Source of the DNA: an uncultured Methanosarcinales archaeon | GTDB lineage: Archaea; Nanobdellota; Nanobdellia; Woesearchaeales; JAGVZT01 | DNA length: 48,765 bases | Direction of reading: 5' to 3' | Assembly (NCBI GenBank): GCA_964419615.1 | Contig: CAYQPU010000008.1 | Location: 996 to 49,760 of the forward strand | Part shown: positions 1 through 48,765 of the stretch, in pieces | How positions within the stretch are numbered: position 1 is the stretch's first letter | Layout of the letters: each line of letters opens with the position of its first letter | Translations under genes and position numbers: made by a program | Notes under the pieces: model-generated | Databases searched by the model: none | What the model was told of the DNA's origin: nothing | Seen by the model: only the letters and a program-made list of their open reading frames with translations

Positions 1-496
1 CAAACAAGAGTAGTTCATCATATTCTTTATTATATGTGTCAATATCTTCCTTATAATTGGATAGATATTTTGGGCCAACCAATATTTTAATTTGTTTTTT
101 GGAATATGAAGGAAGATCAATTGTTTGTCTTGAATTTCGGTAACCATATGTTGCATCATTAAAAATCGGAATGTCTGAGTTTTCCAGGTAGATTCCCTCA
201 CTGTATTTTGGCTGCAAAGTTTCAATTTCCTTAATTCCATCTTTGTCATAAAGACATAGTATAACCATTGGAATTTCATATTTTCTGGACAAACCAAAAT
301 TGTTTTCCATAGTTATTGTTTGGACAGCTGTAATGTTCCTTGTATCGTCTCTATCCCACACATACAAAGCACTAGGTTTAATTCCTTCAACTGTTTCAGT
401 GTATTTGTTAAATCCAATATTTGATGTACTTAGTATTATCAAAATTAGAATTAGTGCAGATGGTAAACCAATTCCTAAAGCTAATTTAAGATTCAT
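1..496 (-). CDS. Hypothetical membrane-anchored protein, partial (runs off left edge)
   Basis: Manual translation from ATG 496: MNLKLALGIGLPSALILILIILSTSNIGFNKYTE..., open to base 1; N-terminal hydrophobic segment; not in ORF track. Confidence 0.8.
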   Translation of the reverse strand, partial: MNLKLALGIGLPSALILILIILSTSNIGFNKYTETVEGIKPSALYVWDRDDTRNITAVQTITMENNFGLSRKYEIPMVILCLYDKDGIKEIETLQPKYSEGIYLENSDIPIFNDATYGYRNSRQTIDLPSYSKKQIKILVGPKYLSNYKEDIDTYNKEYDELLLF

Positions 497-500
497 GGTA

Positions 501-752
501 TTATTTTTTGAATTTTTTAGAAAGGTAAAGACCAAGTCCAATCATAACTCCTGCAGAAAATGCCAATAGCAAGAGAATCCAGTTTTTTGATAGGTCAAAT
601 ACATCCATAACAAATCCTATTGTAAAGATGTACAAAGAGACTGAAACCAGGTACATAATTGGATGCCATTTTTTTTTCACTGCATATAGAATTATTGACG
701 TAATTAATCCTATCCAAAAGACCGTGTGCCCCAAAAAAGGATACCATGCCAT
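501..752 (-). CDS. Small multi-pass membrane protein (83 aa)
   Basis: Track ORF 501-785; ATG 752 preferred because it abuts the stop of the upstream 754-933 ORF; three hydrophobic segments. Confidence 0.75.
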   Translation of the reverse strand: MAWYPFLGHTVFWIGLITSIILYAVKKKWHPIMYLVSVSLYIFTIGFVMDVFDLSKNWILLLLAFSAGVMIGLGLYLSKKFKK

Positions 753-753
753 T

Positions 754-933
754 TTATAGATCCCTCTCCCCCATAAAGTCTGCAATAAAAAAGAATATTG
801 TAGTTAAACAGACAAGTATGATTGTTTTAACAACATCAGATAAACTAAACAAGTATTCATATGCAAAGTAAGCAACTGTAGCAAAAATAAAGATTATACC
901 AATAATGTAAAAGATATATTGTGCTTTTACCAT
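754..933 (-). CDS. Small two-TM membrane protein (59 aa)
   Basis: Manual translation MVKAQYIFYIIGIIFIFATVAYFAYEYLFSLSDVVKTIILVCLTTIFFFIADFMGERDL*; fills the gap between co-oriented genes; below track length cutoff. Confidence 0.75.
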   Translation of the reverse strand: MVKAQYIFYIIGIIFIFATVAYFAYEYLFSLSDVVKTIILVCLTTIFFFIADFMGERDL

Positions 934-1013
934 TAGATTGTTTTTTGATTGTTATGTATATAAATTTTTCCATACTAGAAAATAGTATGAAGTTCTCAAA
1001 TATTGGAAAATAA

Positions 1014-1826
1014 TCAAATCAAAGGAATCTTTCCACCATACATTGCATGGAATTTGCTTCCTGTGTATTCTAATGTGAACACATCATGATTACACTTGGT
1101 TCCTCTCATTTTAACTATAGCAATTTCTCTTGTTACTTTTCTTTGTCTTCTTGCTAAGTCCAAGCTAACAATACCATCTGCTAAGAAGTCCTCTACACCA
1201 TATTCACTGTACGAGTCTTTTGTTAATGGCATTTCTGATATTAAGAATGATGTTATTTCAAGGTCTCTTAAGAATTCAAATAATTGGAATAGTTTGGTTC
1301 TAGCTTGTTGAAAGTCTGCTAGCACATATAATGCGGATAAAGAGTCTAGGCAGAAATTATGACATTTTCCAAGATCTTTTGATTTTTTAATAATGTTTTT
1401 GATCATGTTCATCCAGTCTTTGCCAGTACTAATCTGCATTGCGCTTACTTGTTTTCTGATTGTACCTAGATCAATTATAAGGATTCCTCCTTTTCCAGAT
1501 TCTACACTTGAAACTGCTTCAGTAATTTTTGAGATATCTGAAAGAATCATAATGTTTATTTCATCAAGGTTATAGTTCATATTTACAAAGTGGTTTAATA
1601 GTGAAGCATAGGATTGCTCTAGTGAAAGGTATACTCCGATTTTTCCTTTTTTGGCCTCATTATAGAGTATGTTAAATACAACTGAGGATTTCATTGTACC
1701 TGCAACTCCAGTTACTAAAACTATGTGGCCTTGTGGGATTCCTCCTTCCATATGCTCATCTAATCCATCGATGTACATACTTACTCTTTCAATTTGATCT
1801 TTGTTTTTGAATATTTCACGTGTCAT
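1014..1826 (-). CDS. KaiC-like/RAD55-family RecA-fold ATPase (single domain)
   Basis: N-terminal GLDEHMEGGIP, variant Walker A GVAGTMKSS, Walker B region FCLDS, C-terminal IVKMRGT motif. Confidence 0.88.
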   Translation of the reverse strand: MTREIFKNKDQIERVSMYIDGLDEHMEGGIPQGHIVLVTGVAGTMKSSVVFNILYNEAKKGKIGVYLSLEQSYASLLNHFVNMNYNLDEINIMILSDISKITEAVSSVESGKGGILIIDLGTIRKQVSAMQISTGKDWMNMIKNIIKKSKDLGKCHNFCLDSLSALYVLADFQQARTKLFQLFEFLRDLEITSFLISEMPLTKDSYSEYGVEDFLADGIVSLDLARRQRKVTREIAIVKMRGTKCNHDVFTLEYTGSKFHAMYGGKIPLI

Positions 1827-1853
1827 TTTTACCCTCTAAATCATTATACAATA

Positions 1854-3116
1854 TTAATCCTCGTGTGAGAACATTTTTAGTTTGCCTCTTTTTGTTCCCA
1901 CAACAATGTGTTTTTTCCCATTTGATTCAATACAAGTTGATCCTACTATAAAACTTCCTGTATTGTATAGCCATATCTTTTTACCATGATATTGTCCTGG
2001 TTGTGACGTGATTATATCAGCATCATGACCTGGTTGCTGAGCTATTCCTGAAATACCTGGCATATAATTAAGTACAAAGGTGCCTTCTGCATCTAAAACA
2101 TATAAAGAGTGATCATAGCTTCCAACAATTACTTCGGGTGTACCATCATTGTCAATATCTTCTACAAATGGACTTGCTACAACCCAAAAGTCTGTTTCAT
2201 AGCTCCACAGTTTTTCGCCATTACAGGACAAAGCATATACGCTATTATCACATGAACCAAATATAATTTCTTGCTTGCCATCTTTGTTAATGTCTGCTAA
2301 GCAAGGTTTTGAGAATATTGAACCATTTGTTGCAAATTTCCATATTAGATGGCCTTGTTCGTTTAGAGCGTAGATTGAATTATCAAGAGAAGTGATTATA
2401 ATTTCAGGTTTACCATCCTTGTTTGTATCTGCTATTACTGGTTGAGATTTTATTGGACCATTTGTTTTAAATTTCCATCTTAAAGTGCTGTCTGCATTTA
2501 AACAAAAGACTGTGCCATCATCACAACCAAAGACTATTGCATTTTTTTCTAGTTTTAATAAGGCAGGGTCAGATTCAATTGGAGATCCTGCTAAAAATTT
2601 CCATAATAATTTTCCAGCACTGCTAAGGGCATATAAATGATGATCATTACAGCCAAATACAACTTCATTTTCTTTGTTATTGTTAATATCAACTATGAGT
2701 GCTGAGCTTCTTATTGGACCACTCACTTTGTAGTCCCACAATAGTTTACCTTTGTGATCTAAGACATGTAATATTCCCATATCTGAACCAACTATCACTT
2801 CTTTTTTTCCATTACCATTGACATCTGCTATTGTTGGTGCTGATCTTATGCTTTTGACTGTCTCCTCATCTAGAAATAATAATTCTACTTCAGATCTTTT
2901 TTCTTGCAAGTCAAACAGCCATTTTACTTTGGATTTGTCATCAACAGTGTAAACTTTGCCATCTTTTGTTCCAAAGATGATAACGTTTTTTCCTTCTCCA
3001 AGATCTGCAGAAACAGGTGTAGTTAATAGTGGTGAGTCTGCTTGAAACTCCCATCTCTTCTTTATCTGTCCTCTTTTTTTCCCAGATAATTTCTTTATTA
3101 CCTTACCAAACACCAT
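1854..3116 (-). CDS. Beta-propeller protein with PQQ-like and FG-GAP-like repeats
   Basis: Repeated ADxNxDGxxEIIxGSxDxxxYxL and GKLLWKF/Y units; no obvious signal peptide. Confidence 0.85.
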   Translation of the reverse strand: MVFGKVIKKLSGKKRGQIKKRWEFQADSPLLTTPVSADLGEGKNVIIFGTKDGKVYTVDDKSKVKWLFDLQEKRSEVELLFLDEETVKSIRSAPTIADVNGNGKKEVIVGSDMGILHVLDHKGKLLWDYKVSGPIRSSALIVDINNNKENEVVFGCNDHHLYALSSAGKLLWKFLAGSPIESDPALLKLEKNAIVFGCDDGTVFCLNADSTLRWKFKTNGPIKSQPVIADTNKDGKPEIIITSLDNSIYALNEQGHLIWKFATNGSIFSKPCLADINKDGKQEIIFGSCDNSVYALSCNGEKLWSYETDFWVVASPFVEDIDNDGTPEVIVGSYDHSLYVLDAEGTFVLNYMPGISGIAQQPGHDADIITSQPGQYHGKKIWLYNTGSFIVGSTCIESNGKKHIVVGTKRGKLKMFSHED

Positions 3117-3144
3117 CTAGATTAGATACTTTATATTTGGAGGA

Positions 3145-3160
3145 TATATAAAAGTTTCGG
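3145..3160 (-). promoter_or_regulatory. Archaeal BRE + TATA promoter
   Basis: Minus strand CCGAAA-C-TTTTATATA ending about 29 nt upstream of ATG 3116. Confidence 0.65.
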
Positions 3161-3179
3161 TGAGAAATAGAGTTAATGA

Positions 3180-4829
3180 TTAGTCCAAGTAACCTTGTTG
3201 TTCTAGATGATTTTGAACATCTTGGTCTGTAAATCCTATTTTTTCAGCTACTCTTGTTGCATGACTTGTTAAGGATATTCCTGGTTTCCATTGATAGGTT
3301 GGTTCATCATCATAATCAAATTGGATGAATTGACCTTGTCCCTTAGCTTGCAGATGTTTCAATAGTTTATGATTATGAGTTACAAAAAGTGTGTTGTTAC
3401 CTATTGCATGAAAACCGTTTAGTACATATGTTGAGATTGCTATTTCTTCTTCTATTGTGGTTCCTGACGCAAGGGTGTTTAATACAACTAAGCTTTTTGG
3501 AGTTGTGTTTTCAAAGATGTACTTAGTCCTTGATAAGTTTTCACCAAAGTCTCCTTCTTTGTTTTGTAATTCATCTGGCACATAGTATTGATAGCCCATT
3601 TTGTCAGCAATGTTTATTCTTGCCCAGCGTGCAAGTACATAATTGCCTGTTTGTCCTTTTATTTGTTCTTGGAAAACACTTTTGCATAAAGTAGTTTTAC
3701 CTCCACTATTTGGGCCAGAAATTGAAGTTAATCTTGAGTCACTTAAACTGATGTTATTTCCAACAAAATTAGGATCTTCTTTTGCTAGGATTGGATTTTT
3801 TAGATCAGTGGCTTCAAAGTGATGATAAGGGTCATCAGTTATTTCTGGAATTGTTACCTCATGAGGAACTGCTTTACCATATTTGTAGAATGATAAGAGT
3901 TCATCGATTTTACCAACTGCATCTGTTGCATAAAGAAAAGATGGGTCATTTACTGCCATATCTCTAAGTGGCATAATTGCAGAAATCATGTCAATAGCAG
4001 GTTTTCCAACAGTAAAATACATTACTCCTAACATCATATTCATTACAACCAAGGGGGCTAATTGTTCTAATTGTGGTCCACGTTCTATCAGACCTTTTTC
4101 TAATCCAACAAACAATCCAATTATTGGTAAGAGCGGGACTAGTGTATCAAGTGAGAATCTCGATGGTCTGAGTTTCCATTTTGGGGTATATAATTTCACC
4201 TCTCTTTTTGGTTTTAAATCCTGGAAAGTTCTGAATAATGGTCCACTCATCATGGAATATAATGATGTTTCTTCAAATGAATCTGTACTTGCTAATAGTA
4301 ATCTTAAATATTCTGACTCTGGAATGGGTATTGCTTTGGCTGCTTTTGAGATATTAGTCCCTGCTTTTACTGCTTTTTTAAAATCCCAGTATGGAAACGC
4401 TTTATCAATCTTACCATTTAGAAACCTAAAAAGTACTTTTTCTCGATCTGCAAACTCTCCAATATAATCATCGAGTGCTTGTCGTAAATTATCGTCTGCT
4501 TCAATTTCCATGAGTGATTCTTGTTTGGCATGAATCAGTTCAAGAGATGTAGGTGGTTGCATTAGTGATCTATACAAAACTGCAGAACCAATTGCTGTAT
4601 CAGTGTGATCAATAGATTCATGTAAATCACTCACTTGAATTAGTCGTAATGTTTCCTTATCAATTATTGTTTCAGGTAATATATTGAAAAAAAGTTCTTT
4701 TCTAAACAAATAAGAATCGATAATTGATTTTTGATCTTTTGTATAATGATCTTCAAGTTTATGTACTTGTTCATTAGCAAATACAATTGGTATTTGACTT
4801 ACTATTGCCAGTTCAGCTAATGATTTCAT
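3180..4829 (-). CDS. MutS-related protein (MutS domain V ATPase-like, with hydrophobic mid-segment)
   Basis: Walker A SGPNSGGKTT, LKNPIL motif, FVTHNHKL, GISLTSHATRVAEKIG C-terminal MutS signature; Walker B degenerate (VVLNTLASGT). Confidence 0.8.
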   Translation of the reverse strand: MKSLAELAIVSQIPIVFANEQVHKLEDHYTKDQKSIIDSYLFRKELFFNILPETIIDKETLRLIQVSDLHESIDHTDTAIGSAVLYRSLMQPPTSLELIHAKQESLMEIEADDNLRQALDDYIGEFADREKVLFRFLNGKIDKAFPYWDFKKAVKAGTNISKAAKAIPIPESEYLRLLLASTDSFEETSLYSMMSGPLFRTFQDLKPKREVKLYTPKWKLRPSRFSLDTLVPLLPIIGLFVGLEKGLIERGPQLEQLAPLVVMNMMLGVMYFTVGKPAIDMISAIMPLRDMAVNDPSFLYATDAVGKIDELLSFYKYGKAVPHEVTIPEITDDPYHHFEATDLKNPILAKEDPNFVGNNISLSDSRLTSISGPNSGGKTTLCKSVFQEQIKGQTGNYVLARWARINIADKMGYQYYVPDELQNKEGDFGENLSRTKYIFENTTPKSLVVLNTLASGTTIEEEIAISTYVLNGFHAIGNNTLFVTHNHKLLKHLQAKGQGQFIQFDYDDEPTYQWKPGISLTSHATRVAEKIGFTDQDVQNHLEQQGYLD

Positions 4830-4980
4830 ATATACAGGAAACTAAGATTTATATTTAAATATTGTCCAATCATGACTACTTTTTAATAGATACATTGAAT
4901 TAATAACTTAAATTGAATATTTAATTATATTATTTAGGTCAGCGATAGATTTATATATATTTCATACTAGATTTTACTTA

Positions 4981-6402
4981 ATGGATGGTCTGGAAAAAGA
5001 GGTTGAGCAGTGGGTAGACTCTGGAGTTAGCTTTGAAGTGATTGAACAAAGACTAACTGAAAGAGGTGTTCTTGAAGAGGATGCTGATAAGGTCCTTGGA
5101 AAGTTGATGAAAAAGATCAAGACCAAAAAAAAGCCAGATCACACAAAGGCTTTGTTTTACAAAGAATTTTTTGACAGGATTGCCTATGGTATGGGAAGTC
5201 AACAGTTTGTGAATGTTTTGTTTATGTTATCTGGTGCCTCTTATTTTCTTATTGGTTTGATTTCAGGAATAAGAGAAATTATTGGATCTTTTTTAGGGTC
5301 ATATCTTAATCATTACTCAGCCAAGCATTGGGTGAGCAGGAAGATTATTGGTCTTACTGGAATCTTGTTTGGTTTTTGTTTTGTTCTAATGGGTCTTGCT
5401 CGATTTTATAAGTCGGTTTGGCTTTTTGTGTTTGCTTTAATTGCTGCAACTATTGGTGTTGTTAGTCATGGGGAATTTTATTCCCGGCTGCAAAAAAGAA
5501 TTCCAAAAGAGCAAGGTTGGGCCAAACACATGTACAAACACGGAATTATTATTACTGCTTTAAGTTTGCTTGCTGGGGCTGTGATTTTGGACAAATTCAG
5601 ATTCCTGGCTGTTTCAGGTTATATTATTAACAGTTACATGATTGTTTTTGGAATTGCTGCTTTGTGTTTTATTATTTCAGGTGTTGTGATCTCATCATTT
5701 AATGAAAAACGTCTTGATCCTGAACAGCACCCAGATGAATTTGGGCATTACTTTAAGACAATAAAGGTAAATGCAAAAGCAATATTTCAAAACAAGCTGG
5801 TTGTTTTGTTGGTGATTGCTGCAACTATTTCAGGGTTTGTGCAGGTTCTTGGTAATTCGTTTTATGGTGTGTTTATTTTTGAGAAGTTTTTAAATACCGG
5901 ATTTGGGAGTTTTACAAATATTGCTGTTGTGTTTGTTTTAAGTTTAATGGGATCTATGTTAACTCCGATAATTATAAAGCACAATACTAAGGAGTCTGGC
6001 AAATTCCCAATGTTAATTTTTGGGACTATGCTTATGGCTATTATGCCTTTAACATATTATTATAATCCAAATTTACTTTCAATTGGTTTGGGAACTATTT
6101 TGGGAGTTATTGGATCTGCTATTGTTGGTATTGCTCAAGGTTTGCTTGCTGGAGAGATTATTCATCATGAATTAAGAGAGAGTTATTTTAGAATGCACAG
6201 TTTGATTACAGTTATCCCTTATTTAATTACCATACCACTTGGTGCTTATTTTGCACAAAATTATGGTCTTGGAAAGCTGTTTTTGGTTTTAGGTTTATTG
6301 CTTGTTGGATTTGTTGTCCCACTTTATTTTATTGTGATGGTTATTTTTGAGAGGAAAAATATTAAGAGGCAAAATACACAGAATGCTACGCAAGTTTTAT
6401 AA
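4981..6402 (+). CDS. Major facilitator superfamily transporter
   Basis: About 12 hydrophobic segments in two halves after a soluble N-terminal extension. Confidence 0.8.
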   Translation: MDGLEKEVEQWVDSGVSFEVIEQRLTERGVLEEDADKVLGKLMKKIKTKKKPDHTKALFYKEFFDRIAYGMGSQQFVNVLFMLSGASYFLIGLISGIREIIGSFLGSYLNHYSAKHWVSRKIIGLTGILFGFCFVLMGLARFYKSVWLFVFALIAATIGVVSHGEFYSRLQKRIPKEQGWAKHMYKHGIIITALSLLAGAVILDKFRFLAVSGYIINSYMIVFGIAALCFIISGVVISSFNEKRLDPEQHPDEFGHYFKTIKVNAKAIFQNKLVVLLVIAATISGFVQVLGNSFYGVFIFEKFLNTGFGSFTNIAVVFVLSLMGSMLTPIIIKHNTKESGKFPMLIFGTMLMAIMPLTYYYNPNLLSIGLGTILGVIGSAIVGIAQGLLAGEIIHHELRESYFRMHSLITVIPYLITIPLGAYFAQNYGLGKLFLVLGLLLVGFVVPLYFIVMVIFERKNIKRQNTQNATQVL

Positions 6403-6427
6403 AAACATGGATGTTGGCAAAAAGAGT

Positions 6428-6898
6428 ATGAATAAGAAAGGTATGTCTCCAATAATTGCAACTATATTGCTGATTGCATTTGCTGTTGCTCTTGGAGCTG
6501 TTGTTATGAATCTTGGTAGGTCAGTTAGTTCTGGTTCTGAGTGCGGGGTTTTTCTTGACCTGGAGATTGTTGAAGTTGATGGTTTGCCTAAAGCCTGCTT
6601 TAATGATAATGGTGGTAATTCTCATATTGAGGTTTTACTAAAGAATGGAGTTAATGCTGATATTGATGATCTTCATGTGTCTGTGATTGGAAAGCAGAAT
6701 ATTTACAACAAGGAAGGATTATTAAAAGAGAAATTGGGTAAAGCAGATGCAAAAAAGGTTTTGATTCTTTATGACAAGATTCTTTATGGAGAGATAGATC
6801 AAGTTATGATTACTCCTTTGATTAATAAAGAAGGTGAATTAGTCATGTGTAAGAGTAGTCGAGTGAAGCTTGAGGAGTTGGTTGCTTGTCAGGGTTAA
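6428..6898 (+). CDS. Archaeal pilin/archaellin-like protein with class III signal peptide
   Basis: MNKKG|MSPIIATILLIAFAVALGAVV N-terminus; track start 6347 overlaps the MFS gene, so ATG 6428 (or 6407) is preferred. Confidence 0.85.
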   Translation: MNKKGMSPIIATILLIAFAVALGAVVMNLGRSVSSGSECGVFLDLEIVEVDGLPKACFNDNGGNSHIEVLLKNGVNADIDDLHVSVIGKQNIYNKEGLLKEKLGKADAKKVLILYDKILYGEIDQVMITPLINKEGELVMCKSSRVKLEELVACQG

Positions 6899-6905
6899 TA
6901 TTGAC

Positions 6906-7580
6906 CTACATCTCTTGAAGATAAGATCTGTGATTTCCACCAAATAATTCAAATTTAATATCTTCATGAATAGGTTTTCTATACTTTAGTGATGCTTCTG
7001 AATTTATATGTGGAGTTAGATTAGATCTTCCACTTGGAACAACAATTGGCCTTCCTGGATCTAAATTGACAGCCTGACTTGAAAAATATTTGTCAGCCAT
7101 ATAAATCGGCCATCCTGAGTTTTCATCAGGGATCCCATCAATTTCATCAAGTACATTTCCTTTTCCTGATAAGTTTAATTGTAAAGAAAGATTGTGCCAT
7201 GCCTCAACTCCTTCTGGAGTCAATCCTTGAGCCAAATTGTAACACATTTGCACAGATGAAAAATTAACATCAAGTAACTCTATTAATTGGTAAACATTAT
7301 CTTCACTTTCTCTTATACAATAGACTCTACTTATTGTATCATCTTCATTCATGAATGCAGCAACCCAAGCTTCACCTTGAGGAATTCCATGTTCACTAAT
7401 TGCAGACAATCTAATATTTCCCACTGGAAGATTATCAATAAAATCGCTAAATACTGCATTAGGATTAATTTCATATTGCTCTTGAAAAAAATCAAATAGT
7501 GTTTGACTTGCATAAGCTTGTCGAGCTGCCCATATCTCATCTTTTTGCTCCTCATTTAATTCATCAAATTGGTCCTTCAA
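6906..7580 (-). CDS. Hypothetical protein (possibly the 3' part of a frameshifted gene)
   Basis: 224-aa ORF with TTG start; its frame is open upstream into the 7606-7920 ORF. Confidence 0.6.
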   Translation of the reverse strand: MKDQFDELNEEQKDEIWAARQAYASQTLFDFFQEQYEINPNAVFSDFIDNLPVGNIRLSAISEHGIPQGEAWVAAFMNEDDTISRVYCIRESEDNVYQLIELLDVNFSSVQMCYNLAQGLTPEGVEAWHNLSLQLNLSGKGNVLDEIDGIPDENSGWPIYMADKYFSSQAVNLDPGRPIVVPSGRSNLTPHINSEASLKYRKPIHEDIKFELFGGNHRSYLQEM

Positions 7581-7605
7581 CTCAGATGGATATGCTGAGC
7601 TGAAA

Positions 7606-7920
7606 TTAGTTATTGGTGGTAATCTGGTTTGATTCTAAGGGAAAATAAGCAAAAATGGGTGAGATAACAGGTTTTTCATTTGCCCAAGCATCTTGTAAAT
7701 CAGACTCAGTAAAAGTGGTGTCTGCATGCTTTGCTGCCCTATCTGCAAAATATCCACTGAAATTTCCTTCTTGCCTTCTTAGAATTCTATCTAGTTTATC
7801 AATAACATTTGCTTTTAGCATAGAAAATGGACCGTATTCTTGAATTGTTTCAATATCAACTAAATTTACATAATCATCAACAATTTGCCTATCTATTGCC
7901 TTTATTTGATCTACAACCAT
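7606..7920 (-). CDS. Hypothetical protein
   Basis: 104 aa, GGTGA-type SD just upstream, BRE/TATA-like CCGAAA-CA-TTTAAATA at about 7989-8004. Confidence 0.65.
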   Translation of the reverse strand: MVVDQIKAIDRQIVDDYVNLVDIETIQEYGPFSMLKANVIDKLDRILRRQEGNFSGYFADRAAKHADTTFTESDLQDAWANEKPVISPIFAYFPLESNQITTNN

Positions 7921-8111
7921 TTAATCACCTGGTTCATCATTATTATTGAATATTAATATATTATATTTATATTTGGTAAAAGATCATATATTTAAATGTT
8001 TCGGTTTTTTGTCATTTAATAATGGTAACAAAGTAGTTAATTATATATGAATAAAGATATGTGCGTTTAATACAAGCAAGATTTATAAACAACTACTTCT
8101 TAACGAGCATA

Positions 8112-8663
8112 ATGGCAATTGGCTTTGTTAATAGTACTAGAAAGGTGCTTTCAGAGGTTTATACTAATGTTATTCTGGCATTTATTATTTTGCTTGGAGG
8201 GATTATCCTTGCTAAGATTGTTGGTAGATTGATTGAGAAAGTATTAAAGGAAATTGAGCTTAACAAGTTTCTTAAGAAGACTACTAGTATTAAGATTTCT
8301 ATTGAGGAGTTAATTGCAAATATTGTTACTTATTTATTGTATTTTATTGCTATTATTGCTGCACTTGATCAGCTTGGAATTGCAACCACAATATTGTATT
8401 TTATTTCATTAGGGATTATTATAATTATTGTTGCATCTATTTTGCTTGGCCTAAGAGACTTATTCCCAAATATTATTGCAGGGATTCACCTTTATCAAAA
8501 AAGAGTTTTAAAAGAGGGAGATAACTTAAAAGTAGGAGATGTTAAGGGAAAAGTGGTGAAAGTTAGCTTAACTGAGATCAGAATCAAGACTAAAAAAGAT
8601 GATATTATTTATTTACCAAATTCAATTCTTATTAAACAAAAAGTTACAAAACTTAAGAAATAA
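8112..8663 (+). CDS. mscS: Small-conductance mechanosensitive channel (MscS family)
   Basis: Three TM helices followed by NIIAG...GDNLKVGDVKGKVVKVSLTEIRIKT...IYLPNS beta-domain motif; ATG 8112 preferred over track GTG 8061. Confidence 0.85.
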   Translation: MAIGFVNSTRKVLSEVYTNVILAFIILLGGIILAKIVGRLIEKVLKEIELNKFLKKTTSIKISIEELIANIVTYLLYFIAIIAALDQLGIATTILYFISLGIIIIIVASILLGLRDLFPNIIAGIHLYQKRVLKEGDNLKVGDVKGKVVKVSLTEIRIKTKKDDIIYLPNSILIKQKVTKLKK

Positions 8664-8669
8664 TTAAGA

Positions 8670-8915
8670 TTACAAACTTTCAAGCATTGAGACTATATTC
8701 CAGATTTGAGCACGAGTGTAGGCTTGCATGTTGTTGTCGCTTCCAAGCTCATCCATTTCTTGAAGGGCCTTGTCAACTATTAATTCTTTTTCATCTCCAG
8801 ATTTTAAGATCTCTGAAATAACTGCTAATCTTGCCTTGACATTTTTTGGAACAGTTGTATCCTCTGCAAGTTCTTCAAGTACTTCTATAATTTCATCAAT
8901 GTTTTCTTCACTCAT
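8670..8915 (-). CDS. UPF0147 family protein
   Basis: DTTVPKNVK and DNNMQAYTRAQIWNIVSMLESL motifs. Confidence 0.9.
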   Translation of the reverse strand: MSEENIDEIIEVLEELAEDTTVPKNVKARLAVISEILKSGDEKELIVDKALQEMDELGSDNNMQAYTRAQIWNIVSMLESL

Positions 8916-9238
8916 TTTTTCTCTATTTTCTCTAAAACTTCCTTTTGAAGAGAAGCAGCTTTTTCCTTAAATTTACTTTCTTGTTTTTCTAGTGAATCAA
9001 TACGAAGCTCAAGCATTTCTTTTCTTTCATCCAATTCTTTTTTAAGTTGTTTTGGATCGCTTTTTATCATTATATTAGAAACAATCTTGAATGTTTCATC
9101 TGAATTTGCAATTTCTTTTAAAGCAGATTCAACTTCTGTTAATTGAACTTGAAATGATTGTTTTTGAACTGTTGTGTTTTGCATGTTTTGTTCTAATAGT
9201 CCAAGTTGTTGAATTTTTTGTTCAGTTTCTTTATCCAT
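8912..9238 (-). CDS. pfdB: Prefoldin subunit beta
   Basis: Coiled-coil ends around the FKIVSNIMIK hairpin; conserved position after pcc1. Confidence 0.92.
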   Translation of the reverse strand: MDKETEQKIQQLGLLEQNMQNTTVQKQSFQVQLTEVESALKEIANSDETFKIVSNIMIKSDPKQLKKELDERKEMLELRIDSLEKQESKFKEKAASLQKEVLEKIEKK

Positions 9239-9452
9239 TTTTAATACTCTCGTATACTTTTAGTAGTTGACATATTGAGTCAATTGTTGCTCTTAAGGCA
9301 ACAGCGTCCTTAGCTTTGATTAGGATATTTGTGCTTGACTCTTCTTTATTGATTTTTATTGTGGATCTATCCTTGGTAAAACGTGTTATTTCTGGTTCAA
9401 TTACATCAAACACTTTGGGATCAGTAATTGATAATGTAAGCTCATATTTCAT
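9231..9452 (-). CDS. pcc1: KEOPS complex subunit Pcc1
   Basis: IEPE...DRS...IKAKDAVALRATIDS motif; located between rpoP and pfdB. Confidence 0.88.
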   Translation of the reverse strand: MKYELTLSITDPKVFDVIEPEITRFTKDRSTIKINKEESSTNILIKAKDAVALRATIDSICQLLKVYESIKNG

Positions 9453-9586
9453 ATTGCTTCAACTAATGTTGGAGTTTTCCGCTCCTTAAATAACATTTTT
9501 GATCCACAATATGGACACCGGATTCTTTTTCTAAGTGTATCTGAAACAATTTTCTTGTTACATGAAAAACATTTGTAGCTTACCAA
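9449..9586 (-). CDS. rpoP: DNA-directed RNA polymerase subunit P (Rpo12)
   Basis: Manual translation from TTG 9586: MVSYKCFSCNKKIVSDTLRKRIRCPYCGSKMLFKERKTPTLVEAI*; zinc ribbon CxxC..CPxCG; TGA overlaps the pcc1 ATG; not in track. Confidence 0.93.
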   Translation of the reverse strand: MVSYKCFSCNKKIVSDTLRKRIRCPYCGSKMLFKERKTPTLVEAI

Positions 9587-9587
9587 T

Positions 9588-9821
9588 TTATACCTCACCT
9601 TTTCTTACAGAATCTCTTAATGAATATGCTCTTCCTGTAAATTTGACCTTGCATTTCTTACATCTCCAGATTCCTATTGCCAGTCTTTGCACTTGCATAG
9701 CATTACAATATGGACACTTTTTAGATCTTTTGGTTGATGCTTCAATCTCATCAACTCTCTTTCTAATAGTAGATCCATATCTTGCTCCAAAACGTTTTGA
9801 TAATCCTTTTCTTTTCTTCAT
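9588..9821 (-). CDS. rpl37ae: 50S ribosomal protein L37Ae (eL43)
   Basis: RFGARYG, CPYC, GIWRCKKC...FTGRAY motifs. Confidence 0.96.
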   Translation of the reverse strand: MKKRKGLSKRFGARYGSTIRKRVDEIEASTKRSKKCPYCNAMQVQRLAIGIWRCKKCKVKFTGRAYSLRDSVRKGEV

Positions 9822-9849
9822 TTTTCAGTATTATATATTGTCAATGGAA

Positions 9850-10113
9850 TGGGGCTGCCCGGACTTTCCAAACCTTTTATGATCAAACAAAACACAGCAC
9901 ATGACAACATATTGTGTCGTGGCTATCTTGTAATTATAAAGGCCACGTTAAGGGACTGAAAGTCCCTTATGTTTTGTTCGACCTTTTCTTAAAAGGTCGT
10001 TTTGAACCGGGGTCGTCTGGCTTTTTGCAGTTGTCCCAAACCAGAAAGGATAATTCTTGCAACGAATCCAGAAAATCTCTGATTTTCGCTGAACCAACCT
10101 ACCCCACAGCCCC
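9850..10113 (-). tRNA. trnP: tRNA-Pro(UGG) with three predicted introns (about 10054-10092, 10022-10034, 9864-10000)
   Basis: Acceptor GGGGCTG/CAGCCCC+A73, anticodon stem TCTGG/CCAGA around TGG, T-stem CCCGG/CCGGG; removing the three inserts gives a standard archaeal tRNA-Pro; CCA not encoded. Confidence 0.92.
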
Positions 10114-10139
10114 TGTTATATATGGGGAGATCTTGGCTA

Positions 10140-10147
10140 TTTATAAA
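10140..10147 (-). promoter_or_regulatory. TATA box of tRNA-Pro
   Basis: TTTATAAA 26 nt upstream of tRNA position 1. Confidence 0.65.
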
Positions 10148-10201
10148 CTTTACTCTTCAAATATTGCTAATTAAGAATAAACTAAGAAAAATACTATAAA
10201 C

Positions 10202-10666
10202 TTAGTCTGCACACGTTCCTTCTAGCTTATGGCCATCTCCTGTGAATGTGTATGTTGCTGAGGTTTCGTCATCTGCATATGATATGCTCACATCAAGGCC
10301 AAATGAAGCTCCTGAACTTGTACATACTGAGCCTGCTGTGTCATGAAAACACTTTGAGGTTTGACCAGTTCCTAAACTTGAAGGTGTACATGTTAATGCA
10401 TTTCCTGCAACAGTGACTGTGTTAAGAGTTATACTGTTCACGAGATTATTTTGTATGGTAATATTAAGATCGTCTGTAGATGTAAATGCTGTATATTGAG
10501 GGACTGCTAGGTCACTTGTTCTCCAATATGATGCAGATGCTCTTCCAGCTGCCCCTGAACCAATTCCCGGGATTCCGCCCATAACTCCTACAACTATTAA
10601 AGCAATAATGATAACAACTGCAAGAATTATTAAATATTCAGTTGCTGTTTGAGCTTTTTTATTCAT
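10202..10666 (-). CDS. Type IV pilin (probable major pilin), class III signal peptide of QxSxE type
   Basis: MNKKA|QTATEYLIILAVVIIIALIVVGV; small, Gly/Ser/Thr-rich, 4 Cys; own TATA (10711-10718) and GAGGTGA SD. Confidence 0.9.
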   Translation of the reverse strand: MNKKAQTATEYLIILAVVIIIALIVVGVMGGIPGIGSGAAGRASASYWRTSDLAVPQYTAFTSTDDLNITIQNNLVNSITLNTVTVAGNALTCTPSSLGTGQTSKCFHDTAGSVCTSSGASFGLDVSISYADDETSATYTFTGDGHKLEGTCAD

Positions 10667-10808
10667 TAAATCACCTCTATTGTGAACTATTGTTTCTCAA
10701 TAATATTGAATTTATAAACTTTTTGCTTCTGCTTGTATTAGTAACTTATTATTCTTACTTAAACTAGTATTCAATAAATATTTATAGTATGTCAGTGTAA
10801 TAAACTGG

Positions 10809-11348
10809 ATGCAAAATAAATCAAAATCTTTTTTACTTATCTTCTCAGTTGCATTGTTGTGTTATGTTATTTTGTTTGGTGTTATATTAAATGAAAATAT
10901 ATCAAATTTACCCCCAGACCCAAAAAGAAATCTTAATACAAAACTACTCACTCATAAATTTGGAAATGTTACTCAAATTATTGGTGCAAAACCAGATGTA
11001 TTTTGGGTATTAGATGATCCCATAATATTTTACTCTGAAAAAGCCATACAAATAGTGCAAGTGGATGCAGATTTGGTGTGGCAGGATGCTTATTTACTAT
11101 CTCTTGCAGAAAAAAGGGAACTTAAATGGAAACCAATCAGATTAAAAGGAGATGAGAAGATTGAGGGGAGATGGTTTAAGAATACTGCTAAAACAGAATT
11201 CACTATAAACAAAGAGGATCTTGGAAACAGTGAAATCGATAGAGCAGGTGCCACAATTATTGCTTATTCATGCAACAAGAAAATAATTGGATGGGACTGT
11301 CACAATGACAAATGGATGATCCTTGTATTTGATATAATGGTAAAATGA
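10809..11348 (+). CDS. Hypothetical membrane-anchored protein
   Basis: N-terminal TM helix, C-terminal Cys pair; stop overlaps the methyltransferase ATG. Confidence 0.7.
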   Translation: MQNKSKSFLLIFSVALLCYVILFGVILNENISNLPPDPKRNLNTKLLTHKFGNVTQIIGAKPDVFWVLDDPIIFYSEKAIQIVQVDADLVWQDAYLLSLAEKRELKWKPIRLKGDEKIEGRWFKNTAKTEFTINKEDLGNSEIDRAGATIIAYSCNKKIIGWDCHNDKWMILVFDIMVK

Positions 11349-12211
11349 AATGTGTTCAAAAGTTTTATGATAAAACCCCTTTTCCTGACTTTGAATTAAA
11401 CAGGTTTAATTCCAAAGAAAGCTTAAGAGTTGCTGCGCATCCATTTGCAAAAATACTTGATAGATCTATTCCAGTAGATGCTTCTATTATAGATGTAGGT
11501 GCAGGAACAGGGCAATTATCTGGGTTATTGTCATTAAGAAGACAAATTGTTTACGGGATAGATTTTTCTGAAAAATCTTTAGATAAAGCTAGAGCTTTAA
11601 AAAGAAAGTTAAATTTGGATTCATTGCATTTAAAAAAAGTTGACATTATGAACACAAAGCAAATTGAAGGAATCAAGAATAAATTTGATTATCTTTTGTG
11701 TTTAGGTGTTTTGCATCATACACAAGATGCTTATCAAGCATTTAAGAATATTTTGCCATTGCTTAAACCAAATGGTATGATTGCAATTGGAATGTATAAC
11801 AAAATCGGCAGAGTGCCTTTGAGAATAAGAAAAATACTTTCAAAAACAATATTTTATAATAACAATAGAATAAAGGAGTGGTTTATAAAAATGCAAATAG
11901 AGAATACTAAAGATAAGGAAAGGGCAACAGGATGGTGGAATGATCAGTATTTGCATCCACATGAAACGACACACACAGTTGGAGAAGTCCTTGGATGGTT
12001 TAAAAAAAACAATATTAAATATTACCAATCAATTCCTTCACTTAATCCTTTTGATAATGATATCCTTGATATCAAAGGAGTATGGAATAGTCCAGCAAAC
12101 ATTTATCCTTATTTTCCACTGCGTTTCTATAAACAATTATCCTGGATTTGGAAAACTCATAAAGAAGGTGGATACTGGATAATGTTTGGGACAAAGTGTG
12201 AAAAAGGGTGA
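11345..12211 (+). CDS. Class I SAM-dependent methyltransferase
   Basis: IIDVGAGTG motif I, YGIDFS, FDYLLCLGVLHHT, LKPNG. Confidence 0.92.
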   Translation: MKCVQKFYDKTPFPDFELNRFNSKESLRVAAHPFAKILDRSIPVDASIIDVGAGTGQLSGLLSLRRQIVYGIDFSEKSLDKARALKRKLNLDSLHLKKVDIMNTKQIEGIKNKFDYLLCLGVLHHTQDAYQAFKNILPLLKPNGMIAIGMYNKIGRVPLRIRKILSKTIFYNNNRIKEWFIKMQIENTKDKERATGWWNDQYLHPHETTHTVGEVLGWFKKNNIKYYQSIPSLNPFDNDILDIKGVWNSPANIYPYFPLRFYKQLSWIWKTHKEGGYWIMFGTKCEKG

Positions 12212-12259
12212 GAATAAGGTAATGATTTTAAAACTGAAAAAAGATAATGTTCCTTTAAG

Positions 12260-12451
12260 ATGAAATGTAATTCAAAAAACAAAGCTATTCACATTTTAGG
12301 ATTTGTATGTGCCTACTTTTTGTTTAGTATAGTAACTTACTTAATATTTTATACTTTTGGAATCAAAAAAAACATAGGATTTGTGCATGTTTTTATTATC
12401 ACTTTCACTATTACCTTAATAGGTATTGCTGTTGACAAAATGATGAATTAA
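12260..12451 (+). CDS. Small two-TM membrane protein
   Basis: 63 aa with two hydrophobic helices, co-oriented within the cassette. Confidence 0.6.
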   Translation: MKCNSKNKAIHILGFVCAYFLFSIVTYLIFYTFGIKKNIGFVHVFIITFTITLIGIAVDKMMN

Positions 12452-12470
12452 TTAAAACAGGGAGATCATA

Positions 12471-12707
12471 TTGAACAATAAAAATTGTTTTGGGGAAGGG
12501 TTCAGAGAATTTGGAGTTAATATTTCTCAAACAGCAGTTTTCGTTTTATTGTCTCTTTTTTATTTTTCGATATTTGGAATCATTTCTCTTATTACAAAAA
12601 GAAAGTTTGGCTTAATATTTAAAAGATTAAACTCAAATAAAAAAACACACTGGGAGGATTGGGATTCACAAATAGAATCAAAGGATCGATTTTATAAGCA
12701 ATACTAG
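12471..12707 (+). CDS. SxtJ-like membrane protein (short form)
   Basis: TM segment LLSLFYFSIFGIISLI, then THW and terminal KQY, resembling the SxtJ C-terminal half; directly upstream of the carbamoyltransferase. Confidence 0.65.
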   Translation: MNNKNCFGEGFREFGVNISQTAVFVLLSLFYFSIFGIISLITKRKFGLIFKRLNSNKKTHWEDWDSQIESKDRFYKQY

Positions 12708-12711
12708 TAAA

Positions 12712-14463
12712 ATGTATATACTTGGCATAAGCTGCTACTATCATGACAGCTCGGCTGCACTGATAAAGGATGGAGTTATTGTAGCTGCAGCAGAAGAAGA
12801 AAGATTTAGTAGAAAAAAACATGATAATTCTTTTCCTAAAAAAGCAGTCACTTTTTGCTTGGAAAAGGGAGGAATAACAATTAATAGTATTGACCATATA
12901 GCATTTTATGAAAAACCAATTGTAAAATTCGAGAGAGTTTTAATGCAATTTCTTCACTATTTTCCAAAAAGTTATTTTTCTTTTGTAAAGTCAATGCCAA
13001 GTTGGTTAAGTCAAAAACTTATGCTGGTAAATAATATAAGAAAATTGGGTTATAGTGGTGATGTAATTTTTATTAAGCATCATCTTGCCCATGCTGCTAG
13101 TGCATTTTTAGTAAGTGGATTTGAAAAAGCTGCTATTGTTACAGTTGATGGGGTTGGAGAATGGAACACAACAGCTTTTGGATTTGGTAATAAAAACCAA
13201 GTTACTATGCATAAAAAGATTGATTTTCCCCACTCTCTTGGTTTGCTATATTCAACTATTACTGCCTATCTTGGATTTAAAGTAAATAATTCTGAATACA
13301 AAGTAATGGGGTTGAGTTCTTATGGAAACAAAAACAAACAAGAAAATCAGTATTATAAAAAACTTAAAAAAGTAATTAAAGTTTTGGATGATGGAAGTTT
13401 TAGCCTTGATTTGTCATACTTTTCATATCCTCACTCACTTAGAATGCCATCGAAAAGATTATGCAAGTTACTTGGAGGGAATATTAGGAAACCACATGAT
13501 CCAATAGCCCAAAGAGAAAAAGATATTGCATGTGCTCTCCAGATGATTTATGAGGAAACTTTATTTAAAATTATCAACTATGTTCATTCAAAATTTAAGT
13601 CGGGGAATCTTGTGCTAGCAGGTGGTTGTGCACTGAATAGTGTTGCTAATGGTAAGATACTTAAAAAAACACAATTCAAAAAAGTATGGATTCAACCTGC
13701 TGCATCTGATAGTGGTGGAAGTCTTGGCGCAGCATTATATACACACAACTGCATTCTTAAAAACAATAAAAGATCTATTCAAAACCATGTATACTATGGC
13801 CCCAATTATACCCAAGAATACCTTAGAAATTTTTTGGACTCAAATAATATCAAGTACTCCGTTTTTAAATCAAGTAAGGAGGTAATTAAAAACACTGCGA
13901 AGCTCATATATGAAAACAATGTTGTTGGGTGGTTTATGGGAAAGATGGAGTTGGGGCCGAGAGCATTAGGAAACAGGAGTATTTTAGCAAACCCATGTAA
14001 TCCAAATGCCAAGGAAGCCTTAAACTTGAAAGTAAAGCATAGAGAAAATTTCAGACCTTTTGCACCAGTTGTATGTGCTGAAGATGCAACAGAGTATTTT
14101 GAGTGTGATGTTCCTTTGCCAAAACCTACTGATTATATGCTTATGGTTTATCCAATTAGACCCAAATGGAGAGACAAGATACCTTCTGTATCTCATATTG
14201 ATGGAAGTGGCAGACTACAAACAATAAGAAGAAACCAGAATCAAATGTATTATGATCTGATCAAAGAATTTGGAAAATTATCTAAGATCCCTATTCTGAT
14301 TAATACTTCATTTAATATAAGAGGTGAGCCCATTGTTTGCACACCTCATGATGCCTACAGATGCATGATGGGAACTGAAATTGATTATTTAGTAATGGGA
14401 AAGTTTTTAATTTCAAGGAAAGATAATATAAGGGACATATGGGAAAGTGAAGGATATGATTAA
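12712..14463 (+). CDS. O-carbamoyltransferase, NodU/CmcH (SxtI/TobZ-like) family
   Basis: ILGISCYYHDSSAAL, AAEEERFSRKKHD, HHLAHAASAF, TVDGVGE, EYKVMGLS, AGGCALNSVANG, ELGPRALGNRSIL, KHRENFRPFAP, NTSFN. Confidence 0.96.
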   Translation: MYILGISCYYHDSSAALIKDGVIVAAAEEERFSRKKHDNSFPKKAVTFCLEKGGITINSIDHIAFYEKPIVKFERVLMQFLHYFPKSYFSFVKSMPSWLSQKLMLVNNIRKLGYSGDVIFIKHHLAHAASAFLVSGFEKAAIVTVDGVGEWNTTAFGFGNKNQVTMHKKIDFPHSLGLLYSTITAYLGFKVNNSEYKVMGLSSYGNKNKQENQYYKKLKKVIKVLDDGSFSLDLSYFSYPHSLRMPSKRLCKLLGGNIRKPHDPIAQREKDIACALQMIYEETLFKIINYVHSKFKSGNLVLAGGCALNSVANGKILKKTQFKKVWIQPAASDSGGSLGAALYTHNCILKNNKRSIQNHVYYGPNYTQEYLRNFLDSNNIKYSVFKSSKEVIKNTAKLIYENNVVGWFMGKMELGPRALGNRSILANPCNPNAKEALNLKVKHRENFRPFAPVVCAEDATEYFECDVPLPKPTDYMLMVYPIRPKWRDKIPSVSHIDGSGRLQTIRRNQNQMYYDLIKEFGKLSKIPILINTSFNIRGEPIVCTPHDAYRCMMGTEIDYLVMGKFLISRKDNIRDIWESEGYD

Positions 14464-15796
14464 GAAAAAGAAAATCAAGAAAAGAGGAATATCTAAAAGA
14501 AGTCATTTGAGAAGAAATCCCACTTATAAACGTTTAATCTTGCTTTTCTCCACGATAATTACTCTATTTTTCATATTTGAGATAGGTTTTAGAATTTATT
14601 ATTATTCAAATAATTTAACTTTGGGAGTAAGTGATGATGAAAAATGCTTTAAAGATGTAATGGCAGGATTACCTCACACAGAGAGTATGTACAGAAATTT
14701 TAGACTACTCGGATACCATGACATTGACCCATTTATTGGATTAACTATTAAATCAGGATTTAGGTTGGATGAAATAGAGGTTACTGAGATTGACAATAAA
14801 TTTTATAAAAAAGTTTTGTATGATTATCATCACAATGAACAGGGAATGAGAAATCTTAAAAATTTTCCTATTGAAAAATCACCTGAAAAAGAAAGAATTG
14901 CTCTATTTGGGGATAGTCTAACATATGGAATGGGTGTCCCATTAAAATCTGGAATGAGCTACTTAATGGGTACAATAGTTGCAGATGTAGAGGTATTAAA
15001 TTTTGGTGTTCCTGGTTGTGGTATTGATACTATGTATGCTAGATACATGTATGAAGGGAGGAAATATAAGCCAGACATAGTTGTTTTTAATGTTTATGTT
15101 GAAGACATCTCAAGACCTTTTACTAAATGCAAGTTATATACACCAAATGTTTTTATTAATAATAGTAAGATTAAAATTGGTGAAAGAAGATATGAAGACT
15201 TAAGGGATTTTTATTACTCATATGAGCCACCAAAGTTTGAAAGCTACTTTATTAAGGATACAGAGTATAAGATTAGTAGAATTGCTAAAAATAAAAGAAA
15301 TTTTGGTAAAGGATTACATTTGCTGGACATTATGCTTGATGATATTAAAGATAGAACAGATGAGGACTCAACAGTATTGATTGTTGGAGTCATAAGAGGA
15401 GATCATGACCATCCATTGTTGGACGAGTATTATCAAAAGATTATAGAAATGCTTAAAAGCAAAGATATTATGTATTTTGATTCTGCAGATTATTTTAATT
15501 CGGTTTCTCATCATTATAAGGATCAGTCTTTTTATTATATTGATGGAAATAATACAAAGGATCATTTCTCACCCATTGGCAATGGAGTGTATGCGCAGGG
15601 ATTGTTGTTGGAGTTAGATAAAGCTGGAGTGTTAAACATAACTACTGAATACCATTTTACTAACTTTGACTTACATGGACCTGTTTATTTAGTTAATAAG
15701 AAACATCCCAAAAACATCACTATTGTTTATGCAAGAGGAATTGAGGATTTGTCTTATGAAAACCAATTATTTCCTGCAAAAGGAGTAAATAACTAA
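14447..15796 (+). CDS. Membrane-anchored SGNH/GDSL hydrolase family protein
   Basis: N-terminal TM, IALFGDSLTYG block I, VLNFGVPG block II, DHFSPIGN block V. Confidence 0.85.
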   Translation: MKDMIKKKKIKKRGISKRSHLRRNPTYKRLILLFSTIITLFFIFEIGFRIYYYSNNLTLGVSDDEKCFKDVMAGLPHTESMYRNFRLLGYHDIDPFIGLTIKSGFRLDEIEVTEIDNKFYKKVLYDYHHNEQGMRNLKNFPIEKSPEKERIALFGDSLTYGMGVPLKSGMSYLMGTIVADVEVLNFGVPGCGIDTMYARYMYEGRKYKPDIVVFNVYVEDISRPFTKCKLYTPNVFINNSKIKIGERRYEDLRDFYYSYEPPKFESYFIKDTEYKISRIAKNKRNFGKGLHLLDIMLDDIKDRTDEDSTVLIVGVIRGDHDHPLLDEYYQKIIEMLKSKDIMYFDSADYFNSVSHHYKDQSFYYIDGNNTKDHFSPIGNGVYAQGLLLELDKAGVLNITTEYHFTNFDLHGPVYLVNKKHPKNITIVYARGIEDLSYENQLFPAKGVNN

Positions 15797-15800
15797 AAAG

Positions 15801-15884
15801 TGGTGCAGAGGCTGATCCCCACTGAAGCTTTCAGCTACGCTGAAAGTTAGGAACGTAAGTGAGATAATGTGGGGTATTAAACCA
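15801..15884. repeat. Intergenic palindromic element (nested hairpins)
   Basis: TGGT...ACCA ends; CCCCAC(15817-22)/GTGGGG(15869-74) stem enclosing CTTTCAGC-TAC-GCTGAAAG (15828-46). Confidence 0.6.
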
Positions 15885-15924
15885 GTAAAATTTTCGATAA
15901 TAAAAATAGTGTAAGCATACAAAA

Positions 15925-16086
15925 ATGAGTAAAAACAAACCAATATTTAGGGATTTATTAGATTTTATTTGGGAGAATAAAGCCTGGTGGCTTTTACCAA
16001 TTGTGATTTCGCTATTGTTGCTTGGGTTGTTAATAATTATTAGCCAGAGCAGTCCAGTCTCACCTTTTATTTATGCTCTATTTTAA
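15925..16086 (+). CDS. DUF5989 (SxtK-like) small membrane protein, 53 aa
   Basis: Manual translation MSKNKPIFRDLLDFIWENKAWWLLPIVISLLLLGLLIIISQSSPVSPFIYALF*; KxWWLxP...PFIYxLF signature; not in track. Confidence 0.88.
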   Translation: MSKNKPIFRDLLDFIWENKAWWLLPIVISLLLLGLLIIISQSSPVSPFIYALF

Positions 16087-16100
16087 GATTTATTTAAGTT

Positions 16101-17084
16101 TCAGCTTAATCCAATCAAGAATTTACCAACCAAATTAACTGTGATAAAGTATATTATTAAACAACTGAACATTATGGTGGGAACGTACTTTAAACCAGAT
16201 TTTGGTTCTCCTTCGTTTATCACACCTAATAAAGTTGATGAGAGTATTGATGTTATTACTAACACTGTTATTGATATTTTTTTTAAGAACAATGGAGTGA
16301 TTACAATTTCACCTAGCAAGAATCCCATTCCAAATCCTGCACTTTGAGCAGATGTTTGAACTTGCATGTCTGATATCATTTGAACAAAGTTTACAGAAAT
16401 TGCTAAAAGTAAAGGTGCACCAATTATTATTGTAAACATTATGAATGCTGTATAGGTTTTTGTACTTGACCTTAATTCACTTTCTAGAGCATGTGTTTCA
16501 GATATGTCCGCTGCAATATCTTCTAATAAGGTTGCCAAATTACCACCACTTTTCATAGCAGTTGTAAATAGTTTTAAGGATCTGTCTAATACATCTGATC
16601 TAATTCGGGTTGATATTCTGAGTAATACACTTGAGAAAGATTCTGTTCCTAAACCTCTGGATGTTGCATATTTTATTTCTTCTGCCAAAGGACCAAGGTC
16701 ATCTCTTGCTGCTTCTCTTAACGCCTTATAAGGTGTCATCCCTGCTCTAAGATTTGCTGCTACTATTTGAAAAGCATCAGGAAGAGATGATTCTACTTTT
16801 TTTGTTCGCTCTTCTACTTTAAAGAATACACGCAGGTAATTTAGTATTTGAACCATAGTAAATAAACCTATGGCTATGATCACAATAGTTAATGTGTCAA
16901 AAAAAAACAGTGAGATTAATGAGGATACCAAACTTAAAATAGTCCCAACAAAAATTCCCTTACCTAGCCAGATGTATGGATTTTTCTTTAATCCTGAAAA
17001 GACCATGAGATCTTTAAAGTCCTTTCTATACTTTTTTGGGTAAAGTTTCGCCAAGTTATAGTATAGTCTTTGGATGAATTTCAT
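16101..17084 (-). CDS. Type II secretion system F / TadC-like pilus platform protein
   Basis: LPDAFQIVAANLRAGMT, GPLAEEI, SGGNLATLLEDIA, multiple TM helices. Confidence 0.9.
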   Translation of the reverse strand: MKFIQRLYYNLAKLYPKKYRKDFKDLMVFSGLKKNPYIWLGKGIFVGTILSLVSSLISLFFFDTLTIVIIAIGLFTMVQILNYLRVFFKVEERTKKVESSLPDAFQIVAANLRAGMTPYKALREAARDDLGPLAEEIKYATSRGLGTESFSSVLLRISTRIRSDVLDRSLKLFTTAMKSGGNLATLLEDIAADISETHALESELRSSTKTYTAFIMFTIIIGAPLLLAISVNFVQMISDMQVQTSAQSAGFGMGFLLGEIVITPLFLKKISITVLVITSILSSTLLGVINEGEPKSGLKYVPTIMFSCLIIYFITVNLVGKFLIGLS

Positions 17085-17085
17085 T

Positions 17086-17970
17086 TTAAAATTGTACTAC
17101 CGGCCTCCTTGCTCTGATAAATCCTATTATGATGTACTGAACAATAAAACATGTAACAATGAAAGCAACAAATGATACTTTCCCTATTCCTAAACCTGCA
17201 AAGCTTGACAAAATGATTAACATGACTGCACCAATTGTTGGGACTGCTACTGCAAACAACATGTAAATCAAGTTCCATAGGTTTAGTTCATGGGCATAGT
17301 CTTTGATTTTTGACTTTTGATCTGCTGAAAGATCTTTTACTATTAATTTTAAGGCGCTTTTTAAGCTTGAACCTGATTTAATGGAATTTATTAACTGCCA
17401 GATCGTTCTTTTTAGATATTCTGATTTTGTACTTAAGGCCATGTTTTCTAGGGCTACATGAATTGGTGTTCCTGTTTTTACTGTTTGAGTTATCCTTTTA
17501 AACTCCTTTGATACTGCACCATAACCAGCATCTGATATGTTAGCAAGACCATTGTACAATGGAACACCTGAGCTTACTTGTAGTTGGAGATCTCTGACTG
17601 CAAACACTAAATTTTTATCAATATCTTCTGCTTTTTTCATTGCAGTTATTTTTGGGTAACTTACAAGCGCATATGTGAACAAAAGAAGGATTGCTAGACT
17701 GTAAAGAAAACCGGTTTTTAGTGATTCTAAGAGTGGATCTCCCTTAAATGTGAGGCTCAGAAAGAATAATAGTATAAAGAATATAAGCCATGTAAAGATA
17801 ACATTAACCATAACAATGGCAATGTACTCAAAATCTTCTAATTCTATTGCTGCTGATTTTAGATTTTCTTTAAGACCAGATATTGGGATTTTCAAAGCTA
17901 GTGGGAATAAAGGTTTTGATAGTTTTTTGGCTAATCCAATTGGAATTAGCATTAAAGGAGATTTATTCAT
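17086..17970 (-). CDS. Type II secretion system F / TadB/TadC-like pilus platform protein
   Basis: IDKNLVFAVRDL...SSGVPLYNGL...YGAVSKEF; TM helices; tandem with 16101-17084. Confidence 0.9.
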   Translation of the reverse strand: MNKSPLMLIPIGLAKKLSKPLFPLALKIPISGLKENLKSAAIELEDFEYIAIVMVNVIFTWLIFFILLFFLSLTFKGDPLLESLKTGFLYSLAILLLFTYALVSYPKITAMKKAEDIDKNLVFAVRDLQLQVSSGVPLYNGLANISDAGYGAVSKEFKRITQTVKTGTPIHVALENMALSTKSEYLKRTIWQLINSIKSGSSLKSALKLIVKDLSADQKSKIKDYAHELNLWNLIYMLFAVAVPTIGAVMLIILSSFAGLGIGKVSFVAFIVTCFIVQYIIIGFIRARRPVVQF

Positions 17971-19475
17971 TTTAAATTATCTGGAGATTTATCTTTTTCA
18001 ACAGTCTCAATCAAAATATCTTCTTCTTCATAATAATAGTTCATTATTTTTCCAACTTCATCCACTTCAGTTATGTTGTTTTTTACCATCCAGTTTAGGA
18101 TTTTTTTCTTTTGCTCTAGATCTTTATTGATTTCTTCAGGAGTCATTCCGGTATGTAGGTTTAAATCCTCCACTACTCTTATGCTTTCTTTTACTTTTAG
18201 GAATTCATCTTTTCTTGGATTCCAACGATATAGATAATTCAGACCCAGGTCTCCTTCTGCACCTTGGATAACTTCTGCTAATTCCAAGGTTCTTCTAATA
18301 CCTCTTCTTCTGTCTCTGTATTGGACAAGTATTAATTGTAAGGCTTCAATTTCTGTTTTGGGAATTGCTATTGGTGGTTCTATTAATCTTCTTTTAACCT
18401 GTTGAACAGTGTCAGCGTGAATTGTTGCGTATACACTATGTCCTGTGTGCATTGCTTCAAACAAAGCCTCAGCTTGGTTTCTTCTTCTGACTTCTCCAAC
18501 TATTATTCGATCTGGTCTCATTCTAAGTGAAGCCACCATAAGATCAAGCATTGTTACTTCTCCATGACCTTCAGGATTTGCTATTCTGCTTGTCATAGGA
18601 ACCCAATTCCAATGCAAATTCTTTGGAAGAAATATTTCTCTTGTATCTTCAATACTAATTATTCTTTGAGTTGGAGGTAAGAATGTACATATTCCATTTA
18701 GCATAGATGTTTTTCCTGAAGCTGTTCCTCCTGCCACAAGAACATTTAATTCATACTGAATTGCAAGCCACAAAAATGCAGCTATTTCTGCAGACATAGT
18801 TTTTGTTTCTGGTTTCATGAAATGAGTTGCTGTCCAAGGATTTCTCGCGAATCTTCTAATTGTGATGGTATTCCCAAATGTGGTAATCGGAAAAAGTGTA
18901 GAAGCTACTCTGTCTCCAGATAAAAGATGTGCATCCATAATCGGGTGTAATGCATTAATTTCAGTTCCAACTTTTCTTCCGATTTGAGATGATAGATTAT
19001 ATATTTCAGATTCGCTTGTAATGTGCTTGTTAGTTTCACACCAACCATACTTTTTATGGTACACAGTTAATGGTCCTTTACTGCTATTAATTGCTAGTTC
19101 TTCTAATTGATTGTCTGCAAGGATAACATCAATATCACCCAAACCATACATTTTATGAAGTAATATTCCAGACAAGATGTTTGTTTTGTTTTCCTCAAGT
19201 CCAAGTTTTTGGGCTACTTCTTTTTTAATTTGCATAAAAAATTGTTGTTTTTGTAATTTTGCTTTTTTTGCATCAATTACATCTTCATTATCAAGTTTGA
19301 CTTTTGATGCAAGCTCAGTGACCATATTATCTAATAGTGCTTGAGTTGCTGTTCCAACTGTTGGAATTTCCAATTCATACAAAGGTACGGTCCTGTGTTT
19401 TATTGCCCAGATTGTAACTTTGGCAGGGACATGATCTGCAACAACAGTATATGTTTCTAGTAGGTTTTTTTCCAT
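17967..19475 (-). CDS. Pilus assembly ATPase, VirB11/TadA/CpaF family
   Basis: Walker A GGTASGKTS, Asp box IEDTRE, Walker B LRMRPDRIIVGEVR, His box TGHSVYATIHA. Confidence 0.95.
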   Translation of the reverse strand: MEKNLLETYTVVADHVPAKVTIWAIKHRTVPLYELEIPTVGTATQALLDNMVTELASKVKLDNEDVIDAKKAKLQKQQFFMQIKKEVAQKLGLEENKTNILSGILLHKMYGLGDIDVILADNQLEELAINSSKGPLTVYHKKYGWCETNKHITSESEIYNLSSQIGRKVGTEINALHPIMDAHLLSGDRVASTLFPITTFGNTITIRRFARNPWTATHFMKPETKTMSAEIAAFLWLAIQYELNVLVAGGTASGKTSMLNGICTFLPPTQRIISIEDTREIFLPKNLHWNWVPMTSRIANPEGHGEVTMLDLMVASLRMRPDRIIVGEVRRRNQAEALFEAMHTGHSVYATIHADTVQQVKRRLIEPPIAIPKTEIEALQLILVQYRDRRRGIRRTLELAEVIQGAEGDLGLNYLYRWNPRKDEFLKVKESIRVVEDLNLHTGMTPEEINKDLEQKKKILNWMVKNNITEVDEVGKIMNYYYEEEDILIETVEKDKSPDNLK

Positions 19476-21125
19476 TTAGATCAGCCTGTACACAACAAAT
19501 GAGATGCCTCCAAGTACAACTAGTATGATGTAAACCAATAATGCAATTTTTAATTTTTTTGAGGTTGACATTGGTGCTTTTTGTTCCTTTGGTTCTTTTA
19601 ACTCCTTAGGTTCCAGTGGTACTTTTGGGTCGCCAAGGTGCTTGGGTTGTTTTGGTTTTTTTTCTCTTTTAAGTTTTTTGAATTTTGGTTTTTTTGGTAA
19701 TTTTAAGCCTTTTAATTTCTGAGGCTTTGGCTCATTGGGATCTAATTTAACTTTTGTTTTTTTGGTTTCCTTTGTTTCAGGTAGACCCTTTTTTCGCATG
19801 ATAATTCCCCCAAAAAGAGGATATTCAATGTCAATGAGATCCTGATCATGAAGAATTTTTGCCCAAGACTCAAGCTGGCTCTCTTCAATGTTGGATTGTT
19901 CTGCAAGATATCTTAGATCAACTGTACCAACACTTAATACATAATTGTACACTTCATCTATCATTGTTTGATAAGCTATGCCTTTGGGAAGGTTAACATG
20001 AGCTTGATTTAGGTTGGGTACTTGCGGGTTTTGTTGGGGATTTTGCGGAGTGTTTTGTTGAAGATTTTGTTGCTGACATTGCTGCGGGTTTTGCTGCTGT
20101 GGTTGCACGGGTTGCTGTGGTATTGAAGGTTGGACTGGTGGCTGAATTGGAGATTGAATTGGTGGTTGTGGTTGCGAGGGTGGCTGTTGCACGGTTTGTT
20201 GAGGAGGTTGTGATTGAAGATTAGCTTGTTGAGGCATGGATTCTGATTGCTGTAAAAAATTCGAGTTTGGTTCAGGTTGTGTTACTTGATCTTGCTGTTG
20301 TGTTGGTGGTTGAACTAGTGGTTGCACTTGAGAAGGTAAAGGTTGTACTGGTTGAGGAATAGGTTGTTGGGATTGGATTGGTTGAGGATTTTGTTGATTA
20401 TTTTGATCTGGATTTTCGTTTTTGACTTTTTTATTAGATAGCTGTTGAATTGCATTCTGGATCTCAACTTGATGCTGATCAGAACTTTCAGGTTGCTGTG
20501 AGGATTGTACTGGTGCTTGCACTGGCTGTGGCTGCTGATTAGGTGTTTGATCTGGTTGGCCAGATTGTGATAATACTGGTTGAACTGGTGGTTGCTCAGG
20601 GGATTGCACTGGAGGTTGGATTGGTGGCTGTGCAGGTGGTTGAATTGGGGGTTGGACTGGTGGCTGCACTGAAGGTTGTGTTGCTGCCTGCACCTCTGGC
20701 TGCTCAGTGGTTTGCTGTTGAGCTTGCTGTGGAATCTGCTCAGGAGTTTGTGTTTGAACAGGAACTGCTGGCTGTTCAGCTGGTTTTTGAACTAAATGAT
20801 CTGGAATATCATGTTTGTCAAATTCATGAGGTTCTGGTTTGAATACTTTTATTCCTTGCGAGGGTTCTGATATTGAAACAGATGGTACAGCAGGAGGGTT
20901 AGCAGGAGGGTTAGCAGAAGGATTAACTGGAGGATTAACATGGGGATCATTATTTTGAGGGGTCACAGGTTGAGAAGAAGGTGTGTTTTCACCTTGTGCA
21001 GCACTACTTGGGGGATTTTGCTCAACAGGAATTGGCTTTGGGCTTGGAGCTGCAATTTCTTTAGCTTTGCTTGCTAGCTCAAAGAACTTTTCCTTTTTTT
21101 CAGCATATTTAGATGCCTGCTCCAC
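19476..21125 (-). CDS. Gln/Pro-rich low-complexity protein with small folded domain and C-terminal TM anchor
   Basis: Long Q/P-rich tract, then IDEVYNYV...LESWAKILHDQDLIDIEYP, Lys-rich linker, terminal TM; stop directly abuts the ATPase ATG. Confidence 0.85.
   Translation of the reverse strand: MEQASKYAEKKEKFFELASKAKEIAAPSPKPIPVEQNPPSSAAQGENTPSSQPVTPQNNDPHVNPPVNPSANPPANPPAVPSVSISEPSQGIKVFKPEPHEFDKHDIPDHLVQKPAEQPAVPVQTQTPEQIPQQAQQQTTEQPEVQAATQPSVQPPVQPPIQPPAQPPIQPPVQSPEQPPVQPVLSQSGQPDQTPNQQPQPVQAPVQSSQQPESSDQHQVEIQNAIQQLSNKKVKNENPDQNNQQNPQPIQSQQPIPQPVQPLPSQVQPLVQPPTQQQDQVTQPEPNSNFLQQSESMPQQANLQSQPPQQTVQQPPSQPQPPIQSPIQPPVQPSIPQQPVQPQQQNPQQCQQQNLQQNTPQNPQQNPQVPNLNQAHVNLPKGIAYQTMIDEVYNYVLSVGTVDLRYLAEQSNIEESQLESWAKILHDQDLIDIEYPLFGGIIMRKKGLPETKETKKTKVKLDPNEPKPQKLKGLKLPKKPKFKKLKREKKPKQPKHLGDPKVPLEPKELKEPKEQKAPMSTSKKLKIALLVYIILVVLGGISFVVYRLI
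20890..20937. repeat. Coding 12-bp tandem repeat x4 (NPPV/NPSA/NPPA/NPPA)
   Basis: gcaggagggtta gcaggagggtta gcagaaggatta actggaggatta. Confidence 0.8.
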
Positions 21126-21191
21126 TAGATCACCCCTTTTTAATATATTGTACTTTTTTATTTTATATATATATCTTTTTATTAATTTTTA

Positions 21192-22034
21192 TTAATATTC
21201 CCCTCCAATTAAGATTTCGCCTTGTTTTCCCAAATCCGCTGCCAGAGATTGAATTCTAATTTGTCCGGCTGTTATTCTTATTTTCTCTTCAGTAATGTTG
21301 TGTATTAGGTTTAATTGTGTTATATTAACTGAGGTATCTGAGCTTATTTGCAGGATTCCTGGCTGGACAATATCACCAAATTCTACCTTTATTTCATCAC
21401 CAGATTCAAGTCTAATAGTAAAATCTTCATTAACAAGGCTAGGATCCAAATTAGCATGTGTGTCACTAAAAAGCTGCTTTCCTGATGCATCATATATATC
21501 GACTTCAAGTTCTGTGTTGCCTGTATCGACTGGAGAACTGTTTGTATGGTTATCTGCATCCTCATTGATTATAATTGTGATTGAGATTCTTTTTAGGTGT
21601 GATATGTTATTTAACACCTGAATTGAGCCGTTTAATAAAAAATTGGTCCCATATGGTTTGATTTCAAAATCAGGGGTGAAATTTTGCAGGCTCACATTAA
21701 TATTGTTTTTTTGCGAGTAATAGCTTTGAACATAATCCACATAATCAAAATATTCCGAAGAAAAATCAGTGCCAGTTTGATATTCGCTGATGCTGAACCC
21801 TAATGTTAGGTTGTTTGCTTGCCTGCTAATGGAATTAATATTGAACTTACATATATCACTAAAAACATCTGAGACTATGTCATCCTCATAGTATTTTATT
21901 TGTGAGTTTGTATTAATTTCTGTAAATAAAATATTCATATTCCTATTTTTGTGAGTGTATGAGCCTGTTAATACAAATAGCGAAAATAGCATTAAGAAAG
22001 TGATTATTGTGAATAGTGCTGCTTTTTTGTTCAT
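21192..22034 (-). CDS. Minor pilin-like protein (class III signal peptide)
   Basis: MNKKA|ALFTIITFLMLFSLFVL; Asn-rich extracellular-type remainder. Confidence 0.75.
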   Translation of the reverse strand: MNKKAALFTIITFLMLFSLFVLTGSYTHKNRNMNILFTEINTNSQIKYYEDDIVSDVFSDICKFNINSISRQANNLTLGFSISEYQTGTDFSSEYFDYVDYVQSYYSQKNNINVSLQNFTPDFEIKPYGTNFLLNGSIQVLNNISHLKRISITIIINEDADNHTNSSPVDTGNTELEVDIYDASGKQLFSDTHANLDPSLVNEDFTIRLESGDEIKVEFGDIVQPGILQISSDTSVNITQLNLIHNITEEKIRITAGQIRIQSLAADLGKQGEILIGGEY

Positions 22035-22429
22035 GTATACCAGCCTTCCATTTTAGCAAGATATGCTTGTCTGTTTACTAAGAATACTCTTCTTACGATG
22101 AGAAATTCCTGAGGTTGAGTGCAACCAGCTTTGGTTGCTGTCTTGATTACTGTCTCTGTTTGATCTATTATTAGGATTTCTGCACATGTGTTTGTGGGTA
22201 GGCCTGCAATAAAATCTTGCAGATGCAAGGAAGAAACGTTTGTAACTGAATCTTTTAGTGCACCATTTTTTTCAAGGACTGCTAAGCTATCCATTAGCTG
22301 ACGATGCATGTCATTATTGTGTGTTGCAACGTCTACTTTTGAGATGTAAAAAATTATTGAGAGAATAAATGCTGTAGCAACTATTATTGCTATGGTTGCA
22401 TCCAATGTGAAAATTAATCCTTTTTTCAT
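22031..22429 (-). CDS. Minor pilin-like protein (class III signal peptide)
   Basis: MKKG|LIFTLDATIAIIVATAFILSIIF; ATG 22429 preferred over track TTG 22447. Confidence 0.8.
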   Translation of the reverse strand: MKKGLIFTLDATIAIIVATAFILSIIFYISKVDVATHNNDMHRQLMDSLAVLEKNGALKDSVTNVSSLHLQDFIAGLPTNTCAEILIIDQTETVIKTATKAGCTQPQEFLIVRRVFLVNRQAYLAKMEGWYT

Positions 22430-22481
22430 TTTTTGTTTTTTTCTCAAAGTCCTTTTTTATCTTTTACAACTAATTAATTTT

Positions 22482-23945
22482 TCATTTTGAAAACTTCACA
22501 TAACCAATTGTGTTTTTGCTTTCTTCATTTTCTGTGTAACTAATTGTGATGTCTTGTTTTTGAGTGCCGGAATCCGCCGGAAGATCGCACTTGAATGTTG
22601 TTGTTTCATCACCAGTTATGGTGGTACTTGTTGGAGTGCATTGTGAGAATAATGTTAATGTCATTTCTTCTACATTATCCTGACTTAAAAGTCCAACTTC
22701 AAGATTGATTGTATTTTCTGCGATTTCCCAATTTTTACATTTGAATCCTGCAATACTACAGGCATCTGGGAGTAGGAGTGCAACTCCACCATCAATAACT
22801 TTCTTACAATTGTCTGCCAGATTAGTATCTGATATTTTGCTGCAGAATGATGAATCTTCTTTTAGTTTTGCAAGCTCATAATAACAATTGTTTTTGTCAG
22901 ATAGTGCTTCGCACACATTTTCGTCAGAGTATTGCATTGCTATTTGGAACAAACAGTCTTCACTTTTACTAAGCTCATTGCAAAGTAAAGTATCTTTTGT
23001 TGTTATTGCGATAGTAAACAAACATTCTTGTTTTTGCATTAATCCTAGATTACTATCTTCACAAGCTTTTTGATTTAGTATTTGTTGTATGGTGTTTAGG
23101 ATACATGCTGAAGGTAAGTCGCTTTGAAGACACATTTCATGGTTTTGTGTGTTTACAGCTAGGTATTCAAAACATTTCTTCCTAAAGACAATGTTTGATA
23201 TTGCCTTACATTGGGAAGTGTCTGAGCTTAATGAAGCTTTTCTAGCTGATATTTCATTTATTCAATAATTTCTATCACTGTTAGAGAGCAGTTCACAGTA
23301 GTTTTGGTCATGGTATTCATACGCAAGCTCTTTTATGCATAAATTTTTTGATGTTGTTGGTAGCTTGTCACAGGATTTTAAGGAACCTGTCTTGACTGCT
23401 ACATCGATTTTGCATTCAACTGGTGAATTTGGAAATAAAACTTGAGGATTTGGGAATTGAAGTATTGATTTTGATATTCCTTTTTCACATAAACCCATAT
23501 CATTTCTAACAAATGCTAATGAATAATAGCAGTCATTTTTTATTTCTGGATCAACATTATCACAGCTGCTTTTGTCTTTTTCAAGGATACTTAAGCACAT
23601 TTGTTTATAACCAGATGCTTTACTGCAAAACTTTTCATTGTTAGCTCTTATAGCAAGATTTAACCAACATTTGTCAATTAAAGGTTGATACCCGAGTTTT
23701 TGGCAGTAAGATTCTGTTTGAGCAATTTGGGTTGCAGGAGCTTCATACAAGTGTGTTATTTGATTTAGAGTTCCTGTTTTTCTTAAAAAAATAATTCCTA
23801 ATGTGATTAATAGTATTACACTGACTATAATTAAGATCTTCCAAGGAATTTGTGGTTTGGACTTGAGTTTAATTTGAGGTTCAGAGTGTTGTATTTTTTT
23901 TATTTGTAATTTAGGGTTATTCCCCCATTCGTTCATGGCATGCAT
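22482..23945 (-). pseudogene. Membrane-anchored Cys-rich repeat surface protein (487 codons) interrupted by one in-frame TGA at 23262-23264
   Basis: Track ORFs 23262-23945 and 22482-23135 are in the same frame; the 42 codons between them are open and continue the C-x10-C repeat. Confidence 0.85.
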
Positions 23946-26311
23946 GCAGCCACCTCCATATTTCCTAATGTTAAGTAACCTTGTGAGGATGAAGTAACAC
24001 CAATCACGTATTCAAAAGGTCCCATTCCACAATTATCAGATGCATTTTGGACTGCATTCCAGATGTTTGGTTTCGGATATAAGTATTCCGGTGTGCTGTT
24101 GGTACCATTTAGTGTTGTGTTGTATTGAAGATTCACTATGTTGATTGTTGAAGGATATTCTGGTTCTAATATCAAACCAACTATTTCATCAAGCATTGCT
24201 GCTGCGCCTGCTGGATCCATGGCATTGTATGCAATGCCACCTGAACAATTTGCAATGTTATACAAGGTTTCACAAGCTGCAGTATCTCCAGCATAATCAC
24301 AATCTCCTTCAAATCCTGGGGTAAATAGATAAGATGGGCCAATTCCAAGTGGATAGATTGTTATTTGATCTCTTGGAAATGAATCATTACATACATATTC
24401 ATCTGCATCACCATAATTTTCTGAACCGTCTGAGATTAAGATTATGTAATTATCTTCATTTGGATTACCGTTTTCAGTGATTATCACGGATACTTCTAAA
24501 CCAGATTGAATGTTTGTTGCACCTCCTGCAGAATAACCTCCAGCCAAGGTTTTAAGTGAATTTTCATCATTTGTAAGAAAGCTGACAATATTCCCATTTG
24601 TTTCAAACATTGATAATCCCACAAGGTTGTCTGGGCTGTTGTTTAGTAATGAATGAATAATGCCACCAAATTCAGTTTCACTGTTATTGATTCCATTTTG
24701 AAGGCAGCGTGCAAGGGATATTCTTCTACTAGAGTTGTCAAAAATTAAATCATCTGTGCAAGACCTATCTGTTCCCCATGCATTCAGATTAAACATCCAG
24801 TTCATACTTCCTGAAACATCAGTAAGGATTACTGTAGATGTTGGATTTGATGAAGTTCCATTTCCAAAGTATTGTTGGTCATTATACACATCAATATCTG
24901 CTTTTACTATTTGTGATTGACAGGGGATTAGTATTGATGCAGTTGTGCTTGAATATGGTGGGTCATCTCCACTAAAGAGAAGATCTATATCTGTTGCTCC
25001 ACTTGTGAATGTATTAAAGAAAACAAAGTTTGGTTTGTCAAGTGGACATGAGATACATACTGAATCAACAACATAATCTGCTTGGTTTTCACAGCAAGCA
25101 ACAGTATAATCATCTCCAACGATTAAGTATTCACCAGGGTCACAGTATCCTATACCAAGGGTATCTGTCCGTTCCCAGAGCATCAAGGTAATGTTTGTGT
25201 ATTCATTTTCAACTAATGCTATTCGATTATTTATTACAATGCTGGTTGCATCTGTCTGAGGGTAGAAACCCATATTCAGCGTTGCTTTTTGTTCTGGTAG
25301 ATTAAGTATGAATCGGACATCATTATATTTTACACCACCAGTTTGGTTATATACTTCTCCTTCTGTGTCTGGGACATAATAGACACGGCCTTGACCATAA
25401 TCAAAAAAGCCAACCAACATGGAACCTGAAGTGTGCTGAACAACCACATTAAAATTTGATTGATTTGCAAGCCTATAGCCTTGCTGGAATTCTACAGTGT
25501 CATTTTGATCTGCACTCTGTATCATTATATCAGTGTTGACAATTGTTCCATTTTCCTGAGTTATGTTGGTTGCTGTTACACTAAAGAGTTCAATTATTTG
25601 CCCATATTGTTTTTGAATGTATACTCCTCCATTGTCAACCCAATCTGTTAAATGAGCTGTTTGCTCTGCGGTTAGATCTGACGGGACAAGCCAGGGATCT
25701 TCAAAAACAACAACTTCATAGGTTGAAATTTCTTGGATCAAGGTTTGCCAATCATCTTCATAATCTGTGAACGTAACATTATTGTTTTCAAGGTAACTTC
25801 TGATTCCAGATTTTGAGTCTGATCCCTCTGACACATCACCATTTGCATAAGAGTAGGCAATTTTGTTTCCATCAAAAAAACCTGTTGTAATAAAAGGAGT
25901 TGTCTTCCTAAGTCTTAGATAATATTCATAGCCTGGGCCACGTAATCCCAATACTCTCTTTACACCTTCATAATTTACATTATCAATTTCTTTTAGTTTC
26001 TGGATTTTTTTTAGACTTAGATTCCATGGAGATGTTGAGGCAAGACCAATTGATCCAATATATGATTCATTAAATTTGTCTGTGTTAACATTATACCAAT
26101 CTGATGGACTTCCAGGGCTTTCAATTAGTGCAGAGGATGCAAAATCTGAGACCAGGTCTAAGTTTATTCTTTTATCTGTTAAGATCATTCTTTCCCTGCT
26201 ATAGTCCCAAACCCAAGCAATAATAAGCAAAATAAATATGAATGCGAGCATAGCAACTGTGATATCTGTTGAGAACATCTGGGATTTTTTATTTGATTTA
26301 GTTCTAACCAA
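23933..26311 (-). CDS. Large pilin-like adhesin with vWA domain
   Basis: KKS|QMFSTDITVAMLAFIFILL class III N-terminus; MIDAS DVSGSM, GATNIQSGL, ILISDG; many NxS/T sequons. Confidence 0.85.
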   Translation of the reverse strand: MVRTKSNKKSQMFSTDITVAMLAFIFILLIIAWVWDYSRERMILTDKRINLDLVSDFASSALIESPGSPSDWYNVNTDKFNESYIGSIGLASTSPWNLSLKKIQKLKEIDNVNYEGVKRVLGLRGPGYEYYLRLRKTTPFITTGFFDGNKIAYSYANGDVSEGSDSKSGIRSYLENNNVTFTDYEDDWQTLIQEISTYEVVVFEDPWLVPSDLTAEQTAHLTDWVDNGGVYIQKQYGQIIELFSVTATNITQENGTIVNTDIMIQSADQNDTVEFQQGYRLANQSNFNVVVQHTSGSMLVGFFDYGQGRVYYVPDTEGEVYNQTGGVKYNDVRFILNLPEQKATLNMGFYPQTDATSIVINNRIALVENEYTNITLMLWERTDTLGIGYCDPGEYLIVGDDYTVACCENQADYVVDSVCISCPLDKPNFVFFNTFTSGATDIDLLFSGDDPPYSSTTASILIPCQSQIVKADIDVYNDQQYFGNGTSSNPTSTVILTDVSGSMNWMFNLNAWGTDRSCTDDLIFDNSSRRISLARCLQNGINNSETEFGGIIHSLLNNSPDNLVGLSMFETNGNIVSFLTNDENSLKTLAGGYSAGGATNIQSGLEVSVIITENGNPNEDNYIILISDGSENYGDADEYVCNDSFPRDQITIYPLGIGPSYLFTPGFEGDCDYAGDTAACETLYNIANCSGGIAYNAMDPAGAAAMLDEIVGLILEPEYPSTINIVNLQYNTTLNGTNSTPEYLYPKPNIWNAVQNASDNCGMGPFEYVIGVTSSSQGYLTLGNMEVAACMP

Positions 26312-26723
26312 GGCTTATAACCCCCAATTGGTTTGTGATGTTGATTGGGTATGAGATATCTGTTATTACTCCTGTGATGTTTGAGGTGATTATTTGGCTT
26401 GAGTATTGTCTTACCTGTGTACCTGATCCCCAAACTACAATCACAGTGTGATGTATGTTGTTAATGCTTAGTGTGTAATTTGTTCCATCCTGTAGATTGT
26501 AAGGAAGATTAACTTGGGTGCTGGCTCCGTTTCCTGCAAGATACACTGAATTAATTCCAGAGGCCAGTTTGTCTGCGCTCAATTTAGCATCCATACTTCT
26601 TTGACTAAGTACGTTTTCTGCGGATCTTTTACTTACTCCAGATAAGACAATTAAGAATATGATCATGGCAACTGACATTATAATGATAAGCTCAGTGCTC
26701 ACCATTGCTTTAGTCTTTAACAT
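26304..26723 (-). CDS. Minor pilin (class III signal peptide)
   Basis: MLKTKA|MVSTELIIIMSVAMIIFLIVL; ASGINSVYLAGNG resembles the helix in the 869-aa protein N-terminal domain. Confidence 0.82.
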   Translation of the reverse strand: MLKTKAMVSTELIIIMSVAMIIFLIVLSGVSKRSAENVLSQRSMDAKLSADKLASGINSVYLAGNGASTQVNLPYNLQDGTNYTLSINNIHHTVIVVWGSGTQVRQYSSQIITSNITGVITDISYPINITNQLGVISLG

Positions 26724-27195
26724 GCTGACTCCTTGTCTTTGTTACCTTTATTGGAAAACGAGTTGAGTGTTTTATGCTCGGCTGCGGATTTGCAGTGGGT
26801 ATTTTTGGGGATATTGAGCTTATTTGGGATTCACATCCTTTTATTAAGATATCAATATTAAAGACTTTGCTCACTTGGCTTTGTTCTGAATAACCTTGTC
26901 TATACCATTCAGTGATTGAGTTTGATTGAAAAGATGTGGTTTTTGGTTTTAATTTAATGCTAGTTTCTTCTTGGCCCTCAATAAAAATTTGAGCTCGGTA
27001 TGGCTTTGTTTCAGGGTTCAAAATTATTAGATAAACATCATCATCTGTTAGAGGAGGAGATAGACGTGCATCCACTTCATAGTTTACTCCTAGCTTTGAT
27101 GGACAGTCTAATTTTGGGTTTATGAATTTGGGGATTGTATAAGCAGCTCCAGCTATCAAGATCACAATGATTAATCCTATCCAAATTGCTTTCAT
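26710..27195 (-). CDS. Hypothetical membrane-anchored protein in pilus operon
   Basis: N-terminal TM MKAIWIGLIIVILIAGAAY; overlaps both neighbours. Confidence 0.7.
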   Translation of the reverse strand: MKAIWIGLIIVILIAGAAYTIPKFINPKLDCPSKLGVNYEVDARLSPPLTDDDVYLIILNPETKPYRAQIFIEGQEETSIKLKPKTTSFQSNSITEWYRQGYSEQSQVSKVFNIDILIKGCESQISSISPKIPTANPQPSIKHSTRFPIKVTKTRSQHVKD

Positions 27196-29801
27196 CCTGT
27201 AATTGTGATTAAGACATTGTCAAAGTAGGCTCCAAATCCTTCAGTAGCACTGCTCCACCCACCGATTGCAGCACCCAAATCAAGATAGTAATTACCCATT
27301 TCTGTTATTGAAGATGTTATGTTTAAAGTCTCACTTCCTGAATCATCAGCTGGATCATTCATAAACCATAGTTCATTATCTGAATCTGCATCATCATCTC
27401 CAGTATCAAGTGCAGATCCTAGCCAGACTGTTGTTGAAGGAGTGGTTAATCTTGCTTTTATCCAAGCTTCTTCACCTGCTTCAAGCGAGTCTCCATAATC
27501 TGCGTCAGCATCCGCTATCCAATCAAATGAAAGGATTGCCGAACCCCCATTTTGAAGGGCATTGTAATGTTCTGGTTTTATTTCAAATTGTACACCATAT
27601 GCTCCGCTTGTCATGAATCCTGTTATTGAACCATCATCAGGAGTTGCTGGTGCACTTGGTGCTCCACCACCTAATTTGACCTGGATTCTATTATCTCCTC
27701 CTACTGTTGAGTCTCCAATGTTTGCGTCCATGTCCGGATCTATGTTAAATTCTACTGAACTTAAAGAACCACCATAAGGGTCTTCTTGCCAGTCCCATCC
27801 GTCATCTGCATCAATTCCAAATGTGTTTTCTGATGTGTTCAGACCAGAACTAAAGTCGACTGGTAGCGGGCTGTCAATTGCCAGGTCCCAGATGTTTACA
27901 AAAAATCCTGGGCTAACATTAACTTGGACTTGGGCAAAGTCAATGTATTGCTCTGGTCCTGTTTCAACTGATGGATCAAATGTCATTCTTATGTGGATGT
28001 CGTTAGCTAATGTGTATATGTTTATACATGATGAGATGTCTGGGCTTGTGTAATTTGCCCATACTGCACTTGTGTTCCAAGTTGTTATTGGGTCCCAATC
28101 TACACCATTGTAGCATTCAATTTGATGACGGTCATCATCTGGAAGTGCACCACCACCAAGGTTTTCATAGTGAGAAATTGTGAGTATAACTGTATCTATT
28201 ACAAAGTTATCTGAGATTCCAAGCGATGGGAAGTCAAATTCTATGTAATCTGCAGGAGGATAGCTTGGCGGCCCTTCATCAACAGATGTTGCATATGAAC
28301 CATCATTTAATGTTTGAACTTCAGTTGTCCAGGATGGATCAAAGTCTTCTTCAAAAGCAAGCTCTGGTGTTGCATAAAATGTTGTTGCAGGATAATTAAT
28401 GATTAGAGTTCTTGTTTCAGCTGAGTTTTCAATACTGCTAGGAGAATCATCTGTACAATTGATTGTCCAAGAGTATGTTGATTGTGCAAAATTGTTTACA
28501 GTGAATGTTTGAGTTGCACCTTCTGTTACTGAGTTATCTGTTTGATTAGTCTGGTTGTTAATTATTAATTCACATGAATCAATTCCTGAGTCTGCATCTG
28601 TTACATTGTAGACAAATAGTGCATAGGATAATGAACTGTTATAGTTGTGATCTGGTGAGCTTAGTGTGATTTGTGGTAATGCTCCGGTTGAGGTGAAGTC
28701 AACATTTATTGGAGATTCATCTGTGTATGGACCTGATTGTGCTTGAAGTATCGTAGTATAGGTTTCTGAATCAATTCCTGTTGCATTTAAGTAAACAAAA
28801 GTTAGATTACATTGGTTTGCGCTTACCAAGATGCTTGTTGATTTGGTTGTGATTCCTGAATTAAACCCAACATAAGTTGAGTTTGAAAAGCCCAGATTAA
28901 TTGATTGTGCTATTGCAAGATTGTTACATATGTGATAAAGCTTGTATTGTGATTGGCCAGTGTTTAAATCAGGGGCATCCCATGAACCAGGATATAGTTG
29001 TATACTTGGACAGGTTGTGCATTGCTGGGTTTGAGGAACATTCACAACAATTGATAAGGAATTAGTTGCTGTTTCTGAAGTTGTGTTTGAGATTATTTGA
29101 ACCCTACCTGAGTATGTACCTGAATCAAGTGGAGACTTGGTTAGTATATCAACATCAATGTCAGCTGTTTGATTTGATGATAATGAAAAGCTTGTTTGGC
29201 TTAAAGATACATTGATTCCTTCATCACCAATGTAAGATAAGGTTACATCAAGGTTTGAATCTTGTTCATTTGTTACACTTATTTGACCAGAGGTTGAATT
29301 ACCTGGAAGTAATGTTGCTGATAATCCTGTTGAATCAACATCTACAACATTATAACCTATTTCAACATATCCTGCTTGTGACTTAATGGTTATCCAGTGA
29401 TTACCTTGATATGAAGGAATGGAACCTCTGACTGGAAATTTTAAGTTTCGGTATACATCTCTTGTAGATTCTGGGCCAGATACAACTGAAACCACAACAG
29501 TTCGGTTTGATACTTGAGTTGTTTGCACTCCTTCTGGAATTGAAATTAGGATTTTTGTTTGTGCTCCTTCTCCCTGAGAGTATACATAGTTTGCAGTTTC
29601 AGCAAGGTCATCCACAATGATTCTTGCTTTTGAGACCCTGAATTGATTTCCAACTTTTGTCATTAAATCTTGGTTTACTGCTATAAGCGATACAATCAGT
29701 AAAAGTACAAATGCTAAGATTACCATGAATTCTGTTGATACTTGAGCCTTAGAAAGAAGTTTAGATTTAAAACTACTGCTATCTTCCCCTCTTTTTTCCA
29801 T
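27192..29801 (-). CDS. Giant pilin-like adhesin (869 aa): class III N-terminus plus tandem Ig-like/beta-sandwich domains
   Basis: SKA|QVSTEFMVILAFVLLLIVSL; VYSQGEGA pilin domain; Ser/Thr/Asp-rich beta domains with Cys pairs. Confidence 0.82.
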   Translation of the reverse strand: MEKRGEDSSSFKSKLLSKAQVSTEFMVILAFVLLLIVSLIAVNQDLMTKVGNQFRVSKARIIVDDLAETANYVYSQGEGAQTKILISIPEGVQTTQVSNRTVVVSVVSGPESTRDVYRNLKFPVRGSIPSYQGNHWITIKSQAGYVEIGYNVVDVDSTGLSATLLPGNSTSGQISVTNEQDSNLDVTLSYIGDEGINVSLSQTSFSLSSNQTADIDVDILTKSPLDSGTYSGRVQIISNTTSETATNSLSIVVNVPQTQQCTTCPSIQLYPGSWDAPDLNTGQSQYKLYHICNNLAIAQSINLGFSNSTYVGFNSGITTKSTSILVSANQCNLTFVYLNATGIDSETYTTILQAQSGPYTDESPINVDFTSTGALPQITLSSPDHNYNSSLSYALFVYNVTDADSGIDSCELIINNQTNQTDNSVTEGATQTFTVNNFAQSTYSWTINCTDDSPSSIENSAETRTLIINYPATTFYATPELAFEEDFDPSWTTEVQTLNDGSYATSVDEGPPSYPPADYIEFDFPSLGISDNFVIDTVILTISHYENLGGGALPDDDRHQIECYNGVDWDPITTWNTSAVWANYTSPDISSCINIYTLANDIHIRMTFDPSVETGPEQYIDFAQVQVNVSPGFFVNIWDLAIDSPLPVDFSSGLNTSENTFGIDADDGWDWQEDPYGGSLSSVEFNIDPDMDANIGDSTVGGDNRIQVKLGGGAPSAPATPDDGSITGFMTSGAYGVQFEIKPEHYNALQNGGSAILSFDWIADADADYGDSLEAGEEAWIKARLTTPSTTVWLGSALDTGDDDADSDNELWFMNDPADDSGSETLNITSSITEMGNYYLDLGAAIGGWSSATEGFGAYFDNVLITITG

Positions 29802-29861
29802 AATACTTAATTTAATAAAGAGGTTATTTATATATATTGCGAAGTTTTAATATGTAAAGAA

Positions 29862-30566
29862 TTAAAATATTACAATTTCTTCAGGAGTTATCCGTATGCC
29901 TTCTTCTGCTACTTCCATTAACATTGTGCTTTCAGAGTGATGTGTTCCTCTCATTTTTATTATTTCTATTGCTCGTATTCTTTTACCTCTTTGCTTAATG
30001 TGATATAAGAGAATAATCCCATCTACTTCAAATTCTAATGCTGCAATTATTGTTCCATCATATGGAGATGCCCCCTCTGATGTTAAAATTGCTGTTAGAT
30101 CCCATTTAGATATAAGATCAAATAGTCCAAGAGCTGCTTGTTTTTTTGATAGTTCATCTTCATATAATAAAACAAAAGAGCTTATTGAATCTATCACCAA
30201 TCTTTTTATTTTTGACTCGGTGATTAGTGTTTCAATAATTCCTCCTCCTTCAATTAGAACTTTTTTTACTTGAGCAGGTTTATATTTTAAAAAAATGAAT
30301 TTACCTTCTTTTTCATATTTTGCAAGATCCCAACCAAATTCAAGCATATCCCTGTACAATTGATCTTTTCGTTCCTCAAATGTTATGTACATTCCAGGTT
30401 CATTAAATAGCTCAATACCTTTAACCAAATACTCAATTGCAAATATTGTTTTTCCTGCTCCTGCAGAGCCTGCAACAAGGTTAATACTTTTTTCCCTAAG
30501 ACCTCCACCGATTAGACTATCAAATCGAGGTATTCCAGTTGGTACTCGTCTTATTAAATCAGGCAT
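29862..30566 (-). CDS. KaiC-like/RAD55-family RecA-fold ATPase (single domain)
   Basis: RVPTGIPRFDSLIGGG, Walker A GSAGAGKT, Walker B RLVIDS, IEIIKMRGT. Confidence 0.92.
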   Translation of the reverse strand: MPDLIRRVPTGIPRFDSLIGGGLREKSINLVAGSAGAGKTIFAIEYLVKGIELFNEPGMYITFEERKDQLYRDMLEFGWDLAKYEKEGKFIFLKYKPAQVKKVLIEGGGIIETLITESKIKRLVIDSISSFVLLYEDELSKKQAALGLFDLISKWDLTAILTSEGASPYDGTIIAALEFEVDGIILLYHIKQRGKRIRAIEIIKMRGTHHSESTMLMEVAEEGIRITPEEIVIF

Positions 30567-30663
30567 TTTGTATCTTTATTCTTGTTAAGATTATATATAA
30601 AGTTTTCTATATATGTAAATAAATAATAAATATTAAATAATTGAAGTTGAAAAGCAATGAAAC

Positions 30664-31233
30664 ATGTTAGATATTTTTATTGAAATACTTCAGTATTCTG
30701 GTCTTATTGGAGCAATCCTTGTTCCAATCTTATTTACAATTTGCTGGAGAAGGAACAAAAACTTTAAGTTTTCAAAACAAACACTCTGTTCCTGTGGAGG
30801 CACAAAAGAATCTGGTAAGTTGTTTGTTTTTTCACTGACATTATTTGGTATTTTTCAGGGATTATTTGTGATTGGTATTCTTTATAAGTTTTCATTATTT
30901 GATAATTTATGGGTTAGTGTGCTTCCAGTTACTGCCAGTTTGTTTACTTTTTTAGCAGGTTTAATTTCGGTTAAGGTAAATAGAAAAGCTCATGATGTAC
31001 TTGGTTATTGTGTTTTTGCTTTGCTAATTGTTTGGTCTTTGATTCTACCTTGGAGTTTGATTGGAATTAATTATCTTGTTGGTTTGATTTCTTTAATTAT
31101 TTCTATTGTGTTGGTTGTTGGAACTGGGATTTTGTTTTTTATTTATGGTGGATGTGCTATTCCAGAGATATTCTTTTTGGGGATTGTTATTGTTTGGAAT
31201 TTGTTTTTTAGTTATGTTGTGAATTTCTTGTGA
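30664..31233 (+). CDS. Multi-pass membrane protein, DUF998-like
   Basis: 5-6 TM helices; conserved-looking His in RKAHDVLG; family call from memory of the motif. Confidence 0.55.
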   Translation: MLDIFIEILQYSGLIGAILVPILFTICWRRNKNFKFSKQTLCSCGGTKESGKLFVFSLTLFGIFQGLFVIGILYKFSLFDNLWVSVLPVTASLFTFLAGLISVKVNRKAHDVLGYCVFALLIVWSLILPWSLIGINYLVGLISLIISIVLVVGTGILFFIYGGCAIPEIFFLGIVIVWNLFFSYVVNFL

Positions 31234-31477
31234 TTGTGTCTTCAGATTAAATCTAATTAACAATAGTTTTAAATATTTATTTGTCTTCTCTAAATTTATG
31301 AGGTCAGTCACTGTCCCTAATGTTGTTTTTATTATTATTTAAATAGAGCTCTGTTTATAGAGCATAAAATTTAGCATGTAGAGACAGTGCTCTAGAACAT
31401 GGTAGCGCAAGCTTTATTTGGTTTTGTTTGGAATTGTTCTAGTCTGGACTCTATTCTTCTAAGTATCATTATTTTTT

Positions 31478-31512
31478 AGGCTTGCTCGACTTGATTAAGA
31501 GCAAGCTTTTTT
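31478..31512 (+). terminator. Hairpin plus T6 tract (intrinsic terminator-like) upstream of ATG 31557
   Basis: AGGCTTGCTC / GAGCAAGCTT stem followed by TTTTTT. Confidence 0.5.
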
Positions 31513-31556
31513 GTGATAATTAGGGGAGACTATAAAGAACAAAAGGTGAGGGAAAA

Positions 31557-32087
31557 ATGAAAGGAAATTATCAATTAACTAAGTTGGATGGATTAAAGCT
31601 GTTGGGACTGGGAGTAGGTGTAACAATATTTGGAGTTGTCCTGGCAAATGTTGTACCAAAACAGGTTTATTCTGTTGTGGATGCAGCACAAATGAATTAT
31701 TTGGAACTGGATGTAGAAACTCAGGAAGAACTAACAGAGTTTTTGTTAGGTAATCCATATTTGTTTGATTTGTCAGGGGATGAGGATCTCAATGTGCTTT
31801 TTGAAAGTGCATATGAATTTGAGTTACCATCTAGTACATACAGTGATACACTAACAGATTTTGTTGGAGTTGTTGTTACAGATAGATTGGGAACAGAAAG
31901 ACTATTGGTTAATAGCGGAGAATTACATCAAGTAGAGATGTTTGTGCTGGAATCAACAGGAGATGCAATGCTGTCAACAGACTCACTTGATTATGGACTT
32001 TGTTGTGTTGGATTTTATACTTGGAGTACAGCAGAGTATGGGTTTAGTCTTGAAAATGGAGAGCTTGAAGTTTTAAGAACTAAATAG
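31557..32087 (+). CDS. Hypothetical membrane-anchored acidic protein
   Basis: 176 aa, GGTGAGG SD, N-terminal TM. Confidence 0.75.
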   Translation: MKGNYQLTKLDGLKLLGLGVGVTIFGVVLANVVPKQVYSVVDAAQMNYLELDVETQEELTEFLLGNPYLFDLSGDEDLNVLFESAYEFELPSSTYSDTLTDFVGVVVTDRLGTERLLVNSGELHQVEMFVLESTGDAMLSTDSLDYGLCCVGFYTWSTAEYGFSLENGELEVLRTK

Positions 32088-32150
32088 CTTTTCTTTTTTA
32101 TTTTTTATTTAAGGAAGTTTTAAATAGTCTCTTGTATGTGGTAGAGTAAA

Positions 32151-32543
32151 ATGAAAGTCAAACATTGTAATTTAATCATACCATTAAAATGCGAGGTGGA
32201 TTCACCATTAGTTGACGCTGCAAAAGTCTTAAAAGAAAATAAGCAAAGAAGACTAATTGTTGTAAAGGATGATGTACCTATTGGTATTATCTCAACAACT
32301 GATATGAGTAACAGAGTTGTTGCTGAAGGAAAAAGTCCAACTGATCTTAAGGCTGAAGATGTTATGACACAACCAATTTTTCTCGAATGCGATGTTGAAG
32401 ATAATGTAGCTGAGATTTATCAAAAGATGCTTAAGCACAAGAGTTTCTTTGTTCCTGTTAAGAAAGAGGGTAAACTGTATGCAATTCTAACTTATGGAGA
32501 AATAATAAAACAAGTTGAGGAATTATTGCAAAATGAGTCTTGA
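32151..32543 (+). CDS. CBS-domain pair protein
   Basis: RRLIVV...PIGIISTTDM, AEDVMT, FVPVKKEGKLYAILTYGEI. Confidence 0.88.
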   Translation: MKVKHCNLIIPLKCEVDSPLVDAAKVLKENKQRRLIVVKDDVPIGIISTTDMSNRVVAEGKSPTDLKAEDVMTQPIFLECDVEDNVAEIYQKMLKHKSFFVPVKKEGKLYAILTYGEIIKQVEELLQNES

Positions 32544-33261
32544 AGATCTTGTTGAGCCAGTTAGGTTTGGAAGAAACATTATGAGCGAGCTTGAAAAAAT
32601 TAAACCTCAATTAAAAGCAACATTAATGAAAGAGGTTTTGGGCTATCAAACTCAGGATGGGAGAACCATTGACCAGATTGCAAAGGAGAAGGGACTTAAT
32701 GTACGACAATACGTTGACGAACTTGCAGAAAAGAGGTTTAGTAATTTTTATAAGATTGAAAAACTGTTTGAAAAACTAGAGAATTTCCTAGCTAATGCTG
32801 ATTTTGACAATCCTTTGGTTGAGATTACCATTAATAGTTTAGGTAGACCTGTTCTTGCACCAGTTTATGCTGTTGTTCATGCAACCTATAAGGCATTATC
32901 TGGAATATTGAGAGGCTGGGTTGGCATGGATTTATATGAACAAAATATCAAAGGAGGACTTTATCAAGCAATTGATACAATTGTAATGGATCTACAAGGA
33001 GCAGCTGATATTCTTGGTATTAGGGATATTGTTGACAGGCTTAATTTACCTTCAATAGAAGACAAGATTTTTCAGGCAACAATCCGAGACACACTTGATT
33101 GGATTGAAAATGATGGGCAGGCAAAGAAAGGTTATATGGATAAAGTGATTGATTATGTTGGTAATAAGATTACTCCAAAGGAAAAAGAGCCTGGAACCTA
33201 CAATGAGAGACAGTCATATTTTGGAGATATTATGGCTCTTAACTCTTATCCTCTAAGGTAA
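32533..33261 (+). CDS. Hypothetical protein
   Basis: Long ORF; ATG 32533 (MSLEDLV) overlaps the CBS gene end. Confidence 0.7.
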   Translation: MSLEDLVEPVRFGRNIMSELEKIKPQLKATLMKEVLGYQTQDGRTIDQIAKEKGLNVRQYVDELAEKRFSNFYKIEKLFEKLENFLANADFDNPLVEITINSLGRPVLAPVYAVVHATYKALSGILRGWVGMDLYEQNIKGGLYQAIDTIVMDLQGAADILGIRDIVDRLNLPSIEDKIFQATIRDTLDWIENDGQAKKGYMDKVIDYVGNKITPKEKEPGTYNERQSYFGDIMALNSYPLR

Positions 33262-33645
33262 TCAATTATATCTTGAATCATATTTGCTTTTGTTGATTTC
33301 AGTAACAAGTTTAGATAGAGTTGATTGAGGAGCAACTGGTATTGAAGATATGAATAATTCAGCATATGCTGGATTGTCAAGTGTTCCATTTAGGTTATGG
33401 GTGCTCAAACGAGGTATTTTTTCTATAGATTTCCAGAATTGTTCTGGATTTGGTTTGTATGGGGCAAAACCTGCTAATCTTAAGTGAACATGCACCTCTG
33501 CTGAACCATAACCTGTTAAGTATTTTGTGGCTGTATTTTGGTCAACTTGTAATATGTTTACAAGATAAGCTTTTACAATTTCTTCATGATGACCATTCAC
33601 ATTTTTGGCTAGATTTGTTACAATTTGAGAAATGTCTTTTTGCAT
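33262..33645 (-). CDS. Hypothetical protein
   Basis: 127-aa ORF, ATG start, convergent with 33261. Confidence 0.65.
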   Translation of the reverse strand: MQKDISQIVTNLAKNVNGHHEEIVKAYLVNILQVDQNTATKYLTGYGSAEVHVHLRLAGFAPYKPNPEQFWKSIEKIPRLSTHNLNGTLDNPAYAELFISSIPVAPQSTLSKLVTEINKSKYDSRYN

Positions 33646-33688
33646 GAAATAAGGAACATTGGATCATTTTAATAGCTGATGTTTAATC

Positions 33689-34273
33689 CTAAAAATTTAG
33701 TTTTTCTCTTATTGGATCTTTGTCATAAATTAGAATGTAGAATAATGTGGCAAGTATTGCATGAGAGAGTGCTGGCCAGATAATGTTTCCATACCTTAAG
33801 TAGATTGTTGACCATACAAGGTTTACTAACATTGTTCCAATAAAAAATAGTTTGGATTGCAGATGAAAATATCCGTAAAAAACAGTTGTTATGATGATTG
33901 AAAATAAGAAGCTGTTTGAGAGGTTGAATATTGTTTCTAAGAAAATGTATTGGAAAAATAATTGTTGCACAAATCCAAATACCAAGTAGAGTGTAAATAA
34001 TAAAAGGATGTATTTTGTACTCACTTGTTTTTTCTTTTTTAATGGGATTATTGCACCAGAAAATATTAAGGTGAATGCTAAAGTTAGAATTCCAGATTGT
34101 AGTAATGTGTCTTTTGAATATAATAGTCCAGTACCCATTTTTAACTTGAGAATCAAGATAATTAATACTGTGATTAACATCAGTGCTCCATTCCAACTAG
34201 TGTATTTTTTTGTATAAAGGTATGTTACTAGGAGAAAAAAGCTTAATGCTAGGCAAAAGTAGTTTAGATACAT
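33689..34273 (-). CDS. CPBP (CAAX/Abi) intramembrane metalloprotease-like protein with degenerate motif 1
   Basis: FVQQLFFQ in place of EExxFR, FYGYFH, WPALSHAIL; multi-TM. Confidence 0.65.
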   Translation of the reverse strand: MYLNYFCLALSFFLLVTYLYTKKYTSWNGALMLITVLIILILKLKMGTGLLYSKDTLLQSGILTLAFTLIFSGAIIPLKKKKQVSTKYILLLFTLYLVFGFVQQLFFQYIFLETIFNLSNSFLFSIIITTVFYGYFHLQSKLFFIGTMLVNLVWSTIYLRYGNIIWPALSHAILATLFYILIYDKDPIREKLNF

Positions 34274-34304
34274 CTTCTTGAAAGGATTATTCTGTTGACT
34301 TGTA

Positions 34305-34685
34305 TTATTTATTTGCTATTTTGTAAGACAAAGTTACATAATCCCACATAGGTTTACACATTTCAAATAATAGCTTACCATCCAAATCTAGTACTCCTGA
34401 TCCAATGCCTGAACCAAATTTGTGGAGCATAATATCTCTCATTGCACCGTAATTATCAACATAAAAACTATATTCATCTGTCAATGGCCGAGGTCTTACA
34501 ACACCATTTTCAACATATACTTTTTCATATAATGTTACTCTTCTGATATCCCCATCTAAGTGATCCATAGGGACTACACTTAACAAGACTTCAACTGTTC
34601 CATAAGCAGGTAATTCTATTAAATCATCTGGGATTATTAATCCACTTTGTTCAATAAATTTTTGTGCATTTTCGTGTAATTTCAT
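34305..34685 (-). CDS. Hypothetical protein
   Basis: 126-aa ORF, GAGG SD. Confidence 0.65.
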   Translation of the reverse strand: MKLHENAQKFIEQSGLIIPDDLIELPAYGTVEVLLSVVPMDHLDGDIRRVTLYEKVYVENGVVRPRPLTDEYSFYVDNYGAMRDIMLHKFGSGIGSGVLDLDGKLLFEMCKPMWDYVTLSYKIANK

Positions 34686-34772
34686 TTTTACCTCTCATTT
34701 GTTTTATTAGTAAGTGATTATTACACTTGTAATATGTAATTTATTATTTAAGTTTTTTTGGATTAATTCTAA

Positions 34773-35186
34773 TTATGAGTATATATCTAAAACCTTATCT
34801 TCAAGATGAAATGTGTGTGGTTCATCTTCTTGATGTTGGTATTTTCCCAATTCAGCTAAATAATGCAATACTCTGTGTGAACCAAAGTATACACCGACTG
34901 TAGATTGAGGTAATAGTAGGGTTTTAATGTGATTTAATTTACTGTTTTTGTATGGTAATTTTTGGTTATCACATATTACGAATAGATCATCACAGCGCCT
35001 AGCTTCAATATACCAATCCTCAAAGAGAATAAATATTGCACCTCTGTCTCCATTTGGATGCTTTAATGTACCTTTTGCTAAATCTGTTTCTAAGGAACTA
35101 CGAACAGAAGAGTGAAGTGGTAAAGGTTTACCCTGATATCCCTCAAGCTTGTATTTATGAGGTTTATCTTTCCAAGGGAAACTCAT
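34773..35186 (-). CDS. Hypothetical protein
   Basis: 137-aa ORF, ATG start. Confidence 0.6.
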   Translation of the reverse strand: MSFPWKDKPHKYKLEGYQGKPLPLHSSVRSSLETDLAKGTLKHPNGDRGAIFILFEDWYIEARRCDDLFVICDNQKLPYKNSKLNHIKTLLLPQSTVGVYFGSHRVLHYLAELGKYQHQEDEPHTFHLEDKVLDIYS

Positions 35187-35249
35187 ATCAGAGAAAATGT
35201 GTGATAAGGTAATATATAAGGATTTGTGTGTTATGGAACAACTAAAAAA

Positions 35250-35681
35250 TCACTTGATTATTCCGCCATGATAAAAAAGAGTAAAAAAGTCTTTACCAAT
35301 TAATTTGATTATTTCTTTTCCTGAAAATAATTCAAGATCACCTTGTGATTCATCAAAATATTCAAAGTCTTTATCTTTGAAATAGCTCGGACCTCTAAAT
35401 GGTTTTTCTTCTTGAATATGGCTAAGTGCTTTTTTTAGAAATTGCATAAATTCTTCGGAGCTTTGACCAGATCCATAATAGTTCATTGCCCAGATCAATT
35501 TGTTATCTTTCCACACCAATTCTTGACCAGTAAATGATTTTGAACCAAAGTAAGTATCTGTGTATTTGTAATCTGATTCTGCATACATGAATTGGTCGCT
35601 TCCATCAGGAAGTTTACTTGGCTTTGCTCCACTTGCATATGTGATTTTTTTTGCTTTGATAATGAATTCCCTTAGTTCCAT
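35250..35681 (-). CDS. DUF5680-like protein
   Basis: FIIKAKKITYA, YTDTYFG...FTGQELV, WAMNYYG, PFRGP, FSGKEII, YHGG motifs. Confidence 0.8.
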   Translation of the reverse strand: MELREFIIKAKKITYASGAKPSKLPDGSDQFMYAESDYKYTDTYFGSKSFTGQELVWKDNKLIWAMNYYGSGQSSEEFMQFLKKALSHIQEEKPFRGPSYFKDKDFEYFDESQGDLELFSGKEIIKLIGKDFFTLFYHGGIIK

Positions 35682-35753
35682 GAAGTGGACAATATAATTT
35701 GTGTTTTTAAGTCTTTGGGAAGAGATAAATATTTGAGTGATGTTTTAATTTTT

Positions 35754-36071
35754 ATGATACAGCACAGACTTCTAGTTGACGAATTAGAAAAACTATATAA
35801 TAATTGGCTATGTTCTGCAAAAGTAACTTATGAAGGTTTGGTGGAAGCAAATGCGATTTTTAGAGTTGATAAGAGAACATTATTTTGGAAAGATAGTTAT
35901 CAAGTAAGTGGTCTTATTACTGTTGATGAACCAATAGATCTTGAAGTTAGAGATCTTGAGATTGTACTTCAGACCACAGCAAAAGATGGAGTGATATATG
36001 ATCTTAGAACTGTGCGAGGTCCTGTTGTGACTTTATTCCCATTTTATGAACACAAAAAACTTGTTCAATAA
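35754..36071 (+). CDS. Hypothetical protein
   Basis: Track ORF 35685-36071; ATG 35754 preferred because the GTG start lies only 3 nt from the divergent ATG 35681. Confidence 0.55.
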   Translation: MIQHRLLVDELEKLYNNWLCSAKVTYEGLVEANAIFRVDKRTLFWKDSYQVSGLITVDEPIDLEVRDLEIVLQTTAKDGVIYDLRTVRGPVVTLFPFYEHKKLVQ

Positions 36072-36081
36072 TTGAACTTTT

Positions 36082-36480
36082 CTAGCCAGGAAGAACCCTA
36101 TCAGGTAGATCTACTAATTTTTCTTCAACCTTGCTAGTATACTCTGCCATTGCATGAGTTGGATACAAGATTATCATTGCTGGTTCTTCTCCTTTAAAAG
36201 TTGTGTGTGCAAATCCTAATACTCCTTTATTATATGAAGCAGCAACTTTGTTATCAATGACCAAACCATTAGTTACTTCGTGATCAACAACTAGTTCACC
36301 ATACCCACCTATTTTGGTGATTTGATCCAAAAGATAGTTCTGCATATCCTGACCCAAGATTGGTTCCTCAGTGGCCAATAAAATCTTAGTCACTGAATCT
36401 TCAGTAATCACTCGTACAATTTGAACTGGATATTCACCCAAATGAGCTTTAATTTTTTCAGTTAGTGTTTTAGATGCCAT
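36082..36480 (-). CDS. Hypothetical protein
   Basis: 132-aa ORF, ATG start. Confidence 0.65.
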   Translation of the reverse strand: MASKTLTEKIKAHLGEYPVQIVRVITEDSVTKILLATEEPILGQDMQNYLLDQITKIGGYGELVVDHEVTNGLVIDNKVAASYNKGVLGFAHTTFKGEEPAMIILYPTHAMAEYTSKVEEKLVDLPDRVLPG

Positions 36481-36581
36481 AAGTGATTAAGAAAAAAAGA
36501 TGTATTAATGTTTTTCTATGCTCTAATAATTGGGTTTTAATCTAGATATGCAAAAGTATTTTAAGGTAAATATGTATTTGT

Positions 36582-37064
36582 TTGGTTATGAAAATCGGAA
36601 TTATTTCGGATTCACATGATAACATTGAAAATACAAGAAAGGCTTTGGAACAATTAAAGGAATGTGGTGTGCTTATTCACTGCGGAGATTTTTGTGCACC
36701 TTTTATGGTCGCTGAGATTGCAAAATTTGATGGTGAAGTTCATTGCTGTTTTGGTAATACTGATGATCGGTTTACATCAACAAAAGTAGCTGCAGGCAAT
36801 AAAGTTAATCTTCATGGAGATATTGGAAAAATTGGGGCTGATGCCAAGAAAATTGCATTTACTCATTTTCCCCAGTTTGGTGAAGCTTTAGCTTCAACTG
36901 GTAAATTTGATGTGGTTTTTCATGGACATAGTCATCAAAAGAGAAAAGAGAAGGTAGGGGATTGCTGGCTTGTTAATCCAGGAGAGATTATGGGCAAGGC
37001 AGGTAAACCATCATATGCAGTATATGATACACAGTCTGATGAAGTTGAGATTGTTGAGTTTTAA
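36582..37064 (+). CDS. YfcE/MJ0936-family metallophosphoesterase
   Basis: ISDSHDN, IHCGDF, FGNTD, FTH, FHGHSH, VNPG. Confidence 0.92.
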   Translation: MVMKIGIISDSHDNIENTRKALEQLKECGVLIHCGDFCAPFMVAEIAKFDGEVHCCFGNTDDRFTSTKVAAGNKVNLHGDIGKIGADAKKIAFTHFPQFGEALASTGKFDVVFHGHSHQKRKEKVGDCWLVNPGEIMGKAGKPSYAVYDTQSDEVEIVEF

Positions 37065-37121
37065 GTTTAACTGGGATCGGGTTACTATTTAATCAGACAA
37101 ATAAGTTTTATAAAGAGTTGT

Positions 37122-37709
37122 TTGTTACCTACGGTTATGAATTATATTGTTGCTTTGTGTTACAAGAATAATGGCCCAAGTATTAAAGATGCTTTGGATA
37201 CAATAAACACAATAGACAGTCTGGATCTTAATATCTCTGCTTTTGAGACAAGAGCTGATACTAGGCAATATTTAGATGTTTGTGCACATAAAATTCCCAA
37301 TACATTGGTAATGGTTCCAAAGGGAGAGTCAAATAAAATGAGGAGTGCTTATAGAAGTGATGACTTGGGTCTTTTCATTTGTTCAACAATTACTTATGAA
37401 GAAAGAGCAGAGGTTGCGAATACAAATGGAGAGGGTTTTGCCAAAGCTATTTTACCTGAATCAAGTAAACTAATTTTACATATGCAATCATCCATGTTTC
37501 CTGACTCAACATTTCCCTCAAGAGAAATACTAGAAAAAGATTATGTGGATGGAGTTTATCATTTGCCAAGAGATTTAAGATTTGAAGATACGGAAAGCGC
37601 TTCTTATCAATCATTAATGGATTTTGTTGGTATTTTTGTTGAGAATGGAAATTGCATTGATTCAGAAGATTATTTGGTTATTGTTGATTCTGTTCCAGTA
37701 AAGTCTTAA
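37122..37709 (+). CDS. Hypothetical protein
   Basis: 195-aa ORF. Confidence 0.65.
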   Translation: MLPTVMNYIVALCYKNNGPSIKDALDTINTIDSLDLNISAFETRADTRQYLDVCAHKIPNTLVMVPKGESNKMRSAYRSDDLGLFICSTITYEERAEVANTNGEGFAKAILPESSKLILHMQSSMFPDSTFPSREILEKDYVDGVYHLPRDLRFEDTESASYQSLMDFVGIFVENGNCIDSEDYLVIVDSVPVKS

Positions 37710-38127
37710 CTCTAAATGCTTCTAAACACTCAATTTTAATAATTTCTAAAACTTGATCTAACTCATCTATTGATAGCCATTTAAAGCCTTTTAGTTCTTT
37801 GTTGATTTTGAGTTCTTCTGGATTAAGAGCTTTGCATATATATTTTAGACCGCAGTGATCATGATCTCCAACTGAATGTACATTCACATAGAAGGGTATT
37901 GCTAAGTTTTGTTTGATATGGCCAGTTACTGGAAGGCTTGATTGGTTTAATATTTCAATATCTAGATTGGTTTCCTCTTTGACTTCTCTTCTTAGAGCCT
38001 GATCTGGAGTTTCATTTTCATCAATGTGTCCTCCAACTGGAAGCCACTTATCTAGTTTTGCATGATGGATAAGTAAGACTTTATCATTATGGAAGATGTA
38101 GCCTGAAACAACTAAATCGGTTTTCAT
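37678..38127 (-). CDS. NUDIX hydrolase
   Basis: Nudix box GGHIDENETPDQALRREVKEETNL. Confidence 0.93.
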   Translation of the reverse strand: MKTDLVVSGYIFHNDKVLLIHHAKLDKWLPVGGHIDENETPDQALRREVKEETNLDIEILNQSSLPVTGHIKQNLAIPFYVNVHSVGDHDHCGLKYICKALNPEELKINKELKGFKWLSIDELDQVLEIIKIECLEAFRVKTLLEQNQQ

Positions 38128-38240
38128 TTTAATTTGTTAAATTCTTCTAGTTTAAATATTTATTTTTATCTTAGCAAAACTTCCACCAATAAGAACACCT
38201 CGTGAATTGCTTAACTTGTTGCTGATCTTGTCTTTTGAGT

Positions 38241-38642
38241 TTAACTTTTTAATTTGACTTTTTGTCCGATTATAGCTTGGCTGAATCTTCCTTGGTTTGT
38301 TTCAAGCACATATTTTGCTGGATGTTCTGAATAGTAGGTTTTGCATTGATCTTGAGTGCATGGATTTGCTCTTATTATGTCCACGACTATAAAATCAGAG
38401 TTTATGAATATCATATCAAGTGGGATTAATGTGCTTTTCATCCAGAAAGTTTGGTTAGCATCTCTATTGAATATGAACAGCATTCCACAATCTTGACATA
38501 ATGACTCTCGATGCATCAAACCTTTTTGCTTTTGTATTGGAGACTTAGCAATCTCTACTTGGATGTGCTCATTATTGATTGTAATATAATTTGTGCTGCA
38601 TCCAATTAACATAATTAAAAGAAAAAAAAAGTGCTTTTTCAT
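38241..38642 (-). CDS. DUF192 family protein (lipoprotein-like N-terminus)
   Basis: LIGC lipobox-like; GLMHRESL, GMLFIF, FWMKSTLIPLDMIFI, YVLETN. Confidence 0.92.
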   Translation of the reverse strand: MKKHFFFLLIMLIGCSTNYITINNEHIQVEIAKSPIQKQKGLMHRESLCQDCGMLFIFNRDANQTFWMKSTLIPLDMIFINSDFIVVDIIRANPCTQDQCKTYYSEHPAKYVLETNQGRFSQAIIGQKVKLKS

Positions 38643-39055
38643 TTTGAATTTTTTTTTAGTTTTTTGTTAAGAAATAATTTGAAAGATATTACTATCAAAG
38701 TTAGAATTATTATAATTGGGATAATAAGAATAAACTCATTAAACTCTGTTTTTTTTGGATTATTATAGATATCATCAATATATGGTAATCCTAGTTTCTT
38801 ACAACATTCTTCTTCATTACCAACTTCAAAAACACATTCACCGTATTCAGAGATTATTACTTGATGATCACCATTTGATTCCTGACGATAAGATACCCAG
38901 CCCTCTGGTAAAGAGTTATGGGAAAATTCATCACCTGGCCAGTATGCTGTGCATTCTTCTGTTTGAGGATTAATTGCTATTCCCCATGGTGCGGGTGCTG
39001 CTAATGATATTGTTGAAAGTAAAAACAGGAACAAAATGAACACATCTTTTTTCAT
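38639..39055 (-). CDS. Hypothetical secreted protein with C-terminal TM anchor
   Basis: Signal peptide, Cys-containing domain, terminal TM and basic tail. Confidence 0.7.
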   Translation of the reverse strand: MKKDVFILFLFLLSTISLAAPAPWGIAINPQTEECTAYWPGDEFSHNSLPEGWVSYRQESNGDHQVIISEYGECVFEVGNEEECCKKLGLPYIDDIYNNPKKTEFNEFILIIPIIIILTLIVISFKLFLNKKLKKNSK

Positions 39056-39080
39056 AAAGCAATTTATAATATTGGATTAT

Positions 39081-39731
39081 TTAAATATTTCTAGATTTAT
39101 TATTGCATAAAAAGTTTTTTATTTGTTCGGCTGAATTCACAATTATATCCGCTTTTGAAAAATCCTGGTGTTTTGTTAATTCATTTGGGAATGCAATGCA
39201 TACACATCCTGCTGCGTTTGCTGATTCTACTCCAACTTGTGTGTCCTCGATAACAAGACATTCTTCAGGTTTTAGGTTTAGTTGTTTTGCTGTTATTAGA
39301 TATGGATCTGGTGCTGGTTTTCTTGTTTTACAATCTTCAGCTGTAATAACAACATCAAATGTGTTTTCCATCTTTAATCTTTTTAGTAAAACAGTTGTGG
39401 TAATTCTTGAGCCAGATGTAGTTAGAGCAAGTTTGTATTTTACTTTCAGTTCTCTAACAAGACTTATTGTTTCTTCAAACAGTTTTGTTGTTTCAAACTT
39501 TGCATAATAAAGATCTGCCTGGAGTTTTTTGTATTTATCATAAGAGAATTTATATTTTCCTAAAAAATCTTTGTGATAGTCTCCTGGATGTCTACCTACA
39601 ATTTTCTTTTTATCTTCTTCATCTATATCAATTCCTAGTTCTTTAAAAGCTTCAACTGCTGAGCTAACATTGAGAGATTCTGAATCTAGTAATACACCAT
39701 CCCTGTCAAATATTACTGCCTTTATTTGCAT
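39081..39731 (-). CDS. HAD-superfamily phosphatase (beta-PGM/CbbY-like)
   Basis: VIFDRDGVLLDSE, LTTSG, KPAPDPY, VIEDTQVG. Confidence 0.92.
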   Translation of the reverse strand: MQIKAVIFDRDGVLLDSESLNVSSAVEAFKELGIDIDEEDKKKIVGRHPGDYHKDFLGKYKFSYDKYKKLQADLYYAKFETTKLFEETISLVRELKVKYKLALTTSGSRITTTVLLKRLKMENTFDVVITAEDCKTRKPAPDPYLITAKQLNLKPEECLVIEDTQVGVESANAAGCVCIAFPNELTKHQDFSKADIIVNSAEQIKNFLCNNKSRNI

Positions 39732-39769
39732 AAAATGAGTTTATTTATCCCAGTTTAAAGGCTTTTTGG

Positions 39770-40126
39770 TTATGTTAAGTGATTATATAGAATAATCGCT
39801 GCATCCGCATAGAGAATATATTTTGCTGCTATACAAGCAACTTCACTAAGATTAAACTTCCAGTCATTATTCAAATTGTGTTTTCTACCAAATTCTCTAT
39901 GATGTTCATATACATTGTGCATAACGATGTCTCCAAGAACAGGTAATAGGTAAAAACCAAGCATTTTTTTGCCAACAACTTTAGCTATTTCTTTATTTGA
40001 TCTTGATTCAAAAGCACAATCTACATTCTCAAGAGTTTTAATAGTTAATCTTTCAACTAATGACTGTTTTGTTGGTTGTGCTATCATACAATGAGTGAAT
40101 TTGGTATAATATAAAAATAATTGCAT
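39770..40126 (-). CDS. Hypothetical protein
   Basis: 118-aa ORF; true start may be the internal MIAQP. Confidence 0.55.
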   Translation of the reverse strand: MQLFLYYTKFTHCMIAQPTKQSLVERLTIKTLENVDCAFESRSNKEIAKVVGKKMLGFYLLPVLGDIVMHNVYEHHREFGRKHNLNNDWKFNLSEVACIAAKYILYADAAIILYNHLT

Positions 40127-40136
40127 AAATACGGTC

Positions 40137-40535
40137 CTAGCCCCAATATCCTGGATCTTTTAGTTCAATACCACTGTCAACAACAGCACCATTAACAAAA
40201 GCCAGATTTACCTGATTTCTAATAATCAATATTTTATAATCATCTCCTTTGAATCTAAATGTTTTCTTTTTTGCACCAATAAAATCTAAGTGTGGAGCTA
40301 AAATTAGTTCCAATCCTTCATCTTCGAGATGGTGTGTTTGCATATCCCTGTTTTTCCATAGTGGTTCACCATCTTTGAAAACAGCAGCAACATCTGCATA
40401 TGCTAGATTTAAGTAGCCTTGACCTGGTTGACCATATTTAAAGGTTAGACAGTGTCCCCCTGGACCTTGATATTCTACTTCCTCTTTAAACTGAATTACA
40501 TAGTGTGGCTCTGCTTGAACAGGTGTATTTTTCAT
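40137..40535 (-). CDS. Hypothetical protein
   Basis: 132-aa ORF, ATG start. Confidence 0.65.
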   Translation of the reverse strand: MKNTPVQAEPHYVIQFKEEVEYQGPGGHCLTFKYGQPGQGYLNLAYADVAAVFKDGEPLWKNRDMQTHHLEDEGLELILAPHLDFIGAKKKTFRFKGDDYKILIIRNQVNLAFVNGAVVDSGIELKDPGYWG

Positions 40536-40746
40536 TTTTTCATTTTCCCTAAAATTACCTAATAATTAAAGGGAAATTGGTATAAGATAATAAGTTTTGC
40601 TGTTCTGGATTATTCTTAATAGCGAAAAATTTACTTTTTGGGATATTATTGTTAATAATATACTTAAATATTGGAATAAAAAAGATATATTACTATTTTT
40701 TAAGTATTTTATTCAAACAAATTTAATAAAATAGAGTACATCTCTT

Positions 40747-41307
40747 TTGCTTATGGTAAAAACACTATATCAATGTATTAAATGTGATAAGATTGACAGT
40801 GACAAGACACAGATGGAAGAACATGAAAAAATGGATGTAACTGGATCAGAGTTTACACCTGGAAGCATATATCAGATAGAACCTTCAGAAGAACTACTTG
40901 GAGAAGGTTTTGCTCAAGATGGGAATTTTGCAATTGTGATTAAATCTGGAAAAGTTAGAGAAACTGATCACAAAAGAGAGTATTGTTTTGATTTGTTTGA
41001 TATTAAACCAACCAGGAAATTACAGCGCTCAATGAATGAATTTAGTGGTGTTGAATTAGAAGCTTATGCTGATGACTTAATTGGTTTTGTATATCTTGGT
41101 TCACAAATAAGTGAACTTTCAGCTGCTGATTATGAAACAGTTGTTGAAGGTATTAAAAGATGGAAGAAGGGACTATTAGATGATGACCTAGATATGGATT
41201 ATGAAGAAGTTTGGAAAGAGGTTTATGGTAGTTTAGAGTTTACAAAAGGGATCATGCCCAAACAATTAGAAGAAGAATTGGGAGATACACAAGTAGATGG
41301 GATATGA
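40747..41307 (+). CDS. Hypothetical acidic protein with N-terminal CxxC..H zinc-finger-like motif
   Basis: YQCIKCDKIDSDKTQMEEHE. Confidence 0.65.
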   Translation: MLMVKTLYQCIKCDKIDSDKTQMEEHEKMDVTGSEFTPGSIYQIEPSEELLGEGFAQDGNFAIVIKSGKVRETDHKREYCFDLFDIKPTRKLQRSMNEFSGVELEAYADDLIGFVYLGSQISELSAADYETVVEGIKRWKKGLLDDDLDMDYEEVWKEVYGSLEFTKGIMPKQLEEELGDTQVDGI

Positions 41308-42008
41308 ACAAGAAGATAATTGGTGTTTTAGGATGTATGAGTCCACAAGCCACTGCGAATTTCTATAAGGAACTTATAAAACAGTGTCGAAAACAATATG
41401 GGGCTGAGTATGACAAAGATTTTCCTGAGATATTTATCTATAATTTACCAGTACCAAATATGTTTGAGAATGTAAAATATCCTGAAAAAATATTAATGAC
41501 TCTTGTTAATGGGGCAAAAAAACTAGAGTCAATTGGTGTTGATGTTATTGTTATGCCATGCAATACTGTGCACTATTTTTATAAAGATATTAAGAAAGAA
41601 GTTTCAGTACCCATTCTAAGCATTGCTAAGGAAACTGCAAAAAAACTTAAAAGTATGGGATTCAAAAGTGCAGGATTACTAGCAACTGACACAACAGTTA
41701 AAAGTCAAATTTATGATAAAGATCTTAGTGAATTAGGGATAGAATTAGTATTGCCTAAGGAACAAGAAAAGGTAATTGATATTGTTGATAATCTCTTAAC
41801 TGGATTAAAACTAAATAGAGATAAAGATGAACTAAAGCTTATTATCAAGAATCTTAGAAAAAGAAAAGCGCAAGCAATAATTCTTGGTTGTACTGACATT
41901 CCCCTTTTGCTAAAACCAGAAGATGTTGATTCAGAAGTATTTGACACAGCAAAAGTGTTAGCTGAATCTACAATTAGGTTTGCAGTAAGACCTATTATGT
42001 TTACTTAG
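41304..42008 (+). CDS. Aspartate/glutamate racemase family protein (RacX/YgeA-like)
   Basis: IIGVLGCMSPQAT, two catalytic Cys motifs MPCNTVH and ILGCTD. Confidence 0.9.
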   Translation: MNKKIIGVLGCMSPQATANFYKELIKQCRKQYGAEYDKDFPEIFIYNLPVPNMFENVKYPEKILMTLVNGAKKLESIGVDVIVMPCNTVHYFYKDIKKEVSVPILSIAKETAKKLKSMGFKSAGLLATDTTVKSQIYDKDLSELGIELVLPKEQEKVIDIVDNLLTGLKLNRDKDELKLIIKNLRKRKAQAIILGCTDIPLLLKPEDVDSEVFDTAKVLAESTIRFAVRPIMFT

Positions 42009-42342
42009 TAAATTCTTGTTGCTCTGGATACCATGCAGGAGATGTTGGTTCAGCCAGTTCAAGGTTTTCTCCAATTATACAATATTTTTTGTTTGGTTCA
42101 ATTAAATAAACATCTCCTGGTTCAAGTTTGATCTCTTTGTTGTCAAGGAGTAATGTTCCAGTGCCTTTGAGAATATAGTATATTCCTTCACAAACTGTGT
42201 TCATTGTCCAGCCTGTTTTTGGAAATTTTCCATTAATTTTCGCAATGGCAAATCCTAATCCTTTACTTGTAAGTTCATATTCAAAAATAGTTACTGCTTC
42301 TGAACGTTTTATTTCTTTTCGATCTTGTTTTTTGATTAGCAT
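42001..42342 (-). CDS. Cupin-domain protein
   Basis: CEGIYYILKGTG...LEPGDVYLIEPNKKY. Confidence 0.85.
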   Translation of the reverse strand: MLIKKQDRKEIKRSEAVTIFEYELTSKGLGFAIAKINGKFPKTGWTMNTVCEGIYYILKGTGTLLLDNKEIKLEPGDVYLIEPNKKYCIIGENLELAEPTSPAWYPEQQEFTK

Positions 42343-42504
42343 GAAAAGAAATTAAAGAAAAGAGTATATAATAGTATGCTTAAAAAATTTATAGATCATA
42401 TCCTGACATGAATTCTTGGAGGTTCTGAAGTTTTGATCTCCCTGAAAAATACACTTAGAGATAAATACTCCTGCACTTTAGAACAAGCTGCTAATGGCTT
42501 CTTT

Positions 42505-43251
42505 TTATAAAAACAATAATCTGATTGCAGCAATTATTACTACAACAATGAACAATCTTTTCACCCACTGATTTCCTTTTTTTAATACAAGATGTGTTCC
42601 TAAGTAACCTCCAACTGCACCACCTATAAAAAGTACAATACCAAATGAATAATTTATTATTCCACTTTTTGCAAATACAATTAACGAAGTTAATGATAGT
42701 ACAAACCAAGGTATTTTACCTGTTGCCATTATTTCTATTATTGTGAACCCGAAAAGATACATTATCATGTAGATTGATATTGTTCCTGTGCCAGCTCCAA
42801 AAAATCCACTGAATATGGTCAATAAAAAGTATAGTGAAAAACCAATTCCTAATTTTAGCTTACTTGTTTTTTTTCGTTTTATTCCAAGCTCAGGTTTTAG
42901 GAAAATTAATGGTAAGAGAATCAGGATTACTGTTCCAATGATTTTATTGAGTGTGTTTTGATTTAGGTTTAGTAGAATGTTTGCTCCAATCATTGCTCCA
43001 ACCATGCTTAGGATGGTAAAAAATGGAACATACTTCCACAAAACTTTTTTTTCTTTCCAAAACTTTGGTAAGGATGTTAATGTTTGACCTATACTTCCAA
43101 GTCTGTCAGTTGCTATAGCTGATGCTGGTGATAGACCCATGAAAATTAGAAATGGAACTGAGATTAATCCACCTGAGCTGATAGTTGTATCAACAAAGCC
43201 TGTTGCTATTCCAATTAGTAAAACACTAATTATAGTGATTATTTCTGGCAT
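42505..43251 (-). CDS. TauE/SafE (TSUP) family transporter
   Basis: SSGGLISVP, FSGFFGAGTGT, GGYLGTHL; about 8 TM helices. Confidence 0.9.
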   Translation of the reverse strand: MPEIITIISVLLIGIATGFVDTTISSGGLISVPFLIFMGLSPASAIATDRLGSIGQTLTSLPKFWKEKKVLWKYVPFFTILSMVGAMIGANILLNLNQNTLNKIIGTVILILLPLIFLKPELGIKRKKTSKLKLGIGFSLYFLLTIFSGFFGAGTGTISIYMIMYLFGFTIIEIMATGKIPWFVLSLTSLIVFAKSGIINYSFGIVLFIGGAVGGYLGTHLVLKKGNQWVKRLFIVVVIIAAIRLLFL

Positions 43252-43292
43252 GAGTTTCTTTGCATGTCTTTGATATTTATTTTTAGTGGTTT

Positions 43293-43712
43293 TTATTGCA
43301 GAAAAATAAAATTCTCTGCATTGTAGTGCTTCTCAACAAATTTGTCAATTGACGGTTGCCAAGCATCATCAAGAACATAAATCTTTAGTGGTGAAGGAGT
43401 TGCTGGATCTCTAAATGCTTCAACAGCTAAGGATTCAATTTTCCTATGCCATATGTCTTTGAGAATATTAAAATTATCTGGATGTCTTAATAAGAAATCC
43501 CCAAAACTACCAATCATATCTCTTCGTAAATGTGCACCACAATATTTTTGTTCTGCATCACTCCCACCTAAGGTTATGTACGGAAAACCTGTTAAAGGTG
43601 GCTCTTCATATATGAATTCAAATTCTTTACCTTTTAGACTACTTGTATCAAGATCTGCTTGCCAGTATTTGTAAAATCCAAAGGCAAATGTGTCTTTTCT
43701 GTGAATTTCCAT
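43293..43712 (-). CDS. Hypothetical protein
   Basis: 139-aa ORF, ATG start. Confidence 0.65.
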   Translation of the reverse strand: MEIHRKDTFAFGFYKYWQADLDTSSLKGKEFEFIYEEPPLTGFPYITLGGSDAEQKYCGAHLRRDMIGSFGDFLLRHPDNFNILKDIWHRKIESLAVEAFRDPATPSPLKIYVLDDAWQPSIDKFVEKHYNAENFIFLQ

Positions 43713-43790
43713 ACTAAGTGGAGTTGTTTGTTAATTAATATATATTTTGTCAGAATTTGCCTATTTGGAGATATATTTTAATAGGAGATT

Positions 43791-44216
43791 ATGTTTCCCT
43801 GCATAGTGGTACTAATGAATGGAAATATTAAGTATAGAAAGTTTGATCGTGAGGATATTGGGATGTTAATCAAGTGGCAATTGTATTGAGAGCCAAATAT
43901 ACCTACTCTTGCTATGGTTTGCCTAGGTGCAGGTAAGAACAAATTAGAAGTAATAATTGTTGATGAGAGTAAGGGAGGCAACACAGATTTACTAATTGGG
44001 AGTCCTGAAGTAGGTAGTTATTGGATAGTTGATTATCATGATTGTTTTGAAGTTTTGGATGGATTGGGTATTTCTGAGATAAATGAAGCAGAGTTGCCTT
44101 TTTATATAGATCAATTACTTGAATTTGAGGATGTGTTTACCACAGCGGGTTATCCTCTACCAGGAGATATTTTAGATCTTAAAGTACCTCCATTAAAGCA
44201 ATTATCAAGAGAATAA
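43791..44216 (+). pseudogene. Hypothetical gene (141 codons) interrupted by in-frame TGA at 43887-43889
   Basis: AGGAG SD plus ATG 43791 in frame with track ORF 43914-44216; the only stop between them is TGA at codon 33. Confidence 0.55.
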
Positions 44217-44299
44217 TTAATACAAAGTACTTTGTATCACAAAGTTTAAATACTAATTCTATTTTCTATACTGATATTAGATATTAATGGAGGTTTAAG

Positions 44300-44890
44300 A
44301 TGATTAATCTTAAGAAAATTGAGAAAGATTCATTTGCAGCTTTCCATCATGAACATGGATTGTTTGACATATTACTGGGTTTGGTGTTTTTATGGGTATC
44401 TTTGGGTATTTTGTTTGATTTTGATACAGGACCAGTGCTGATTATTGTGATTTTGGCAATTAGTATTGCTGTTAAAAAACACGTGATTCTACCAAGGATT
44501 GGTCATGTTAAGTTTGGCAAAAAAAGAGAGAAGAGCATGGCGCATGTTATAATGCTGCTGTCATTTTCTGTTCTAATGGGGACTGGCATTTTAGCCTTAT
44601 CTAAACTTGATATTATTTCGGGGAAGGTTCATATTGGTGCAATAATTTTTCCAATTAATATCCTCGTTGTTTTTGGTTTGATGGCTTGGTTTTTGGATTA
44701 TAACAGATTATATTGGTATGCAATGCTTTTATCAGGTAGTGTTGCTGGATTTGAAATAACAAAAGCTGTCCTTGGGATTAATACTGGTGCTTATTACATA
44801 GTTGGAGCTTCATTAATAATCAAATTGATTGGGATAAAGTGTTTTATGAAATTTCTGAAAAAGTATCCCTTACCTAAACAAGGTGCTTAA
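44300..44890 (+). CDS. Multi-pass membrane protein
   Basis: About 6 TM helices, GGAGG SD; coupled to the downstream regulator. Confidence 0.8.
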   Translation: MINLKKIEKDSFAAFHHEHGLFDILLGLVFLWVSLGILFDFDTGPVLIIVILAISIAVKKHVILPRIGHVKFGKKREKSMAHVIMLLSFSVLMGTGILALSKLDIISGKVHIGAIIFPINILVVFGLMAWFLDYNRLYWYAMLLSGSVAGFEITKAVLGINTGAYYIVGASLIIKLIGIKCFMKFLKKYPLPKQGA

Positions 44891-45174
44891 TGATAGACAA
44901 AATTATTCACGAGCCAGCTAGATTTAAGATCATGGCTCATCTTTATATTGTAGAGAGTGCGGATTTTCTTTTTATCAAAACTCAGACTGAGCTGACTTTT
45001 GGTAATTTGTCAAGTCACATTAAGAAACTGGAAAAGGCAGGTTATGTTAGAGTGAAGAAAGATTTTGTAGACAATAAACCTCACACCATGCTTGAGTTAA
45101 CCAAAAAGGGGAGAGATGCTTTTGATGAGTATAGAAAAGAGATGAAAGAAGTATTAGATAATTTACCAGTGTAG
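44890..45174 (+). CDS. Winged-helix transcriptional regulator (MarR/ArsR-like)
   Basis: IHEPARFKIM, LTFGNLSSHIKKLEKAGYV, LTKKGRDAF. Confidence 0.9.
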   Translation: MIDKIIHEPARFKIMAHLYIVESADFLFIKTQTELTFGNLSSHIKKLEKAGYVRVKKDFVDNKPHTMLELTKKGRDAFDEYRKEMKEVLDNLPV

Positions 45175-45211
45175 TTAAATCAGAAAATTAATATAAGTTT
45201 GTTCATTACCT

Positions 45212-45430
45212 ATGACTATGGAAGAAAACATAGGCCAGTTTTTATTCTGTTTGTCCTTGGGTATTACTTATGGAAGTGCTGCTCATATTATGATTGAGTG
45301 TACTCTTCCTTGGGTTGGTGAGTATTGTGATTATGCACAAAATATGGCATTAAATTATTTTAATTTATCTGATAAGGAAATGGAAAAGTACACATTCCAA
45401 GAAGCTAGTTCAGGAATTCTTTATGAGTAA
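45212..45430 (+). CDS. Small hypothetical protein
   Basis: 72-aa ORF, no recognisable motif. Confidence 0.4.
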   Translation: MTMEENIGQFLFCLSLGITYGSAAHIMIECTLPWVGEYCDYAQNMALNYFNLSDKEMEKYTFQEASSGILYE

Positions 45431-45581
45431 AAATTAAAATAAAAAATTTTTGTTTAGCTCTTTATTGAACTTTTCCATATTTATGTATTTTATATTTTGG
45501 TTTTTTTAATGCAAAAGACTTATAACTAAATTCATTTTTTATTTTATTATGAAAATCATTTCAAAGAAAGATAGCATTTTT

Positions 45582-45926
45582 TCAGCAAGACCTGATTGCA
45601 CTATTTGGATATGCTAATGAACAAGCAATAAATGGCGCATCATCAATATCAATATCTTTAATGATTTCAACAGATTTATCTTTATATGGTTCTAAAACAT
45701 CATTTGGAACAATAACTACTTTTCTAAGAATAAGATGTAAAAGTTTTTTGAAATCATCTTTTGATAGTTTTGTTTTTGTATAAAGCTCATCAATATGTTC
45801 ATGCATTTCTTCAAAAATATAAGATGGAAATAGAAAGAAATCACCATATTCTAAAATTATACTTCTTGTTTTAGCATCTCTAATTAACGCTGAAAAAAGT
45901 ACATTTGAATCAATAATTATTTTCAT
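45582..45926 (-). CDS. PIN-domain (VapC-like) toxin, apparently C-terminally truncated
   Basis: IIIDSNVLFSAL, FEEM, DIDDAPFIACSL; ends at AIRSC without the usual WSxD segment. Confidence 0.82.
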   Translation of the reverse strand: MKIIIDSNVLFSALIRDAKTRSIILEYGDFFLFPSYIFEEMHEHIDELYTKTKLSKDDFKKLLHLILRKVVIVPNDVLEPYKDKSVEIIKDIDIDDAPFIACSLAYPNSAIRSC

Positions 45927-46153
45927 GCAAGAAACCTTTTAGCGGCTGAACTTTTTATTTTTTTGCTAAATTCTTCTACATCTTTTTGTGTTAATTCACT
46001 TTTACTTGCAAGTTTTTCAGCTAATTTTAAGGTTTCTAATTTTTGAATTATTGCTTTTCTAGCTACTTCACTCCATTTTACTTCTGAAAATAGTTTCATT
46101 TCTTTTGATATTTGGTCTGGCATTGATAATGTCATATTGGTCATTTTAATCAC
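45923..46153 (-). CDS. Ribbon-helix-helix antitoxin (VapB-like)
   Basis: TNMTLSMPDQI...EVKWSEVARKAI; 4-nt overlap upstream of the PIN gene. Confidence 0.8.
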   Translation of the reverse strand: MIKMTNMTLSMPDQISKEMKLFSEVKWSEVARKAIIQKLETLKLAEKLASKSELTQKDVEEFSKKIKSSAAKRFLA

Positions 46154-46259
46154 CTAACACATATATAAGTGTTAACACATATTTAAATGTTTTGATTTTA
46201 TATGTCATTATTGTTTAGTAGTGTCAAAATAGAAAAATTTAAATACTCTATTCTATTCT

Positions 46260-46904
46260 ATGACTAATATTAAGTTTACATTTAAATCATTAGATGAAGT
46301 AATAGAAACTGTAAGTGAACAATTTAAAGGCAAAGTTACTTTACCTAAAGGGAAGGATATTCCTGTTCCAGAAAGTATGGAGATTTATACGGAACATAGA
46401 GATAGTTATTCTTTTAAAATTAAATATTCAGACAATAAAACACTTGTTTTGAATTATGATTTATACTGGGATGCAGAAGGAACTCTTATGCATACAGAAA
46501 TTAATACTGCTACACTTTTTGATGCTGATAATATACCTATTGCTGAAACATCATTAGAAGGAATATGTGGAGGTAGAGAAATAGTACATAGTCGCAGTGA
46601 AAATTATGAAGATATAATTCCTTATTTATTGATTCCATCAAAAATTGAAAATACTTTGCATTCTATTTCATCAAAAAATCCAGAAAAGGATAAAAATTTA
46701 CTTTATTATATCTCTAGGTCTGCAACAAGATTGTTGAGCAACTTAGCTAATTTTAAACAAAAATATAATACCCATTTAAAAGAAGATGTAACTGATCTTA
46801 ATGTTTGTTTACCAATTAAAAAATCTCTTTCTGGTCAAACATATAATGTCAAAATAGATTATTTATCTAGTCAAACAGTTTTTCAAAAATTATTCAAAAG
46901 GTGA
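46260..46904 (+). CDS. Hypothetical protein
   Basis: 214-aa ORF, very AT-rich. Confidence 0.65.
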   Translation: MTNIKFTFKSLDEVIETVSEQFKGKVTLPKGKDIPVPESMEIYTEHRDSYSFKIKYSDNKTLVLNYDLYWDAEGTLMHTEINTATLFDADNIPIAETSLEGICGGREIVHSRSENYEDIIPYLLIPSKIENTLHSISSKNPEKDKNLLYYISRSATRLLSNLANFKQKYNTHLKEDVTDLNVCLPIKKSLSGQTYNVKIDYLSSQTVFQKLFKR

Positions 46905-46965
46905 GATGAGATGACAATATCGGATGTAATTATAGATAAAACCATGGAAAGAATTTGTTCAAGAG

Positions 46966-47274
46966 ATGTATGAAAAACCTCCTGGAGAAGGATATGTATT
47001 ATGGCATGAAAAAATTGAAATGATTCAATTAGAGTCAGAAGAAATTCGATCAGGAAAAGATTTGCTTCAAGGTGCTTCAACAGGAATTAAAGGTGGTTAT
47101 CAAGGACTTGTTCCATTAGTAGAATTTTTTCCAGAGATACAAGAAAATCAACTTGATACTTTAGGTTCTTGTGTTAGGATGAGATATATGGGAAATGATG
47201 ATGCACTTCCTGGATTAGTGCCTTATCTTAAAGAGATAGGAGTTCCTGTTGAGAAAATGCAATCAGACATTTAG
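46966..47274 (+). CDS. Hypothetical protein
   Basis: 102-aa ORF. Confidence 0.55.
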   Translation: MYEKPPGEGYVLWHEKIEMIQLESEEIRSGKDLLQGASTGIKGGYQGLVPLVEFFPEIQENQLDTLGSCVRMRYMGNDDALPGLVPYLKEIGVPVEKMQSDI

Positions 47275-47419
47275 GATTTATTAAGTGAGATTTAATTTAA
47301 GATAATTTATTTTTTCTTGTTTTTCTTTTTTGTTGCCCCTTTCAAAAATTTTAAAAGAATGCCCCTAATAATCAATTTTACAATCAAGTTTTAATCTAAG
47401 CTGGTTCTGAGGAATATTT

Positions 47420-47537
47420 CGTATAACATCAGGATTTAGAGAAGTTTTTGCGAAGCAAAAATTTGGATGGAGCCTGCAAGGCGGAATCTCTAAATCCTTG
47501 TTATACGTTTTTTCTGCAAGAAAAAAAGCCGAAGGCT
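47420..47537. repeat. Palindromic element: 21-bp stem with TAAC/GTTA ends and four GNA-triloop hairpins (attC/REP-like)
   Basis: CGTATAACA-TC-AGGATTTAGAGA ... TCTCTAAATCCT-TGTTATACG (47420-47507); triloop hairpins at 47445-61, 47472-82, 47508-26, 47527-37. Confidence 0.75.
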
Positions 47538-47617
47538 CAGTAATTTTAAGGGGCGTTCCATCGAAAGAGCGAATGCGATACATCAAGAACAATAATTAAG
47601 GGGCTTGGGCGTTACAT

Positions 47618-48709
47618 CTAAAGGGCTTTATTTTTATGTAAGAAAAGTAAGGAAATTATTCCAAGAACTACAAAAATACTTCCAGAAGTTAATAATGCCA
47701 ATTGCAAAGAGTATATATCTGTTATCCATCCTATAAATGGTCCAATTATTGAAAATACTAATCTCCCAAATAAATTTTTTACTGATAAAACAGTTGCTCT
47801 CATATTTGATGAAATGAGTTTATTGACATAGTCCTTTAGAATGGGCCCACTAATTCCTCTAACAAAATAAAATAGAATAATAAAACCTATTGCCCATAAT
47901 GAATTAAATATTCCTAAAAGCATATATCCAACAAATGAAATGAATATAAGGGAAATTAAAGATTTTTTTCTTCCGACAGATAATTCTATTTTATGTGCGT
48001 ATAATGAAAAAATTCCTACGGATAAATTTAGTATTCCCCAAGCAATACCAAAATATGCAAGTGGTAATCCAACAAATTGAAAATATGGTTGAATAAACCA
48101 AACCATTGTCAAAGTTGAAGCTCCAATAAATCCAGAATAAAATATCAGCCATTTAATTTCTCCATTATGGTGGATAGAATATTTTACAATTTTGATTATT
48201 TCTTTTATTGGCCCTTCTTCATTTTCATATTTTTGTCTTTTAGGTTCTATTAATGTGAATGCAAGAGGAATTGTGAAAAACATTAAAATCATTTCAATGT
48301 AAAAGGGAGTTCTTAAACTGATAAGAGCAACGAAGCCACCTAAAAAACTTGCAATAGCTTCTGAGAAGTTTCCGACAGATAACATTCTGCCTTCAATTTT
48401 TTTATAATCTTTTTCTTTTTTGGATTGAATTAGACTATCATAAATAATTGCAGAATCTGTTCCAGATAAAAAACTTGAACCTAAACCTAATATTAGTTCA
48501 GCAATTAAGAAACCCCAAAATCCATATGAAAATGAATAAATACTAAATCCAAAAAATCCTAGAACACATCCAAGAATAATTGTTGTTTTTCTTCCAATTA
48601 CATCTGAAAAATAGCCTGAAGGAATTTCAAATAAAATTATCCCTATTGAAAAAATTGATTGCAGTAAAAGAACTTCTTTCATTGATAGTCCATTCTCTTG
48701 AAAGAACAA
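47618..48709 (-). CDS. MFS transporter, 5' end apparently missing
   Basis: LFEIPSGYFSDVIGRK, SGTDSAIIYDSL, RATVLS; conserved PIIVLFFQENGL is preceded by in-frame TAA 48734-48736 with no ATG. Confidence 0.85.
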   Translation of the reverse strand: MFFQENGLSMKEVLLLQSIFSIGIILFEIPSGYFSDVIGRKTTIILGCVLGFFGFSIYSFSYGFWGFLIAELILGLGSSFLSGTDSAIIYDSLIQSKKEKDYKKIEGRMLSVGNFSEAIASFLGGFVALISLRTPFYIEMILMFFTIPLAFTLIEPKRQKYENEEGPIKEIIKIVKYSIHHNGEIKWLIFYSGFIGASTLTMVWFIQPYFQFVGLPLAYFGIAWGILNLSVGIFSLYAHKIELSVGRKKSLISLIFISFVGYMLLGIFNSLWAIGFIILFYFVRGISGPILKDYVNKLISSNMRATVLSVKNLFGRLVFSIIGPFIGWITDIYSLQLALLTSGSIFVVLGIISLLFLHKNKAL

Positions 48710-48765
48710 AACAATAATTGGCTTTATTAACTTTTAGCAACGAAGTGCCTTGTTTTCATACTTTT

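Follow-up and report, generated by a model that had tools for sequence, protein, structure and literature searches.

A probable functional tRNA-Pro(UGG) gene with three bulge-helix-bulge-type introns in a marine Woesearchaeota archaeon

The 48,765-nt stretch of DNA analysed here (the window) carries what is very likely a functional tRNA-Pro(UGG) gene of a marine Woesearchaeota archaeon (DPANN), apparently the only one of its genome, in which four exons are separated by introns in the D-loop, the anticodon loop and the T-loop. Splicing of this gene is deduced from its sequence and from that of its orthologs. An earlier note, made from the window sequence alone, had described the gene; every segment that it listed was recovered in place, base for base. 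Its reading of the locus as a tRNA-Pro(UGG) gene with three introns of the bulge-helix-bulge (BHB) type is supported.

Gene organization and sequence context

The gene, as read from the window sequence, extends from position 10113 to position 9850 of the minus strand, on which all of its parts lie, and comprises four exons and three introns that together make a precursor of 264 nt. Exon 1 (10093-10113) contains the 5' strand of the acceptor stem, bases 8-9, the 5' strand of the D-stem and the D-loop through T20. It is followed by a 39-nt hairpin intron at D-loop position 20/20a (intron 1, 10054-10092), whose BHB motif is relaxed. Exon 2 (10035-10053) provides the remainder of the D-loop, the 3' strand of the D-stem, base 26, the 5' strand of the anticodon stem and bases 32-37 with the anticodon TGG, and is separated from exon 3 by 13 nt inserted at the canonical position 37/38 (intron 2, 10022-10034). 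Exon 3 (10001-10021) runs from base 38 through the 3' strand of the anticodon stem, a 4-nt variable loop and the 5' strand of the T-stem to bases 54-59. The third intron (9864-10000), 137 nt long, strongly folded and located at T-loop position 59/60, is one copy of a multi-copy intron family. Exon 4 (9850-9863) completes the gene with T60, the 3' strands of the T-stem and the acceptor stem and the discriminator A73; the gene does not encode the CCA end.

ARAGORN calls the joined exons (75 nt) a tRNA-Pro(tgg) with perfect acceptor (7 bp), anticodon (5 bp) and T (5 bp) stems. The D-stem is formed by G10-U25 and two G-C pairs, base 37 is a G and the discriminator is an A. The G+C content of the joined exons is 61%, against 33% for the genome. 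The window sequence recurs unchanged in independent contigs of three sequencing runs, also at position 9869, whose G creates a mismatch in the T-loop motif.

Upstream of the gene, the sequence AAAGTTTATAAATA (10138-10151, minus strand) resembles an archaeal promoter of the BRE/TATA type. It ends 24 nt before base 1 of the tRNA, and sequence comparison finds the motif at the same distance in most orthologs; we regard it as the putative promoter. On the other side, the gene for ribosomal protein L37Ae (eL43; 9588-9821, minus strand) begins 28 nt downstream of the tRNA and is the conserved neighbour that anchors orthology. The upstream neighbour (10202-10666, minus strand) codes for a protein that resembles pilins and carries a class III signal peptide, and its place beside the tRNA is conserved in the sister species. 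Two open reading frames cross the tRNA gene, one of 86 codons on the plus strand (9914-10174) and one of 49 codons on the minus strand (9948-10097). Both span parts of the introns that the sister species does not conserve and are therefore most likely not genes; the earlier note's view of them as spurious is plausible.

Detection and census of tRNA genes

Both scanners applied here, ARAGORN and the Rfam tRNA model, miss this gene, in line with the expectation of the earlier note for standard scanners. ARAGORN gives no call at the locus, the Rfam tRNA model has no match there in a search of the whole genome to E = 10, and neither ARAGORN nor the Rfam library finds a tRNA anywhere in the window. 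When introns are allowed, ARAGORN mis-types genes with several introns, and the present gene becomes a tRNA-Arg once its T-loop intron is removed. Because of this mis-typing, the isotype calls of ARAGORN were replaced by those of a purpose-made stem-anchored parser.

The host genome measures 1.48 Mb in 64 contigs and is 99.4% complete. Its closest public relative, as judged from the downstream L37Ae, is a 'Candidatus Woesearchaeota' MAG from the Red Sea, and the locus is present in marine and seawater metagenomes; no RNA run was among the datasets that contain it. Only 10 tRNA genes are visible in the whole genome to ARAGORN or to Rfam at the gathering score. A census that looked for T-arms with matching acceptor strands, followed by the stem-anchored parse, yielded about 39 plausible tRNA genes. 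This heuristic requires a TTCRA T-loop and near-perfect stems and allows inserts in loops only, and its counts are lower bounds; candidates 1, 11, 12, 16, 29 and 36 are false or duplicated rows. A T-loop insert is found in about 31 of the 39 genes. In at least 14 genes, an insert occurs in each of the three loops (D, anticodon and T), so that three introns are common in this genome. The earlier statement that three introns in one tRNA is rare thus holds across archaea but not here.

We found no other tRNA-Pro in this genome, either among Rfam matches to E = 10 or among NGG anticodon arms beside a T-arm, a search that is blind to an intron within bases 32-37 and to a split gene. According to the earlier note, an intact intron-less tRNA-Pro(UGG) elsewhere, together with missing splice-junction reads, would have made the gene a degenerate pseudogene; since no other tRNA-Pro was found, it does not qualify as one on these grounds.

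Orthologs in the Woesearchaeales

In 20 loci of the same order (Woesearchaeales), the tRNA precedes the L37Ae gene by 7-39 nt; 17 of these loci could be parsed into exons and inserts and aligned. After removal of the inserts, all 17 orthologs give the same tRNA. The differences are either compensatory or confined to loops, and no stem is broken; compensatory changes affect pairs 6:67 (TA/CG) and 7:66 (GC/AT) and four pairs of the anticodon stem. A chance origin of the tRNA is excluded by this agreement and its compensatory changes. At the same locus, one ortholog (L065) has no intron, is called by ARAGORN and reaches 55.8 bits against the Rfam tRNA model (RF00005).

The gene was also compared with that of the sister species of the same genus (locus L053, identical to L001). 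All 75 exon positions are identical, as is the 13-nt intron, whereas identity falls to 82% in the 39-nt D-loop intron and no relationship is seen between the T-loop introns. Exon identity combined with intron divergence points to selection on the exons and on intron structure rather than on intron sequence. Such a pattern of conservation is to be expected of a functional gene that contains introns.

Two orthologs, L064 (G024, ~1440-1500) and L066 (G016, ~1400-1470), carry a further intron within the acceptor stem (position 3/4), with perfect central helices on manual reading (TGCG/CGCA and AATG/CATT). With these, the introns of this tRNA occupy four positions across the order. A single tRNA at a single locus thereby carries from zero to three introns among relatives.

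In several loci the gap between the tRNA and L37Ae is too short for a separate promoter. Given that this gap is only 7-39 nt, the tRNA and the operon for L37Ae, RNA polymerase subunit P and prefoldin probably form one transcript, in which the 5' end of the mRNA would be made by 3' processing of the tRNA.

The D-loop and anticodon-loop introns

The anticodon-loop intron has a canonical position, a canonical motif and a minimal inner loop. The anticodon stem runs on into the central helix TTTG/CAAA, flanked by the bulges GG|A and AA|G, exactly as had been described, and the arrangement is identical in G001. This is the one intron of the gene in which two 3-nt bulges are separated by a full 4-bp helix. 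Ten of the 17 orthologs possess an intron at 37/38, each with a 4-bp helix that includes one G.U pair in three cases, and the intron appears to come and go among relatives.

The D-loop intron has a narrower distribution. An intron at 20/20a was found only in four genomes (the present one, G000, and G001, G003 and G004), which all belong to one family, and it appears to be a younger gain within that family. In the window, the helix CAGCGAA/TTCGTTG adjoins the central helix GTTG/CAAG, in which G16 (10098) and G (10056) are unpaired, in agreement with the earlier description. Base 16 is a G in both the window and the sister species, and the motif accordingly contains a G.G or G.A mismatch. Three of the four central positions are paired here and all four in G003 (CTTG/CAAG) and G004 (CTTG/CGAG), as judged by manual reading. 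The pairs of the intron hairpin are kept by three compensatory changes among the four genomes. A metagenomic DNA contig from a relative lacks exactly these 39 nt, and this allele, together with the intron-less orthologs, fixes the D-loop junction to within 1 nt. The splice point, which the earlier note had left uncertain by about this margin, therefore gives an identical product either way.

Folding calculations did not recover all of these motifs. The minimum-energy fold of the whole precursor forms neither the D-loop nor the T-loop motif, and the consensus fold of the four D-loop regions prefers another register for the short central helix. Structure by itself does not pin down the D-loop cut. 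We therefore call both motifs relaxed rather than canonical. The BHB motifs appear to be strict in relatives and relaxed in this copy for the D- and T-loops. No paralogs of the 39-nt and 13-nt introns were found in the genome.

The T-loop intron and its spreading family

An intron at 59/60 is present in 16 of the 17 aligned orthologs. T-loop bases 54-57 pair with four intron bases located two bases before the 3' junction. Ten orthologs have TTCA/TGAA as the resulting central helix and five have TTCG/CGAA, which shows covariation of the intron with base 57 of the exon. The flanking bulges read AA|N on one side and AG|T, TA|T or AA|T on the other. The window alone has TTCA/GGAA, with A57 (10003) and G (9869) unpaired and with bulges AA|A and AG|T, as had been proposed for this insert; three of its four central positions are paired, against four of four in 15 orthologs. 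We considered the odd 3' end TGGAAAG as the product of a 1-nt insertion and rejected this, as copies of the intron family indicate a simpler T-to-G substitution at 9869. An equivalent mismatch occurs in two other tRNA genes of the genome. The tallies given here and above include one locus of an unpublished genome (L056, G006), whose publication needs the permission of the depositors; without it, the T-loop intron is present in 15/16 orthologs, TTCA/TGAA in 9 and the 37/38 intron in 9/16, and the conclusions are unchanged.

The signature TTCR AA|N ... YGAA AG|T is shared by nearly all T-loop inserts of the genome, in about 30 other tRNA genes. The 137-nt intron itself folds with a z-score of -6.2 relative to shuffled controls, and it has 18 further blastn matches (64-90% identity) at 14 loci of the genome. 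Twelve of these 14 loci lie inside other census tRNA genes, mostly as T-loop inserts and in a few cases in the D- or anticodon loop. The T-loop intron of the sister species, located at the same site, is different, and its first 40 nt match T-loop introns of the present genome. A differing intron that matches introns of other tRNA genes suggests that the site is old and that its content has been replaced by members of a modular, spreading family. Thus, the 59/60 site appears to be common to the whole order while its content turns over, and the window's T-loop intron appears to be a recent member of a structured family whose copies have spread among the tRNA genes of this genome.

A member of the same family occupies the T-loop of a tRNA-Trp(CCA) gene elsewhere in the genome (G000:C5:56835-57092, plus strand), where it stands head to tail behind an intron-less tRNA-Trp(CCA). 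A third Trp(CCA) candidate, with three inserts, was noticed on C16. No C/D-box guide RNA could be seen by eye in the introns, and Rfam returned only a chance-level match to a miRNA.

Splicing enzymes

The genome encodes one splicing endonuclease, EndA (G000:C3:32058-32714, minus strand, corresponding to L082:1474-2133, minus strand), a 219-aa protein in which a single N-terminal domain (PF02778, 50 bits) is combined with a single catalytic domain (PF01974, 98 bits). The Tyr, His and Lys residues that align by eye with those of 1A79 and 3IEY_A are kept. Among known structures, it comes closest to the catalytic subunit of Nanoarchaeum equitans EndA and to the alpha4 enzyme of M. jannaschii, and pairwise alignment shows it to be collinear with the latter (1A79). 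A six-frame Pfam search of the genome gave a single PF01974 match and thus no second EndA or beta subunit, and phmmer (--max, E < 0.1, all open frames) recovered no paralog. With one N-domain and one C-domain, the protein is not a three-unit fusion. Among the relatives with a match, 57 of 59 genomes likewise encode one EndA.

Loops that confer specificity have been defined as residues 90-98 of the Nanoarchaeum (NEQ) enzyme and as the ASL/CSL insertion in the N-terminal part (PMC3488258). In pairwise alignments, the EndA of this genome has a 6-residue gap where the basic NEQ loop lies next to the catalytic His, and the ARMAN-2 insertion likewise aligns with a gap. It possesses an N-terminal tail of about 50 Lys-rich residues, and matches in many relatives reach into this tail. 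The ligase RtcB is also encoded (PF01139, 538 bits).

According to the literature, only EndAs of the (alpha-beta)2 and epsilon2 types with a specificity loop cut non-canonical introns, and the alpha4 type is strict (PMC5829648, PMC3488258). In line with this, the earlier note had stated that introns at such positions need a broad-specificity EndA; this expectation is not borne out by a genome with a single alpha-type enzyme and no beta or epsilon form. In our reading, the motifs of most introns in the genome are strict, and an alpha4 enzyme could cut such introns at any location.

Discussion

We propose that transcription of the tRNA-Pro(UGG) gene would start from a TATA promoter of its own and would probably extend into the L37Ae operon that follows. 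The precursor would fold such that each insert presents a BHB with two 3-nt bulges 4 bp apart. The single alpha-type EndA, most simply a homotetramer, would then cut six sites, RtcB would join the four exons into the 75-nt tRNA, and RNase P, RNase Z and the CCA-adding enzyme would finish the molecule. What fits this scheme least well is that two of the three motifs are imperfect here and that the only EndA is of the type considered strict in the literature.

Alternatively, the gene may be functional but require a factor in addition to the EndA found, without which the relaxed motifs of the D- and T-loops would not be cut, a possibility that we consider rather unlikely and yet the strongest of the alternatives. 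This factor could be an unrecognised structural subunit or an RNA chaperone, or else the Lys-rich N-terminal tail of EndA could take over the part of the specificity loops. The absence of the Nanoarchaeum and ARMAN loops from an enzyme collinear with that of M. jannaschii speaks for such a factor, as do the length of the tail and its matches in many relatives. However, neither the six-frame Pfam search nor phmmer revealed an EndA paralog, most introns of the genome appear cuttable by an alpha4 enzyme, and the tail is a low-complexity sequence whose role is putative. It is a matter of speculation that the tail might replace the missing loops. The relaxed motifs of this gene would offer a test of what EndA tolerates.

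It is very improbable that the locus is instead a decaying pseudogene, disabled by a mobile structured element and other DNA, with proline decoded by a gene that was not assembled or not recognised. It is true that the 137-nt insert belongs to a proliferating repeat, that a mismatch affects two of the three cleavage motifs in this genome and that the assembly is divided into 64 contigs. Nevertheless, decay is difficult to reconcile with exons that are 100% identical to those of the sister species while the inserts diverge, with intact stems and a conserved promoter, or with insert sites that up to 16 orthologs retain, along with motif helices that covary. Moreover, the 99.4% complete genome has no other tRNA-Pro that we could find, and the same kind of mismatch occurs in two other of its tRNA genes.

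Group I and group II introns are far larger than inserts of 39 and 137 nt. Self-splicing of the long inserts, or their removal by another route that bypasses EndA, is hardly credible: the very stable fold of the 137-nt insert, the narrow type of the EndA present and the report of group I introns in Woesearchaeota (PMC6125680) would favour it, but a search of Rfam, with its intron families, gave no match either at the gathering score or when E values up to 5 were allowed, and insert ends lying in 3-nt bulges 4 bp apart, with covariation with exon base 57, are the signature of EndA.

A working, protein-spliced tRNA-Pro(UGG) gene thus remains the reading that we prefer, and precedents for it exist in Thermoproteales. 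Three introns each were described for the pre-tRNA-Pro(UGG) of Pyrobaculum islandicum and the pre-tRNA-Glu(UUC) of P. calidifontis (Sugahara et al., 2008, as summarised in PMC4390854). The multi-intron tRNAs of Thermoproteales and the present gene have in common three protein-spliced BHB introns, non-canonical sites in the D- and T-arms and a failure of tRNA finders to see them, and the P. islandicum case even concerns the same isoacceptor. The differences are that the present host is a mesophilic marine DPANN archaeon with 33% G+C, that it has a single alpha-type EndA whereas that of Thermoproteales is an (alpha-beta)2 enzyme with a Crenarchaea-specific loop, and that the T-loop intron site is here conserved across a whole order. 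Families of transposed tRNA introns are also known in Thermoproteales (Fujishima et al., 2010, cited in PMC4390854). They resemble the 137-nt intron, which has approximately 18 paralogs that occupy further tRNA genes and different loop positions; in contrast to them, the copies found here are long (120-190 nt) and form several hairpins, and the 39-nt and 13-nt introns have no paralogs. A eukaryotic nuclear tRNA gene with introns in the same three arms shows a similar distribution, but depends on the eukaryotic Sen complex, and no homology is implied.

In DPANN archaea, alpha4-type EndAs have been linked to increased tRNA gene disruption and incomplete tRNA predictions (Kaneta et al., 2018, PMC5829648). 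The alpha4 enzymes of that study are said to carry the L3 (Nanoarchaeum-type) loop, whereas pairwise alignment shows no such insertion in the EndA described here. The survey included one Woesearchaeota genome, and we found no description of the intron load of Woesearchaeota tRNA genes beyond it in the literature that we searched.

It is tempting to go further and suggest, very tentatively, that the T-loop 59/60 intron is an ancient positional fixture of most tRNA genes in the order, that its content has repeatedly been overwritten by a mobile family of long folded introns, and that all of these, relaxed motifs at non-canonical positions among them, are handled by a minimal loop-less alpha4-type EndA, perhaps aided by its Lys-rich tail. 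We consider this doubtful as a whole. If true, it would contradict the accepted view that EndA architecture and intron diversity are linked and would provide a sequence-tractable system for following the spread of protein-spliced introns.

The gene has implications for annotation as well as for biology. As it shows, tRNAs of DPANN genomes are under-reported by automated annotation, with 10 found here of at least 39. The series of orthologs with zero to three introns at the same locus may be used to date the gain, loss and replacement of introns. Its combination with a single loop-less alpha-type EndA would allow a direct biochemical test of the substrate range of an archaeal splicing endonuclease. 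As this is the only proline tRNA found in the genome, translation in this archaeon would require a single 264-nt precursor to be cut correctly at six sites and ligated three times.

Follow-up and report, generated by a model that had tools for sequence, protein, structure and literature searches.

Introduction

Enzymes of the TobZ family carry out an ATP-dependent activation of carbamoyl phosphate, and to our knowledge all characterised relatives of the carbamoyltransferase described here (TobZ, NovN, GdmN) act directly on their substrates, with no relay in between. We likewise know of no role assigned to SxtJ or SxtK since the saxitoxin cluster was described. In that cluster the carbamoyltransferase measures about 600 aa, SxtJ about 135 aa, SxtK about 54 aa and the GDSL enzyme about 426 aa (PMC2679770); SxtL is annotated as a decarbamoylase (PMC2679770). 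A carbamoyltransferase, CgnI, is likewise part of the crocagin cluster (PMC10070186). A tyrosine acyl-shuttle motif, FxYxxF, is found in DltX and PatA, where the acyl groups go to the SGNH partners DltD and PatB (PMC12148441).

Here we analyse a window (the whole stretch of DNA under study, 48,765 nucleotides) from an uncultured archaeon of the Woesearchaeales, contig CAYQPU010000008.1, whose host genome is reduced to 1.48 Mb. Positions 10809-16086 hold seven plus-strand genes, all present as open reading frames and lying between minus-strand tadC-like and pilin genes, just as the initial annotation had described them. The features of the locus are as follows.

10202-10666 (-), pilin-like gene, 154 aa, with a class III signal peptide (Pfam Class_IIIsignal, 4.8e-4); context
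10667-10765 (-), retained pilin upstream region with the TTTATAAA box (10711-10718); left insertion edge
10770-16090 (+), inserted 5.3-kb block, whole, with approximate breakpoints
10809-11348 (+), mem179, N-terminal TM anchor and outside domain; no Pfam family
11345-12211 (+), SAM-dependent class I methyltransferase (Methyltransf_31, 1.5e-18)
12260-12451 (+), j, 63-aa protein with two predicted TM helices; no Pfam family
12471-12707 (+), J, 78 aa, corresponding by hhalign to the C-terminal half of SxtJ (PF19588)
12712-14463 (+), O-carbamoyltransferase (CT) of NodU/CmcH/TobZ type, 583 aa (Carbam_trans_N, 8e-81; Carbam_trans_C, 1e-69)
14447-15796 (+), SxtL-like SGNH enzyme, TM-anchored (Lipase_GDSL, 7e-6, weak)
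14915-14917 (+), Ser157 of the SGNH enzyme
15563-15565 (+), His373 of the SGNH enzyme
15925-16086 (+), DUF5989 (SxtK-like) microprotein, 53 aa, one TM (PF19451, 4e-20)
16066-16083 (+), C-terminus of DUF5989, F48-I-Y50-A-L-F53, with Tyr50 at 16072-16074
16101-17084 (-), TadC/T2SSF-like pilus membrane gene (T2SSF, 3e-16); context, right insertion edge

Results

The block is an insertion between tadC and the pilin gene

Three genomes of the same genus or family (G001, of the same genus, G003 and G004) have the pilin gene directly after tadC, lack the block and are otherwise collinear in the flanks. Because tadC abuts the pilin gene in these relatives, the 5.3-kb block is an insertion, seen in the studied genome only. 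The initial annotation had expected this synteny of a cassette placed inside a pilus locus. In G001 the TadC orthologue is 81% identical and the pilin orthologue, 89% identical, lies 126 bp after tadC; 10667-10765 aligns to the intergenic region between the two, with homology ending at about 10760-10800, and the TTTATAAA box in this segment is a putative promoter element of the pilin upstream region. On the other side the stop of the TadC-like gene is 14 bp from that of DUF5989, and the T2SSF/TadC-like genes found with Pfam together span 16101-17970 (-). The GC content of the block is that of its flanks, and no convincing case of a target duplication or an integrase was found at the block.

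We conclude that a self-contained O-carbamoylation module of the sxtI/J/K/L type, together with an accessory methyltransferase and one further anchored protein, arrived here as a lineage-specific insertion. The identity of the cassette and the incidental nature of its insertion are, taken jointly, highly probable.

Components of the module

Profile searches confirmed Carbam_trans_N/C, DUF5989 and Methyltransf_31, all of which had been anticipated; the weak Lipase_GDSL match is backed by conserved motifs and by the AF2 fold. By sequence the CT is a member of the NodU/CmcH/TobZ O-carbamoyltransferase family: both of its domains score far above the cut-offs, and residues 8-572 give full-length matches to solved structures (7xb6, 1.5e-103; NovN, GdmN and TobZ, about 1e-80). 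Invariant in 14 homologues are H123, H127, D146 and D333 together with the KxKxRE and NTSFN motifs (K440/K442/R444/E445 and N531-N535), which, mapped onto TobZ residues, we take to be the metal-binding HxxxH...D...D and the YrdC-like nucleotide/carbamoyl-phosphate motifs. The CT shares with TobZ, NodU, CmcH, NovN and GdmN the Kae1-like N and YrdC-like C domains, alignment over the full length and both sets of invariant motifs, for metal and for nucleotide. Whereas these relatives act by themselves on soluble substrates, genes of the subfamily found here nearly always stand with those for the membrane partners SxtJ and DUF5989. The CT has no TM helix and is predicted to be cytoplasmic. As for the donor, a source that the initial annotation had proposed to look for, carA and carB, is present in the host genome; since neither carB nor arcC was found in 9 of 16 module-positive relatives, the carbamoyl donor is uncertain in general.

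The SGNH enzyme has a basic N-terminus and a TM anchor (residues 26-44), with its catalytic domain predicted outside; an N-terminal TM helix occurs in 39 of 40 homologues, with 4.2 K+R on its N side versus 1.7 on its C side. Across 38 homologues G155 and H373 never vary, and S157 shows at least 90% conservation (GDS block and block V His). The AF2 model (pLDDT 74.8) has an SGNH fold, and its top structural hit, CgnD, comes from the crocagin cluster (8a2n; Z 22.9, rmsd 2.8 A over 237 residues; next match Z 16.8). The likeness to CgnD includes the N-terminal beta sub-domain, but sequence similarity is weak (E 7e-7), and in assays CgnD behaved as a slow leader peptidase. The model is no closer to DltD or PatB than to ordinary esterases, PatB standing at rank 50.

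The gene at 12471-12707 had been called SxtJ-like. It has no Pfam or NCBIfam match at E<=10, yet the profile of its archaeal orthologues aligns to residues ~62-137 of bacterial PF19588/SxtJ (hhalign, 98.5% probability, E 2e-15); as this is the C-terminal half, J is, on the strength of the profile, half an SxtJ. The bacterial partner proteins carry PF19588 or the name 'SxtJ family membrane protein'. J has one TM helix with 1.9 K+R before and 4.1 after it, and the basic tail is predicted to be cytoplasmic. The upstream protein j stands where SxtJ would have its N-terminal half but aligns with that half at an hhalign probability of 10%, so that only J, not j, is demonstrably homologous.

DUF5989 ends in FIYALF-COOH, which agrees with the acyl-shuttle motif of DltX and of MBOAT proteins. 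Of 98 homologues, 92 terminate precisely in F.Y..F (32 of 34 from archaea and 60 of 64 from bacteria). With 3.7 K+R in the N flank and 0.02 in the C flank, the positive-inside rule predicts an N-in/C-out orientation. By the predicted topologies Tyr50 would share the outer side with the SGNH domain, and the SxtJ tail would lie in the cytoplasm.

The methyltransferase, whose start overlaps the stop of mem179, has orthologues in 5 of 400 genomes of the order. Because four of the five lie within 5 kb of such a CT, three of them embedded in the module, it is a rare accessory that belongs with the module. The earlier view of a membrane-associated cassette for carbamoyl and methyl tailoring is supported. 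mem179 has one TM helix (residues 9-27) and only distant homologues (at most 33% identity), found in 19 of 400 genomes as a C-terminal domain within larger proteins; among the archaeal module loci it is not a conserved member.

Comparison with sxtI-J-K-L and distribution

The module has the same four families as sxtI-J-K-L at similar sizes, SxtK and SxtL being compared by family and size. DUF5989 and the SGNH gene lie in the same gene string as the CT, and the adjacent J corresponds to SxtJ by profile, in its C-terminal half. The commonest bacterial order, CT-SxtJ-DUF5989(-SGNH), is that of the sxt genes. The window differs from it in its order j-J-CT-L-K, in a presumed SxtJ spread over two ORFs (two-TM j and one-TM J), in the added methyltransferase, in its DPANN host and in having no other sxt genes.

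The block is a genuine, non-random unit: of 22 archaeal loci with complete flanks, 9 share its core order j-J-CT-SGNH-DUF5989. Among these 22, J is found in all, DUF5989 in 19, the SGNH gene in 19 and a j orthologue in 18; among 60 bacterial loci, J is found in 56, DUF5989 in 50 and the SGNH gene in 30. In the archaeal arrangement the CT, SGNH and DUF5989 genes are tightly coupled, with stops and starts often overlapping. Four of five bacterial genomes with CT-J-K and no adjacent SGNH gene carry the same SGNH family elsewhere. About one in four of the Woesearchaeales searched has the core: a CT at E<=1e-50 occurs in 132 of 401 genomes of the order (roughly 95 with at least 55% identity) and DUF5989 in 17 of 60 relatives. 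In bacteria the module reaches more than 20 phyla, and its immediate neighbours there are heterogeneous. The initial annotation knew of no system of this kind in DPANN archaea; this holds for the literature searched, where we also found no mention of DUF5989, yet the cassette is common in Woesearchaeales. A bacterial origin had been thought probable as well. The CT of the window nests within a Woesearchaeal clade, and the proximate donor was therefore archaeal.

Discussion

We infer the chemical steps, the acceptor and the crossing of the membrane by the carbamoyl group as follows. The cytoplasmic CT would use ATP to activate carbamoyl phosphate supplied by CarAB, while the split three-helix SxtJ (j and J), its basic tail in the cytoplasm, would hold the CT at the membrane. 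The carbamoyl group would pass to Tyr50 in the FIYALF end of DUF5989 at the outer face, and the anchored SGNH enzyme would take it on Ser157 and deliver it to a hydroxyl group on an acceptor outside the cytoplasm. This acceptor would most likely be a surface glycan, N-linked or built by GT-C enzymes, that is also modified by the methyltransferase. The tyrosine relay itself, for which the conserved motif, the predicted topologies, the conserved Ser and His of the SGNH enzyme and the SGNH genes carried elsewhere in four of five bacterial genomes speak, is a tentative proposal that we rate somewhat below an even chance; the explanation as a whole, an incidental insertion together with a relay to a surface acceptor, is the best that we have and stands at about even.

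On the one hand, the module resembles the Dlt (DltB/DltX/DltD) and PatA/PatB systems in its one-TM microprotein ending in FxYxxF outside, its N-terminally TM-anchored SGNH enzyme and its cytoplasmic ATP-using activating enzyme upstream. On the other hand, it has neither an MBOAT/AT3 protein nor a carrier protein, its membrane partner would be the small three-TM SxtJ, and it would move a carbamoyl rather than an acyl group, in a system known here from its genes. No MBOAT or AT3 domain was found in the seven proteins or among the top neighbour families of three neighbour sets; the module is therefore not a member of the MBOAT/AT3-SGNH pathways and at most works in a similar way, and how a cytoplasmic CT would load an outside tyrosine, with no channel of that type in or near the module, is unexplained. 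Further observations speak against this explanation: just half of the bacterial modules have an SGNH gene alongside, the SGNH model stands no nearer to DltD and PatB than to common esterases, and CgnD, the closest solved structure, and SxtL both belong to small-molecule pathways.

The first of these is also consistent with tailoring on the cytoplasmic face, whereby the CT, tethered by SxtJ and DUF5989, would carbamoylate a lipid-linked glycan precursor or a membrane-proximal molecule before it is flipped, and the SGNH enzyme outside would be an independent esterase that trims carbamoyl or acyl groups, in the way that SxtL is proposed to decarbamoylate. The SxtL annotation (PMC2679770) fits this reading, as do the hydrolases that rank highest in structural comparison with the SGNH model and the lack of a channel protein within the module. 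That TobZ, NovN and GdmN manage without a relay also counts in its favour. It leaves unexplained, however, the near-invariant outside C-terminus of DUF5989 and the tight coupling of the CT, SGNH and DUF5989 genes in the archaeal j-J-CT-L-K order, and we consider it rather unlikely, though the strongest of the alternatives. Carbamoylation of a secreted or imported metabolite, as by SxtI on saxitoxin or CgnI on crocagin, would agree with the confinement of the studied occurrences of the gene set to natural-product clusters and with the closeness of the SGNH model to CgnD (Z 22.9) of the crocagin cluster (PMC10070186). Yet neither the block nor the surroundings of the relatives' modules hold scaffold-forming biosynthetic genes, the host genome is reduced, and a soluble metabolite would not require three of the four core proteins to be anchored in the membrane; this reading is very improbable.

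The initial annotation had the module decorating pilin or S-layer glycans. Near the modules of relatives, genes for epimerases, GT2, PMT_2 (GT-C), DegT and GT1 are moderately enriched, at small counts, and the genome carries AglB and about 10 PMT_2 genes. The cassette would add carbamoyl and methyl groups, quite possibly to cell-surface sugars; that the acceptor is a glycan we rate at about even. A cassette co-opted to modify the neighbouring pilin or the glycan on it, its position reflecting co-regulation, would account for the block lying physically between tadC and the pilin gene, for the one N-x-T sequon read from the pilin translation and for the A24-like (prepilin-peptidase family) gene adjoining the module in G001 and at locus L036. 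But about 308 kb around some 40 other archaeal modules contained neither homologues of TadC, the ATPase or the pilin nor any class III signal protein, with about 1.5 expected; the block reads from the other strand and converges on tadC; the A24-like gene, a divergent paralogue, comes in a group with radical-SAM/SPASM genes, the canonical A24 peptidase being elsewhere; and the contexts of the bacterial modules are unrelated. In G001 the module sits away from the pilus locus. The pilus loci of G001, G003 and G004 lack the block and some 40 other archaeal modules lack pilus genes, which is, as far as pilus genes go, the outcome that the initial annotation had named as refuting its view. The block does not show the conserved co-location of a pilus-locus accessory and is best read as no part of the pilus machinery; its position looks accidental, the proposed functional tie to the pilus finds no support, and a dedicated role there is highly unlikely.

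The tempting view of the cassette as a pilus component is thereby corrected, and what the locus offers is a natural insertion, with approximate breakpoints, indicating that the module moves as a unit, methyltransferase included. It also supplies what looks like a naturally split SxtJ, and since its host offers few other pathways to consider, the hunt for the acceptor can be narrowed. The core is a widespread, unstudied gene set that also lies within saxitoxin clusters, and its tyrosine motif gives a concrete hypothesis, testable by mutation. It is possible, if doubtful on the sequence evidence at hand, that CT-SxtJ-DUF5989-SGNH is a new kind of transmembrane carbamoyl transfer that dispenses with MBOAT/AT3 proteins, has a DltX-like tyrosine microprotein pass the group to an SGNH transferase outside, and decorates surface glycans in DPANN archaea, CPR bacteria and many other phyla. 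If so, SxtJ, SxtK and SxtL would have to be given new roles in the making of saxitoxin, and perhaps CgnD in that of crocagin.

A widespread sxtIJKL-type module

Seven plus-strand ORFs fill positions 10809-16086 of the window, which lies on contig C8 of a 1.48 Mb, 99% complete genome. The gene cassette read there in the initial annotation is borne out by these ORFs and by Pfam, which supports four of the seven (methyltransferase, carbamoyltransferase, DUF5989 and, weakly, SGNH); the 179-, 63- and 78-aa proteins had zero matches in direct Pfam and NCBIfam scans. The cassette is flanked on the left by a pilin-like gene and on the other side by a pair of T2SSF/TadC-like genes, after which comes a T2SSE ATPase.

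Cassette genes and left flank (window positions; letters denote genes in gene orders)
10202-10666, minus: pilin-like gene with class III signal, left flank
10809-11348, plus: 179-aa anchored protein; no Pfam or NCBIfam family
11345-12211, plus: class I SAM methyltransferase (MT); Pfam 1.5e-18
12260-12451, plus: 63-aa ORF with two TM helices (j); no Pfam or NCBIfam family
12712-14463, plus: two-domain O-carbamoyltransferase (CT); Pfam 8e-81 and 1e-69
14447-15796, plus: SGNH protein (L); weak GDSL Pfam match, 7e-6
15925-16086, plus: DUF5989 protein (K); Pfam 4e-20

Full-length alignments link the carbamoyltransferase to the solved enzymes 7xb6, NovN, GdmN and TobZ, and it retains all residues invariant across 14 homologues; its public relatives carry the labels Woesearchaeota or Nanoarchaeia. 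The seventh ORF, of 78 aa (J), has bacterial homologues of about 137 aa that belong to PF19588, some of them named 'SxtJ family membrane protein' by NCBI. An archaeal-only profile of the 78-aa protein aligns with residues ~62-137 of a bacterial-only SxtJ profile (98.5%, E 2e-15). Most bacterial SxtJ proteins have three TM helices; in the window the two-helix ORF precedes the one-helix ORF, and their sum is three. The 63-aa protein reaches an hhalign probability of only 10% against the N-terminal half of SxtJ, and hence we claim no homology between them. The two-ORF arrangement is kept in 18 of 22 archaeal loci, and therefore the split is not a frameshift artefact.

Among relatives of the same order, DUF5989 is found in 17 of 60, and a carbamoyltransferase at E <= 1e-50 in 132 of 401 genomes; of the latter, a count in the table gives roughly 95 with >=55% identity, and the best reaches 67% identity to the window. 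Where the module is flanked by 2.5 kb or more on both sides, J is encoded in 22/22 archaeal loci, and DUF5989 and SGNH in 19/22 each; their most frequent gene order is that of the window, j-J-CT-L-K (9/22). The bacterial loci come from over 20 phyla: 56/60 have J, 50/60 DUF5989 and 30/60 SGNH, and CT-J-K(-L) is the order seen most often. CT-J-K-L is the order of sxtI, sxtJ, sxtK and sxtL in the saxitoxin cluster, with matching gene sizes (PMC2679770). A query with DUF5989 turned up no protein bearing the name SxtK. The direct neighbours of bacterial modules are heterogeneous (GT2 5/115, methyltransferases 4/115, many unrelated genes), indicating that the module is an autonomous unit. Glycan genes are moderately frequent beside archaeal modules (of 136 neighbours, epimerase/dehydratase 4, GT2 4, PMT_2 4, DegT 2, GT1 2), and radical SAM genes are also frequent there (6/136). 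The genome carries a second, distant carbamoyltransferase paralogue (L071, G000:C17:683-8420) that has no SxtJ or DUF5989 partners and neighbours an amine oxidase, an asparagine-synthase-type amidotransferase and a GT2 glycosyltransferase.

The methyltransferase has orthologues in just 5 of 400 order genomes, yet of those five, four are found no more than 5 kb from a carbamoyltransferase belonging to the window's family and three sit inside the module, for instance as J-MT-CT-K; the methyltransferase is thus a genuine, if rare, module accessory. The 179-aa anchored protein has distant relatives only, which correspond to C-terminal domains in larger proteins, and shows no linkage to the module elsewhere, either in a profile search of 39 loci or in the order genomes. 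Its C-terminal ~100 residues recur in proteins of 300-1090 aa from 19 other Woesearchaeales genomes, and look like an unnamed surface-protein domain. Taken together, these genes make the cassette a further example of an sxtIJKL-type module that is both widespread and uncharacterised; here SxtJ is split and a methyltransferase has been added.

Insertion into the pilus locus from a Woesearchaeal source

In the comparison with related genomes that the earlier reading proposed, tadC adjoins the pilin gene without the cassette in a relative of the same genus (G001) and in G003 and G004, which represent two further genera of the family; in all three the ATPase-tadB-tadC string runs straight into the pilin orthologue. 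The tadC-pilin gap in G001 is 126 bp and the downstream genes are the same as in the window; from an alignment of this intergenic region with the window, the breakpoints fall at ~10760-10800 and 16087-16100. About 100 bp upstream of the pilin are retained, including a TTTATAAA box, a region that we infer to be the pilin promoter. By gene order the block is thus an insertion in the pilus locus, since a single gain is more parsimonious than at least two precise losses. The GC content of the block equals that of its flanks, and a search at the block for an integrase, a target duplication or convincing terminal repeats found none. An imperfect 27-nt inverted repeat (70%; 10796-10822 / 16087-16113) sits exactly at both edges; we reject it as the mark of a mobile element and regard it as probably due to chance, because it is one of 197 such pairs and its right arm falls partly inside conserved tadC sequence.

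A bacterial origin had been suggested for the cassette. For the proximate event the phylogeny does not support this: in a FastTree phylogeny of 128 carbamoyltransferases the Woesearchaeal sequences, the window's included, form one clade (support 99), and IQ-TREE on 64 rows gives the same picture (SH-aLRT 89, inner clades 98-99), with the window on a long branch within the clade and without a resolved sister. Given this position, the proximate donor was a Woesearchaeal-type genome, not a bacterium. A near-identical donor was sought in 400 order genomes, and the best carbamoyltransferase identity was 67%. The base of the IQ-TREE phylogeny is a polytomy with bacterial clades, for which reason we reject any stated direction of ancient transfer. 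Carbamoyltransferases from contigs labelled Nealsonbacteria (L036), Saccharibacteria (L103), Fibrobacteres (L049) and Gammaproteobacteria (L095) nest within the Woesearchaeal clade at 56-63% identity to the window, reflecting either DPANN-to-bacteria transfer or mis-binning; in L036, moreover, SxtJ is split into j + J as in archaea. Unpublished genomes enter one tally of relatives (G006), the carbamoyltransferase tally of 401 genomes (G138, G215, G372, G376), the tally for the 179-aa protein (G118, G307, G372) and, through locus L083 of G215, the FastTree rows; the conclusions are independent of all of them.

The pilus association does not generalise

Is the position of the cassette informative about its function? 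When profiles of the window's proteins were run against 39 loci retrieved on the basis of DUF5989 or carbamoyltransferase matches, the module proteins recurred, whereas the ATPase, TadB, TadC and pilin had zero recurrences. A class III signal regex, calibrated on the N-termini of the window's own class III proteins, gave 0 matches against ~1.5 expected in the 308 kb of sequence that surrounds 40 archaeal modules. The G001 module, split across two short contigs, lies outside the pilus locus, beside orthologues of genes on contig C2 of the window's genome. The pilus association of the cassette therefore does not generalise. The initial interpretation is borne out in part: a tailoring cassette is supported, a tie to the pilus is not, and where the cassette lies tells little about what it does.

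A four-gene cluster is conserved in the window's genome (G000), in G001 and on the Nealsonbacteria-labelled contig:

G000:C2:21289-24561 (outside the window)
L084:8-2986
L036:4967-8085

Its products are a membrane peptidase that is A24-like but divergent, a pair of small proteins (~150 and 81 aa) and a radical-SAM/SPASM enzyme. In G001 and L036 the cluster adjoins the carbamoylation module; several further radical-SAM genes precede it in G000. The A24-like gene was considered as a second pilus link and rejected: it is a borderline, divergent paralogue that comes packaged with radical-SAM/SPASM genes, and the genome has its canonical A24 peptidase on a different contig.

A possible carbamoyl relay, its donor and its acceptor

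DUF5989 proteins end exactly in F-x-Y-x-x-F in 32/34 archaeal and 60/64 bacterial sequences, with Tyr at position -4 in 97/98; the window's protein ends in F48-I-Y50-A-L-F53. DltX and the C-termini of MBOAT proteins share the motif FXYXXF, in which the Tyr hands an acyl group on to Ser in an SGNH partner, DltD or PatB (PMC12148441). By analogy, a carbamoyl group might pass via Tyr50 of DUF5989 and then Ser157 of the membrane-anchored SGNH enzyme to an acceptor outside. DUF5989 is predicted to be N-in/C-out by the positive-inside rule (K+R 3.7 vs 0.02, n=98); by the same rule the SGNH domain would lie outside and the SxtJ tail inside. The SGNH protein has a very basic N-terminus followed by a single TM helix; in its homologue alignment G155 and H373 never vary, and S157 is conserved at >=90%. 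The SGNH family is present elsewhere in 4/5 bacterial genomes whose module has no adjacent SGNH gene.

Against such a relay stand the absence of any MBOAT or AT3 protein with the module and the outcome of the fold search. The AF2 model of the SGNH protein (pLDDT 74.8) has an SGNH fold, and PatB is no nearer to it than are esterases (Foldseek, VIA), so that the search does not separate transferase from hydrolase; DltD is not among the matches listed, which carries no weight. The top match, and by far the closest solved structure to this SxtL-like protein, is CgnD (PDB 8a2n; Z 22.9, next 16.8), reported to be a very slow leader peptidase of the crocagin cluster, the only crocagin-like cluster encoding a carbamoyltransferase (PMC10070186). 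CgnD may be the SxtL-type partner of that carbamoyltransferase.

With regard to the donor, carA and carB, proposed earlier as a check, lie side by side on contig C45, and from this gene content the organism should be able to make carbamoyl phosphate. Neither carB nor arcC (carbamate kinase) shows up in 9 of 16 module-positive relatives; several of these nine are 99-100% complete and one is closed. Among 60 relatives carB occurs in 7/16 with the module vs 10/44 without, an association too weak to be used as evidence. As for the acceptor, the host encodes AglB and about ten PMT_2-type GT-C enzymes, which makes glycans outside the cell plausible acceptors of the module's carbamoyl group.
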